A stretch of 64,000 nucleotides of DNA, taken from Curvularia clavata (Eukaryota). Made by a program: the position numbers and the translations under genes. The DNA lies in contig CP089275.1 of the NCBI GenBank assembly GCA_023920165.1, positions 3,658,001 through 3,722,000 on the forward strand, written 5' to 3'. Numbering within the stretch: the first letter of the stretch is position 1; the number at the start of each line of letters is the position of its first letter. Of this stretch, positions 1 to 64,000 are shown one piece after another. The notes below the pieces were generated by a model. The model was not told the origin of the DNA and searched no databases. It saw only the letters and a program-made list of their open reading frames with translations.

Positions 1-210
1 ACAGGAGCAAAGTATATTTTTTACAAATCTATTTCAGCCAAACGCCAGCACTCGTTTCGACAATGAATCTTGCGGCATGGTATCATTACTAACCTTTTAT
101 TCCTTTGTAAACGCCAATAACCTAACTATGGTGATTATGCGATAAACCCTAATCCTGGTGTTACATTGCGATCATACATGCCCGAAAAGAAGAATAACTG
201 ATTGCTTATC

Positions 211-1537
211 CTATTCCTGATTCTCAGGATTTTCGGCCTTGACCAACTCAGGTCCCCAAAAAGCGTCTGATTCTTTTTCATATCCCTCTCGAGCAAGCTT
301 CCTTCTTTTAGCTTTGCTCTCCTCTAGCGCATCACCTTGCACAGCGTCTCTCTTTTGGGCCTGATTGAGCTTGACAAGATCAACCTTGTCTGGGTCACGG
401 CAGTTCTTCAACTTTTGCACGAGAGCTTTGACTTCGGCTTTGTGTTTTGCTTCGCGGGCGTCTCTCTCGGCAGCGGGAAGCGTATTGTTGACATAAAGCC
501 GATGACTGGAGATGAGTGAGGCGCAGGAGCGCAGAGTAGATATGAGTTTGGCATAGTGGGGATGTGATTGGGGGAGTTTGGTGGAGATGTAAAACAGAGT
601 GAGAGGTTCGTCAGCGAGGAGATGGGCTGAGAGCCAGATTTGGGATGGCGTATAGAGGAAGTAGGCGTCCGTAAGCACGGCAATGGTACGAAGCGTAGTC
701 GTCGCAGTACCATATGCGGCATGGATTCGCTCCTCGACTTTCTTCTCTGGCATCTTGATGGCTGTGCCACCAGTTTTGGCGGGCAATGACAAGATCTTTG
801 CTTGCACATCCTTTGGCGCCATATCTTGAATAGGGCCCTGGTACTTTCCATGCACCATTTCCAACATCTCCATGTGACCAGCTTTGAGAGCGCGGAACGG
901 GTGTCGCACATCAAGGTTGTATCGTAGTCCCTGCATGATGATGTATTCGGGTGCGAGGACGTCTTCGGCGGTCACATTGCGTCCGGCACCTTCTGCGTAT
1001 TGGGAGACGTGGATGTTGAAGAGCTCAATCTTTGTGGCCATGAACATGATTGTGCGCAGAATGGTGTTGACGTGATAGGTCATGGGCGAGTTGTAGAGGT
1101 AGAAGCGGCGCATGAATTGGATGCATGTTGCCTGAGATTCTGTCAATATCGTGTCTCATTCGCAATGGCGATAGGTGGCGTACGACGACGTTCAGTGGGA
1201 AGCTGTAGTGGTTTCCCAGGGCTATGGCGCGCTCGCAAAACTCGTCGACAATCTTCAGCTCCTCTTCTGCGGTAAGGCAATTCACCTCGGTCACTGTCTG
1301 CATGCCCGGATTGGGCGTATTCGATCCGCTCGCATTCTCTTTGTCGGCGCTGGGGGTCGCGCCATCGTTGTCGGCATCCTGGGCGCGCTGTGCTCGCACG
1401 CGCGCAAGGTTCGCCTTGACGCGCTCGGTGGCCTGGAGATTGATCCTCAGACGCTGCTCGGCAAGCTGCGCGCGGGTGAAGGACCAGTTTCGGTATTGCG
1501 TGGAGCTTCGGTAGAGGTCGTCTTCTGTGAGCTTCAT
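211..1537 (-). CDS. CCL1: Cyclin H (TFIIK/TFIIH cyclin, Ccl1-like), 2 exons
   Basis: N-terminus MKLTEDDLYRSSTQYRNWSFT; ATCIQFMRRFYLYNSPMTYH, ATK, LTDAYFLYTPSQIWL cyclin H motifs; GTACGC..CAG intron 1183-1132 joins the two ORFs in frame. Confidence 0.92.
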
Positions 1538-3008
1538 GGTTGCGTCGAGGGAGGTGGCTACGTACTCTCAGGGACGAACTTTCGGATAAGCCTGTCCTAC
1601 CACAACATTGCAGCCACCCACTCACCTTGACAAAATATGACTACGACCTCTGAAGCATATGAAATCGACTGCATTATCGGTTTTGAAGACTCTCAGTTAT
1701 TCATATCATTTATTTCATATTATGCAGATTATTTTGGTGATACTGACTATCAATCTATACCACTGTTGAAATTAGCTGTAATTGTCACGACTACTCACTG
1801 TATGCTATGTTCGTAGCACTTATGTATCCACTTTTAAAGGTTGTCGTAGTTGTCACATTTACTATTCAGTGTATTGACAGCGTATTTGAGCTCGATTTAA
1901 TTTTCCAATTTTATTGGTCGTGGAAGAATCAATTGAGCTGCTTTGGTAGCCCGGTTTTACCCCGGTACTACATCCATTCGTCGTGTAACAACTAGTAACA
2001 ACAAGCACTCTAAGCTTTGGAGAGCTACTTTGGATCGACTGGGCTGGCAGGTCAAATGTACCCGGATTCCAGGTAAACAAGTACTGGTACCATGGAGGTG
2101 GTTCTAGCTGTCACGCGGAGAGCCAATCAGTCTGCAGCTAACGGCTGCAACCCAAGAACATGCTCAATTCTGCTCAAACACCGTCTAGAATGTGCTCGTT
2201 TTACCGGTTCTAGCAGTGTCTTGGATTAAATTGAGAATCTTACAAAAACCCTCGTTGTGCCCGTTCCGTTCGAAAGGCACATTGCCGCTTCTTTGCTCGT
2301 TCACCTCACCTTGCCTCTACATCCCGCCCCCATTGTATGCCAAGCCTGAAGCATAGAGATTGTCTACATGTAAGCGACCTGCCTACCTCTGCGATAAGGT
2401 CGTCAGGCGCCCGTATGGTGTCAGTGCTTTCGCCTTACTTCTACACGAACAGCGTTGTTATGTTCGCCACCTCGTCCTTGGAAGGAAGGTGCTCGTAATC
2501 AGCGAGCACGGCTAATGGCTCCCAACGGCTTGCAATAACCCGCGTCTCCTCTGGCCCTTTGAAGACGTTGATTGCGAATGCCAACAACCTTCAGAAGTAA
2601 TTCCGCTGGCCTTGGCAGCTGCCTTATCAGGCTAAGCTTAGAACCTAGTCCGTCATTGGCAGCTGACCAGCATACCCGTTCATGCAGGCCTAACTCGTGG
2701 CCAAGCATGGAGTCCCTCGGCACCCAATGTGTCTGGCCTGGAAACCCTACTCCCAAGACCAGGCCAAGACTTGCCGAGTACATTGTTGCATACCGCAGCC
2801 ATATGGTTGCTTTTGCGTGCTGCTGGGATCACCATACTAATCTTCGGAGCATCTATGATAGGAAGGTCTCTGTATGGGTCGGGATGTAGGGTCCGACCAT
2901 CATGGCCATATGTCGTACGGAGCGGGGAAGGGTATATAATGAAGACCTCTTTGCTCCCATGTCGTACTTCATCCCAACTGCCCAAGTCAATCTACGGCCG
3001 TGTTCATC

Positions 3009-4834
3009 ATGAAGTGGGTTTCAATTTCCACGGCTTTGCTGCCCTTGGTCGCAGCCAGCGGCTATACTCGTGAAGAATATGCTAGCGGAGCTGTGATGGA
3101 GGCCATGATGGCTGGCAAGGAGGTGAGTCTGAGACAAATACATTGCCCTGTGATTGCGTACTGACAAGTCCAGGCTGCATGGGCGAAGGAGCGCGCTGCT
3201 GGCAACTACGACAGCAAGAAGTGGAGCGGCTTCGACAACAAGCGTCCCTCCAAGGGTGCTTTGAAATGCCAGAACGGACGAGTTGAAGCCGTGCCCGGTG
3301 ACGCTGATCAAACCTACCGCTGCAAGAATGTGGACATGTACGATTTCAAGACGCATGCCGAGCTCGGAGACGCAGTTGGAGAAGGCTCGGGCTCCTGGGG
3401 ATGGACTAGCAAATCGGGACGCGAATATGTGAGTAATTCTCTACATCCGTGTTCGGTGTTTGAGAGTGGTGATGGGCTCTGCGGCTCAGCCCTGAGGCTC
3501 ATGGACCCTGAGGCTCAACTCACGTCACGTGACACAACTACACCACCCCTACACCACCCCATAACTAAACCCCATAACTAAACCGCTCCATAACTAAAAA
3601 CCCCCCATAAACACACGACTCCAGTGCTGACATTTATTACAGATTGCTATTGGACAGACCTACGGTGCATCCTTCTCTGAGGTTACCAAGGAGGGTAAAC
3701 TCGAGTACCTGGGTCGTCTTCCGGCCCAAAACGACTCTGTCATCTGGCGTGAAATGAAGGTCGTCGGCGACAGTCTCATCATCGGATCAGAGGGCGTTGG
3801 ACATCACGTGCAAGGTAGGATTGATTGTCTGACTCTAAACTTGACCCAAGACCACTGCTCACACAAGTGCAGTATTTGATTTGAAGAAGCTGCTCAAGCT
3901 GTCGCCAAAGAAGCCATACACCTTTGACAAGGTCAAGGATGTGGCTTTGGTTGATATCAACCAAGGAATTAAGGGGCGAACACATACCGTCATCGGTAAC
4001 CAGGAAAAGAACTACGCCGTTGCTTGCGGAGCCGGTGGACGCCCTGGCCGCAACGACACATGCGCTGGCGGTCCTATGTGGATTAACCTAGACGATCCTA
4101 CAAAGCCTTATGTCGAAGGATGTAGTGGACAGGACGGGTACTGCCACGACCTCCAGTGCATTGTCTATAGGGGACCCCACAAGAAATACTACGGCCGCGA
4201 CATTTGCTACGGTTATAACGAGGACACTCTGACCATCTACGATGCCACAAACAAGAAGGGTATGGGAAATGCTGGTGCCATCATTTCGCGCACTCCCTAT
4301 GTCGGAGCCTCCTACACCCACCAAGGCTGGGTCACCGATCCCATGTGGCAAACACACATTGTCATGGACGATGAGCTTGATGAGGGCCAAATTGACCCCA
4401 ACCGCACTGCCGTTGACTCGCCCGCCAAGGACGGTTTTGCGGTTACCTACATTGTTGACATCCAGAACCTTGAAAAGCCATTCGTTAGCGGCCTCTACAA
4501 GACTACCACTCGTTCTGTCGACCACAATCAGTATGTCTACGAGGGATTGAGCTACCAATCCAACTACCAGGCCGGTTTGAGGATTTTGGACGTATCGTCC
4601 ATTCCCCGCTACCCTGATGGTTCCAAGGTCAAGGAGATTGCTTATTTCGACGTCTACCCAGGAGACGACGCCAAGCCCGGCGGTGGTGACGCTCTCTGGA
4701 ACGGCGGAACCTGGTCAGCCTATACCTTTGAATCGGGCTGGATCGTCATTAACACCATTGACCGTGGTGTTTTTGTGGTCAAGCAGAGTGATGTCAAGGG
4801 CCGCAAGAGGGGCAAGGGCCAGTTCTGGAAGTAG
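3009..4834 (+). CDS. Secreted choice-of-anchor-B / LVIVD-repeat beta-propeller-like protein, 4 exons
   Basis: Signal peptide MKWVSISTALLPLVAA; introns 3123-3173, 3429-3642, 3815-3872 give a continuous frame; motifs WGWT, IWREMKV, YTHQGW, DDELDE, HNQYV, SNYQAGLRILD. Confidence 0.8.
3483..3611. repeat. Patchwork of short tandem duplications inside intron 2
   Basis: CCCTGAGGCTCA x2, CTACACCACCCC x2, CCATAACTAAA x3, TCACGTCACGTGA. Confidence 0.8.
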
Positions 4835-5809
4835 AGCTGAACCAAAGCCAGGTTACGTGATATGTCATCAAATTTTAGCTATGAAATGATATTTCAGAAT
4901 ACCATAATATGTTTAAAAAACAACTTGAATATGATCAATTTTCCATCATTTGCTGTCACTGTCGGGGTGCCCAAAAGGGACAAGTGATTTTTACAAGACA
5001 CCAGGCTCCCAGAGACCTTACTGTCTCGTGTGTTGTGCGGATGTACTTGCATGGGGATACTACGTTAAGGTATTTGTCGGAAGTTTGTCAAGTTCTTTGT
5101 TTGCTAAAGTCAAAATTGTTGTCATCTTGGTCGGCCAGCCATGATGGCTCCATATGTTGGCCCAGGCTTAGAAGTGCGAGCCAGAGCAGTATACATAAGT
5201 GCAGCCGATATTTGGGGTTACTATAGATGGCTGATTAGGGCAATTATGAGAGAAGAAAAAATTCATCGCAGGCCTGTAGATACTCTGGGGCAAATACATG
5301 GCTCCACATTTCGAAGCATTCCCAGCTGCAGCCGCAACGGGGTCTGATTACGGCCTTGACGGCAATGTTGAACAGAATGTCTACTGAGATTGAACTGAGT
5401 GTCTGCCTACAGTGTAGCTTTGTTGTGTTAATCAGGCGACTGCACAATTACAGGGCTGGCTGCAATATGTTGGCCTGACCTATTGAGCGGGCTAATCAAT
5501 TGCCCGTGCAACCAACCCTGGTTCTCTGAAACTCTTAGTAACGCAGCCACTCCTAGAAAATACAATGGGGCATGATTTCGCTCTTTTCTAGCCGTTTGCA
5601 TTGTCTGATACTGGTGTCATTTTGCCCCATTATGCACATCACTAGTGTGGGTCCGCCCTGTTGCTCCTTCCCCTCACCGCTTCACCACGTGCTCTGTGAG
5701 AGCTCGAGCTGTCTAGCCAAATCACGTGTGACCAAGAGGACTAGCGTGGCTGCCTGCTATATCAAAGTCGCTGGCCGCCCACTCTTGTTTCTTCCAACAA
5801 ACACACAGC

Positions 5810-6177
5810 ATGCTTCAACAACCCCAGCATGGCTACTATGCCGCTGGTTACAAGTGGAATAGTTCACTTTACAACAATTCTAGCGTGGTAGGTACCTCAC
5901 ATCCCATTGACTTGAACAGAGAAGTAACTTATCTATAGCGCAAGAACAAGGGAGGCCGTGGAGGAAGAGTTGGTGCTGGTGGCACCGGTTACTAGCGGTA
6001 AGTATCCCATTCCCATTCCTAACCTCATTTTTGCATTGGTGCTTGCGTGTGCTAACAATACATAGTTGTGGTGGCGACCATTTACGCAACCGCTGCCCTG
6101 TGGCAGCTGCAGAGGTTTTAGCTGCGTACATCCAGCAGCCAGTCCAGCAGTCAGTCTAGCAACAGAAAGTTCAGTAA
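5810..6177 (+). pseudogene. Three-exon RGG + zinc-knuckle-like micro-gene with in-frame TAG stops
   Basis: TATA-like at 5757; ATG 5810; introns 5888-5938 (GTAGGT..TAG) and 5998-6065 (GTAAGT..GCTAAC..TAG); spliced read MLQQPQHGYYAAGYKWNSSLYNNSSVRKNKGGRGGRVGAGGTGY*RCGGDHLRNRCPVAAAEVLAAYIQQPVQQSV*QQKVQ*. Confidence 0.6.
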
Positions 6178-6641
6178 CTCTCCGGCCTGGCGCTTGCCTG
6201 GAAGGCGGAAAGGACATGAATGAGGGTGGGATAGTGGTCCATTGTTTGCTTGTGCATGCGTGCGTGTATGAGAGAGAGAGAGGGGGGAAAGAATGGGGGC
6301 GCAGTTTCCAGTTACAATGCTTCATAATAAAAGCACTTTACAATAACTGAATGCCTGGCAACTACAGCTATCCCAGTTACTCTAAAGTCGAACTCAATGA
6401 AAATTTTATAAGATCAACATGCGGATCGCCTATGCCAGTATTGAAATGGTAGACCATTGTAGCTTCAGCTGCATCTTACCGCCACAGAGCACTATTGTAT
6501 CTGCCTATAGTTATGGTACTGAGTCTCTCAGGTGTTAGCTTCCTGGAAGTAACGGGGTTAATAGAGTTTAATGTGAAAATTGGCCTCTACTGCCAAAGAG
6601 GTATCCTCATGTTCCTCCATGCGCCAACGTCCGTAGTTACA

Positions 6642-7372
6642 TGAATGGTGTTTGGTCTTTCTTGGTGTGGTTGGATTCTTGGATGGCTTCATGGAGCAAC
6701 TGAGAGTCATGGAGTATGGCGGTGGTGCCGCTGGCCAGTCCAAACGAGTGCATTCATCACTCAAAGGAAAAAGAACTAGGCATGGTTGTGTGACGCTGGC
6801 ACACGGCTGTTCAACGCAGTGGATATGAATTTACTGAAAGTGCCGTAATCTTGGAATTCGCAAAAGCATTCGAGATTAGTGCCTAGACTTTGTCGAGGTA
6901 AAGGCATTGACGTGTGAAACTTCAGCGGCTGAAGAATCTTATAATTTACTTGGCTTTGTAGACTACAACTATCTGCCTACAAACGGTCTGCAGCATTTTG
7001 AGGCTAATAGCCTCCGCCATAATCAGCTCCAGCCGATATTTGGTGCTACCATGGTTGACCAGGACGACGAAGACTTTGCTTTCGATCGTGACGAACTCAA
7101 TGACCCGCCTGCGAACGCCCTAGAATAGCTTGAGCATGATGAATTTCGTATCAAAGAGCAGTGGTTCGAGCTTGCTCATCATTTCTATACGCATATACTC
7201 TATCGCTTGGAATTGAGTTGTATAAGAAATGGTTGACCGCATCCAGGGAAATAAGGAAACTGCTAGGCGATTCAGGCCGATTAACGAACCACCGCCATGC
7301 TCCATGACTCTCAGTTGCTCCATGAAGCCATCCAAGAATCCAACCACACCAAGAAGAACCAAACACCATTCA
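6642..7372. repeat. 85-bp inverted repeat (6642-6726 / 7288-7372), 3 mismatches, 561-bp spacer
   Basis: Direct comparison of the arms; also visible as near-identical peptides in opposite-strand ORFs 6558-6764(-) and 7229-7426(+). Confidence 0.93.
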
Positions 7373-9195
7373 GATTTGAGATGGACGAGTTTCAATGCCA
7401 CAGTGGTATGGCACCGTTGCCATTAGAGAGGAAGACGAGGAAGACGTGAGGTGAGACGTTCAAGGGGCTCATTTTATTGGTGGTATTTCAATCGCGCGAT
7501 CTGATACCCAAATCATCAGCGCGATTGCACCATTACTGATTGAGTGTTTGTACCTTTTGCCTATGGCTGATAAAGTGTAGTCGAGAAGGATATAATAGCC
7601 TGTGACAAATTCGGATGTCTGAACTGAAGTGAATTCGACGACGAGTTGTCGTTGCAGTACGATCTTACCTATTCGGGCATGGCATACTAGCTTTAGAACC
7701 TGGAAGTACTATACATACTATTCAGTTGAAGCAACACGCACTCACCTTTGTATTACCTTGTTTTGATACCTCTCAGCTCAACATCCTAAGCGCAAGGCCA
7801 CTGCCCCATTTGCCACCCGCTCATCTGTTAGGCCTGCTCTTCACTAACTGCTACGCAACTTTCTGCGGTTTGACGCACCGCATTCACATTTTCACTCAGA
7901 CGAAGACCAATTTTAAAGCTGTGTCCATCTAACGCTTCTGGAATCTCCAAAGACAGCGCCTCTGATCTGGTGGCAACTTGTTTATTAAAACGTATATATT
8001 GACCCTCTGCAAGTCGAGGTCTATCGAATCTTTACGTGGGTTCTGCTTCAGAACAGCTGGGCATGCCATATCGCTGGCATTGAGACTTTGCCATCCAGAA
8101 CGATGGAACTAAGCGCCACAATAAAATAATTTTCTAAAGCTAGATCTATACCAAACCTGCGTTGTATCGCGTATTTTAGCCTTGAGCTATAATACTGGCT
8201 TGAGACTTCTGCCGAGAGCATCTTCATGCTGTATATCTGTAGTCTATGGTCCGAGGGCTGTGTGGGGGAAAACAGAATATCGCAGCTGGTTAATTATTGA
8301 CTAAACCTTAGGTCTTGCAAATACAACGCCTGCGGCAATACACTGGGGTGAAGCGGGTTGACACACCAAGGCATTGTAATGTAAACTGCTGTGTTGCATG
8401 CCAGCCACGTGTAATACATGGTCAAAATATGTATCCTTCTATTCAAGGGAGGCGCAGGAGAAAGTAAGATACTCGTTCAGCCCGTGTATACCGTATTGTA
8501 GAAGTATGTGGTCAGAGTGGGGATTTATGCGCGGGTTTCTTTCCGAGTAAATAGGCGCCTTCTTCATTGAAAACAATACTAGCGATTGTTCTTCAGATCA
8601 CTTCATGACTGCTTTATTGCGAGTCACCGCGTGATTATTTTGGCTCGATCTTGTATTTGCCACAAGACACGACTTTGATTCGACTCCTCACTAATCAGCC
8701 ATCTGGTCTCTTAGCTCTGTACTGATTAATCAACCTCCCCAGATGGTATATCATCGTGGACATAGTGAATCCCTGCATGCTGGGCTCTAGTTAGTTGCAC
8801 TTGACAGGTTTCACATTCCAGCAAGCAAACATTCCGTTTTAGAGTGTTGGATTTGATGGTTTGGTTCGCACTTCTCTCAACCTAACATCTACCCTTCAGA
8901 GCGCAACTGTTGCCCGTACTAGGGTGCATATGCGCTCGGGCCCTCGCTGACCTTGGCCTGAAGCCTGTATCGTCGACTATCCCATTGCTTGCAGATTCAA
9001 GTCTCTGCGGCTTGCTGGGTAGCATCCCATGAAGGGGCTCATTCACCGCTTCCAGATACCTCCATTCCTCGGTACGCCCGGCGCTGCGCGGTCTGGATGT
9101 TGATGGGACCACAGGACTCTCGACACATGTAGTATCCCATCGACAATCTGGCGCTATTCTGTCCCTTGAGGCTCTTTTTGTGCTCCTTTGTTCCT

Positions 9196-9758
9196 TCAAA
9201 CAGGCAGTACGGCGGTTATAAAGGCCTCCAAGCCCCGCTCAAACAGCTCGTTGGCAACACCAATGCCGCCCGGGTGCTCGACAGGAGCCAGCGGATTCTT
9301 GACCACATACTCGACATAGAGATTGGCCCAAATCTGGTGCAGGTACTGGCGCAGGTTGATCACCTTGGTGTCGGTAAGCATGACGAATTTCATGCGCGTC
9401 GGTGTCTCGTAGTAGTGGAGCTTGTACTCGCCGGTGCGATAGGAGAGGAAGGTATCGTCGGCACCTCCGAGCTTGGTGACAAAGTTGCGGAGCGAGAAGA
9501 CGAGACCAAAGACGAGCTTCTCATCGTCCGAATGCGACATGCCCTTGCGGACGGCGGCTACAACGTCACCATTGCTTGCAATTGAGTTGCCGGACGTGGG
9601 GCGTGGGGCGGTTTTGGACGAGGACGAGGTTGGACGGGCGGGAGTCCAGCGGCGCGAGTAGATGCATTCGGCTGCAGTTGTGGTCAGCGGCTGCAATGGT
9701 TGGGTTAAGATGGCGACTTACTGTGCCGATCGAATATGTAGAAGCTGTACAGCACCAT
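9196..9758 (-). CDS. BET5: TRAPP complex subunit Bet5/TRAPPC1 (sybindin-like), 2 exons
   Basis: MVLYSFYIFDRH + intron 9721-9672 + TECIYSRRW; KLVFGLVFSLRN, YKLHYYETPT, LYVEYVVKNP. Confidence 0.93.
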
Positions 9759-10240
9759 TGCGGAGGCGGAAAGGGGGCCGGGCAGCAGCAGTCAGGGAGG
9801 TGATGTGAGTATGTGGGGGATGGTCGGCGGTACAGAAGCGGGCGATTCGGGCGCCGCAACCGGTTCCAATCGGGGCGGGATAGCGATAGCACAGAGCCGG
9901 AGGTGACGAGCAATGAGGTCCAGTAGAAGACAGAGGGTCGACGTTACCGCCAAGCAAACTGGCGGGCCTAGGCCGTGAGGTGTGGGGGAGGCGGTGGTTG
10001 CTTGACGACAGCGACAGGCGGAGGCTGAACGGACAAGGCTGAAGACAGGAAAAGAGGGCCCCTCTCCTCTTGTGTGCATAACTCGACAGTCGGAGCATCA
10101 TAGCTGGCCGTCCCGAGTTTCCCCATATTATTTCTCCTTACTACTTGCTAGCCCGCCAGCCCGCCCCCCCAGTGTCAATCTTATCACTCGTTCGCCGTAC
10201 TTAGATACCGCTCGGGCCCTGGCCCTCGTCCAGTGTAGCC

Positions 10241-13134
10241 ATGTCACATTCGCCCGACCCGCAGACCAAACCTTCCTCGGAATCCGACCTCAAGCTCTAC
10301 ACGTCCCAACCCTCTCTCGCAGTACCCGCAGTCTGCGACGCCGGCCGACCGCCGCCAGTCAAGTACATGTGCGTGTTGCCTGTCGAGATGCCTTCCCTAC
10401 CCCGCCGGGGTGCGCTGACGCCCTCAAAGGTCAACACCCGCGTACCAGAGCCCGTTACGACACCACACACGAGCAGCCTCCTCGACAAGACGCGTAAAGG
10501 TGCGGTTCTCCCCCAGGTCAAAGGCCACTGGAATGCTGCTCGAGTGCCGCTGCCAGCATCACCCGAGCTGGCCTCCATCACGTCATAGGGCAGATGCAAG
10601 GCGCTGGTGAAGCTATTGAGGCCGTACCGACCAACCTTTACAGCTCAATGGCCTGTAGCATTGCATTCCAGAGGCCAGCCATGCATCTTGTCGAGTCGTG
10701 AGCCTAACGTGTGGCAGGAAACGCTGAATGCGCGGTCCGAGTACAGCAACAGCGAGGATGACGGCAGCGCCCAACATCGCATCAACCAGTACCTAGTCAA
10801 GCAGGAGATTGGCCGCGGCTCATTTGGAGCAGTCCACCTTGCCGTAGACCAATATGGCCAAGAATATGTGAGAATACCAGCTCTCTAGGCACCGCTGGCC
10901 ACAAAAGGAGGCGTATGCGCCTGACACGACGATGCGGGTAACCTGGGCGGTATGCACAGTGGCTTTCGCTGACGCAACATGGTCCAGGCTGTCAAAGAGT
11001 TCTCAAAGTCACGGCTGCGCAAACGCGCACAGTCGAATCTCCTCCGCCGACCGGCCGCGAGCAAGCGAATACGCGCGCTGCCAGCCGGTATAGGCTTCAA
11101 TTCCCCGCTCCACCGTCACTCGGTCACAGAGGAGAACAATGCCTTTGAGCTCATCAAGGAAGAGATTGCCATTATGAAGAAGCTGCACCATCCCAACCTT
11201 GTCACATTGATCGAAGTGCTCGACGACCCGGAAGAGGACTCGCTCTACATGGTCATGGAGATGTGTAAAAAGGGCGTTGTTATGCAAGTAGGCCTGGAGG
11301 AGCGCGCCGATCCATACAGTGAAGAGCAATGTCGATGTTGGTTCAGAGACATGATCTTGGGGCTCGAGTACCGTACGTCTGGTCTGCCATGGGCCGCAAT
11401 TTAGTGCTGACTGCCGCTAGTACATGCCCAGGGTATCATTCACCGAGACATCAAGCCTGACAATTGCCTGGTTACTGAGGAAGATGTCTTGAAAATTGTC
11501 GATTTTGGCGTTTCAGAAATGTTCGACAAGGAAGGCGAAATGAAGACCGCCAAATCTGCTGGCTCACCGGCTTTTATGCCACCAGAGCTTTGTGTGGCCA
11601 AGCATGGCCATGTCTCAGGAAGAGCCGCAGACATATGGTCCATGGGGTGTACGCTATACTGTCTACTATTTGGACGGATACCGTTCGAAAAGCACGGCAT
11701 GATTGAGCTGTACCAGTCGATACGAATGGACCCTATACAGTTCGACACCGAGTGCGGCGACGATGTCAAAGATTTGCTGCTGAGACTTATGGAAAAAGAC
11801 CCTAAGAAACGAATCACCATGGAGGAAATTAGGGTACGTGGAGATGCTCATTACCAGGGGAAGCAGCATTGACACGAACAGGAACACCCATGGGTCACAC
11901 GAAACGGAACCGACCCTTTATTAGCAAAATCTGAGAATGTCGCCGTCATTATCGAACCACCTACGGATGAGGAGGTAAATGCCGCTATTACTGGCAACAT
12001 GGGCCATCTTGTAACAGTGGTAGGTGCACGTCATCCCTTTGCAGCATCCTGGCCATAGCAGCGATGCAGTTCTTACGTTCCCACGAACTAACAATTGAAA
12101 AGGTGCGTGCAGTAAAACGCTTCAAGCAGCTGTTGTTTAGGCGCCGACCAGACCGCATAGAAAGCATACTAGGTAGCGCCTCGCGCATCGTCCAACCTCC
12201 CTTATCCATGCGACCATCGGCGTTGCGCAAATCAAAATCACAGGACACGCATGATCGACGACCAGTCGAGGGCGTACTTTCCGCTGAGGGTGTGCACCAC
12301 AACATCAAGGTGGACGATAAGGGACAAAGGGTGCCGCACAACATGGACGACATGGCATACGTGAAACCTGATCTCCGGGCTGAGGCAGGAAAGCGCCCGG
12401 GAAAGGCTGCAGCCAGCAGTCCGACGATGCAACTATCTCCAGGCCTCACAAGCAGTAACTCCTCACGCGACAACCTGTCGATTCGACCTGGCCCAATTCA
12501 TTCCATCTCGAGTCCAACTGGGGTCGTTCCGTCGGCATCATCACCAACCACGCCCATCGGCAAAGGACACGCGCACAACCCGTTGGAGGACACTCTTTTC
12601 CTTAACATTGGAACTGGCGAGAACTTCCAGCCAGCGCCGGAAGAAGGGTGTGTGGTTTCTGAATCGCCGTCCAATGTCGACATCAACGTGTACGAGGCGG
12701 CTTACGAACAGGAGGTGCAGCGAATCATTGCACAGCGTCGTGACCAACACAATGCAAAGAGCCGTCCAACTCTGTACCTTACAAGACGCGTTGAGAATGT
12801 CAAGTCGATTCGCGACAACGATGCCATCTTCGATGAAGGCCAAGATCTGCGACAGAACATCAAGGTCAGTCTCAAGAGCTTTGTTACTAAGACGAAGGAG
12901 GATATCGAGGCGCGAGGCGAGTTGCAGAAGCTACAGGAAGGCAAAGAAGGAAAGCTCAGCCGGACGATGCGCAATGTGAGAGAGGCCAAGCGACTTGTCG
13001 AAGAAGCGCGAGAACGGGTCAAGACGGAGGAGCGAGAACGAGAGAGGGAGAGGAGCAGGAGCGCAACACCTCTTGCTCGAAACAACAGCTCTGGCAATGC
13101 ACTTAGTCGGAGTGGAACACCTGTGCAGAGCTAG
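10241..13134 (+). CDS. Ca2+/calmodulin-dependent protein kinase kinase (CaMKK; Ssp1/CmkC-like), multi-exon
   Basis: Introns 10369-10429, 10500-10717, 10868-10987 and three later ones; RVK|ETLNARSEY, INQY, GRGSFGAV, HRDIKPDN, DFG, GSPAFMPPE, DIWSMG. Confidence 0.9.
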
Positions 13135-13993
13135 TTGGTGGTTGAGAGACAGGCATGCTGATGTAGAGTTGTTTGAACATGTCGGGACACTTTGTATACA
13201 TACAGTCATTATTTGCATCTGCGTGCGGGCCTGGAGCACCGCATAATCGACAAAGGTTCTCTGAGATTGCAGCATGGATGAACGTGGCCAGCTGAGGTAG
13301 CTGACATGGCCAAGAATACTTCCAGAATGGTGATGGTTTCAGCACGATGTCCCACTTCGACTATGTAAAGGGAAGGACAGTCATGTTGCTAGGGTACCTT
13401 GACGGTCCAGGCACACCTGGCGGTGAGCAGGGTTATCCCTGAGCAAAGATATCCAACGTTCCTAAGTTAACCTCAATCGGCCTAGTGGATCCTACACAGC
13501 CTCAGACAAGGTGCGGGAGCTTGTTACCCTTACTACCTCACAAACTTGTACAAGATGCTGTAGTAGAACGCCATTGTCTTTCCTTTGTACCACGTCTTGT
13601 CAATTCTACCGGCATTCGGTGCACTTGCGTTATATGTGACAATCAAGCATCACGCCACTTTACAGAATACAAAATACCCAAACTGGTATCTCTCCAAGCG
13701 CGTAATATGCAATATGAGCCAATCAATGGTAACGACGGATAAGGCGTCCGGCGCGACTCGTTGCCAACGTTTCGCCAATGCCTAATTTATCCTCCATGCA
13801 ACGGTTACGGCCCTTTTCACTCCGAAAAAGCATTGACTACTGCCTTATATGTACATACATGTGGCTGCTGCTGTCGCTTCCTGACCCCGAGTTCGCTGTG
13901 CGTGTTGCACGAGACTACTTGTTTTCTTCTTCCGCACCGCTGTATTTGGGTGCATCCGTTCATTTGAAGTCCGTGGGTTGAAGATAGAAAGAG

Positions 13994-15790
13994 ATGGAAT
14001 CGGATGCTGGCAACAACGGGAAGAAAGAGGAGGCGCCAAAGGTCACGTGTGAGGCTGTCGGTTCTTCAGATGAATTGACGTCGGGTGTGCGGAGTGGGGA
14101 TTGGCACACAGGAACGGAATGGAAGTCAGACGGGACCCAGGGCGCCGGTTTTTTCGGGCATTCTATCTGGAAAGGGGCGTTTTGGACGAAGAAGAACCTC
14201 CTTGCTGTTGTGCTCGTCATCGCAACAGGAATCGTGCCCATATGTATTCTGGGAGAAGCCACAACCCCTCCCTACTCTGATAGAGGTTGGTTCAGCGGCA
14301 TCTTCAGCGACAAGGTTGTGGGCTGTAGTGGCAATATTGGATCTGCGCCTCAGAATACTACCGTGACGGGTATCGAGACGGTGTTTGCACTGGACACTAC
14401 GTATGGCGCGTTTACGTTTGCACAGGTCAAGGCCATCGACCTCCTGTGGGATGTGGCACTTGGACGAGGCCTACAGTTTCTGGCTGGGTGGGCAGCATAC
14501 ATTGTGTTTTGCGACGCACTGTTGAAGACCATTGAGCGACACCCGACATCTTTTGCCGTCTTTCAGCGGATCGCGCTCGAAGGACCGAGCGCGCGCGCGA
14601 TTGGGACACTGATAAAAGAGTTATGGGCTACGAAGAGTCGGCGGACGAAAGCTCTCTTCTTCTACATGCTTTTGTCTACTGCCTACATCATCAGCGTACC
14701 CATTGTCATTGGCGCCATGACGGGATACGACAGCACCGCGATTGCATGGGTCGGTCTGGACGACTCGAGTAACATTGTTCCGACATCTTCGCTGGAAAGA
14801 ACATGGCTCATCAAAGGAGTACTCAACGACACATGGAGTGAGCCGGCTTGCGCGGATGTCGATTTGAGACTGAAGCTTAGCCTGATTCAGTCTGGTCGAC
14901 GACAGAAGTGTAGGTACCATACTCAGTCTTGATATGACCATGAGCTAATGGAGATGACATAGGTGACTGTTTACTGCCCAACGGAACAATTTTCACAGCC
15001 GAGCAGGTGAAGCAAGCGGAAGACGCATATGATTCTAGCTATCTCCAAGTGCTTCAATGTACGTTAATACCTACTTCCAGCTTTGCTGGTGAAGCATTCG
15101 CTAGCTCTTCGTCCTATGTCCTGCCTTCAGTATTCTAACTAAGGAACTGCAGGTCGATACGACTTCTCCAACAACACTCAGACATGGGAGGACTCTGGCT
15201 TCGTCGAGTCCAACAAGCTGACGACTTACTCTTGTAACTCAACCTTCCCGATGACGATAAAAGACAAGACGTATGACGCGTCCGATCTCAAGACGGGCTA
15301 TGGTTACTGCTACAACTCAATCGCATACAACGAAACCTGGATTGCTAGCCGCTCGCGCTGTCTCCCTGATACCGCAAACCAAAAGTATAAATGGGGCTTC
15401 TCGACTGTAATTTCTGCACTATTCGTCTTCGTCACGACCGCTTGGGTAGTTAGCATGTACGCTTTGTGGCTGTATGCGCAGCACAACAGCACGCTGGTGA
15501 GCGAGGGCTTTCGCATGACGCCACTACGCGCGGCATTCGCCATGGTGAAAGCAGCGAAACACCGCACGGGACTGTGTGAAAAGGGCCTGGTTCGCAAGAA
15601 TACGGTGGAGCTGGAGAAGGAGCTGTATGGTGGCAAGGGAAGCAAGAAGACGAAACTACATTATAGTATTTTTACAGAGGACGTGGAGGAGGGTGAGGAT
15701 GGGTTGTTGGCAAAGGAGAGGAGGGGAAAGCAGGGTGGGGAGCAAAGGAGAAGAGATGGCTATCGGTTACATCCCGGGCAGGAATCATAG
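13994..15790 (+). CDS. Multi-pass membrane protein of unknown function, 3 exons
   Basis: Introns 14910-14962 and 15059-15152 join the 312-aa and 179-aa ORFs in frame; several hydrophobic segments and N-glycosylation sequons. Confidence 0.75.
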
Positions 15791-18639
15791 TGATGAAGGG
15801 GTGGCAGACTGGTAAGCCGGTGGTTGGGGAAGCAGAAGAGGGGATTGAAGAAGTACATCACCGCTGTCTTCTTCTCTTGTATTATTATAAATTTTCAAAA
15901 ATAGGAGACCAAACACTTTTAGCAACGCAAGCGTCAAACTAACAAACCAGTATATCTAGACCACGCATTCCCTACAATCACTAGTATACACTCGCACCCG
16001 GCCCCATTTTCCACATCTATACGTCCGGCACACGTACTACCCGCACATCCGGATCGCGTATGTAAGCACTACACCGTTCATACGTACGTCAAGCACGCAA
16101 CCCGGAACGATCTACAGGACCTACCTGCGTAGTTCGATGCGAGTTTCCTGTCTCTTTAATCCGAAGATTCGAAACGAACCAATCAGATTGCACAGCGCCG
16201 GCACGAGTAAGCAGATCGCGTAGTTGAGCGATTTACTTGTTTGGGCATTGTGCAGAGGGGGTGGAGAACTTGGCACTATGAGGTGAAATTGATAGGGAAA
16301 CACAAATGTAAAATGACGGAAACTTGTAAGATGTAAGAAAAGAAAAAAAGGAGAGGAAAGAGAAGGGGCCTGGCTAAAAGGAAAGGTGCGACTCAGCTTA
16401 AGGCAAACCTCAGTAGAAATCGCTACTAGAGTCATGGATGTACTGCAAAATCAGGAGTCTCGTATTAATAATTTAAAAGATTACGATGAGTCCAAAGCGT
16501 TAAGAAAGGAATAAAGAAAGAGCAAGATAATATGTAAGGCATTTCTAAATCACTTTTTTCTCTCCCTCCGGCTTGGTCAGATGGAAGGAACTGAAAGCGG
16601 AAAAGGAGAGAGAAGAATTATCCGGAGGCTGGGAATAGGGTGGTGGCGAATGCAAGGAGAATGTAACATAACAGAATGAGTAGGGGGGGTAGGAATTTCG
16701 TTTGTCATGCTGCTGCTGCTGCCGCCGTGTTCGAGGGCCGGAACACGCTGTTGATCCCAGATCAAATGGCGGATGAGTTTTTTGTTTCCCAAGTGCCGAG
16801 GCTAGAGCGGTTCAAGCAAAAAGCCCAGATCTGAGTTGAAAGACGGAAAGGCTTTTTTTCCTCCTTACTTTCGGTGCTCCCGTGGCTCTGCTGGGTTTGT
16901 CAGCAGGGCGAGGAACAAAGCCGGCGGCGACTTGAGACACCCCCGGTCCGGCCACGTCTACACACGCCTACAGATGTATCTAGTAGTATGCACAGGTACA
17001 TGAGGCCCCAAGACAACGGTTCTTACCAAGGCGACGGGAAGAGCAAGGCCACGGTGAGGGTCAGTGCATCTGCCTGCATGCAAGGCCCCGGTGGTGGTAC
17101 CCGTGTGGGTTTGATGGGCGGACGAGGGGTATTTGTGAGTGGCTAGAACGTATATCTACTAAGTGTTTTTGTTTACCAAGCGCTCTTTTTTTTGGTTTTG
17201 CGTTGGCGCATATGTAGGCTCATGTGTAGCGAAATGCGGTGTGCATGCAAAAGCGCCCTTGGGATGCGGGGAGATGGCCGTACAGGCCCCCCCTTTGGGT
17301 CTTGGCGGGCACGCTGCACGTTGCATGGTGGGCCTTGTTTCTCGCTGCCAGGTGACGAGGGTGACCAGTATGGTATATGGGTAGAGTAAGAAGAATGGTA
17401 ATACCAGTGGGATGACACGAGAAGCGTACGGATGGGGTGTGGCGTCAGCGTCGTGGTTGGACTTTGAGTGAGCTAGCGGTTGCGGGCACGTCATGGACAC
17501 TGGCAGATCAGGGCCGGGATTAGCAAACGTTCGGCTGACCTCGGGCCATGGCTGGATGGACAGTTGTGGTGGTGATGGTGACATTGTCATGGGCGACCAG
17601 CGCAGTGGCGTCACTGTGCTTGGTGGAGGATTCTGGTACTGGCACTGGCACTGGCACGACGGAGCAGAGCGGTTGGCTGTCTGCGGCTCTGAGTCTGGTC
17701 TCACCTATCTCAGTCTGCCTATGTCCCTTTGTTCTTTTTTTTTTCTTTCCAGCGGCAGACTGGCCAAACCAGACGGCGGCCGGACAAAGAATTTTCAGCG
17801 GACCAGGTGCGGTCCACAGAGTCCACAAGTATGAAGGCAGAGGCAAGCCCGTGACCCGCATCTCCATGGCGCTGCGGCAGCGTAAGAGTGGAAGCGGTCG
17901 ACTGGCAATTGCAACGACTGGCGTCTGCACAGAGTAGTAAAGTGGTCGAAAATCGCGCAAGCCAGGCCTCATCCAGAAAGCCGTACACACGACGGCAGGG
18001 CAGTGCACTATCAACCATGGGTTACCCCTCGCACAACAAAGTGAATATTTGACCCGCCAGCCCATCCCGAGGCCGTTGTTCCTCCCCTCTCCCACGACTC
18101 GTCCAGCGTGTCTGCTGCTTTTTCGTGTGCCCGCCGCGGACCCGTCGGCCACGTCCACCGTCGACATCATCTGCCGCTCGGCACCGCTGCCACCGCTGCC
18201 ACTGCACCGCCACTCTGCTGTGGCTCCCCAGCTGCCGGCCAAATTCAATCCCACACACACGACAAACACACTGCACCACTTGTAGCCCGCTTGATAAGCC
18301 TCTTGTGCACTTGGACTTCTCGCTCTTTCCAGTGTGCGCCCTCTCGTAATCGCTGGCCTGCCCGGTTTGCTCAGCACAGCCACCCTGTTTTTGCGGCTCC
18401 ACGCCCCTCACGCCCGCCTTCCGAACCTCGTCTCCACCACCCACCGTCGACGAAGATACGCCGTTTTGACCGCTGTGCAATAATTCACCCTGGGCTTCTT
18501 GCCCGCGAGACACCTGCGTCTCCGAATAACTACCTCGACTGCCACTTGCTCCCACGACGCGCTTACCCCAGCCCCACCCTTTGCTTCTTAGCCGCACCGC
18601 GCATCCACCGCCTACACCCACCGACAGACAGGCATCACC

Positions 18640-20207
18640 ATGGCGGCCCCGACCACCAGCAACCCGCCCAGCACCGCGCCCAAGCCTATGGCCTCTCCCT
18701 CGGTCACGGCCTCGACTGCCTCGTCGGTCCACTCGCAGCCAGATGCCCTTTCCCAGGCCGCCAGTCCGGTTGCGCCCGTGAGCCCCCTCCCCGTCCCCGT
18801 CAATCACTCTGGCGCCAGCAGCGTACAGGCCGCCGCCGAAGCGCTGCTTAAGCCTAAGAAGCCCACCATGACGTCGCGCATTAGCAGCATGATGGGTATC
18901 AAATCCTCCGCCAACGCCGACAAGAACGGCGAGGTCAAGACCACAAACGGCTCAACCGCAAACGGCCGCCCCCAGCCAGTGCGCCAGGGCTCCGTCAACA
19001 AGAAGGACGGCGCCGCCGCTCCCTACAAGCGCTTCTGGCTCAACGAAGATGGCACCCACGAACACCACCTCAAGGTCGCCAAGCGCCAGGAGAAGCTCTC
19101 CGACATGTTCCAGAACCTGATGCTCGGCAAGAAGAAGGGCGAAGTCCCAGAGGATCAGCCTCTCAGCCTCATGTCCAACTGGGTCGACGTCATGCGCAAC
19201 GAAAAGGAGAAACTTGCCGAGCAGAAGAACGCCGTCAACGCCCTGCCCCAGACGCTGGTCCAAAAGTACGGAAAGTGCCAGGAAGTGGTTGGCCGTGGCG
19301 CCTTTGGCATTGTCCGTGTCGCACACAAGCAGGACCCCAAAGACTCAAGACGAGAGCAGCTCTACGCCGTCAAGGAATTCAAGCAAAGACCTGGCGAGTC
19401 TGCCAAGCGTTACCAGAAGCGCCTCACATCCGAGTTCTGCATATCCTCGTCCATGCAGCACCCCAACGTCATCACCACACTCGATTTGCTCCAGGACGAA
19501 AAGGGCACATATTGTGAAGTCATGGAGTACTGTTCCGGTGGTGACTTGTATACCCTGGTTCTCGCAGCCGGCCAGCTCGAGGTCGTCGAAGCAGACTGCT
19601 TTTTCAAGCAATTGATGCGCGGTGTAGAGTACATGCACGAAATGGGTGTCGCACATCGCGACCTCAAGCCTGAGAACCTGCTCCTGACAGCCCACGGCTC
19701 CATCAAGATTACCGACTTTGGCAACGGCGAGTGCTTCCGTATGGCCTGGGAAAAGGAGGCACACATGACGGCTGGTCTGTGTGGCTCCGCTCCTTACATT
19801 GCTCCTGAAGAATACGTCGACAAGGAGTTTGATCCCCGTGCTGTAGACGTCTGGGCCTGTGGTATTATCTACATGGCCATGAGGACGGGCCGCCACCTGT
19901 GGCGTGTTGCTCAAAAGGGCGAGGATGAGTTTTTCGACCGCTATCTCGAGGACCGTAAAGAGGAAGAGGGCTACCGACCTATTGAGGTCCTGCGAAGAGT
20001 AAGTTGAACCCCCCCCCCCCCCCCCCCCCCCAAACCCAATCTACATCTAGCCACAGCTGCTAATACTACATCTAGCGGCAATGTCGTAATGTCATCTATT
20101 CAATACTTGACCCTATACCTGCCCGCCGCTTGACGGCCCACCAAGTCCTTGCTTCCGAGTGGGTTTCTGAGGCCAAAGTCTGCCACGCAGGCAACGAAGG
20201 CTTCTAA
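18640..20207 (+). CDS. SAT4: Ser/Thr kinase of the NPR/HAL5 group, Sat4/Hal4-like, 2 exons
   Basis: [57 protein letters not shown]; intron 19999-20075. Confidence 0.88.
20009..20031. repeat. Poly-C homopolymer (about 23 nt) in the kinase intron
   Basis: Read directly from sequence. Confidence 0.9.
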
Positions 20208-21178
20208 ACAAACTCCATCCAGGCTGGTCCTCTCCCCTATTCTTAGCCTCTAGTACCGGCTCGTTTCAACACCCCCCCATTTCCAGCCATTTTGCCCTGG
20301 ATGTTTGCATTCATTTTTTAGTCGACTGGATTTCTTCTTGCTTTCTTTTTCTCTTCTTTGGACATACCCCTTTCACGCCTGGTGCCATAGCATAGCGAGA
20401 CCGTTTGGGCATCAGTACTTCTTGCACTCTCGTATGGCGTTTTCTTTCGGCAACGACAAACGGACCACTATGACGATACACACGAGTACTAGACGATGGC
20501 GTAGAATGGCGAAGAGTGACAGGCTGCCCCCGGCGAGCTGGCGGCTGGTATTACTTTTTGTTGGTCGGTTGGCGGAATCACTTGTAATCGGGTTATCAAC
20601 TGTTCCCGGCTCACGTATAGGAGAACAGTCTTGATGAGATGATGATACGAATAGCACGCAACCTTGTATATGAGCGTGCCGCGTGTCACGCTACGAGCCT
20701 CTTTGACCGGGTCTCTACATGCCTCTCTTTTTGGTTTTGCCTAGGAAATGATTTAGTACTGTGCGTGACATGAGATGCCAAGATCATCTCAAGATCTACG
20801 AATAAAGCATCAAAACATAATGATAGAAGAAGAATGCGTGCGTACGTGCATGATGTGAGTGGGCGTATACAACCCCACGTGTTGTGCGGATGAGGTTGAG
20901 ATAAGACTTCCTCATCTCCCCAATCTTGGCAGCCGTCATTGGCTCCAGTCGCTAGACATTGCGCTGGAGCGATTCACTCAGGAAAGCGGTGAAACAGCCA
21001 CACGTGTCATACAAAACGCCTATTCACGCTCCAACGCAATTCCACAAAGTCTGCGCCCCAGTAGCCTGAGTGGTACATCCATGTTCTTCCAACACCGGAC
21101 TGGCCACCTGGAACTACGCCTGGCCTCATTCTGCCACCTGGCACAGTAACCTGCTTCCGCAAGAGATGCACCCAAGCG

Positions 21179-24157
21179 ATGCTCACGACTGGCGCTCCGC
21201 TCCGTAACTGGACTTTTCTTCTGCTGCTATGCAGCTCGTCTACACTGGTTTCCGCTGACACGGCGGCGAATGAGACGGTGACGACTAAATCAAGCGCTAC
21301 TGGTGCATATCCAGGTGCCACGACACACCACACGTCGCATGCCACCTCCGTGCCTTTGTCCTCGCCCTCGCCCTTGTCCACGCGAAGGTACTCCGATAGC
21401 GAGAGCACCTCTCCGTACCGCACGATAAACTACATCACGCATACGTTACCACAGCAATGTGCAAAGACAAGCTGGTCAGCGCCGGGGGAGACGGCCGCTG
21501 TGAACGGTACAGCGGTTGAGGCAGGGGCCTTGGCAGGTCTGCAGACCGCGATCCCTGGGATATGGGAGGGGCCGGACAGTATTGCAAAGGACGAGAGAAG
21601 GAACGCCAATTCAGAAGCATCTTCACAACCAGACGCGACGGGCTCGGCGCCAAGTGCAACACCCAGCGGTACGGGAGGTGCACAGCCCGAGTTGGAGCTC
21701 GAGGTAGACTCGCCGTTCGACAATGCCAACTTCTTGTCGTTTGAGGAGTGGAAAAAGAAGAACCTGGCCAAGGTCGGCCAGTCGCCTGAAAATGTTGGGC
21801 AGGGAAGACCGGCAGCATCGAACCAGGCTCCTCGTCGCCGACCCGTCAACGTAAATGCCTTGGACTCGTTGGGTGATGAGGGCGAGATCTCGATTGATTT
21901 CAGCGGATTTGGACGTCCAGAAGATGGGGGTGTAGCGAACAGTGTCCAGCAAGTCAAACAAAACACCGAAGCTACGAAGGCTGCAAATGGCCAAGGCAAG
22001 GTGGCTCCCGGCTCGTTTGCGCTAAGCAAAGATGCTGGTAAGACGTGCAAAGAGCGGTTCAACTATGCGTCGTTTGACTGCGCCGCTACGGTTCTCAAGA
22101 CTAACAAGCAGGCCAAAAGCTCGTCTGCCATCCTGGTAGAGAATAAGGACAGCTACATGCTGAACATATGTTCAGCCGATAACAAGTTCCTCATAGTTGA
22201 GCTCTGCGACGATATTCTAGTCGACACTGTTGTTCTTGCAAACTACGAGTTCTTTTCTTCCATGTTCAGGCACTTTAGAGTCAGCGTGTCAGACCGTTAC
22301 CCTGTTAAGATGGAGAAATGGCGGACGCTCGGCACGTTTGAAGCACGCAACTCTCGTGATATCCAGCCTTTTCTCATCACCGAGCCCCAGATTTGGGCGA
22401 GGTATCTTCGCATCGAGTTTTTGACACAGTTTGGGAATGAGTACTACTGTCCGCTTAGCTTGCTCCGAGTACACGGTACAACAATGTTGGAGCAGTTTAG
22501 GCAAGAGGAGGAAGAAGCGAGGGGTATCGATGATGAGGAAGATCTAGAGGCTGAGGGTGTAGATGTCAAGAAACCGGCTGCGGATAGTGGGCCATTGCCT
22601 CCAGAGGAAATACCGATTGAAGCTCTGAAAGATGATGGCGTAAAGTCTGCAGTGTCACAGACTATTTACACCAATTACGAGAGTATCTCTGAACCCCATG
22701 TGGAAACAAGAACTACCGGCTCATCTGACATCAATGACTCGTCTACAGTCACAAACGAGCAGTTAATGGGCCACGCGACTGGCATATCTCAGACCCAACG
22801 GGCTCCAGAGCAAAGCCCGACTTCATCGCCAACTTCTACAGTTAACTCAAAAAATTTAAACACTGCAGCTACTGGCGAAAGCAAGGCCCCTACTGCGCCT
22901 TCGACAGCTGACAAGGCCGAAGTCTCTCCCCCAACTCAGAGTTCTGTCACTGGTTCTCCAGTGGCCAACATCTCTCCTCCAAGCGACAATGCTGCAAGTT
23001 CATCAACCGAATCGACAGCGTCGGCGTCTCCAAGTTCGTCGTCCAAAACTTCTGGTAATGGCACAGTCATTTCTTCGCAACAGCAGTCGCCAGGACGGGG
23101 TTCAGCTACACAGCCAAATGCTCCCACACCGTCCACTCAAGAGTCATTCTTCAAGTCAATCCATAAACGCCTGCAGTATCTCGAGGCCAACAGTACTCTG
23201 TCGTTGCAATACATCGAAGAACAGTCACGTGCGCTTCGCGATGCATTCATCAAAACGGAGAAGCGGCAGCTCGCGAAAACCGAGAAATTCCTGGACCACC
23301 TCAACAGTACGGTGATGATTGAGCTCAAGAGCTTTCGGAACATGTACGATCAGCTATGGCAGAGTACAGTCATTGAGCTGGAGAGTATGAAGGAGCGGCA
23401 GAAGTCTGAAATGGGCGAGATTAGCACACGGCTTAGTCTGCTAGCAGACGAGCTTGTGTGGCAGAAGAGGATGGCTGTAGTGCAGTCTACCCTTCTACTT
23501 CTGTGCCTCGGATTAGTCCTCTTTGTGCGGTCAGGCACTCTAGGATCCAGCGCAGATGTACCCATCGTACACCAGCTAGGCAGCAAGTACACCAGCTTCT
23601 TCGAGACTTCGCCATCGCGCAGCCCACCGAATGCCTCAGGCATAGCAAGACGCCGCAGCACACTGCGCAACATGTGGCGAAGTGACACTTCCGCCGGCTT
23701 GAGCGACCACCATAGCGACGGCCGCCACGCCATGTCTGACGCTGAAACCGACGGCCTCCGCAGTCCCACACAAGACGAATGCCCCGACACCCCCATCGTT
23801 CGCCGCGAAAGCAGTTCCTCCCTCCACCTCCTCGACAGCAGAGACACCACACCCGTCCGTCATCACCAGGAAAACCTCTCTCCCGGGCAAACTCCCGACG
23901 ACCAAGCCGTTCGCATCCAAGTCCTCGCCACGCAATCTGGTCCCGCTACACCAAACGGAACCCGCGATAGTAGGCCCTCGTGGGAAGAAGTTGATCGTGC
24001 AATCGATTTGTTGAAGGCAGAGGAGCAGAATCAATCTCCGCCTTCGCCCAATTCGAGGCACAAGGATCGAGGTGGGAAGAAGAAGAAGAGAAGTCCGCTC
24101 AGGAGAGCGCATAGTAATTTTGAGAGTTTGGGGGATGAGGGGGCAGAGGGGAAGTAG
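21179..24157 (+). CDS. SLP1: Mid-SUN domain ER membrane protein (Slp1-like)
   Basis: Signal peptide; FLSFEEWKK, KERFNYASFDCAA, ENKDSYMLN, ANYEFFSS, LRVHGTT; QESFFKSIHKRL coiled coil; C-terminal TM segment. Confidence 0.9.
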   Translation: MLTTGAPLRNWTFLLLLCSSSTLVSADTAANETVTTKSSATGAYPGATTHHTSHATSVPLSSPSPLSTRRYSDSESTSPYRTINYITHTLPQQCAKTSWSAPGETAAVNGTAVEAGALAGLQTAIPGIWEGPDSIAKDERRNANSEASSQPDATGSAPSATPSGTGGAQPELELEVDSPFDNANFLSFEEWKKKNLAKVGQSPENVGQGRPAASNQAPRRRPVNVNALDSLGDEGEISIDFSGFGRPEDGGVANSVQQVKQNTEATKAANGQGKVAPGSFALSKDAGKTCKERFNYASFDCAATVLKTNKQAKSSSAILVENKDSYMLNICSADNKFLIVELCDDILVDTVVLANYEFFSSMFRHFRVSVSDRYPVKMEKWRTLGTFEARNSRDIQPFLITEPQIWARYLRIEFLTQFGNEYYCPLSLLRVHGTTMLEQFRQEEEEARGIDDEEDLEAEGVDVKKPAADSGPLPPEEIPIEALKDDGVKSAVSQTIYTNYESISEPHVETRTTGSSDINDSSTVTNEQLMGHATGISQTQRAPEQSPTSSPTSTVNSKNLNTAATGESKAPTAPSTADKAEVSPPTQSSVTGSPVANISPPSDNAASSSTESTASASPSSSSKTSGNGTVISSQQQSPGRGSATQPNAPTPSTQESFFKSIHKRLQYLEANSTLSLQYIEEQSRALRDAFIKTEKRQLAKTEKFLDHLNSTVMIELKSFRNMYDQLWQSTVIELESMKERQKSEMGEISTRLSLLADELVWQKRMAVVQSTLLLLCLGLVLFVRSGTLGSSADVPIVHQLGSKYTSFFETSPSRSPPNASGIARRRSTLRNMWRSDTSAGLSDHHSDGRHAMSDAETDGLRSPTQDECPDTPIVRRESSSSLHLLDSRDTTPVRHHQENLSPGQTPDDQAVRIQVLATQSGPATPNGTRDSRPSWEEVDRAIDLLKAEEQNQSPPSPNSRHKDRGGKKKKRSPLRRAHSNFESLGDEGAEGK

Positions 24158-24597
24158 GATAAGGGGGGTCATTGGCGTTTTGGCTTTTTCCCTGTTGATC
24201 ATATTTACTGAAAAGGGGGGATCACGGCTGTGTTTTATCCTCGCCGTCTAGCATACAGCGGGCGTTCTTGTTTCCATGTTCTCGGGTTGATATACCAGTC
24301 TTCTTTCACATTTCTTGCCAAAACAAGTCAGATTCCAAGTCAGACTCGTACAGGCGTAGAAAATTGTACTTGTATGCATAGATTAGTTTTGAATCAGACT
24401 ATCATTCTCTTTCATACATACACACTCTCTCCCTCTCCTTGATACTACAATTTCTCCACATCAAAGCCACGTTATCCAAGGACTCCACTCGTATCCCAAA
24501 ATCCGCATTGTCTCTCACTATCCAGCTCAGCTTGTAGGGAAAAAATCAAGCGTCCTACCTACCCTTCCGAATACATACCGCTACACCCAAGTCCTCA

Positions 24598-26386
24598 CTA
24601 GATATTCATCCCAACCATATCTGCATCACCACCCGCCCTCTCTCCTTCCCTATTCCCATTCTGATCCCCCTCCTTCTGTCTAACAACTGGAACCATATTT
24701 ACCACCGGCGCTCCAGCTGTCCCCATTGACGCATTCTTCCTCGGCCCAAGCAGCGAGTTACCCAGGAAACTTGTCTGTATGCTACTCGGACTACTTGTGC
24801 GCCGTCGAATGTCTGTGGCGTTGTTGGTCTGAAAACGTTGGACAGATTCTCGATGTAGAGCTGTGATGCTAGTGTATGTTGTGTGCAAGTCTGATGTGCG
24901 TAGTATAGAGGGAGAGATGTGTTGGGGTGTGTTGGAAGTGGAGGTGGAAGGGGGAGGGTGAGGGTTTCTGTATGTGATTGAGTCTGGGGAAGAAGACGAG
25001 TCAGAGGGTGAGAATGAGACTGAATATTCTGAGGGTTGATTAGAGGGAGGTGAAGGGGGCTGAGGGAGAGGGGAGTGTGTATGAGGTGGTGGAGGTGTGG
25101 TGGATAAGCGCGATGGAATAGTGGTATTGGTTTTGAAAGTGCTTTTAGGTCGTGAGACAGGATGGCCAGTGGAGGTAGTGTGATAAATGCCGCCAACACT
25201 GTCATGCTTCGTAGAGACACAGTGGGTTTCAGCCTCACCACTGCGTGAAGACACCTCGAAATTGTGTCTGTGCCTCGGAGTCTCTCGGTCCACGGGTTCG
25301 CCGATCGTCTCGTCGAAGTCCTGCAACACATGTTTCAAGGCATCGATTGAGTTGTGGAGGGCAGAAAGGTCGCTGCCGGACGTGGAGTAGATGCCGACGA
25401 GGTTGCGGGATGCGTTTATCAGGTTGTCCAAGTGGGGAAAGGCAGTCTGCACCATGGTGTTGAAGAGGGAGATTTTGGTGCTGTTGGGGATGGCATCGAG
25501 GATCCTGCTGTTTGCATCTCTGGGGATGGTATCGATTGTTTTGCTTTCGGTGTCTTCCAGGACAGTGTCGAGGGCGGCGCGCTTGCGCTTATTGGAATTG
25601 CGTGGCTGCACATCGAGTGTTGTGTTTTTTGCGTCCTCTGAAATGCTTTTGGAGATGTGCTGTTTGACTTTCTGGCTTGATTTGTGCTCCACTGGATGTT
25701 TTGCTGGTCATTGTCAGATTTGTTATTGGGCGGGACAATGTCGTACTTACATGGCGAGGCTGTAGGGACCTTAGTCTTTGGTGGGTTGGATCTAGTGAGA
25801 GTCTGGGACATGTTAGTAATACATTGGCACAAACTTTGTATACATCAGATCGCCTCTCTCGACTTCAAAGTCATAATCGACTGACACATGCCTCTTCTTC
25901 ATGAAACGACATTAGCGTCTTGTCCGCTGTTTTGTACGCCGCTCGCCTCTCTTCGTTGATTTTATTCATCCTGGACTGTATGGCGTGGAACTTCTCCTTG
26001 AACAAAGGCATCATGCCCTTGGCAATAAATCCGTGAATGGGCAGGGAGTCCAGAACATCATCGTCCAGTGGAAGCGGATCCTCCATGCGCATTTGTATCT
26101 GGCCGTTTTCTGACACCAAGTAGACTCGGTGAACAGCATTGTTGTTTTCCGAGAATTGGACGTTACCAAGGTCAAAGTAAGCAGCTTCTTCTTTCACTGT
26201 GACCAAGGCCAGTTCGGGCATGATTGCACCGTTGAGCTTGGTGTATATTGGTGGTTCATTTTCGCTTATTCCGTCCAGAAAACTCTCTAGATGATGCGGG
26301 TCTAAGAAGCGCAGCTGATCTCGCAGAATGAGCGCACGTTTCTGTGGCTTGTTGAGCGCATTGAAGGTGGGAGCCTCGATGTTCAT
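24598..26386 (-). CDS. Hypothetical protein, 3 exons; possible folded N-terminal domain and S/P/T-rich disordered C-terminus
   Basis: Exons 26386-25886, 25802-25751, 25703-24598 are phase-compatible via GTCAGT..ACTAAC..CAG and GTAAGT..CTGAC..CAG introns. Confidence 0.65.
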
Positions 26387-27071
26387 GTTTGAGAGGACCG
26401 ATACCGTTTCGGGACCGTGACTGGGTTGTTTGCGCCTACTTATGGCAACCGACTATCCACAAACGAAAGCAGAAGATTCTGAATGTAAGGGTATTGGAGG
26501 TGGAAGAGAAAGCTGTGTTAATGTGAGAGAAAGTGGAAACAGTTTGTTAGTGAGTATAAATACGTTAGAGCACCGCTCAAACGCCGCTCTCTCACTGTTG
26601 CGGTATCCGCAGCGCCGTTCTCAGCCATGGGATTGAGTTTCTTTCACTGACAGCCGGGCCTCTGTTTTGGCTATTATCTGAAAAGCTCAAATCTAAGTAC
26701 CGCAAGCCCAAGTCTCTTGAGAACCAAGATTTCTACCATTTTCAGGTACTGCAGCGTAGTGTACTGTTTAGATCGTACATCCTGTAGTCGATATAGACTT
26801 TTAATCAAAACTTACGGGAAGCCAATAAAGAGTAAGAAAGTCAGGTGACGATCGCGGAGGCGGTCAGACAAAAGCTATTACCATCGAGTACAATTTTGTA
26901 CTCAATTCAATACATAGGTCACAGAAGACATGTCAATCATGGTCAAGACAATTGCCAAAATGGTTGACTGGTGATAAGATTACGACTCTATACTGACCAA
27001 GCCTTCACTTGACATCACGCGTAGGCGTAGTTCAGCTTGAAATATGATAGCAGATATCGCCGCACCAAAGC

Positions 27072-28653
27072 TTACAAATACAAACCTTCTGGCTCACCCT
27101 CGGTCTTCGTCTTGAGCACGCGCTCCCTAGCAGTCCTGAAGTCCTCCATGTTGACACGCATACGGCGCTCACGGAGGGCCATGAGACCAGCTTCCGAACA
27201 GATTGCCTTGACGTCAGCACCTGAAAGGTCGTCTTTCTGGTTGATGAATTCATCGAGGTCGACGTCGTCAGCAAGCGACATCTTGGAGGTGTGAAGGGTG
27301 AAGATCTTCTTCTTGGTGGTTTCTGGGAATGGTCAACATGATGGTTATGCTTTCATCGAGTGCGAGAACTTACGGTCAGGATTCTCGAAGAGAATCTTTC
27401 GGTCAATACGACCAGGACGAATCAGAGCAGGATCCAGTGTCTCAATCTTGTTGGTGGCCATGATAACCTTGACATCACCACGGTCGTCGAAACCGTCCAG
27501 CTGGTTGAGGAGCTCCAGCATCGTTCTTTGAATTTCGCGCTCACCTCCAGAAGTCGAGTCGTAACGCTTGGTACCAATGGCGTCGATTTCATCGATGAAA
27601 ACAATCGAAGGGGCGTTCTCAGCAGCGGTCTGGAACAGTTGTCGAACAAGCCTGGGACCGTCTCCGAGGTATTTTTGGATCAGCTCACTGCCGACAATAC
27701 GCAGGAATGTTGCGCTGGTCTGATTTGCGACAGCCTTGGCCAATAGCGTCTTTCCGGTACCGGGCGCACCATAGAGGATAACACCTTTGGGTGGCTTGAT
27801 GCCCATCTCCTCGTACAGCTCGGGATGCAGTAGCGGCAGCTCGACGGCCTCTCGCACTTCCTGAATTTGTGACTCAAGACCACCAATGTCCGCGTACGAC
27901 TCGGTGGGCGCTTTGTCTAGCTTCATGACCGACACTGAAGGATCGGCATCATCTGTGAGCACACCAACGACGGAGACGGACTTGTGATGCAGAAGAATGC
28001 TCGCTCCCGGCTCCAACAGGTCCTTGTCGACAAAGGACATGATGGAAACGTAGTACTCAGGGCCTGTTGCGCTCGAGACAATGGCGTGGTCGTCGTCGAT
28101 GAGCTCCTCGAGGTTGCCGACGCCCATGGGGCTGCCGCGCATGTCGTCGACGCGTGAACGCTCATCGGCATTCCGGTCTTCGGCACCCTCCCCAGCGTTT
28201 GCTGCAGCGGGCGCATTTCCTTCCTTGACGGCCTTGGCCTTGCGGAGGCGCTCCTGGTTCTCGACATACTCCTCTTCTAACAGCAGGTGGTCGTGGATAC
28301 GCTGCATCCGGAGGTATCGTAGCTTGCATCGCGCGGTCGGGTAGACAGTGGGAAGCTTTGCGGCGGCACTAGGCCCGGCGGCCTTCTTCTTCTTCCTGCC
28401 GATGCGGGTTGTGGGTTGTGGCGGAGGCTCGTACTTTGGCTTATCCTTCTTCACATGGCTGTCAGTGTCTGGGGTGAGGCGACTATGGCGGACTCCCGAA
28501 AGCTGCCATGGCTAGTCCAGCGAGTGGCACGCACCTTATCCTTCTTGCTCTTGTCATCGGGCGGCCCGCCGCCTCCGGCACTCGACTGTTGATTACCCTG
28601 GACACTGTTAGCATGTGCTGGTTGGTGTTTGGGGCAAGCGGCGATATTACCAT
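27072..28653 (-). CDS. RPT2: 26S proteasome AAA-ATPase subunit Rpt2 (PSMC1), 4 exons
   Basis: ATG-only first coding exon, then GNQQS (N-myristoylation-type MG start); [30 protein letters not shown]-terminus PEGLYL. Confidence 0.96.
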
Positions 28654-29362
28654 GACACTCGTTCAGGCAGCAGGAAGTAAATTCAGCGTGTGCACAGATG
28701 AATGGAGACGATTGCCGAATTGCACAGCGCGTGTGGTGGTGGTGAGAGCGATGGGGGCGATTGAGGCGGAGGTTGTTTGTAAGAGGTGTTGAGTTGATGC
28801 GCGGAGGGCGAAGCTCGTGGATGGACGTCGGGGAATCGGGGTTAGCCCTGTGGCGTCACTGCACCTCGATACCGCTTGAAGCCTCACCTCCCCGACCTCC
28901 ATACAAGGACAGACACGTCAGGCCCCGTCCGACAGGCATATGCCAGAGAATAAGCACACAATACTCTCTTAAAACCCAGTTCTGGTTCCAGGCCGTTTGC
29001 ACAATTTCATAGACAAACGCCCTTGTCCGAGCTGCAACCCCGCCGTGACAAACCCAAGTTCCCCCACGCCGTCACTTGGTACCTACTTGGCCATCGCCTT
29101 CATTTGTACGGTACACGTGGGTCAAGTCTTCATCTTGTCTCTCTCTTTCCAACCAGACTCCACTGCACATCCTTGGATATCTCAGCCTTGTGAATCGACC
29201 TCTCGCCGCAGCCGCTACTGTCTTGGAGCCTGGATCACCTTGCGGGCCTCAGGCTGACTCTCGTGTCTAGAAATACCTTGGTTGCACCCACCTGCTGCCT
29301 GCCTCAGCTTGCCCAATCCCCTTCTTGCTAGCCACAACGACACAAACCCATCAACTCGCGCC

Positions 29363-30162
29363 ATGGCCTCCTCGAACCGGAGCAGGCGCATCGCAAAGGA
29401 GATTGCCGACATCCAGAACGACCAGCTTTCCAAGATCGTCGTCGAGCCGGCCGGGAACGGAGACGACCTCACACATCTGCGCGGCCAGTTCCTAGGGCCT
29501 CCTGATACGCCGTACGAGGGCGCCACCTACTATGTCGACATCAAGATCCCCAATGAGTATCCTTTCCGCCCGCCAGTCATGAAGTTCGAGACAAAGATCT
29601 GGCACCCCAACGTCAGCTCCCAGACGGTAAGCTATCTATCAGCCTGGCGGCCCTGGGACTGCAACAGAACTAACAAAGACAGGGTGCTATCTGCCTTGAC
29701 ACGCTATCGTCCCAGTGGTCCCCGGTCCTGACCATCAAGTCCGCCCTCATCTCACTCCAGTCTCTCCTCAGCACACCCGAGCCCAAGGACCCTCAAGACG
29801 CAGAGGTAGCTGGTATGCTGATCCGTAACCCCGCAGAGTTCGAGCACAAGGCTCGTGAGTGGGCAGTCAAGTACGCTGGTGCGCCCCAGAAGGAAATCGC
29901 TGAGGGCAGTGGAGGTGCTACAGCAGCGTCCATCAAGAAGAAGGCCCAAGAAGCGAAACAGAATGAGGAAAAGTCCAAGCTGGCAGCATACCGGGGCTAC
30001 AACAAAGACCTAATAGATCGCTTCGTGGCCATGGGTTTCGACGTCGAGGCTGTCGTCGAAGCCTTCGAGTACGTGGGCATTGACCGCATGGGCGGCGAAG
30101 ATTACGAGTTGGAGGAGGCTTACATGGGCGACATTACAGCTCGCCTGTTTGGCGAAGCTTGA
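29363..30162 (+). CDS. UBC1: Ubiquitin-conjugating enzyme Ubc1/E2-25K with C-terminal UBA domain, 2 exons
   Basis: RRIAKE, GPPDTPYEG, HPNVSSQT|GAICLD, PQDAEVA, MGF UBA motif; intron 29627-29682. Confidence 0.93.
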
Positions 30163-30761
30163 AATATTCTTCATGTTTTCGCACCAATTCTACACAGTGT
30201 CCCTAGACCGTCGGCAAGGGCTCATCCGCCCCCTGGTAAACGTCACAGCCAGCCTCTCCTCAATTGGTTCTTGGCGTGCGTTCGAGAGTCTCAAGGCTAG
30301 AACTGTCAAGGCTTCTAGACCATTGTGACTGTGCTACTGGTACGGCACACTTGCGTTTTCCTTTTCATCATGCTATCCAACTTCTTATCAATCAAGGCGT
30401 CATATCACCGGTGTTTATGGCGAGCAGGCAGACGACACCCCAGGATAGTGAACAACTCAATCAAACAATTTCTATCAAATATCTCCGGTCCTTTCGACCA
30501 GACGTGAATCGTTCGTTAATGCCAACAGGTGCTAGCATGGACCACAATTTGAAACAGGGAAGAAGATTACAGTAGGACAATCTGGTGGGCTGCCCATCTG
30601 AGTTCTCATTAACGAAACAACGCCAAACGCAGTGCTCAATACTCCTACAGGATATCTCTGATATATATACCATCGCAATTGCCTTTGCACCTTGCAATAA
30701 AAATATTAACAAAAAAAAGTAATTCTTCTTTATCCTCGCTCGCACGCACGAGATGTTTCAC

Positions 30762-31260
30762 TCAGCGCCCCTTTTTCGCATCCTCGACAGTCGAAACAGG
30801 AATAATAACGTGTCCCTCCATCGTATTCGGAGTATCTGCAGACGCTGCCGGTGACAGCGACAGCGGCGCGCGACCCGAGAAGACCTTGCCTATTGACTCG
30901 ACAATCTCTCTTACGTAGATAGCTATTGCCGTTAGCCATTCCAGTCCTCCTTCTACCAAAAGTCGCGCAAGGGTCAAACTCACTCTTGTCGTCATATGTA
31001 TACGTAAAATGCCCATTGCAGCTAACATTGCCCTCCTTACCCGGCAGGCTAACCTTCTCGCAGTCGTGCGTAATACCCTTTGGATTCGTCGCGTTGGTGA
31101 AGCGAGCAGTCAGCGTATCGGATGTCATGTCTGGTATCTTTGTCCGCGAGAGAGTAACATTCCAGGTGCCTAGGTAGGAGAGACTGTGGCTGGGGGCCGG
31201 GATGCTGGCGGCGGATGCAGTCGCCGCGAGAACAATGAGCGAAGAGAGCGAGAAGTGCAT
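30762..31260 (-). CDS. Small secreted protein (about 145 aa, 2 Cys), effector candidate
   Basis: Signal peptide MHFSLSSLIVLAATASA; intron 30983-30923 (GTGAGT..GCTAAC..TAG) keeps frame. Confidence 0.8.
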
Positions 31261-32616
31261 GGTGACGAGTATTGTTGTGTGTGCGGATGGGTGGTTCAGG
31301 GGGAGGCGTCAATGTGGATAGAGTTGCCTATGTATGGCGTCGTTCTTCTTGTTCGCAAAACGAAACGAAACAAGAAACAGGAAACGAGAGATCACTGACA
31401 GCGGTACGACATGCAAGAACAAAATATCCTGGGCAAAAGAACCCTTTATGACAATGGCGTCCCCCTTGTAATGAAGTACCTCTGCCCGTTGCGTTTCAGC
31501 GCTCTCCTCGCGTTTTGATTGGGCAGCTGGTTACTTAGATTAGTACAGCCGGCCGGCTGGGGCCAATGCGGGCGCCAGTTTTTATGCCGCGCAATGTGAT
31601 GCCCTGCAAGGGGCCGGGTAAGCACTGGGTGTTTTATAGGGTTCTGGAGGGTTGTACATTACCCCTTGTGGAGTAGCGCGTGTAGGATTGAGTGTACGGA
31701 TGGGGTTTTGTGGGGCGCAAGAGCATTGCGGGTGCGTTCTGGAAGGCGGGAGAGGAGGCGTGGTGATTGGATGGGGATGCTTGATCTGACTGCGCGAGGG
31801 CTTGGGATAGTCGTGCGAGTGTCTTGTGGCTGAGAGTGTGTGGACTACGGCCGTTGCAGGTGTTGATGCCCTGCCTGGCTTGTGCAATGGTGGTAATCGG
31901 CGATGCGACTCTACCGATGCCGTCAACTATGTGTGCTAATTTAGTCCCCAATCTATTCTAGTTCATAAGATTGTACCATGGCAGTAGTTGAGAAAGCTTT
32001 TAGAGAGTAAGTGTACGCCTGCATGAATGATCGTTGACTTGCTGCGCGGAATGTGGCCTGCGGATTCCCAGCGACCATTCAACTCTCTCTTTTGAAGTAT
32101 TACAGCATCTAGGTTTCAATTGTGTTCTTTGAGTCGATGCTATTGCCTCTGATCATAACGTACTTTTCAAACTCTATTTTCCTAGTTGATCATATTGGGG
32201 CAATATCCAACGGAAGAATAAGCAACTCTAGCCAAGTTATTGAGTTTTATAAAATAGTTTCGCAACGAAGTAGACATGGATTGTCGTGACGTAACTTCTA
32301 AGAATTCTGCGATTGCCTCTTTGTAACTTATCTCGTTGACCAACAAGATACCCTACATCCTTTGCCCACTGCACCCTCTACATACATATACGGCTCGGCA
32401 GTCATGCTAATTACCATCAGCCGCTAGGCATGATTACGGCGATATAAGTGCACTATTTAGTCCGCTAGCAGAACATGCGTGTCACCAGGAAACCAGGGGG
32501 GTACCCGATAGTACTAGAACCTGAAAAGAAATGCCGCAGGAAGGGTCGAAAGACATTACTCATTACTTCTACCAATGTCACGGTAGCACGTACTACTCTA
32601 GATTTGCTCCAAACCC

Positions 32617-34689
32617 CTATCGTCCAACGAGCACTCTCTGGCTCTTCCTTGTCTCAGTTACGTAGTTCCTCTTCTCGCCCGTCACGAGAAGCTGCACATG
32701 GCCCTTGGCAGTTGGGACATATTTGACCGTTGTGCCCTGCTGAACAGCAGATGCCTCGGAGACAGGCTTGCTGTTCAGAACCCACTGTGCAGTGAGCTTA
32801 ACACCCGGGTCCCAGCGTCCAACACTGGCAACCACTTCCTGTCCTACTTTGGCCTTCTCACAATCAATCTTGGGGTCGGCCTGGCGTGCTACCGCGGCCT
32901 TGTGACCACCGTGTTTGATCACATCTTCCCAAACGTTTCCACGCGTAGATGGAGCAGTGCATTCAGCACAAAGTGGTGTAGGACCACCTGGAGCATGATC
33001 CTTGACCCACTTCTCCACCAACTCCAAGTAATCCCAGATTTCGCGGGCTTGATAGTTCCCACCATGTGGCTTTTCGGGTAAGATAGTGACGTTTGCCCAT
33101 CCAGCACCTCCAACAGCATCAGTGTGCTTTTGGAACTCCATCACGCCCTCGTTGAGGAAGTAGTCATCCCAGGTGCCAACGTAGACGAAGATACGTCCAG
33201 CCAACGCAGTACCGAGATGGCGAGACGAGTTGAAGTTGGTTACAACGTAGTTGCTCAAGTCAAATGGCTTCCAATACTCGACAGCTTCGGGATAGATCTC
33301 ACCAGTGACTTTGTCCCATGGCTCGAGCGGGTAGCCATTGAATCCCTGAACGCCAAACACAGCATTCCAAATATCCCACTGATTGAAGGAACGCGAGGAA
33401 GTGCCAAATGTCAGTTCCCAGTGGTTTTCCTGTGCTACAGTAGCCAGGATGACCTCCGTTCCGTTCTCAAAAGTCCTGATGCTAGGTACGTAGCTGCCAT
33501 CCGCGCGTTGGTAGGCGTTTTTAGCGCTGTAAAGCTCAATGTCTTGATGGCGGTGGAAGTCGAGAGAGTCGGGATACGAAGAGAAGCATGCGCCGAAGAG
33601 ATCGGGGCGATAGATTACGTTGGCAATAGATTCCCACCCGCCAGTGGATCCGCCGTCTTGGATGCGTGCATACGGTGCGCGAATGGTGCGGAAAGTCTTC
33701 TCGATATACGGGATGAGCTCCTCGTTGATAGCGTCGCCGTAAGGGCCCAGGTTGGCTGTATTAACAGCATACGAATCATCATAATATGGCGTCTCATGGC
33801 GGAATTGCACCATGATGAACTTTGGCGCAGGTCGCTCCGATGTACTGTTGGTTGCAGGAATGACGCCAGCATTCCAAGCGGAGGTAAAGCCTTTGTCGCT
33901 GCCGTATTTGTACGCAGCTTTCCCGTCAGCCCAGTGGTTTTGATGGTAGATGACCGGATATCTTGTCTTAGTATCATTTGCGTAGCCGGCTGGTAGCAAC
34001 ACATTGGCACCAACATACATGTCACGGCCCCAGAACTTGCTCAGCTTCTCGCTGCGAATCTTGACGTGCTTCAAGAACTCGGTGTCTTCGTAGTTGCCTT
34101 GATTGCAACCGCCAATCTCTTTCCCGGTAAAGTTCTCAACGGTTGTGATGTTGTTGAAGGTCAGTTCGAGGACTTGAGCGTCACCGGATATTTGAATGTC
34201 TGTAACAGGTGTGATCAGACTTCCATAACCATTGACGTTAGGGGCACCATCGCCACATGGAAACCGGAGGCTGACTTTGGATCCATCGCTGCGGGTCACT
34301 GTCTCGTATCTGGTGAGAAAAGCCTGTACGCTATAGGTACCCGGGTCGATGTCATTCAGGCTAACATTCGGCCAGCCAAATACACCAATCGCGGTGCTGT
34401 CATTGCTGCCGCCAGACATTGTGATGGTCTTATCTGATCCAAAGCCGTAGACATTCTTTCCGAAAATCTTGTTGGGCGACGACGTGACATCAGTATCTTC
34501 AAGAGGATCGGTTCCATTGGGCGCAAACATTAGAACGATGCGTCCATCGGTGGGGACGTCCAGGAGACCTTCAAGAACGGAAAGTTTGATATTGAGGTTG
34601 GTGTCATTGCGTTTGGTGATATGAGGCTTGATTCCAGGACGAGCCGCTGCGCCAAAGGCGAGCGATGCAAAGAGGAGAGACCTCAACAT
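32617..34689 (-). CDS. Secreted alpha/beta-hydrolase (putative esterase family), intronless, with C-terminal Ig-like module
   Basis: 690-aa ORF; signal peptide and KR site; SKFWGRDMY, VLLP, RYPVIY, nucleophile elbow GGSTGGW, GTWDDYFL, PHGG. Confidence 0.85.
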   Translation of the reverse strand: MLRSLLFASLAFGAAARPGIKPHITKRNDTNLNIKLSVLEGLLDVPTDGRIVLMFAPNGTDPLEDTDVTSSPNKIFGKNVYGFGSDKTITMSGGSNDSTAIGVFGWPNVSLNDIDPGTYSVQAFLTRYETVTRSDGSKVSLRFPCGDGAPNVNGYGSLITPVTDIQISGDAQVLELTFNNITTVENFTGKEIGGCNQGNYEDTEFLKHVKIRSEKLSKFWGRDMYVGANVLLPAGYANDTKTRYPVIYHQNHWADGKAAYKYGSDKGFTSAWNAGVIPATNSTSERPAPKFIMVQFRHETPYYDDSYAVNTANLGPYGDAINEELIPYIEKTFRTIRAPYARIQDGGSTGGWESIANVIYRPDLFGACFSSYPDSLDFHRHQDIELYSAKNAYQRADGSYVPSIRTFENGTEVILATVAQENHWELTFGTSSRSFNQWDIWNAVFGVQGFNGYPLEPWDKVTGEIYPEAVEYWKPFDLSNYVVTNFNSSRHLGTALAGRIFVYVGTWDDYFLNEGVMEFQKHTDAVGGAGWANVTILPEKPHGGNYQAREIWDYLELVEKWVKDHAPGGPTPLCAECTAPSTRGNVWEDVIKHGGHKAAVARQADPKIDCEKAKVGQEVVASVGRWDPGVKLTAQWVLNSKPVSEASAVQQGTTVKYVPTAKGHVQLLVTGEKRNYVTETRKSQRVLVGR

Positions 34690-36960
34690 GTTGTACAGGA
34701 TGACTGCTGGTCAGTCTTGCTTGAGGCAAGGAGAGTCTGTATATATATCCCGCTAAGCTTTCCATAGCTAGACAAGCTTTTTAATTACTGGTGGAGATCA
34801 TGACTAGCAGAGTGGCTAGCCGAATGAAGAAGGTAGGTATAATGTTGGTGGGTTTTTCAGCTGGGGCCAAGAGATAGCTACCCGAGAATAAGGTCAAATA
34901 CGAACGAGAGAAGCGAGAATATACCTCGTAGCCGAATTATTTTGTAAGAGCGGCCAAGTATAAAATACATTGCTTGCGATGCTAGCGCGTTCCAGCACCA
35001 TGGTTTCTGGTAGCCCCTTGCGCAGGAACCGTTCCTGTACATGACAGGGCAGATGCTGGCTCAATCGCAAGGATCCGATCTTTCGAATACTTCGGAGCTG
35101 GTGGTGCTGGCTGGAGAAGCTAGCCCCATGCGGCCATTCGAGATAACGTCGACGCCGTAGACGTCAGCAATACCAGCCACATCATGCTGACAGTTCTTTT
35201 CAAATACTCTTGAAGAAGACTGAATGAGATTCGAATGGACATGAACGAAGAATTGTTCTGGGATTCCATGATGATAAAGGTTATGGGTCCAAATTCACAG
35301 CAATCGTTTTGCACAAAATGAAAAGCTGGGGGGTATCCGTGTTGAGGAATACGGTGGAAGCGATAGATGGACCGAACTCATCGCAAAAAGCTCAATGCTG
35401 AGCGACCAGGTACAGAGCTGACGACATAATCCAGTCTTGCTCCTCCAGCATGATACGACAGCGTAGCCATGCTTAAAGCGCAGATTATCAAATTTATAAT
35501 ATATGACGGTAGGATATCCTGCAGTACAATGATTGGAGATGTACATAGAAGCAACAATACTCAAGCCTTTGACCGCATTGGGAAGGCCGCCTTGGGCGCC
35601 GAGTATGGTACAGCAGTGTTCGAACCCTATGGCATCAGCGACGCAGTCAACGAAGGTGACATTGGCCTCTTCGCTGCCACAACACATACTTCATGTCTTT
35701 AATCTATTTCATCGTTTCTTGAGCCCGACACGCACACATGATTTACACCTGCGACATCTTGATGCTGTTTAATAGTATCCATGAGCAGAAGCTCTCACTA
35801 CACTATACACCAGTGACTTCGTGAATGCCTTCTTCGTCAATCAGCCCTTTTCATAGGCCTGGCTGGTGCTAATTTGTCTCTTATATAGCTTGTTCCATCC
35901 ATGACCAAACCGAGAAGCGTATTGAGGCACTACGATGTTGATAGTGAAGTGTGATTGAAGCGTGATGAAAGATGTCCATAGAGATATGAGCTTGAGCGCG
36001 TCAGCCCACGAGTACGGACGCGAGTTAAACAATTTTTTGTATGACCGTATCAATCGTGTATCCTATACAACTAACACATCACTCGCTCTCGCCTTTTGGC
36101 CGTGGCATAACCTGGTAAAAAAAAAAGCATGAGCCTATAAAAACACCACAATCTCTTAACTCACCGCTGTTCTCTAAATGTCATATACTCTCCTAATTTA
36201 AGAGTACCAATCGCCATAACCTAGCACGACACACCTGTTCTGCCAGCAAGCACTTACAAGAGTTTCATCTTCAGCAGAATACAAACCCATGACTTGTTGT
36301 TACGTACACGAAAACTTTTCTAGACGTTGATATCGGAAAAGAAAATACAATCAAGCAGCACTTGCATATGATACGTTACCTCAATCTAGGCCGTTATCTA
36401 GCCGTTTCACACTAAACCCAGGATAGAGGCTGAGGGCTGGTATTTTGCGGGGAATGCGAATGCGAAGATGGGGCAACGCTAGGGACTTCTAGATCAACAG
36501 AGCGGATCGTCCCCACCATGCTCTATCCTACAGTGTAGTCTTTGTGTCGTAATGTCAAGAAAGAAACAGATCAATGTAGATGGTGCCGTACGATTTGTAC
36601 ACTATGTGCATTGAATACTCGAGAACCACACAACATGGTAGCCATGGGCAAGGACGACTGTGTTGGTGGAATAAGAAAGAAACCGAATCCCCTGCATACC
36701 GCCGCTCCGTTACTTTGCCGCTAAGCCACGAACTTGCTGCGCTCCGCTCGGAAGGATTGGAGGATGCAGCCGCTCGTCTGCACAACGACTATTTTGGCGA
36801 CTATGGAACAATTGTCGCACTGCATGTGTTTACCTATTGCAAGTATAAATCGGCGCGCTGGCCTGGGACTTGCTTGTCGTTGTCCAGGTTCCCCAATCAC
36901 GTTTAATTCCTCGCATACAGAAACAGATCGTTCGCAGCCAGTTCCAGCGATCCGCACAAA

Positions 36961-38977
36961 ATGGCCACTGCTCATGTACTCCAACCGCGCGAGCTCGATA
37001 TCGACCCGGTTGTGCAGAAGTACTTCGTCGAAGCAGCAAAGCGCAAGAGAGATGATGGTCTAAACCAATTTGAAACTCTCCAATTCAGCCAAAGTGAGCG
37101 CCTGCGCAGCCTTGTTGAAGACATATGGGCCGATCACGAGTTTCTCGACGCACTTCCGGTACCGGTTCAGCAAGACAGTCGAGTCAAGTTTTTGATCCTA
37201 GGAGCTGGGTTGGGCGGCATTGTAATGGCGGTAAAGCTGATCCAGAAGGGATTCATTCCGGCAGATGTGTTGCTTGTTGATATTGCTGGAGGTGTTGGAG
37301 GGACGTGGTACTGGAATCGTTACCCGGTAAGTCATCCATATGTCACAACTAGGACTCACACTGCGAGGCTAATTAAGGCGTGAACAGGGATTGCATTGTG
37401 ACGTCGAATCATATTCCTATCTTCCGTTCTTGGAAGAAACTGGCTACATGCCTAGGAAAAGATATTCTTCTAGTGTTGAGATTCGCAAGTATCTGGAGCA
37501 AGTTGTCGACAAATTTGGTTTGAGTAGTCGGGTATTGTTCCGTACACGAGCGAAGAAACTCGAATGGAACGACGACGAAAGGACCTGGTGGGTTGAGGTA
37601 ACTACGCATCGAGGCACCAGAGGGAAGCAGGAGGCGAAACTTTCCTTCTTCGCTGATAATGTCATCATCGCAGATGGTGTGTTGCCGCATCCGCATGTAC
37701 CCAAACTACCTGGGCTGGCGCAGTTCGCCCATCCGATGCTTCACACTGCGCGTTGGAACTACGGTATAACCGGGGGATCTGGTGATGACGAAATACCAGA
37801 CTTGACTCAGCTCAAAAATAAGGTAGTCGGAATCGTCGGTACAGGTGCCACTGCAATCCAGGTCGTCCCCCAAATTGCCAGGTTCGCAAAAGAGATTTAC
37901 GTGTTCCAACGCACTCCCTCTCATGTATTTGCTTTAGGTCAAACTGAGACGAATACCGAAGACTGGCATCGCAGCATTGCAACGAAACCTGGGTGGCACC
38001 GAGCGCGGAGGGAAGCTAACGCTGAAGCGGTGACAGGGAATCTGAAAAATGAAAATTTCGCGGCTGAGAAGGGGTGGACTCAGCTTGATAGCTTCGGTGG
38101 CCTCTACGGTACGACCCGGTTCGGCATGATTACACCTGACAAAGCACAGGAACATATTGGCACAATGCTCGCGCTGGATTCAAGGCACAGCGAGAGATCT
38201 CGTTCGAGAATCTTAGAGATAGTCAAAGACCGAGAAACAGCGGAGAGACTGGTGCCTTGGTATCCGACATGGTGCAAGCGACCCACGTTCAGCGATGGGT
38301 ATCTGGAAAGTTTCAACAGCAGCAACGTTCACTTAGTCGACACCGACGGCGCGGGGATCGAAAGCTTTACGCCTGATGGTATCATTGCGAACGGTCGGGA
38401 ATATCCAGTTGACCTTCTTATCTTGAGCACCGGATTCCATTCAAATGCTGCTGTGGGAGGCCCAGGTTCAAGCGCTGGCCTAGAGATCATCGGTCGTAAT
38501 GGACGTCACATATCAGAAAAGTGGAAAACACAGGGTATTACGACTTTGCATGGTATTACGACGAACGGGTTTCCCAACCTGTTTATTGAGGGCGTGCTGC
38601 AAGCTGCAGCGACAGCAAATTTTGCTCATATGGTTGATGTAACAAGTGAGCACATCGCTTCGATTGTTGCAACTACCCATCGTCTGTCTTCAGATGGGCA
38701 GAGGAATATCGTGATCGAGCCTACGGTTGAGGCAGAGGAAACGTGGGGTATGATGATTGCACAAGGTTCAGCCATCTTCAGCCCAAACACTGTCTGCACG
38801 CCAGGATATCAAAATCTGGAAGGTGAGGCACTAAAGATGCCAGCTCCTGACGACCATGCAGCGATGATGAAAAAGGCAAAGGCAGGAATTTGGCATAGAG
38901 GTCTTGTCGACTTCACGCAGCTTTTGGAGAGATGGCGTGAAGATGGAAGATTGGAAGGGTTGGAAGTAAAGATTTGA
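36961..38977 (+). CDS. Type I Baeyer-Villiger-like flavin monooxygenase, 2 exons
   Basis: GAGLGG, GGTWYWNRYP|G, fingerprint FAHPMLHTARW, GTGATAIQ, FQRTP, CKRP, STGF; intron 37327-37387. Confidence 0.9.
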
Positions 38978-39119
38978 GCAGGGGGAGCTGCTGAGCAGAC
39001 ACGGGACTTCTTCGATGCCATGATGTATTGATCAAGTGGAGATGTAGCGTATCAAGTACGTCCCCATGAGTGCTATGGTGTGGGCTGGACAGAAGGTGCT
39101 TGCGTCTCCTGAGTGTTGT

Positions 39120-39889
39120 TTAATAAGTTATACGTATAGACTCGATAATAGTGCTTACTGGTTTCAGGGCTTCATAAGTGTTGTCTGTTTGCAAGACCAC
39201 CTGATCAGGCTTCACTCCATCTGCCCACTTTCTTTCCCATTCGACAGTGCGGTGCGCTCCGTTTACCGGTGGATTGTCTTCGAAATTCGTGCCATGGTTG
39301 GCATGTGTTCGTTCAGAACCAGCAGCATGACCGTTTCTAACTGGGCCGTTATGATTCTGCCGGCCGCCAATGCGATTATCAGGGTTGGCCGGAGTCCCAC
39401 GTTCATTGAACTTGCGTAGGACGATGTATCCTACGAATCCCCATATGAAAATGAGAGTTGCCGAGCAGCTGGCGATGAAGACGGTTGGAACGACAAAGAG
39501 CAGAGCGAAGCTGACAACAAAAAACGTGATTGTCAGAGAAACTATCAAGCCAAGTAGGAGGCAGGTGGTCAGGGAAATAAGGAGGGTGGCGGCGGTGAAG
39601 GCCAGAAAGAGGACGAGAGGAAGGCCAGCCAGCGCGGCTTGGGTAGCAAGGAAAGCCTTTGGAAATGGGTCAGTAGAAAGAATGAAGAAGACCGAGGAGA
39701 CAGTACTGCAGTTTTAGGGTTCCGCCGGGCATAGTCGTGTGCCTGCTCGACCATATGCTCACGGCGTGTGCGTGGGAGCAATTGGTTCGTCGTAGCCTCA
39801 AACTGGGCCTCAACACTCTGAGCAGCATGCCGTACATGAAAGCCGACACTGTCAACCACTTGGCCAGCTTTTTCAATGACCGAAGGCAT
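39120..39889 (-). CDS. Promethin/LDAF1-like lipid-droplet membrane protein, 2 exons
   Basis: Intron 39706-39657; long continuous hydrophobic block AFLATQAALAGLPLVLFLAF...FIWGFVGYIVLR. Confidence 0.72.
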
Positions 39890-40305
39890 CGTAGGTGTGG
39901 GGAAACGGATGGACTCGACGGAATAGGGATGAGCAGTGGACAGGGGGTGTAATGAATTGGGAGTGATGATCGGGTCACTTGGAAGCGAGAGGACGATGGT
40001 TGTATGAAATTTTAGTGATCAAGATGAAAAGCTGGTTATTGTCTGGCATGCCATTGTATTGTGAGGCCGAGTGCTGTGCATGCAATCAATCAATCATGGG
40101 CACGTAAAGTCCGGGGCTCGAAAGCGGAGAAAGAGGGCTAGAACGCGTGATTCGCGTGTACGTCATGCCGATGCGCGCTAGCGGCCACACCCCTGTCGCT
40201 TGGCAGGTCGTTTCTCATCTCACCGCCCATGAGTTCTGCCAATTCGAGGTCGAACTTTTTGACATGTCGCGACACGCCCTCCCATACCGCGCCCGCACCG
40301 CCGAC

Positions 40306-41851
40306 ATGAGCGACAAGAAGAGAAAGAGACATGCCGAAAACGGCGAGCGCCCCAAGAAGAAGGCTGTCGCTCTGCCACAGGGCAATGTCCGCGTCGACAT
40401 GGTAGAGAGCAAAGAACCTTTGGGCCCAGTGCTGGGTATGTAATGAGACGGGCGCATGCATCTCAAGGTCCTATGGCGATACTCGCGCTGTCGCTAATGC
40501 CGTATGACCCTTTTCGCTGACTTTTCCAAGCTGTAACACCGGGTCTGAACATGCCCTCTAAGATTGCCTTCAACCCCTACAAGCGAACAAAGGTCCTTCC
40601 ACAAGGCGAGAGCACCGAGCTGCTCCTGCAGTCTTCCGAGCATCCCCGTCTCGACTACACCGCACAAGAAGAGCGCGATGGAAGCTCCGAGAGCCAGCTG
40701 CAAGATTACGTTGGTGTATACGATCCTGCCACCAACAAGCTTCAAATCGTTCCAGTCAAGAGAGTCGTCGTTCGAAGCACACTGCGAAGCGAAGTCGAAG
40801 AGATGCGCCAGGAGCAGGCTGCCATCGATGCTAAGAACAACACAATTACAGCCAAGAGGGCTGCCCTCGCTGCTGAGTTTGGATCTAAGAAGTCTAGAAA
40901 AGCTCTCGAGGACCGCACGCTCAACGCCATCAAGAGCGGTGCCTCAGCAAACGATGTTGCTGAGAACGTTTTGCAACAGATGTCATCCTCGACCAGCGTT
41001 ATGCCCACCACACAAGATCTTGCTGCAGCTGTCGACAGCTCCAAGCCCCGACCCATCCCCAATCTTGCTGCAGAGTACCCCGCCGACGTTTACCCTATCG
41101 ACACTGTTGTTGGCAGCGAGTTGATGACCATGCTCGATGTAAAGGACTGGGTGGAAGCATCCGCAGCTGGCCAGGGTGTCTTGGTGGCGAGCAAGTATGT
41201 CGCAAAGCGCATTGTCAAGCTCGCAAAGAACAAGCAAATCCAGAAGTTGAAGGTTTTGCGCTTTATACTACTCTGTATAAATTTCAACGCCGCCTTGATT
41301 GGTGGAGGTGGTTCCCGACCAAAGAAGATACCTATCAAGGGCAAGTTGGAGGAAGCCATGGGTGAAGATGTGCCGGCTGGATGTGTGTTGGCCATTAGAC
41401 GGAAGTTTGCTCCAGAGGGGTGAGTTTTCTTTTTGTCATTTCTATGCTTTGCTTTGCTTTCCCTTTCAACAGACGATGATCTGACGACTGACACAACACA
41501 GGAGTTCCGAGATGCCTCGCTGGAACGTTGACAACCTCATGACCCATATCGCAGCTGCAGCTCTGATCGTGGACGATCAAGCGGTTGACGTTAACGACCT
41601 CCGTGAAGATCTCAAACTTGAGAACAAAGAGTAAGTTGTTTCCACCTGTATGCAAGTCCGTGACAGTTACTAACACAACCAACAGAATCAAGCAATACTT
41701 TTCCGAACTAGGTTGCAAGATCACGCCCCCAACACAGACAGAACTTACCAATATGAAATTGACAAAGGCTGAGAGCGTCAACCACTTCATCGCCAAGCTA
41801 AAGTTGCCCTTGACATTCCCAAAGGTTGGGGGTAGATTTAGGAGCAAATAG
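40306..41851 (+). CDS. RPA49: RNA polymerase I subunit A49 (PAF53-like), 4 exons
   Basis: LLLQSSEHPRLDY, YVGVYDP, FGSKKSRKA, DVYPI, YFSELGCK, AKLKLPLTFP; GT-AG introns near 40436, 41419 and 41630. Confidence 0.87.
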
Positions 41852-44206
41852 TGTAGCTGAGCATTCTTGTCGCCATTGGGATTGAATCGATAGTTTAAAA
41901 GCTTGGGTTGTGCTACATTTTCTGGGATCAGGTCGGCGTAGAACAGCCAAATTTTCAATAATGTCAGGGTGTTTCTCGACCCATCACAAGAATTGATCGC
42001 ATGTCTGCTCGCGAATCTGTTCTCTGTGAGTGCTGTGTATCCGGCAAGGCTCCTGTGGTTTATCTTTTCCACACGGCATCCATCCGTATCTTCCGCTTTG
42101 CTTGTTTTTTCATCTTATCTCGCTCAAGCAGCCTCTCACCATAATTATCGCCACAGAAATGGTGGCCCTGTTCCAGCATCATCCCACTGATGTGGAGTAC
42201 AGATTAGAGTAGATAGTGCGGTGAACATCAGATTTAATATTGTAGTGAATATGGCAGTCAGTATGGCAGCTTCATACCATCTAGTCGAAACACTTGGTAG
42301 ACGATGCTTCCTACTCATGAACTTAATGGATTATAGCCATGGTCTGGGTGCCTGTAAATGCAAACATACGTTAGGAAAATGGGGACAGAAGAAAGATGCA
42401 CACAAGACAGGATTTCGTGTCTAAAAGGACTTGCACATCCTCAGGTATGACCGCAATGTTTTAGATTTCCAACGGCGCCAAGCGCAGCTAGGCTTAATCT
42501 AAGAAGCATTGACGTTTAGATACTCAGTGTAGCTATTCTAGGCCCCGAAAATACCTCAAATTATAAAGGATTAGAGGCTTTTAAGTAAAAAGTAGAATAG
42601 GGTTGGGCCTACTAGAAAATCACTGAGGGTAGGGTTGAGGTTACTAGACGTAAGGGTGGTTGTTACAATACCCTGCCCTCATAATTTACATCAGCTAAGA
42701 TACTAGCATGGGCCGGAAGTACGATCAAATCACTCGCATGCTCACATCTACCCATTTACGAACGTATTTTTCGAAATGACCGCAAAAGGTTGTCCTCGGT
42801 TTTACCTGCATTATCCACAACAGCAACACGACCAAGCTGGTAACAGTACAAGAACAGTGACGGAAGCCACAGCTGTGAATGTTAACCTGACTACCTTTCT
42901 CAATTTTAACATCAGTGGTCATCATACCGCAGGTTATCGACAGTAGTCTCGGCCCTAATAGATGCCATTCGTAGTGCACTGGAGGCTCCAAATGGCTCAC
43001 AGAATGTATTAGCCATATCACCGGCAACAGCCGTAAACCGCTCGCTGTCATTATTTGAGTACATATAGCTTTTCAAGCGATGCCAAAAATTTGCACAGAT
43101 ATAACGGAAAATAGAATTTTCCTGGACGGTTTGATATCTGATCTGAATCGGGAATGGAGCATTTTATGAATAAGCATCTAGATCTCTTACTGTTATGTTT
43201 CAGAGGTATATCTATAGACTTGTTGGTCTCCTCTAGCTATGCCTTCTTACTATATCTCAACACGATTCTATACCTCTATATGGCTCAAAGCCTAGAGGTG
43301 AAGGTAATTTGTGTCTGACTTGAACGAATAACTCAAAGGCAGAAGAAACAGATAACCAATCAGATAGTAACAATACAATGATCGTCTATTGAGGTATCTG
43401 GACTTCAAGTTAGGTACAGTATACTGAGGCAAGGGGCTATACCCGAGGACGACCTAGCGGGGCCATAGCAATCTAAACCCAAATATATAAATTAGACTTG
43501 ATCTCTCTGTTAATCAGCCGAAATAACTAATATAAATGGATGCTAAGTCATCAGGCCTCTGAGATCTTCATACAATGGATCACTTGTGTTGATGTCGTAG
43601 ATCTGGTAGATGTAAAAGTGTACCACGCAACACACACTAGACATCACCCAAAGATAGTAAAGACCCCATTCACACTAACAGTGTCCTCTGCCACTATGTC
43701 ATAAGTCCCACCGCCTCCAGAGATAAAGAAGGGTCAATGACGGTAAGAAGGACCAAAATTCCATCCAGACGGCATGCGGATTTTGCCATGACTCTAGTAT
43801 TGAACCCATGACACCACCACAACCCCATTCCAACATATCGCCCCGCAAAGAAAAGCGCCTAGTATCAGCGGTGTACCCAAAACAAAACAAACAAACTAGC
43901 TAGACCCCGATCTTCGAATATGGTGCTACATCATCAACCCTTCCCGCAGCGGAGCATCATTTTGAGTGCAAGTGTCGTCATGACATCACGATTGTCACCC
44001 ACGAACATCACACATCTGACATACCCTTTTCCAGTGACGACAACACCCAAAAGCCAATGTCATACCAAATACGTGTGTGATAAATATAAAAATACCGTCT
44101 TATAGGCAGGAGTACTGCACTCAAGCACACAAGCACACATCAAACGCATCATCTACCCACTCACCCAACCACATATAACTACATTACATCCCCCCAAACC
44201 ACAACA

Positions 44207-44672
44207 ATGCCCAAGTCCACCGGTCCCCTTCAAGAACAGCTCGGCATCGGCACCGCAAATCAATCCACACCCAACACCAGCTACCCCTCAGGTTCAAACA
44301 ACATGAGCGACACAACCACCTCTGCAGCTGACAAGCTCGGCGCAAACAAGTCGACCAACCCTTTCCCTCAGGAGAACCCCAGTATCATTTCGTCTGCAGG
44401 CGCGATCGGAAAGAACTGTATGTCCTTCTCCCTAGCCCTTCCTAGCATACCTCTCCCTCATCCTGTTTCTTTATCTGTGAAGGAGTTTACTAACGCCAAC
44501 CCAACCAGTCAACCCCGACGGCGCAATAGGCCAGATTGGCGAGAAGATCGGAGGACCGTTTAGCAAGGACGGCATCATTGGCAGTCAGTTTGACGCAGGC
44601 AAGAACGGCATTGCGGGCCATGTGGAACGTGCGGTTGATGGACCGAGTAACCCGGCTGGAAGCTCCAAGTAA
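44207..44672 (+). CDS. Small Gly-rich hydrophilic protein with GAIG-type repeats (start may be 44303), 2 exons
   Basis: TATA near 44084; intron 44418-44508; GAIGKNFNPDGAIGQIGEKIGGPFSKDGIIGSQF. Confidence 0.75.
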
Positions 44673-45095
44673 AAGAGAGAGAAATATAGAGAGAGAGGGA
44701 GGGAATGATATGAGAAGCCCGAAAACTGGGTGCAGTATTGTAATATAAGCCAAGAGGCGAATGAATGACATGAAGAAATATGTGTATGCTTTCAGGAACG
44801 GATATGAGGCATGGATCCCTTACCGCTTAGTCTGGCATGTCAATTCAGATAGGTTGTTACTATGTATAAGTGATCGCAACTTACCACCTGGACAGGATCT
44901 ATTCTCAATTCATCACTTTGTACTCGTATTATCTGCAAGGCTTGAGGCTTTGGGAGACAGAGTAATCGTGATACATCATCTTTATTCATACATTCACTAA
45001 TGCTACAACCAAGACCATATCAGGCTCAACAAACCAGCATCTGACTTGTGGCATCCAGAGTCGGATAGTGCATGGCATTTCCAGCCAAACAATAT

Positions 45096-46361
45096 CTAGC
45101 CTCCAAGCCTGCGACCAGGTCCCATTGAGTTCCAACTCGAGCCAGTAGTCCTGCCTGTACTAGGCTGTGCACCACTTCCAGGTGCACCAGCTGTCCTTCC
45201 ACGACCCTCGACAACATGACCATATCCCCTGTTCTGAACACCGCCAGGTGTAGGGCTGAACCAACTCTTCACAATCTGAGGCGTACGAATGTAGTTTGTT
45301 CCACCTCCAAACGTAGGCCAGATCCTCGTGAGGAAATCGTACAGATGTGCGGCAATGAGGCCCGTTAATTGCGTGGCAGCTGCGTCAGGACCATCGGTGA
45401 TGAAAGTAAGGAACAGCATGGCGAACGGGAGGTACTTGGCGTCGAAGTTGATTATGAAGAATTGCACGGAGCGCGTGGGGCTGTCCTGAGCAAATGTGTA
45501 CGCGTAGGCGAGAGATAGCGCGGGAAGGAAGGTATACGTATTCAAGATACCGCCTGCTGTTGCCTTGACGTGGACTGTTAGCACAAGCCCATTCAAAGAT
45601 ACATCGACATCAAGTGATTCAAAGCACAACGATTGGTAAAGGTATGTAGGGAGCCCCAAATGACCTTGCGAAATAGAGTATTCGCAACGCATCGGTATGT
45701 GACAATCCCACCATGCCTGCACACCATGCAGCCCCTTTTGGATTGTTGGCGGAGCTGCATGATGCGCAAGGGTATTCTTCCTCGATTCCAGGAACCGCTT
45801 CAGCTAGATCAATTTTTGACTGGGCGGGCAGATATGTCGAGGTGACGGAGACCGAAGTCATGGAGTCGCAGACAGGTGTGTCGATGCGATACGGACAAGT
45901 ACACGGGTGTGCGATGTTGCGGAATAGCTACAGTGGGTACTTACGACAATGACGCTGCCGACGAACACGGTATACATGAAAAAGTCGCCGGGTTGCGAGA
46001 AGCGGCTGGACTCGCGCTCAATGGAGCTGCCGTATTGGTACAGAAAATATGGATCAAGCAGAATGGCGAACTTTGGTTTCGTGATCAGAAACGCAGTAAC
46101 GACACGCCAGAGCTGCGGGAACATCTTGGTCGTGAAGACCAGTTGGCTGGCGAAGACAACATGGTAGAGGCTGATGATGCCGCCGTAGCCCAGGGCTGAC
46201 ACAATAACAGCTGCAGCAGTAATGGTCCTGGAGGCAAATGTAAGCAATTGCTCATGCGCGTCGTTTGAGCAGCCAGGCGCAAGCTGTGAAGCATGCAAGC
46301 AAGGCGAGCGAACAAGTAGAGCTTACCTAGAGACCGGTGGGAGGGTCCAAAAGACATCCAT
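45096..46361 (-). CDS. Derlin (Der1/Dfm1 family ERAD rhomboid pseudoprotease), 3 exons
   Basis: MDVFWTLPPVSR|TITA, PQLWRVVTAF, YLPF, GLIAAHLYDFLTRIWP, C-terminal SHP-like WNSMGPGRRLGG; introns about 46326-46228 and 45944-45563. Confidence 0.9.
45642..45845 (-). ncRNA. Candidate intronic box H/ACA snoRNA in derlin intron 2
   Basis: Hairpin CCUCGA/UCGAGG with internal pocket and CCGC/GCGG upper stem, H box AGAAUA (45778-45773), 20-bp stem 45770-45716, 3' hairpin, ACA at 45647-45645. Confidence 0.55.
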
Positions 46362-46848
46362 CGTTGCTGGAAGCTGTGGCAGCTACAGACAAATGCGACA
46401 GTGAAGGTGTCGTGGGCGAGGAACAGCGAAATGCTGCCTAAAGAACAAGACGAAGCGAATTCGCAAGGTGGCTTTTGAAGGAAGCCGGCGCGTCGTTGGT
46501 GGGGAGGCCTTATGTCAGCCATCCCACCCTGGAAAGAAGCCCGCGTCATTGGCCGACCCGTTCCGCGCCACACCTGTGGAAAGTTCTCGCGGGTTTGTAC
46601 TTTATACGTTACTTTGTAGATTGAATTCTGCATGTGTCAACCATGTTTTTCTGCATAATTCCTGTTCTGGCAAAGGCTATGGAGTTTGTCTAGCAGTGAG
46701 GTCTTGGCCCTATCTGCGAAAAGATCTTTGGAAGATAGCATCCTAGGCCAATAATTGCTTGAACGAATAGTTGATAGACGGCAGATATTGTACAACACTA
46801 ACTTTTCCCTCCCTTCATCACATTGCAGTCTTCCTTTCGGATGTATAC

Positions 46849-47532
46849 TTACTGCTCCTTTCCATTCGGCCCATGCACATCGCTTTCCGCCCCAACCCCC
46901 GGCGTACCCCTCTCCTCATACGAATCCTCGTACCGCCTCCAAATCTCCATGTCTCTCGCCAGCCTCTTTTGATGTCTGACCTGAAGCTGGTAATTCACCA
47001 TTCGTTTGTCCGCTTCGAGCATGCCACCTAGTATCATACCAGACATCTGTATGTATCTAGTTCATGCGTTAGGAAAGTAATGACTTGGGGTCGAAGAGAG
47101 CTATGCTGGAGAAGAGTGATAGCGACTTACGTTTTGAATTGGACGGTTAAACCACGGTAAAGTGGTGAAAAGGCATACGCTACACCGCCTGCTACTGCAA
47201 AGAAAGCGCCCCACTGTTGAGACAAAGTCAGTTGGTGTTGTTGTTTCTTGCATGGCCACTTTATATCCTGTAGGTCCAGCGTGAAGAAGGCACGAAACCA
47301 CCCATTGCGCATGCGCCCAAAGCCGGTGCTTTCACTCGTCGACATTTCCTTCTCTTGTCTTTCTTCTACTTCCAACTTCAAAATAGAAGGCGCAAAAGAA
47401 TCAAAATCTACATCGAAAACGTGCGAGCGCATCGCGTACCTTTGTACCTCCAACCAGCGCGCCACGCGCCGCCTCCCAGGCCGCCTGATTCGTCTCTTCG
47501 TCTTTCTCTAAACTGCCATGTTGTCTGACCAT
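46849..47532 (-). CDS. Small two-TM membrane protein (HIG1/Rcf2 N-terminal-like, probably mitochondrial), 3 exons
   Basis: Exons 47532-47440, 47213-47131, 47056-46849: AARGALVGGTK|WGAFFAVAGG..SPLYRGLTVQFKT|YIQMSGMILGGMLEAD. Confidence 0.75.
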
Positions 47533-48204
47533 CTTCCGAATCGTATTACCATAAGAATATTTCCGAGAAAGTTGTGATATTGTTTGCTTATCGTAATTGG
47601 TTGTTTTGGACTTGAGCGTGTGAGTGAGGTTCAATCGATACCATTTGAATGAGGTGATGTCAATATACATTTTCGGTCGGAGCTCGGACATGGGAACTTG
47701 GTTGGTGGGGCTTCAGCAGTCGACCCCACGCCTAGCGATCGCAACACAGATTCTCACTTCTTCAACTTGCGCTGTAGTATTTCGCCGATGAATATTTGCA
47801 CTAGTCACATAATGGCCCCAAAGAAAATCTCCAAACTCATTCCCTCGAGAAAGTCTAAAACTTTATTGTTGTTTGTAATAATCTAGATGGTATCTTCCAA
47901 AAAAGGCATGCAAAGGGCGTTTATCCTGGAACAAATGTGTACTCCAAAAATGATTAGCGATCCAGAATAGAACATCCCATCGTCAGGAGATCCGCAGTCC
48001 AAAAGATTAGCTGTTATGCGGTAAGAAAGTTAACGCCTTATGTCCTCCTCCATGGAGGTGTATGCAAAATAAACTCTATATGTACAGTTCAAAATCGCAA
48101 TCGTGAGCAAGAATCTGAGAAAAATAGGTGCGTATGGGTAGAGGGAAAAATCTCCCGGGAAAAGGCCCAAATACGCTTAGGTGTGATCGGGGTCGACTCG
48201 TCGA

Positions 48205-51200
48205 CTAATTTGGAAATGGAAAACCGACCGTTGTGTTGCCAAAAGACATGTCAAGCTCTTTCTCCAAAGGCGTAACGTCGTAGTCAATATCTCCCATCGA
48301 CGTGGTGGTAATTTCTGGCAGGAAACTGCCAAGTTGCAATTCTTTCTCCGCCGTGGGTGTACTTTCAAGCTTGACTTTGTCCAGGATCTTGCCTAAACTG
48401 CCTGCCGTGTCTGGCCTTTCAAACTCCTCTTCATCGACGTCCATGGCTGTGGGTATGCCATTCGCAATGTTGTGATTGCGCATCAGGTACTGCTGCAAAC
48501 GATACTCTTGCCTAGCCCAGCTCTCATCCACCAGCCCCAGTGCAGCCTTAATGTCCTGATCCGACAACCCTGTAGGGTAGCTGGGCTCCTTGGAAGTCTT
48601 GTTGCCTACTCGACTTGCGATCCTGCTTCGAACAGATGACGGCTTTGATTGAGTGGCTCCCGGTAAGTCGTCTCGCATTGACTTCACTTGGTCTTCTGTT
48701 TGTTTAAGTGCCATTTGGCGGGACTCCTGCATAGTAGGGAGATGGAGAATCGTGGTGTTTCGATGAAGCGCATTAACAAGGTCTGTGAAGCCGGTCAAGG
48801 CAATACCGTTATCCTCGCAGTATAGGTATTGCAAGGTATTATTGACCTTGAGCACATCTGCAAGGGTACTTGCGCCCTGTACACCTAGTTTCTGGTCTAG
48901 TCTTGTTAGTCTTTGGGCTGATAAGCACACATGGCTACTAGACTTACATCTAATGTACAGAGCACGCAAAGTCTTGTTGCGCTGAAGTCCCCGCAGTGCC
49001 CTATTGATACCAACACCTAGTTTGGTTGTTTCAAGACGGGAGTCTTCGCCAGAAATATCAAGCCATTCGAGGCTTTTATTGTCCGCAAACATCTTCTCTA
49101 ATGCCTGGCATGTCTCTTCGGAAGCTTCGCATGGCAGAGAGGCACGTGAAATATCCAGCTGTCGAATCGTGCTGTTGGCGGCCAGGGCAAGTATCATCTT
49201 CCGGAAGTCGGCGTCTTCTTCAAACTCTAGTAAGCGAAGGGTGAGGCTGGATGGGGCGTGGCCGCTAGCAATTGCCTTTGTCAGCTTGCCCAAGTCTACC
49301 TCGATTCTGTTCTCGCTGACATCAAGATGGAGTTCACGAGCTTTTCCCGGTTGTTCTGTCATCGCATACAACAAAAATGCGATATCTTTCCCAGTAAGAA
49401 AGCAATGATCCAGCTTGACCTCGCGAAGCGCTGAGGAACGTTTATAGTTGGAAAGATAAGCGGCAATCGCATCGATTGTAGCCGCATTAAGCGACGTACC
49501 GCTCAGGACCAATTCCTGCAGTCTCCAACCTTGGAACGTCTCGACAGAAATGAGGGACTCGAGACCGGACGACCGTGCGAGATGCGATAGGTTGAGCCGT
49601 GTGAGATAGCCAAAAACGCCAATTTGAGAATCGAAAATGCTTGGCGAAAGGCGGAAAGGATTTGACGACAGGTCAATGGCCTCGAGCGTATTCTCTTGCG
49701 CACGCAATGCGTCCAGGACCAGCGACAGTGCGCGGTCTGTAAGACCACATCCGCTCAACTCGAGTCCTCTGAGATGGCAAGCTCGCTCAACCCCTGCAGC
49801 GACAAGATAATCCAGATCTGTATCACCGAGTTGGATTCTGTTGAGAGCAATCCAGTCAACGTTTGTTGTTTGGTACTTGCATAGCGGAAATAGCGCTTCC
49901 ACAATAGCGCAGCCCTGGTCTCTCGCACTACCTCTTGATTCTCCGTGTTCGCTGGGTTTCCTTGTGATGCAGGACGAAAAGTCCATTCGCCGAAGCTTGC
50001 GATTCGTCAGAGCCAGTGCGCGAATTTCTTGCACCAGCAAGCAAGACCGCTCCAATTCTTCAATGTCCAACCGGGCATACGTCCCGCGTTTTGTCTTGAG
50101 ACAGAGATGTTCTGCGCCATTTGGGTCTCTCAGTCCATTTAAAATGTCCAAGTGAACGTTTTTAAATGAGATACCACCAAATGTTTCGTTGTACCTGAGG
50201 GCACGCATAACAGCAAGGAGCTCCAGCGTGGTATACTGAGACCTCCGCGAGCGGATAGGTGGAAGCAGCTCGAATCGTGGCGAATCCTCTGGTGGATATG
50301 TAATCTGATAACTAATGTTTTCTGGTGGGACATCATACGCAACGCAATAGCCTATTAGAGTCCGGTCTAGAGAATCAGGATCCGCAGGGTGTGGGCTTTC
50401 CTGCCGTACAATGTCTTGGTACACATCCTCGGGAACCAAAAACTCCAGCGGACTGGTCTCCCATTCGGGTCTCAAACCAGCTTCTACAGATCGTAGGCGG
50501 ACGGCAATGTCTCGAGAGGCAAGCGATGCCAAGTAGAATACTTTTGGTTTTTCCAAGGGTTTTCTGCCCACTGTTAGAAGCGCTTTGCTACGAGAATTCA
50601 AGCACGTACCGGAAGGTCAGCTGAAAAGTATCATCAGTCTCGCTGACGCGAACTTCAGTCAGGGTTAAGATGCCGTGTGATAACTGTGTGTTGTGAGATG
50701 CCAAAGATGGGCTGGAAGACCGTTGCGAAGGCGCCTTAAATAACGGAATTATGTGAACTTTATGCACGCCAATTGCAAGAAAACACACAGAAGCAGCGGC
50801 CTTTGTCAAGTCATCGGATGAAGATCTGGCCGTAGTTTTTCCTTGAGGTCTGAGAACAATCTTGTATATGGCGTAGTGTGGAGGCACATAGTCACGCTCT
50901 GCTTCTACGACGCGGGCAGCTAGGTGGGAATTATGCGCAGAGATGGGTTTTGCATCACAGAGTCGGGCTGCATTAGCTGCTTGTCTTATGGACTTTAGCC
51001 AGGTGAACATGTCTTCGGGATCGCCGAATTGAAGGGTCATAGAAGAGGCATTATTGGCCTCATCATCCAGGTAGTAGAGCTCGAGAGCAAAATGCGGCCG
51101 GCCGTCGTCTAGATGGTAGACGGCCACAATATGACGCAGGGGTATTCCTTGGTGACGATCACCGGACGATTCTGATGCTAGGGACTGAAGCTCATGTGTG

Positions 51201-51826
51201 GATCCGATAGAAGGGCTATGGCTGTGTCTGTATGTACTCATGCGGTGAGAGGACGACACTCTGCGATATTCCGTCCCATCGCCCGGGGCCAAGTGCACTG
51301 AAGCGCACTCGGGGAAAGCCTCTGTTGCTTTGGAGTGGCTCTTGAAGCGAACTAGATGCTTCTCGGTCAGCACCAAGTATTCCTTCTTCTTTCTGAACAT
51401 GGAACTGCTCGTCTGAACCTCGCCATGGTGTAGGACCTGAACATGGTGGACATCCTCGAACAAGTATTCTCCAAAAATGGTCGAGTTGCGTGTCGAGGTT
51501 GCTGAGAGCGGTTCAGGGTCGTCGTCGCCCGGAAGTTTGTAGCCCCGAAAAGAACTAAAGACAGAGCTGGCACGCTTTGCTTGGTTCCTGGAGAGGGTGG
51601 ATCGCGATGAATCAGGCGGTTCAACGAGGTTGAAACTGGCGCCGGTGTTGCCGTCGGCCGAGGTCGGCTGCGCGTATTGCGAGAGGTCGGAGAGGTTTGA
51701 GATGAAGGAGGCAGTGCGTCGTTTCCGTAGCAGATTCGAGGGCTGTGATTCGTCTTTGCTGCTCTGGGAAGTCAGGACATTGAGAGAGCTGCGACCGAAG
51801 ATGCTCCGCCGTTTGTCTTTTGACAT
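48205..51826 (-). CDS. Large protein with N-terminal PH-like domain and RNI-like leucine-rich repeats
   Basis: KKKEYLVLTEKHLVRFK..TWLKSIRQA PH signature; repeated LxxLxLSxC/N units; introns near 50609-50564 and 48948-48897. Confidence 0.8.
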
Positions 51827-52572
51827 GCCGGGGTTCCAGGTTTGCGCGCACAGCCCAACACGAGCTCAGCAGCGCGACTGTCGCATACACAGAGTGCCCG
51901 TCGGTCTAGGAGCCAAGGAAGCGCGTCGGGAGCTACGGTGGACAGTGTCGGCGTGTGGGAGGTGAGCCAGAGGAGCGGAGTTGAACTTTGGTTACTAGGC
52001 GTGGCCAATGAGCATGCAGGCGCGGGCGCATGCGCAAGCAAAGACAATAACAATAACACGACAACAGCGGAACGGCGAATTGGGCAGCGGGTGTAGTGCA
52101 GACGTCAGGCTCGGTATTTTGGCGGGATGTGGTTTGCAGGCGTGGAGCAATGACGACGTCCCATTATTCATGTACCATGGGTGGGCGCCGGTGGCATGAC
52201 GATTCCTGCGGACGGCAATGATGGTGTTTGCTGTTAGGTGTGGACGAGGTGGACCAGCAGCGCAGCGCGCATGGGACGCGAAAAAGGGTATAAGCACTAC
52301 GCGCCGCAGCGAAGGCGAAGAAGGGGAACGTGGAGTACAGACAGACAGGCCTCTGTTCTATTCTGTGCCCAATGGCGGAGTAGGTGGGTCTCGCAAGTGG
52401 CTGCTCCGCGCGTCCTACGTAGCAGCTGCATCCGCTCGTCACGTGCTCATCTTCCGCCGGCGTTAACACGACAAAACGCCGATGGAATTTCTCGACATCG
52501 TCCAAGCGTCAGCCCGCGGCCGCTGCACATTTCCTCCGCCGCCATTGTGCTTCACTTCGCCCACTCCTTTCG

Positions 52573-54853
52573 ATGCTGAGCCGCCAACTGGTGCAAGCCT
52601 CGCCACGGCACAGGAATCCGGTCTGTCTTTTCTGTGCCGCCCAAAGTCTGCCGCGCCCACGGCCATGGCGGCCCTTCAGCGCCACTGCTGCTGTGCTCAA
52701 GCGAGCCCCCGTTAGGAAAGTCGTAACTCCAAAGGCTGGCAAGAAGTCAAAAGCCACTGCCAAGACAAGGGATGCAGAGCACGATGAGCATGATGACACC
52801 TCTGGCGTTTCCCTCAAAGAAGCACTCCTTGGTCGCAAGGGGTTAAAGCGGGAAACTGAGCGTGAGAAGTTGAATATCAGCTCAATTCAAGCAGATGAGC
52901 TCGAATTCGAGCCTGTGTCTGCGGAGAGACCGCCCGTACCCATGCTGTCCTACGGTCTTGATCGTGTGCTGTTCAATCCAGGTGTATACCGGCTGCAGGA
53001 CCCACGCTCGAGGGTATACAATTTCGATCCTTACCTCGAGAGAATTATGCCGGCCCACGAGTTTGACTTTGACGCATTGAGCGAGTACAAGACTTCCTCC
53101 AAGGATGAGGATCTGCTTGCTTTGACCAAGAAGATTGGCGCAAAGTTTACGGGCTCCACATCTAGCATGTCGGGCATCTTGCAACACTTTCATTTCCTTC
53201 TCTCCGGCTTCCGCGGTCTCAATCACGACATGCTCTCACGCCAGTTTCCAGACCCCTCCCCAAAATTCTCAAAAATTACCCTCGGCCCCAGTGCTGTCTT
53301 CCTCCGTTATAAGGACGGCGTCTACGCCATTGATGCAGACAAGTCATTCGACAGGCCCAACATTATGAGTTGGCTCGGCCATTCTTTGGAGAAGCTGCTC
53401 ACGACTGAGCGCAGCGAATTCGAGAGATATCGCAGATCGAACCCGGAGCAAGCGCCTCCAGAAGACAATTCCGGTCGTTGCTACCACTATTCGAAACAAG
53501 GCAGCATTATGATGCGGTCCCAGCTTGACGCGATTGATCCCCGTCTTCCTGGGACTGGTGTTTTTGACTTGAAGACAAGAGCTGTTGTTTCAATTCGCAT
53601 GAACCATAAGGAGTTCGAAGAAGGATCTGGCTACCAACTGCGGCACGCTCTCGGCGAGTGGGAGTCTTTTGAGCGCGAGTTCTACGACATGACGCGCGCC
53701 ACTTTGCTCAAGTACTCTCTGCAAGCTCGTATGGGACGAATGGACGGTATTTTTATTGCCTTTCACAACATTGAGCGTATATTTGGCTTCCAGTATCTCA
53801 GCCTATCTGACATGGACGCTGTTCTCCACGGACAGCACGACACGTCACTGGGAGATCAGGAGTTCAAAGTTTCCATCAGATTGGTTGATGAGCTCCTGGC
53901 CAAAGCTACTGCTCAGTTTCCCGATACAGTAAGCTACTCTACGCTACTTTATATGTGTTATTACTGACATGATGTAGTCCTTGAGGTTGCATTTTGAGGC
54001 ACGCGAGGGCAAGACTCCCTTCATGTATGTGTTTGCCGAGCCCGTGACCGAGGAGCAGGCAGACGAGATTCAACAGGCTGGGGAGGCTGCTCAAGAAGAG
54101 TTTGCACGCACCGTCGTTGGTATACCAGAAGATGATCGAAGGACTCAAGAAGCCTGGCAAGATATCCAAGACGACATTGACAAGCAAGTCGGTGAAGACC
54201 AGAACAGTGTTTCGACAGGTGAAAGTGGCGAAGCCGGCTCATCACGGGAATCATTGGACGAGTCTGAAACCGCCTCTGAGGAGACTGCCGAGGAGACTGC
54301 CGAAGAGGCCACTCAAACTCTCGAGGAAACTACCGAGAAGACCAATGAAGAGACCACCGAGGATGCACAGGAGGGAAGCACAGAGAGTACGGCTAATGTT
54401 TTGGATCCTACCTCAACTTCAGAAAAACCTTTATTGGGTTGGACTCTGAGTGTCCGTAATTTGGTGAACGGAGGTTATGTGGATAGGCCCACAAACTTCA
54501 CAGATCAGGATGAGTGGAAGGTCGAGTATCACATCAAGGAAATTCCAGAACAGAGCCGGTGGAAGTTATACAATGCTCTCAAAGAGAGGCGGCGTCAACT
54601 CATTGGAATGGATGAACAGGAGACCGACAAGAAGCTCAAGCACTACCGCGACCTTATCTCGCGGTTCAGCCGCCGTGGGCGTAAATGGAGAATAGAGCAA
54701 GATCAGCTCAATGAAGAGAAAGGAGTGCAGGTATACCGGCCACTTGGGCCGGGCTCAGATGCTGCGGTCAATGAGCAAACAAGGCCAGACGAGGTATTTG
54801 GTTGCGAAAAGAAAGAGGAAATACTTGATGGTGTCCCCGCATCTCCATCGTAG
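52573..54853 (+). CDS. PET127: Mitochondrial RNA-processing nuclease Pet127, 2 exons
   Basis: Arg-rich presequence; LSYGLDRVLFNPGVY, GSTSSMS, MRSQLDA, FDLKTRAV, KYSLQARMGRMDGIF; intron 53929-53977. Confidence 0.93.
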
Positions 54854-55490
54854 CAGCAATGCTTGCTAGGCGGCTATGGCGTTCTTCATTCTTGCGAAAA
54901 ATCTTGGGAACATATACAGATATATACGACTGTACGATTTGTGGAATTACCATGTAATATACATGTACGATACGAGGTTGGAAAGCGACTAGAGTGGTTG
55001 GCATCGCTTGAAAAACGATGATTTGGCCTTCAGAGCAGTATTAGGACACTACGGGCGATTCAAGAAGAAATCCATGACCCTGCAAAAAATAGAAAACGAA
55101 TTCTCACATGCATGCACATGCGTGTTATTGAGCGTTAGTGACCGTGCGGGCACATGTATTCTATGTGTGACGCAATTACAATTGGTAGCGGATGAACATC
55201 CCTGCTCCTCCGCCCGCAATTGGCGACTTGAAAGCTCCGCCATGGCTCCTCCGCAAAGCTCACGCCTTGAGCTCCCCGCCATGACTGCCGCCAAACTACC
55301 CGCAAGAGCGCTTTCCCTGCATTTGTCGACACCGCACACACTCCCTCACTGCTAGGAGGCAATTATCCTTCACTTACGCTTACGCCTATTTGCCTGCCAC
55401 TCCCGAACGCTCCCCTCAAATACCTCTCTTTCACACGACTCCACGCCGGAGCGTCTCTAAACCCAGACTGCGCAACACAACACCGCCACC

Positions 55491-58140
55491 ATGGATGGGA
55501 CAGATGTAGAGTCCAACGTTGATCTTCTGCTTAGCTTTGGTGCCGACCAGCTGGACAGAAGTGAGGCCAGGCAACTACTGTTGGTACGGGCACCCTGTGC
55601 AAGCAAGCCACTCGCGCACTCTGAGCATAGTCTAACCACAAGCCGTAGAATCATGGCAACAGTGTCGAAGCCGCCATGGACAAATACTTTAGTACCATGG
55701 ACCAAGGAGGCATATCTGCGCTGAAAGCCCATCTGCGCAACTCGCAAGCCAAGTGGGATGAGAGTCCCTTTAACGGGGCCATGTATGGTGTGGATGATAC
55801 GACCCTTCCCAGTACGTTCGACTTGACTCTGTGACACACCGAGGAATAACAAAGCTGACAGGCTCTGGCACCAGCTTTCAATATTGACTATGCCCCAGGC
55901 CATGACAATTACCCCCACAGCAATGTCAATAGCAGAGCACCCACGCGCCCGCCGTCTCGAACCAGTATCGCGTCCAATCAAGCACAAGCAGGCGACACGC
56001 CAATGCAGAGTCAGTACATCACATCAAATACCATGTGTACAGGCTGGTTCATGCTGACTGAGAGGCAGGCATAGAGAACCAGGAGTCTGGAATCATCGGA
56101 TCCAACTCAAACTTCAGGCCGGCCACTGGGGATAATTACGATACATCCCAGTGGGCCTTAGTACCTACTGCTACCGAAATTATCGCTGACCCGGTTCCCG
56201 TCCAGCGAAAGCGCGAAGAAGGCCAGCCCGCTATCCTTAAACCCTCATCCAACTTCAACTACCTGTCTAGCCTTATTCCTATCTTCCATTCGATACCACT
56301 CTTTCGCAATGCGCTGCTTTGTCCCGGAATATTACAAAATGACTACTGGATGGGCGAAGACTGGTGGAGGGGCAACCCGACCGAGACTGGGCGTATATTC
56401 GATAACAGCATAGGGCGCTCAGAAGCTCATGGATTGGAAATCATTCACGAAACGCAGCGGCTGATGGCTTTTCTTGACAACACTGACAGGATCTACGGAT
56501 CGGTGAGCGCTCTGCTGCAGACTGAGGCCTGGACAGAAAACCAATCGGCTGTAGAGGATCCTGATGATGACTTGCTCAAATTCCTTGTCATGTGGGGCTT
56601 TGCGTTGCAGAGTCATGTGCCAAATGTCGAATTAAACGGTCTCCTTCGATCCACTGTCAACGTAGCAGGCACTACACAAGAAAGCTTTGCGCTCGATACC
56701 ACTGTCACACGCGATCAAACCAGGCCCGATTTCAGCTTGTACGATGTTCTAGACGATACGCTCTTCTCTTCGGCTGTTGGGAGCGCGCATATACGCGATG
56801 CCAGCAATGTTCTCATAATTCGCCTAACCTCTTCAAACACAGAAGCATCAGATCTTGGGTGTCGAGTACCAGCTACCCTTTACATTGATCGTTATCTCGA
56901 AAGGAATAAACATGTCATAGATGGCATGTACGGCGATATCAGGCAACACGAAGCGCAGCTAAATGGAATCCAAACACAGCTGGAGAAACTGAAAAATTAC
57001 ACTCCAAACAAAGCAGGTGCTAAAAAAGTGGATTCACTACAGCTTCTTCGATCTAGCATGGCCATATACGAGCATCCAGAAGGAGAGGGGTCACCACAGG
57101 ATGCAGTCGTCCTATCACAGCTTCAGGAACTCTACAAAAGCATTGAGGAAAAGCTTGGGGCCCTTGAGAAGCAAACAGAACATATGAAAAGCACAATCAT
57201 CGAGATATCTGGAAGGTTCAAGCCGCGCTTAGACGATGGCGCCACAGATGACAATGCTGGAGATACTGTAGATGGCGCGACCAACACGATAGAGGCTACA
57301 GGACCAGACAGGGTTGGATTCCCAGACGGCCAGGCCCCAGAGGATGCTATGCACCACCCATACCACCTCCAGGGCGTTGCCACCCGCCGGGATGTTGTTT
57401 ACGTACGACATCCCGATATAAAATCTGACGTTCCAGGCGCAATGCAATGGTGGCGGATGCAGTATGATTCTGAATCTTCAAATCCAACAATAAGACGAGA
57501 CCGCCTCTCTCTCCAAGAGGTCATTGAGCGAGCAACTACAGAATCTGCCTCTGCACTTCTCGTATACGCAAATGACGACGCTATGTCAGTCGAGCCTACA
57601 CCACTACCAAAGCCGCTCCTCGACTTTGTCAAGCGAGACAATCTCAACTTTTTGGAGGAGTTGCAGAAGGATGCAACGAACTGGGAAGCTTTTAACGACT
57701 ACGGCGACGTGACTCAAACAGAGTGGGATGCCAACCAAGGAAGGTGGGACCCAGCTCCCGAGGGGGATTGGGAAGAGGCCACTGTCCCAGATGACAGTAA
57801 TGGTTGGAGTCAAGTATCCGCCAAGGAGCTCAAAAGCCGTACCAGAAACGATTCCAACATAAGCTCTACTACATTGACTCCGAACACTGAGATCGACGAC
57901 ACCGATCACACTGCTTCGGGTGCTAGAGACATGGCCCAGCCGGATATTGGTACAAGTGCTGCTTCTCAACTCAGCAGCGCCAGTAGCGAAACGGTTGGAA
58001 GAAGCGATGATGTGATGGATCTGGATAGCCAGAGACTACAGAACAAGGTTTCTTTTTCGGATGTAGATATGCCGGATGTGCACGAAGAGTCGCGCTCGCA
58101 GCATGATGAGGTTGCGAAAGAAGAGAAGAAGGGCGGTTAA
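55491..58140 (+). CDS. Rup1-like ubiquitin-pathway protein with N-terminal UBA-like domain, 4 exons
   Basis: N-terminal EARQLLL|..SVEAAMDKYF; PTRPPSR, QESG, FRPAT, WALVP, HSIPLFRNALL, ETQRLMAFLDNTDRIYGS, LYIDRYL, LLVYA. Confidence 0.75.
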
Positions 58141-58530
58141 TTGTGCTGCCTGCTTCATGGGCGAACTCACGGTTAGACTTGAGAAAGGGGCAGGTGTTTA
58201 GCATTGAGGTTTTGGAGCGTATTCTTGCAAATGCATGGGTTGGCGTTTGCCCGTGGATGGTGTAGTCTTCGAGGGTCGTGAACATATCACTATTCTCCAT
58301 AACTATCTTTCAATATCGTGCAGTGTTGTGGACTTTGTGAGATGCGTATCGAACACCGTATCTATTTGCAGATCCCTTGACAGGTTCTTGGGGCTCGAAG
58401 GGAGAGGTGAACGCGTATAGCTATGGGACAAGAGTAGTATATTGTTTATTTTAAATACTTCATATTCGAAAAAAACGTTTGGCTCACCCATTAACACTCA
58501 TTTGCCATATTACCACCTCTTTTGTCTCAC

Positions 58531-59617
58531 TTAACCCTGCATCTCAATACCTCCCGAGCCATGCAATACTTCGCCGGTGCAGTACGACCCCAGCGGCGAG
58601 GCAAGATGGACGTAGCACGTCGCCATCTCAACAGGCATACCTGGTCGGTTCAGCGGGCACGCACCCACGCCCAGCGAATCCATTGCATCTGCTGGATTGT
58701 TCTTGGTAGCAGGTTGGAGCGGCGTCCAACTACACATACATCAGCAACTGTATGAGGAAATAAAAAGAACACTTGTAGAAGTGGATATCCAAGTCAGGGT
58801 AAGAAACTTACATGATACCTGGAGCCACCGCATTCACCCTAATACCGTTCTTAGCCTGCTGCTGCGCCAGGCCCCGCGTGAACGTCGCAATCGCGCCTTT
58901 TGTAGACGCGTAGTCGAGCAGAGTTGGGTTGGACATGTACGCTGCGACTGAGGTACTGTTGACAATACAATCGCCGCGCTTCATATGTTTGAGCGCATAT
59001 TTGCTCATTGCGAACATGGAAATGACGTTTGTTTGGAACGTCTTTTCCGTCACGTCAAGATCGATTTCGGTGATGTCGGTGGCCATTTCTTGCATGGCGG
59101 CTATGTAGTGTTGTGTGAGAAAAGCGTCTTTACTAGCGGTCATAATGATGGGGGTGTTTAAAAGTCATGACTTACCATTATTGACCAATACGTTCAACTT
59201 TCCAAACACTTTCATGTGCTGCTCAACAGCCTGCTCGCAGTTCTTTCGTTCTCGGAGGTTGAGCTGCATGAGATTTGCCTTACGGCCTGCCTCTTCAATC
59301 TTCTTCTTGACGTATTGCGCGTCCTCTTCTTCCTCAGGTAGATACACAATGCTTACATCTGCGCCTTCTCTTGCGAACAAAATGGCAACTGCGCGTCCGA
59401 TGCCAGAATCTCCACCAGTGATTAATGCTGCTTTACCTTGAAGCAGGCCGCGACCCTCGTACTCTTTAAGATACGGCTTCTGGTTGTCGTCCCAGAATTC
59501 CAGACGCGACCATTCTGCTTTTTGGTCCATTTTAGCATCGAGACCTGGGCCGCCTTCTTGGTTCTGCGGCGTGATGGAGGTCGCGGGGTATGCAGTGATA
59601 GGGCCGTTGTCGCTCAT
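58531..59617 (-). CDS. Classical short-chain dehydrogenase/reductase (YhdF/YdaD stress-type), 3 exons
   Basis: ITGGDSGIGRA, LVNN|A, YASTK, RVNAVAPGI|WTPL; two GT-AG introns. Confidence 0.9.
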
Positions 59618-62600
59618 CTTGGGCGATTAATGGGAAACTCCGGTAATGATTTTAGATTGAATTTTTCAAGAGAGTAATTTTTCAAAATCCCCGGAGGTAT
59701 GTTTTAAGAGAGTTGATGTAGATCTTTCAAAAAACTTTAGAAACAGTTCATAATGTAGGTGCGGGTTGCAGTGGGGTTGGTATTTCTTAGGGTCGTCATC
59801 GAACGTCATTGCAAAAATGTATGCATATTTCGATATTCAACACGTCACGTCCAAGCTGCATCTAGACTCTTGTATTTAACTGTGACTGTCTCTTTCCATC
59901 ATAAAGCGCTATTTGTGGCGTTTGTTGGGCGCTGAAGTGTTTGTATGTGGCTCAGAAATGGAGTGACATTGCTTGGTGGTGCCGCAACGTACGAAAGAAT
60001 GTGTCGCGCAGGAATACCATTCCCTTCCAAAGTTTCGGCTAAAAGAAGCAGGCTTGGGAAAGATTTAATTAATTCCTATGAAGATATAGCATAGAAAGCG
60101 CTACTAGGTGAAATTAAATGTACTTGTCAACCTCAACATAGCTTGAGCGGAGTGCATGTAGCGAGAATGACCACTACGTAGATACAGCTTCAGGATCATT
60201 TCATTAGTGTTACAAACTTCGGAGTCCTTATATACTCTTATTTGAACTTTGTTACATCTCCGTTAGTCAGTTGGCTAACGAGGTCATTGTTGTCCGGGTA
60301 ACCTTGAGAGTTCTTAAATCTGTACAAGCAATCCAATCAAACCCCATGTGCCAGAACATGAATAATGTAACAATCAATACGATGATAATTGCATGAGCAG
60401 ACACTACCAAAACAAGCTTAGTTGTCAAGCTCATAGGGTGATGGGAAAGTGGTAATGTTCATGAAACGCCTTCCAGTCTATGAAAAGTTTATCAGAAGTC
60501 TAGCCAGGAATTATAACTACTACCTAAAGCAAACAAGTTTGCTTTGTAGCGAATCATTCAAATATTTCATTCGTCCTTGTCAAAATCGTACCTGAGACAC
60601 AAGACACTGACTACGATTTGCCACCATATACCACTGGGATAGCCCTAGTCATCGTAGCCGGGTATGGCCTGAGTTTATCCGCAGTCAATCATTGCATATA
60701 AAAGACGACTTCCGTTTAGCTGTCTCAAACGTTTGGTTGATAAACGAAGTAGTTCAATTCCATAGACCAGGGCAGTCTACAGCAAAGTTCGACAATCAAT
60801 ATGAAAGAAATCGATGATATTAGTATTAAAATAGTTCTCCGAAAAAGATGCAAGACTGTTACAATTTCCGCATCGACTACTGTCATCAATTGCTCTAGAT
60901 ATTAAGCGTCGCAATGATACTATCTTTGCGCACAGTAGTAGTTCTGACGAGTGACAGGGGACTGATTTAGCTGATTGCTGGCCCCAATGGACAAATTATC
61001 GGCCTTAAGGAGCTTGGTTGGAATACCTCCTTTACTATTCTTCAATTGCAACCACGGTAGATTCCAACAAAGTCACGACACGGTTGACCTCGAATTTCAC
61101 AACAGGCCTTCAGCAAAACTTCGAACGACAATCGCAGGTATTAAAAACAGACGTCGTCTCCGGGTAATCATCTTCTCGTAATCAAAAATAGCACTCAACA
61201 CATTCTCCGGCTGCAGGACTGAGACGTTACCCTATCAACAGTCTCAGAGAAACCCAGTAATGTCTAGGCGGTAACTGGAATTAAGTGTGTGAGCAAACGG
61301 GGGAATCTCAGAAACCACCAAGGGATGGTGGAGGCTAAACTGGACGGACAGCTCGGATATGTCCCTCTCGAAGCTGATACCACCACCTTCGGTTTCAGTT
61401 ACCGATGCACAGTTGACCATGCTGTACAACTTTCGGCCCAAATACGATGCAAGTATGTTCGGAACCGATCATATGAATAAAGGGACTGCAGCAAGCAGTA
61501 TGCAAACAACTTTTGCGCGTACAGATGGTCGACGCGTCATGCAAGCAAGGGGTGGAGCCATGTCTGGGGCCAAAAAAATCAAAGCCAATCAGTCAACACA
61601 TCAACAACGAGGCTGTGTCGGACGAAAGACCCGAAAAAGACAAACGAGAACATGCTGAATGCTGAATACGATAATGGCTATATTCCGGTGTAAAAGCCAT
61701 CTGGTGGTGCTCCCTCTTTGTCAGTGCGCTCCGATATACGAGTTTTCCAGCTGTGCCAAGCTTAAGAGAGGCGTTTGCGCTGAGTGGCAGAGTACCAAGA
61801 AGGGCCTGACACGTGAACCTGTGGCTTCTATTAGTCAACTATGAGTTTTGTTCGCGAATATCAACAGGGAAGAATGTATCCTTGCCTGAGTGTGCATGTG
61901 CTTGGAGCGGATATGAGGTGGTGAACCCCAATACTGACAGTGGGCACTAGCAGTGCAACGGCAGCTTCTTAACACACGAGACAGTTGCCTGGGGATGTTC
62001 GGATGTTGACTCCCGAAATTGAGTATGTGCGGCCAAGGCACAAAAAGAAGACCAAGTAGTACGAAATTCTGGGAAGAATTGCAGAAGAAGACACAACAAC
62101 GATAACGTTTGAAACAAGCATCATGTAGCGAGTGAGCCATGCGTAGTGACTATTGGGTGTCAGGTATTATGATCGCTGTTAGGTTCTCTACAACCTTTCA
62201 GAACAAAACATCGGACATTTCCTATGGTGATCTTTTTGCGACCCTTGTATTAACATGGCGGAGTATTTGTTCTGAAGAGATTGTCCTTGCACAGACGATC
62301 GATCAAGCCCAATTTAACTCTACTGCATTACGACTGGGAGATCGATTCGAGCGCATGTGCGGCTTACATGTGCTCCTCCGAATGGGGATTTAGGGTTGTA
62401 CAACTTAGAGCAAAGCATGTGTCATGGTGCCGGAGGTTTCGCAAGGACTAGACACGGAATTTTTGGTGTGGAAGCACAAGGTATCAATTGGTCAGGAGGC
62501 TTATACATTGACAAGTTTCTCCAAAGGAGAACAAGCAGATCACGTTGTGTGTCCCTTTGGGAAGCACACCCGAGAGCTATGGCTGCTGTGCCGAGCTGGT

Positions 62601-63729
62601 TCAAAGTTTGGTCTTGGGCGATATCTCAAACGCCTTGCTCGGGTACATAGGTGGAGTTTGTAAAAGACATGGCAGAGCGTGTGCCTCGTCGCCGTATTAC
62701 GCATTCAGTGGGTTTGTCTACCTCCTTAATCCTGAAACAAAGCACAGCATTTTCTCAAACAGTGGGGATTTCTCTTTACAGTAGTGAACCATACTTTCCG
62801 CACCCACCATCTGTATGTCGGGAAAGAATTTACACACGTCGATAGGCTGTTATCGATAGCCTTTTCGCTTGAGGCTGATGCTGAAACGACGGCGCTGTGC
62901 GGTAGGCTTGCGGCAAAGGGAGCCACGCACAACCCCTGTTGGTACCAGCTCGCGAGCCGAAAAGCGGCCCGACCATGGCAAAAACACGCCTGGTCATCTC
63001 AGTTCCAAGAGCAAACGACGTCACTGCATCCTGATTCGCTCAGCTGCTTGATGAGATTTATCTCGGCCTTCTCCGGTTCCACTGAAAAGTCTTGAGGGGG
63101 CTGTCTAGGCCTATGGGTTTGCCGTTCAGGGATACAAGGCGAACCACATTATCCACAAGGAATGGAGGCTAACGCACCGGGAACGGCGCAGTGGAGATGA
63201 CAGCATGGACAAGATGCAGTGCAAGGGATGAACGGTGTCATTAGACAGGGTGCACATGCTTGAGACCAGTAGGGAACGTCGTTCAACGCCCCTCTCTACT
63301 ACTGTTGTACCTACATTAGCGTCAGGCACACATCCCACGTAATGGGGCGTCGGTGGAGACGGGCGTCACCAGGTCCCAAGCCTACGCCAGCAGCAGCCAT
63401 TATGTCAACACTCTCTCGTTTTTCGGGAAATGCGGGGAGAAGGGGGGGAGGGGGGGGGGGTTGTTCTGGAAAGCGTCTGGATCTTCGCGTAGGATCATCT
63501 TAGCCTTTTCTCGGAGTATACATAAGGTCTTGATTTCCCCCCAGAGCCAGCTTTTTCTTCACGCTCTAGCAAGCAAGTCATTCTTTCCCCAGTCAATCTT
63601 TGACCAGCCACTCTTTCATAGCCCGGTGCTATTACACACTCATTTTCGTTCTTCATACACCACTTTCGTTACACCTCCGTTGATTCCTTCAAAGGACCTT
63701 TTTTTTTTTTGCAGAACACCACCGTCACC

Positions 63730-64000
63730 ATGTCTATGTCCAAGATCGTCCAGACCAGTGCCCTGTTTGCGGCCCTCATTTCTGCTGTTGCTGGCCACAC
63801 TGCCGTTGAGAAGTTCGAGGCTGGAGGCAAGACCTACGAAGGTTTCTACCAGGCCTCTAAGCAAGATCCTGGAAACCAGTCGCCCGCCTGGTGGACCAAC
63901 CAGGGCTGGGGATACCAGCCCATCTATGGTGACCAGATCAACCACCCCGACATCATCGCTCACAAGGACGCTTCTCCATCACCCTACACGGCTCCAGTAT
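63730..64000 (+). CDS. AA9 lytic polysaccharide monooxygenase, N-terminal part (runs off window)
   Basis: Signal peptide ending AVAG, followed by His1 (codon 63796); GGKTYEGF, PDIIAHKDASP..APV. Confidence 0.8.
   Translation, partial: MSMSKIVQTSALFAALISAVAGHTAVEKFEAGGKTYEGFYQASKQDPGNQSPAWWTNQGWGYQPIYGDQINHPDIIAHKDASPSPYTAPV

Follow-up and report, generated by a model that had tools for sequence, protein, structure and literature searches.

The locus described here raises the question of why a small gene, spliced into a frame that encodes an RGG tract and a zinc knuckle, should carry a TAG codon inside that knuckle. The gene lies at 5810-6177 of a 64,000-nt stretch of DNA, called the window throughout, and it was missed by ORF-based annotation. 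The initial annotation, made from the letters of the window, had proposed two introns and a TAC-TAG where TGC-TGG is expected, and had explained the latter either by light RIP of a multicopy gene or by A-to-I editing of both As.

Transcription, splicing and the encoded motif

Both introns are removed as predicted. In transcript contigs from two public runs, X13 and X17, joints placed at 5886>5938 and 5996>6065, with GT..AG ends, take out 51 and 68 nt, and a 37-kb contig of the DNA run X3 reads straight through both introns with no joint. X13 and X17 belong to one study (P11) with no tissue on record, and they are taken as RNA on the sole basis that their contigs join both introns, as the record carries no RNA label. 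The spliced contigs span 5604-6410 in X13 and 5811-6410 in X17, share the same 3′ end at 6410, and are assigned from the GT..AG polarity to the + strand, on which all features of the gene lie. Alternative splice sites (donor 5892, acceptor 5940) give no RGG/knuckle frame, and the choice is settled by the joints seen in RNA. The gene model is real: the locus is transcribed and precisely spliced, which bears out the two-intron micro-gene first proposed. A TATA-like word is also present at 5758-5765, but its putative role as a promoter fared less well, with the X13 contig beginning upstream of it at 5604.

The coding part of exon 1 (5810-5887) opens with an ATG at 5810 that is in frame with the RGG tract and the knuckle in the window allele. 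After intron 1 (5888-5938, GTAGGT..TAG), exon 2 (5939-5997) encodes a basic/RGG tract, including GGRGGR at 5951-5968, and the first two knuckle codons. The first of these, at 5990-5992, is TAC (Tyr) in the window and TGC (Cys) in X3, X13 and X17; the second is the premature TAG at 5993-5995, which occupies knuckle position x1, is preceded by 44 codons from ATG 5810 in the window allele and is followed by a C. Intron 2 (5998-6065, GTAAGT..GCTAAC..TAG) interrupts an Arg codon within the knuckle. The coding part of exon 3 (6066-6177) runs through C-G-G-D-H-x4-C-P (6067-6099), an Ala-rich stretch and a Gln/Pro repeat tail to a second TAG at 6157-6159 and a terminal TAA at 6175-6177, and the 3′ UTR occupies 6178-6410. 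The codons reported at the outset, TAC-TAG and the second TAG, are thus all present in the joined frame.

The combination of RGG tract and knuckle is unlikely to have arisen by chance. When the 688-nt spliced transcript, given G at 5991, was shuffled 20,000 times with its dinucleotides preserved (the motif was chosen post hoc), any C-x2-C-x3/4-H-x4-C occurred in 125 of the shuffles, and an RGG or GGR at most 25 residues before the knuckle in one; the unspliced window, read in six frames, holds no RGG + knuckle motif. Furthermore, a metagenome scan with the exon 3 pattern returned 45 loci, 30 of which carry the first Cys, a residue that the pattern does not demand. The motifs with this Cys form about 8 groups, as judged by eye, and take six different kinds of residue at x1. 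Judging from these sequences, we regard C-x2-C-G-G-D-H-x4-C-P as a natural motif. None of the 45 loci has DNA similarity to positions 3001-9500 of the window, and no orthologue is found among them. Pfam gave no match for the micro-gene, and the locus is not among the 94 matches to PF00098 (zf-CCHC) in the genome, a weak test because the motif is split by an intron and a stop in the searched sequence; the knuckle has x3 spacing, against the C-x2-C-x4-H-x4-C of PF00098. From its predicted product, the locus resembles a broken gene for an RGG/CCHC micro-protein for which RNA binding is predicted.

We found no second copy of the gene in the genome (32.4 Mb, 8 contigs), where DNA, protein and pattern searches returned self-matches only, although a DNA search may miss copies. 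The paralogs that the multicopy reading of the initial annotation calls for in this genome did not appear. Three other genomic motif matches, and two intronless matches with 1 mismatch, are unrelated to the micro-gene. Homologue searches covered protein sets, metagenomes and the gene's own genome. The N-terminal 63-residue read-through gave no candidate among proteins of 34-111 aa, and proteins of 71-2000 aa gave 6 candidates, none with E<=10; these negatives are weak because the queries were short. The sole exon 3 match in 1.84 billion representatives, P0001, is a repetitive protein whose alignment leaves out the Cys residues, and it was rejected. Rfam has no match for the transcript.

Alleles and the shared stop codon

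Four versions of the locus were compared, namely the window, X3 (DNA), X13 and X17. Four of the 21 listed runs were placed on the window; the fourth, X15, reaches a depth of 2 and covers just 5686-5811 and 6065-6154, without bridging a joint. The small-share and 0.00-share runs X16 and X18-X21 stayed outside the comparison, as did X1 and X2, two near-complete DNA runs from which the assembly may have been built.

The TAG at 5993-5995 is common to all four versions. A5994 is kept in the contig consensus of X13 and X17, runs whose stage is unrecorded and whose contigs drop rare variants. Position 5991 is A in the window and G in X13, X17 and X3 (depth 118); since the G is found in a DNA run, Cys/Tyr is an allelic difference in the genome and gives no evidence of editing. 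The two-edit version of the editing proposal, with changes at both 5991 and 5994, is therefore unnecessary. Of the TGC-TGG expected in place of TAC-TAG, the first codon exists as the other allele at 5990-5992, whereas the second is TAG in every version. Position 5991 is the one letter by which the exon 2 pieces of X13 and of X17 differ from the window, and the X3 piece of 5300-6154 differs at five (5991, 6032, 6034, 6052 and 6061), with 4 substitutions in intron 2.

The remaining differences concern length. A T-run at 5868-5870 has one extra T in X3, X13 and X17, and the window sequence may contain an assembly slip at this point. In the extra-T alleles ATG 5810 leads just a 24-codon ORF, out of frame, and ATG 5829/5838 enters the RGG frame with 41 codons to the TAG; because of this 1-nt change, the first ~20 residues are wholly different between alleles. 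The same three versions have one more GGR (+9 nt) in exon 2. At 6142-6154 a repeat-bounded length polymorphism adds 45 nt in X13 and X17 and 57 nt in X3 (lengths taken from record coordinates), in frame and Pro-rich where displayed. In X3, X13 and X17, the TAG at x1 is the only break displayed between the start at ATG 5829 and the knuckle, and the window allele carries further lesions, with Tyr for the first Cys and the second TAG at 6157.

On balance, we lean towards the view that the locus is a transcribed, single-copy orphan pseudogene in which an old nonsense codon was followed by decay specific to individual alleles. Its ancestor would have been a lineage-restricted gene for a small protein of RNA-binding type (about 80-100 aa) with an RGG tract, one CX2CX3HX4C knuckle and a Gln/Pro tail. 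The nonsense mutation at x1 would predate the divergence of the sampled alleles, with transcription and correct splicing, both seen in the contigs, persisting after it. Translation would normally end at the TAG, giving a 41-44 aa RGG peptide that lacks the knuckle. The alleles would have drifted since, the window presumably being the one to lose the first Cys, and the 1-nt frame change in exon 1 and the in-frame length changes would belong to the same drift. The gene would accordingly be a unitary pseudogene, damaged by ordinary mutation and not by RIP of a duplicate.

Several findings support decay. The TAG is shared, and A5994 persists in both RNA consensuses; the exon 1 frame and the first Cys differ between alleles; there is no paralogue, no protein homologue and no orthologue among the 45 metagenome matches; and transitions fall at CpA in 8 of 23 cases, where a RIPed transposon copy has 84 of 103. 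The host's place in the Pleosporales and the open frames of three genes whose stops are edited in Fusarium, both taken up below, count on the same side. Furthermore, the intergenic surroundings of the micro-gene, 4 kb in length (about 4850-9100), contain an 85-nt inverted duplication and decayed copies, at 70-77% identity, of three loci from elsewhere in the genome; a neighbourhood that changes this quickly is in keeping with a gene that is young or in decay. Against decay stand the precise splicing, the absence of exon 3 substitutions in X3 and X13 (0/85), the frame-keeping length variants and, in the other alleles, the position of the TAG at a tolerant residue, x1, as the sole displayed break before the knuckle. 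If decay is the explanation, this is an orphan gene caught mid-decay, which is of modest interest.

Apparent conservation beyond the stop and the surrounding region

Exon 3 (6066-6150) shows 0 substitutions in 85 positions in X3 and X13. The 3′ UTR has at least 19 in 233 nt in X13 (Fisher p=0.003 against exon 3), and intron 2 has 4 in 68 (p=0.04); once X17 is included (2/85 in exon 3), the contrast is not significant (p=0.12). The coding length variants, bar the 1-nt one, are all multiples of 3 (9, 45 and 57), and the UTR has several non-triplet indels, of 1, 2 and 13 nt; codon-based repeat slippage likewise favours multiples of three. As the few samples share most differences, they amount to about one allele contrast. 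X3 has no substitution over 5300-5887, which places the locus at the border between a near-identical and a ~8-13% diverged block, and because the region is mosaic, recombination and not selection may account for how little exon 3 diverges. The better conservation and the in-frame indels past the stop are, at the level of sequence, a hint that may point toward function.

A function could reside in the transcript, with the knuckle as a relic and the product being either a basic RGG micropeptide of 41-44 aa or the spliced RNA itself. Transcription and splicing in two runs are consistent with this, and in both allele types an ATG with A at -3 shares the frame of the RGG tract, which varies just by a whole GGR unit. 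Against it, the first ~20 residues of such a micropeptide differ completely between alleles, neither homologues nor an Rfam match were found in the searches above, and the folding of exon 3 does not surpass that of its shuffles (z 0.11). We consider this reading unlikely, if worth keeping in view.

The apparent conservation and the in-frame indels beyond the stop would also be expected under ribosomal read-through, in which a near-cognate tRNA would decode the UAG, any residue would fit at x1, and a little full RGG-knuckle protein would be made; the window allele, with Tyr for Cys, would then be null. The six residues found at x1 among the 30 of 45 metagenome motifs are in line with such tolerance, and a C at +4 of a stop favours leakiness. 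A strong read-through context, however, has a CARYYA-type motif downstream of the stop, and the context here is of another type; there is no stable structure 3′ of the stop, and the identical stretch at 5300-5887 in X3 again marks a mosaic in which recombination may explain the low divergence of exon 3. Read-through is in our view quite unlikely.

The surrounding stretch shows further features of its own. Between 6150 and 6600 the divergence from the other samples jumps, from ~1% or less on the left to 8-13% on the right, and the X3 contig departs from the window sequence at 6547; this may be a haplotype or insertion border. The 5′ end of a gene at G000:C2:2817166, with a putatively ATRIP/Rad26-like product, recurs at 7033-7134 as a decayed copy of 77% identity. 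An in-frame TAG is present in this copy too, C>T changes outnumber G>A changes by 9 to 1, and a 28-nt echo of the copy is found at 5202-5229. Coding sequence at G000:C4:981689 is matched at about 74% identity by both arms of an inverted repeat of 85 nt (6642-6726 and 7288-7395, 96% complementary, 561 nt apart), which indicates insertion of a gene fragment followed by local duplication. A third segment, 8508-8669, matches G000:C2:2430927-2431088 at 70%, a few kb from a knuckle match in an LTR element (C2:2435207). On the other side, 5302-5570 is the end of a 1619-nt X17 contig of depth 2126, probably an extended 3′ UTR belonging to the gene at 3845-4834, and this contig stops about 35 nt before the start of the X13 micro-gene contig. 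Separately, L083 (157-1793) and L086 (1240-2876) each carry a copy of a 1.6-kb element, 99.8% identical to one another and bounded by terminal inverted repeats of 60 nt; this is probably a DNA transposon that was active recently.

Editing, RIP and comparison with known systems

In the editing reading, sexual-stage A-to-I editing in pseudothecia would turn the shared UAG into UGG (Trp), as is the case for Fusarium and Neurospora genes with premature stops, and the adjacent UAC of the window allele could become UGC in the same way. If true, a small RGG-knuckle RNA-binding protein would be switched on during pseudothecium development, and restorative A-to-I mRNA editing in a Dothideomycete would make a third lineage after Sordariomycetes and Pezizomycetes; were the stop bypassed, the locus would serve as a specific test site for which fungal classes edit. 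The host is placed in the Pleosporales (Dothideomycetes) by one neighbour gene, a single-exon gene whose best named relatives are from Exserohilum (84%), Alternaria (82%) and other Pleosporales, with Sordariomycetes relatives at <=65%.

PMC11156358 lists Fusarium, Neurospora, Sordaria and Pyronema as fungi with sexual-stage editing, notes that none was found in Aspergillus nidulans or Botrytis, and calls the spread of mRNA editing over the Pezizomycotina classes open. Ame1 is reported to have gained its editing function in Sordariomycetes and, independently, in Pezizomycetes (10.1101/2023.10.18.562923). Pseudothecia-forming species were named as untested in 2020 (PMC7306014). Our search of main texts in mostly open-access literature found no report of editing in Dothideomycetes, and PMC13123824, PMC13431901, PMC10041177 and PMC1635273 added nothing on this point.

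Editing would be compatible with a stop that is a TAG, common to alleles about 8% apart in the UTR, and with the apparent constraint past it. Both As (5991 and 5994) have U at -1, which is true of every TAG and therefore carries no information for 5994. Furthermore, PMC10776026 describes 71 premature-stop genes in Fusarium that are often disordered and lineage-restricted and are also expressed, unedited, in hyphae; it mentions stops at such sites in single species of other classes. RIPed transposon copies are present in the lineage, so sex occurs or occurred there. Against editing, the X13 and X17 consensus is unedited at 5994 (with stage unrecorded and rare variants dropped by contigs), and the host is a Dothideomycete, outside the Sordariomycetes and Pezizomycetes. 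RID, SPO11 and a third CDC20-family gene that we assign as AMA1-like, that is 3 of 3 checked genes with edited stops in Fusarium, have open frames here, introns aside, with no in-frame TAG, a weak test because those stops arose within Sordariomycetes; the SPO11 stop is located just before the Toprim domain (PMC13251820). The 114 WD40 stretches hold 5 TAA, 1 TAG and 1 TGA, with no excess of TAG, and the stops inside them are probably mostly introns. In addition, the loop position of A5994 is unstable over three folding-window sizes, with an unpaired probability of 0.63-0.82 in the window allele and 0.06-0.91 with G5991. We consider editing of this stop very unlikely.

RIP is occasional in this genome, where some transposons have been hit by it. 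RID has an open frame, and 2 of 20 LTR stretches sampled from the top knuckle matches are RIPed and heavily mutated: L069 (G000:C5:10800-15300) has 103 transitions and 4 transversions, 84 of the 103 at CpA, and L081 (G000:C7:2586800-2591300) has 400 and 34. Both are single RIPed copies within near-identical LTR families, and the other 18 stretches are about 99-100% identical to their family mates. At the micro-gene, 23 of the 27 listed X3 differences outside the microsatellite are transitions. Eight of these (35%) fall at CpA, against a background of 90/265 C sites (34%), and 12 have AT in the window and 11 in the other allele; the count uses listed differences and leaves out 10 rows that fall within the microsatellite (6250-6289) or beside it and 3 absent from X3. 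The proposal of a lightly RIPed member of a duplicated gene, which the initial annotation had favoured, or of RIP leakage from a nearby repeat, could draw on the intact RID and the two RIPed stretches, on the three flagged changes, which would all be TpG>TpA or CpA>TpA, on an exon TpA/ApT of 1.86 (249 nt, noisy) and on the 85-nt, 96% inverted repeat that lies 470 nt downstream. With no duplicate turned up by DNA, protein or pattern search, allele differences that are bidirectional and show no CpA bias, a substrate index of 1.22-1.26 and GC of 49-53% that match the window, and neighbouring fragments rich in transversions, this reading is scarcely probable and appears largely refuted.

The decaying orphan gene that we favour can be set beside several known systems. 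Like the PSC genes of Fusarium graminearum (PUK1, AMD1, FgAMA1, FgRID1 and FgSPO11; PMC10776026 and PMC13251820), the locus has an in-frame TAG, is transcribed and spliced, encodes a low-complexity product and yields unedited transcript in at least some conditions. It differs from them in having a host outside Sordariomycetes and Pezizomycetes, an unedited RNA consensus, no sense-codon orthologue found and alleles that carry further lesions. We do not class it as an editing-restored gene because its host lies outside the fungal classes known to edit mRNA. With RIP-inactivated ascomycete duplicates the locus has in common a genome that holds the RIP machinery and RIPed transposon copies; it differs in having no duplicate and no one-way, CpA-biased transitions, and for want of these two features it is not classed with them.

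CCHC knuckles and RGG boxes occur together in proteins of the CNBP/Gis2/Byr3 type, and retroelement gag and LINE ORF1 contain knuckles as well. In the three LTR families sampled from this genome the knuckles have x4 spacing, unlike the x3 of the locus. The likeness to CNBP/Gis2/Byr3-type proteins lies in an RGG tract adjoining Cys-x2-Cys..His-x4-Cys, and the difference in a single knuckle of x3 spacing that is split by an intron and a stop.

Follow-up and report, generated by a model that had tools for sequence, protein, structure and literature searches.

Intron 2 of a derlin gene in Curvularia clavata is several times longer than its neighbour, and the question raised by this locus is what the additional sequence encodes. 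The window analysed is a stretch of 64,000 nucleotides (assembly GCA_023920165.1, contig CP089275.1, positions 3,658,001 to 3,722,000 of the forward strand), and a preliminary description of it proposed a hidden box H/ACA-like snoRNA within this intron. The element at 45844..45642 is in our view probably an H/ACA snoRNA of the snR43 family, the ortholog of Neurospora crassa ACA9, with a first hairpin that guides modification of the equivalents of yeast 25S U966 and 5.8S U73. A snoRNA in intron 2 explains the unusual length of the intron. The host gene model was assembled from homologs, translations and a spliced RNA contig:

45096..46361, minus strand: derlin host gene (Der1-like, PF04511), three exons, 261 aa by gene model
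46361..46327, minus strand: exon 1
46326..46228, minus strand: intron 1, 99 nt
46227..45945, minus strand: exon 2
45944..45564, minus strand: intron 2, 381 nt, GTAAGT ... TGCTAAC ... AAG, with a spliced contig in RNA run X9
45583..45577, minus strand: branch motif TGCTAAC of intron 2
45563..45099, minus strand: exon 3

Protein matches to exon 3 are Der1-like/derlin proteins (PF04511), the best of them in Pleosporales with up to 87% identity. The contig from RNA run X9 carries the junctions 45562|45944 (skipping 381 nt) and 46226|46326 (skipping 99 nt) on the minus strand, and both derlin introns are confirmed because this contig joins the exons with GT..AG ends. The claim of a long intron of about 380 nt therefore holds, at 381 nt and with its splicing seen. 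Intron 2 is spliced out and read-through reaches a stop after 28 codons, so that it does not behave as a translated alternative exon. The snoRNA is placed 100 nt past the 5' splice site and 78 nt ahead of the 3' splice site, and its presence there may also account for the excess length, relative to the spliced model, of many derlins predicted in Pleosporales.

The N. crassa cDNA begins 2 nt ahead of the basal stem and runs to 3 nt past the ACA, and the ends of the predicted RNA were placed to match; the hairpins are those of a single-sequence fold:

45642..45844, minus strand: predicted mature H/ACA snoRNA, 203 nt, with ends placed as in the 201-nt N. crassa cDNA
45780..45842, minus strand: hairpin 1
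45842..45837 with 45785..45780, minus strand: hairpin 1 basal stem CCUCGA/UCGAGG
45836..45828 and 45794..45786, minus strand: hairpin 1 pocket strands CAUAUCUGC / UUCCUGGAA, a 9/9 pocket
45827..45795, minus strand: hairpin 1 upper stem-loop (CCGC/GCGG)
45773..45778, minus strand: H box AGAAUA, in the hinge directly 3' of hairpin 1
45710..45772, minus strand: hairpin 2, an internal stem-loop of about 20 bp, several of them G-U, interrupted by a 3-nt CAU bulge
45649..45709, minus strand: hairpin 3
45709..45706 with 45652..45649, minus strand: hairpin 3 basal stem GGGA/UCCC
45687..45681 with 45672..45666, minus strand: hairpin 3 upper stem UUGCGAA/UUCGCAA
45642..45647, minus strand: ACA box and 3-nt tail (ACA-UAC), with ACA at 45647..45645

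Each element named in the preliminary description (the stems, pocket, H box, internal hairpin, hairpin 3 and ACA-UAC) was found as written on the minus strand. Together they form the hairpin-hinge-hairpin-tail architecture, with one extra internal hairpin between the hinge and the 3' hairpin. The H box starts 16 nt after the first nucleotide of the 3' pocket strand of hairpin 1, within the 15-16 nt from the pocket top that had been given for it. Hairpin 3 of the window has no stem of at least 5 bp ending 13-17 nt before the ACA; its pocket-to-ACA spacing is 17-18 nt by count, compared with 14 nt in many relatives, and its pocket strands are unlike theirs. The loop of hairpin 2 in the window lacks the motif UCAUUCGC, which is kept by at least 90% of relatives. 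Taken as a single sequence, the element stands out only modestly from its shuffles (z = -3.0, with 3 of 200 folding equally well); the case against chance is made by the comparative data: the related loci, their covariation and their boxes.

An exact-pattern scan of metagenome sequences located the same element at 71 loci. The search pattern included the pocket strands, so that their identity across these loci is by construction and N. crassa ACA9 is the only independent witness to it. At 68 of the 71 loci the element is flanked on the same strand by sequence resembling derlin exon 2, derlin exon 3 or both, the flanks being 25-82% identical to the window at the protein level. Among named organisms, the derlins that these loci match best are found in, for instance, Aureobasidium (100% over 161 aa), Alternaria (87%) and Fonsecaea (65-71%). 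Derlin had been regarded as an unusual snoRNA host, but the association is not peculiar to this genome, and a guide of the snR43 type has been kept in one derlin intron across several filamentous ascomycete classes.

Covariation was assessed on 51 aligned sequences of the family (48 distinct) and supported all helices. Paired cells amounted to 83.9%, as against 75.0% in shuffles and 36-49% when the partners were slid, and in 32 of the 50 pairs both partners had changed (284 cells); none of 500 shuffles reached any of the five measures. The basal stem of hairpin 1 is fully paired (6/6) in 45 of the 48 distinct sequences; of its two inner pairs, one is seen as UA/AU/CG/GC and the other as GC/GU/CG/AU. 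Two pairs covary in the upper helix of the same hairpin (CG 28 / UA 20; UA 19 / CG 18 / UG 11), while 15 of 20 pairs in hairpin 2 and 9 of 10 in the upper helix of hairpin 3 change on both sides across the family. RNAalifold, run on a MAFFT alignment, drew a small UUCCU/AGGAA hairpin in place of the basal stem; since the anchored count favours the basal stem, a slip of 1 nt in the alignment at the 5' end is taken to be the cause. The ACA is invariant (48/48 distinct sequences), ANANNA stands at the H-box position in 45 of the 48, with AGAUUG in the remaining three, and in all 45 sequences that have the H box it begins 16 nt after the first nucleotide of the 3' pocket strand. Orthologous derlin introns keep the H box, the ACA and the pocket strands.

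RNA corresponding to the element alone was present in two studies. Beside the spliced derlin contig, run X9 holds a separate 165-nt contig at 45654-45818 with 0 differences, and the oligo-dT metatranscriptome X10 holds a 157-nt contig at 45655-45811, also with 0 differences; neither reaches into the remainder of intron 2. No sequence of runs X21 and X22 aligned to the locus, which carries no weight in either direction. The contigs of X9 and X10, which stop at 45654/45655, show neither the ends nor the levels of the RNA, though they are compatible with a stable small RNA. Together with the conserved boxes and pockets and the covariation, they support the proposal that the element is a box H/ACA snoRNA into which an internal hairpin has been inserted.

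The RNA has a counterpart in N. crassa. ACA9 (EU780988) has its sequence printed in supplement file 2 of PMC2780460, and Table 2 of Liu et al. 2009 (PMC2780460) gives it as a 201-nt RNA from a cDNA library and northern, with the entries 'Orphan' and 'Intron'; under the rules of those authors it had no rRNA, snRNA or tRNA complementarity, and no name for its host gene was found in the supplements of PMC2780460. Compared by eye, the printed sequence fits the exact pattern of the 71-locus scan and shares with the window a 12-nt and a 13-nt block (AUAUCUGCCCGC, a 23-nt gap, GCGGUUCCUGGAA), the linker CAUGGUGGGA and the 3'-terminal CCCUACAU. Both RNAs are intronic, about 200 nt long and built of three hairpins in the same order, with identical pocket strands and upper-stem base. 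The basal stem is compensated, CCUCGG/CCGAGG in ACA9 against CCUCGA/UCGAGG in the window, and the H box (AGAUUA in ACA9) is followed by ACC in both. ACA9 has the hairpin 2 loop motif CAUCAUUCGCAA and hairpin 3 pocket strands of the UUUGGAUGA / GUGGUUUUUU type, whereas the window has neither. Judged on these shared sequences, the window RNA is an ortholog of N. crassa ACA9. Hidden as it was in this genome, it is not a new kind of RNA; it belongs to an already known fungal family, and the conserved derlin host and the degenerate hairpins 2 and 3 are minor twists. It does add to the genome an unannotated snoRNA gene that Rfam 15 leaves undetected.

Yeast snR43 is an independently transcribed gene and not intronic. 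Decatur and Schnare reportedly described, in 2008, a conserved internal stem-loop in snR43 that is atypical for yeast snoRNAs, and one guide element is said to serve both of its sites. By analogy, that internal stem-loop would correspond to hairpin 2 of the window. The two sites, listed for yeast snR43 as 25S Psi966 and 5.8S Psi73 (PMC5699541, PMC8307265), are complementary to the first pocket of the window RNA, whose likeness to snR43 is one of target sites and literature text. The survey of Canzler et al. 2018 (PMC5824354) contains the entries 'AJ632018 (HACA_9)' and 'AJ632018 matches snR43', and has this S. pombe RNA conserved outside Taphrinomycotina. We infer that HACA_9 is the N. crassa ACA9 family, because HACA_2, HACA_3 and HACA_6 of the survey correspond to N. 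crassa ACA2, ACA3 and ACA6; on this numbering the survey appears to place the ACA9 family with yeast snR43. The survey text reports no H/ACA snoRNA in Pyrenophora tritici-repentis (PMC5824354), a species of the same order as the nearest derlin relatives of the window.

Rfam 15 gave no match at gathering score over the whole window, and on 45400-46100 at E up to 10 no snR43, the matches there being to mir-885 (E = 0.6) and to an sRNA of Streptococcus (E = 8.7). Across 20 related loci the only match besides miRNA-type noise was S_pombe_snR100 (RF01449), full-length on the snoRNA of two of them (L011/L013) but not significant (18.7 bits, E = 2.2). No other H/ACA model matched a family member along its whole length, and RF01449 possibly represents the AJ632018 family; that AJ632018 is snR100 is our guess from the order of accession numbers. 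Vertebrate SNORA9 (ACA9) is listed as the counterpart of snR43 for the equivalent 28S site, chicken 28S-1618, from its 5' hairpin with 5+5 nt, and for another 28S site from its second hairpin (PMC2653536). Like the window RNA, SNORA9 is intron-encoded; unlike it, SNORA9 is about 130 nt long, consists of two hairpins, lacks an internal stem-loop and sits in another host. An 'H/ACA snoRNA intronic' (#04) of Gao, Jones and Rivas 2021, found Pezizomycotina-wide in one host intron, the host being a 'vacuolar sorting protein' gene, and with the proposed target SSU-743/744 (PMC8216456), is a different RNA that shares with ours the trait of being kept in a single host intron in Pezizomycotina. A literature search returned no relevant paper linking snoRNA, derlin and intron.

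To assign targets, ascomycete rDNA occurring as contaminants in prokaryote assemblies was scanned as a proxy for the rRNA of the fungus itself. The LSU was covered to about position 2300, plus a 753-nt yeast-like piece (L145). For the 3' half of the ascomycete LSU a scan of viral contigs gave 0 matches, and in four contaminated assemblies there was nothing but bacterial 23S-like pieces. Two complete rDNA units from plants (L133 with L094; L147) were therefore used together with L145 as a partial substitute. Both of the target segments that had been put forward exist in ascomycete rRNA, and they are the two published snR43 sites, 25S Psi966 and 5.8S Psi73. The segment CCCUCAGGA-UA-GCAG is present in all three ascomycete LSU pieces and pairs 6+4 bp with the pocket if the top U of the 3' strand is left unpaired. 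The right arm reads GCAGU in Pezizomycotina compared with GCAGA in yeast, giving 4 pairs instead of 5. In a yeast-like LSU piece the two uridines of CCCU...GGAU lie at positions 960 and 966, and the uridine of CCCUCAGGA-UA-GCAG is U966 in yeast numbering. The 5.8S segment GUGAA-UU-GCAGA, which holds U73, pairs 3+5 bp with the pocket.

By base-pair count alone the LSU and 5.8S matches are weak: 372 of 500 shuffled rRNAs reach 10 bp or more, a 10-bp contiguous match is the commonest best score, and the 8-bp match to 5.8S is weaker still than the 10-bp match to LSU. Over ascomycete SSU, 5.8S and LSU 1-1916 there were five hits at the threshold used, two of which are 25S-966 and 5.8S-73; the chance of two in five being snR43 sites is about 2.4e-5, a post hoc figure. 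The LSU pairing requires one unpaired guide nucleotide at the pocket top, and scans lacking such an offset missed U966. Those offset-free scans of hairpin 1 gave nothing convincing, the best being SSU U986, whose 13 bp, with one mismatch per arm, did not exceed what shuffles reach. Requiring at least 4 contiguous bp on both sides left a single site, in the ITS, and no site in the SSU tested had at least 4 bp on both sides of the hairpin 1 pocket. The host pre-mRNA was considered as a target and rejected, with no recurrent site in the 71 loci or the window gene.

Several other readings were weighed against these observations. The element could be a genuine ACA9-family snoRNA whose real substrate is an snRNA, another ncRNA or an mRNA, or which directs no modification, the fit to U966 and U73 being coincidental. 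The base-pair counts within the shuffled-rRNA range agree with this, as does the orphan status that its discoverers gave to ACA9; nevertheless the two best-fitting known sites are the pair already attributed to a single yeast snoRNA, the 2018 survey seems to group the family with snR43, and in all 45 sequences that have an H box it keeps its 16-nt distance from the pocket top, so we think a different substrate unlikely. Considerably less probable is a cis-acting intronic structure that regulates derlin splicing or expression in place of a stable trans-acting RNA. Such a structure would suit the strong structural conservation and the constancy of the derlin intron (68/71), but cDNA cloning and northern blotting show the N. 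crassa ortholog to accumulate as a discrete RNA of 201 nt, two RNA runs contain element-only contigs, spliced mRNA occurs without the element, and the H and ACA boxes are conserved at their canonical places. A cis role alongside the snoRNA role would be compatible with all of this.

Very little likelihood likewise attaches to hairpin 2 being the precursor of a microRNA-like small RNA, with the H/ACA features secondary. Its stem is long and near-perfect (about 20 bp) and draws the hairpin-type Rfam match to mir-885, at 18.4 bits far under the gathering score of 66, but it is the pairing and not the stem sequence that is conserved, a pattern that suits a structural element and not a conserved small RNA. 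That the hairpins arose by chance in a long intron, as the z of -3.0 might by itself permit, is scarcely credible and is refuted by the 71 loci, the derlin placement in 68 of them, the covariation in every helix, the invariant boxes and the cloned ortholog.

For the snR43-type guide, the reading we prefer, the following course may be envisaged. Intronic snoRNAs are processed from their host introns; here, once derlin intron 2 has been spliced out, its debranching and exonucleolytic trimming would set free an RNA of about 203 nt, with H/ACA proteins (Cbf5, Nop10, Nhp2 and Gar1) presumably protecting it. Hairpin 1 would be the guide, AUAUCUGC and UUCCUGGAA pairing around one uridine in LSU helix 37 (yeast 25S U966), and the same pocket strands, with fewer pairs, would flank one uridine of 5.8S (yeast U73). 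Cbf5 would then turn the equivalents of LSU U966 and 5.8S U73 into pseudouridine. Hairpin 2 would be an internal stem-loop particular to the ACA9 family. Because hairpin 3 has no canonical pocket in this genome, it probably serves, next to its ACA box, only in RNP assembly and stability. This leaves knowledge of how H/ACA guides work unchanged, while offering concrete targets, LSU helix 37 and 5.8S, for an RNA that was originally described as an orphan.

A further reading, which we hold to be doubtful, concerns hairpins 2 and 3: in most Pezizomycotina the snoRNA might have a second, undescribed job on the SSU, lost in the window lineage, which would then be a natural loss-of-one-function variant. 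Relatives have a canonical hairpin 3 pocket, UUGAGAAA / GGUUUUGGC, 14 nt from the ACA, and its best rRNA fit is SSU U1244 (numbering of the ascomycete SSU in L109). With the consensus of one clade this fit reaches 16 bp, and 8 of 100 shuffles do as well; the hairpin 3 strands of the N. crassa-like clade, of locus L006 and of the window gave nothing above shuffles. The hairpin 2 loop motif of relatives, CAUCAUUCGCAA, folds best on the SSU stretch next to this site, 1220-1260, at -17.8 kcal/mol, a value equalled by 25 of 300 shuffled loops; against 5.8S the loop gave -8.1 kcal/mol, equalled by 515 of 1000 shuffled loops. The window lineage and locus L004 have lost both the canonical hairpin 3 pocket and the CAUCAUUCGCAA motif and have kept the first pocket.

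The element in intron 2 of the derlin gene (minus strand, 45844..45642, 203 nt) had escaped annotation and belongs to a known snoRNA family, that of Neurospora crassa ACA9 and of the yeast snR43 type; as the family was already known, the significance of the finding is modest. The sense strand matches exactly the sequence elements of the preliminary description, and RNAfold gives three hairpins:

Hairpin 1, minus strand: basal stem CCUCGA/UCGAGG, 9/9 internal loop with strands CAUAUCUGC and UUCCUGGAA, then CCGC/GCGG at the base of the upper stem-loop
45710-45772, minus strand: hairpin 2, stem of about 20 bp, several of them G-U, extended by ACC/GGU pairs across a CAU bulge
45649-45709, minus strand: hairpin 3, GGGA/UCCC and UUGCGAA/UUCGCAA, then U-ACA-UAC

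The H box AGAAUA begins one nucleotide past the hairpin 1 stem, and the several G-U pairs of hairpin 2 make its stem specific to the minus strand. Since the fold energy has a z of only -3.0 (3 of 200 shuffles were equally stable), the single sequence proves little. Rfam 15 gave no match in the whole window at gathering score, and no relevant match in 45400-46100 at E up to 10.

The host gene has the following structure:

46361..46327, minus strand: exon 1 (gene model)
46326..46228, minus strand: intron 1, 99 nt (gene model and spliced contig)
46227..45945, minus strand: exon 2 (gene model)
45944..45564, minus strand: intron 2, 381 nt, 5' end GTAAGT, TGCTAAC 14 nt upstream of the AAG 3' splice site (gene model and spliced contig)
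45563..45099, minus strand: exon 3, then stop (gene model)

A contig from sequencing run X9 is spliced at both junctions (45562-45944 and 46226-46326, minus strand, GT..AG ends); both introns are thereby confirmed, and X9 must derive from RNA. Retention of intron 2 would bring a stop into the reading frame after 28 codons. An exon 3 query against proteins of at least 273 aa matched 45 Der1-like/derlin proteins (PF04511), the top matches being from the Pleosporales Stemphylium (87%), Alternaria (84%) and Pyrenophora (81%). The Pleosporales derlins from this search of proteins of at least 273 aa (P0002-P0023) are predicted at 277-382 aa versus 261 aa for the spliced model; some of the longer models may represent read-through into the snoRNA intron, or fusion with a neighbouring gene.

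A pattern scan of contigs found 71 metagenome loci matching the two blocks of the window sequence with a gap of 10-40 nt. In 68 of these, tblastn with the window exon 2 and exon 3 peptides placed derlin exon sequence around the element, on the same strand and at 25-82% identity, the others being L011, L030 and the chimeric L056. The element-bearing intron is about 330-390 nt long in the 16 loci whose alignments reach the exon ends. When the loci are compared with named derlins, the best matches include Aureobasidium pullulans (L071, 100% over 161 aa), Alternaria (87%, L039), Paraphoma (79%) and Fonsecaea (65-71%), while a large group, with snoRNAs resembling N. crassa ACA9, reaches just 30-48% derlin identity to any named protein in the set. 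This range, together with the ACA9-like group, indicates that element and host intron are common to several classes of Pezizomycotina; the host intron is conserved across filamentous ascomycetes. Two loci, L056, which tracks the snoRNA as far as the hairpin 3 5' strand before passing into diverged 5.8S-like sequence, and L041, which diverges past CAUGGUGGG, are probably assembly artefacts.

Because the search pattern included the pocket strands, these are identical by construction across the 71 loci; N. crassa ACA9 is an independent witness for them. Liu et al. 2009 (PMC2780460) describe this RNA as 201 nt long, from a cDNA library and seen by northern blot, with the entries 'Orphan' and, for location, 'Intron', and print its sequence in supplement file 2. 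Compared by eye, that sequence and the window share AUAUCUGCCCGC, a 23-nt gap and GCGGUUCCUGGAA, as well as CAUGGUGGGA as linker and CCCUACAU at the end. The ACA9 basal stem, CCUCGG/CCGAGG, is compensated relative to CCUCGA/UCGAGG in the window, and its H box reads AGAUUA, followed by ACC.

Covariation was assessed on the window together with 50 loci, 51 full-length sequences in all (truncated loci, exact duplicates and the chimeras L041 and L056 left out), with a reference structure from locus L006 folded with its pockets kept open. Standard pairs fill 83.9% of 2374 cells, against 75.0% in column shuffles and 36.5-49.3% with partners slid by 1-3 columns. Both sides have changed in 32 of 50 pairs (284 cells), and none of 500 shuffles attained the observed value on any of five measures.

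Pairs changed on both sides, by helix
Hairpin 1 basal stem: 4 of 6
Hairpin 1 upper helix: 2 of 8, the other 6 invariant
Hairpin 2: 15 of 20
Hairpin 3 base: 2 of 4
Hairpin 3 upper stem: 9 of 10

The MAFFT alignment is off by one nucleotide at its 5' end; a recount of the basal stem, anchored on the invariant blocks, shows all six pairs formed in 45 of 48 distinct sequences. At the innermost position the pair is UA in 20, AU in 16, CG in 5, GC in 5 and a CA mismatch in 2; the next pair outward is GC in 34, GU in 6, CG in 4, AU in 3 and a UC mismatch in 1. ANANNA is present in 45 of the 48, always starting 16 nt past the first 3'-strand pocket nucleotide (the remaining three read AGAUUG), and ACA in all 48. 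The boxes kept in orthologous derlin introns, the paired changes and the cloned ortholog support the H/ACA reading of the preliminary description. A small alternative hairpin, RNAalifold's preferred choice (family alignment A1, columns 52-68; window 45777-45793, minus strand), joins UUCCU in the 3' pocket strand to AGGAA, which spans basal stem and H box; it is pairable in every sequence and could compete with the open pocket.

A run search listed 20 holders of the 206-nt stretch, and among those listed X10 alone is on record as RNA. Four runs (X9, X10, X21 and X22) were compared with 45000-46500, X21 and X22 yielding no placed contig. X10, an oligo-dT metatranscriptome, gave one 157-nt contig at 45655-45811; X9 gave, besides the spliced mRNA contig and a 3' exon contig, a further 165-nt contig, separate from these, at 45654-45818. 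The two contigs of the snoRNA have 0 differences to the window and stop short of the flanking intron. As contigs give neither ends nor abundance, they are a hint, and not proof, of a stable intron-derived RNA from the element in two studies, consistent with the northern blot for N. crassa ACA9. The initial observation is confirmed. What the data show of the element is its structure, its conservation, its linkage to the derlin host and its presence in RNA contigs; processing, protein binding and pseudouridylation we infer.

Targets of hairpin 1 were sought in proxy rRNA, namely eukaryotic rDNA contaminating prokaryote assemblies rather than the organism's own, with limits set by Rfam. The set comprised ascomycete SSU, 5.8S and LSU 1-1916 (L109, L113) with two further LSU 5' pieces (L075, L079), two yeast-like pieces, one from the LSU 5' part (L092) and the other, of 753 nt, from near the peptidyl transferase centre (L145), and two complete plant rDNA units. 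Such contaminants, ascomycete, yeast-like and plant, occur in many prokaryote assemblies of the genome collection (L072-L131, L133, L147), the complete plant units lying in two assemblies (L147; L094 with L133).

Scans of the proxy rRNA that forced pairing from both pocket tops gave nothing above shuffles. The LSU segment named in the preliminary description emerges once one guide nucleotide at the pocket top may stay unpaired: CCCUCAGGA-UA-GCAGU is present in all three ascomycete LSU pieces and absent from plant LSU, UCAGGA pairing with 3'-strand UCCUGG (6 bp, one G-U) and GCAG with 5'-strand CUGC (4 bp). The 5.8S segment GUGAA-UU-GCAGA pairs over 3+5 bp with no offset needed. Counted in L092 from GUUUGACCUC as position 1, which we take to be the 25S 5' end, the uridine in CCCU is number 960 and that in GGAU number 966. 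Two reviews (PMC5699541, PMC8307265) assign 25S-960 to snR8, and 25S-966 and 5.8S-73 to snR43. The pair counts of these matches are unremarkable, a best score of at least 10 arising in 372 of 500 shuffles; the remarkable point is the identity of the matched sites. At the same threshold, five matches occur among 914 uridines of ascomycete SSU, 5.8S and LSU 1-1916, and two of them are the two sites of one yeast snoRNA (chance about 2.4e-5, calculated post hoc). Both proposed target segments, as predicted pairings at snR43 sites, are supported. Decatur and Schnare (2008) reportedly found that snR43 guides both sites with the same guide elements and has a conserved internal stem-loop. Later work puts the minimum guide-substrate pairing at about 8 bp.

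A link to snR43 also appears in print, where Canzler et al. 2018 (PMC5824354) write 'AJ632018 (HACA_9)' and 'AJ632018 matches snR43', AJ632018 being a Schizosaccharomyces pombe RNA. Their HACA_2, HACA_3 (snR3) and HACA_6 (snR8) correspond to N. crassa ACA2, ACA3 (snR3 homolog) and ACA6 (snR8 homolog) in Table 2 of PMC2780460, so that the numbering of families up to 20 seems modelled on the N. crassa names and, by this numbering, HACA_9 should be the ACA9 family. Loci L011 and L013 have a weak Rfam match to S_pombe_snR100, which would fit the snR43 link if snR100 is AJ632018. Where it covers Pyrenophora tritici-repentis, of the same order as the window's closest derlin relatives, the 2018 survey (PMC5824354) records zero H/ACA snoRNAs found.

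Most relatives carry UCAUUCGC in the hairpin 2 loop (columns at least 90% conserved) and a canonical pocket in hairpin 3, formed in one clade by UUGAGAAA and GGU(U/G)UUGGC, 14 nt from ACA, and in the N. crassa-like clade by AUGGAUG(A) and GGUUUU, 15-17 nt from ACA. Hairpins 2 and 3 of the window have neither this loop motif nor the relatives' pocket strands, and its hairpin 3 has no stem of at least 5 bp ending 13-17 nt before ACA; the letters are verified over most of this part by the contigs from X9 (to 45654) and X10 (to 45655). The first pocket has stayed intact despite this double loss, which L004 shares, so that hairpin 1 alone looks like a guide in the Curvularia genome. A second role of the relatives' snoRNA on SSU, with hairpin 3 at U1244 and the hairpin 2 loop at 1220-1260, seems very improbable. 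U1244 is the best rRNA fit of their hairpin 3 consensus, with 8 of 100 shuffles as good; the hairpin 2 loops fold best onto SSU 1220-1260 in 22 of 36 distinct members, but these loops are related by ancestry, and that region is G/U-rich, the consensus loop being equalled by 25 of 300 shuffles.

In the related contig L006, a palindromic hairpin (1435-1543) lies downstream of the derlin gene; both of its strands give an Rfam match to mir-3524, at 29-31 bits versus a gathering score of 99, and it is probably just an inverted repeat. Cbf5 is the H/ACA pseudouridine synthase. Two GenBank derlins (P0023 and P0025, from Paraphaeosphaeria minitans and Rasamsonia emersonii) are named 'centromere/microtubule-binding protein Cbf5'; their UniRef name is derlin and PF04511 is present, and the Cbf5 name looks like a propagated misnomer.
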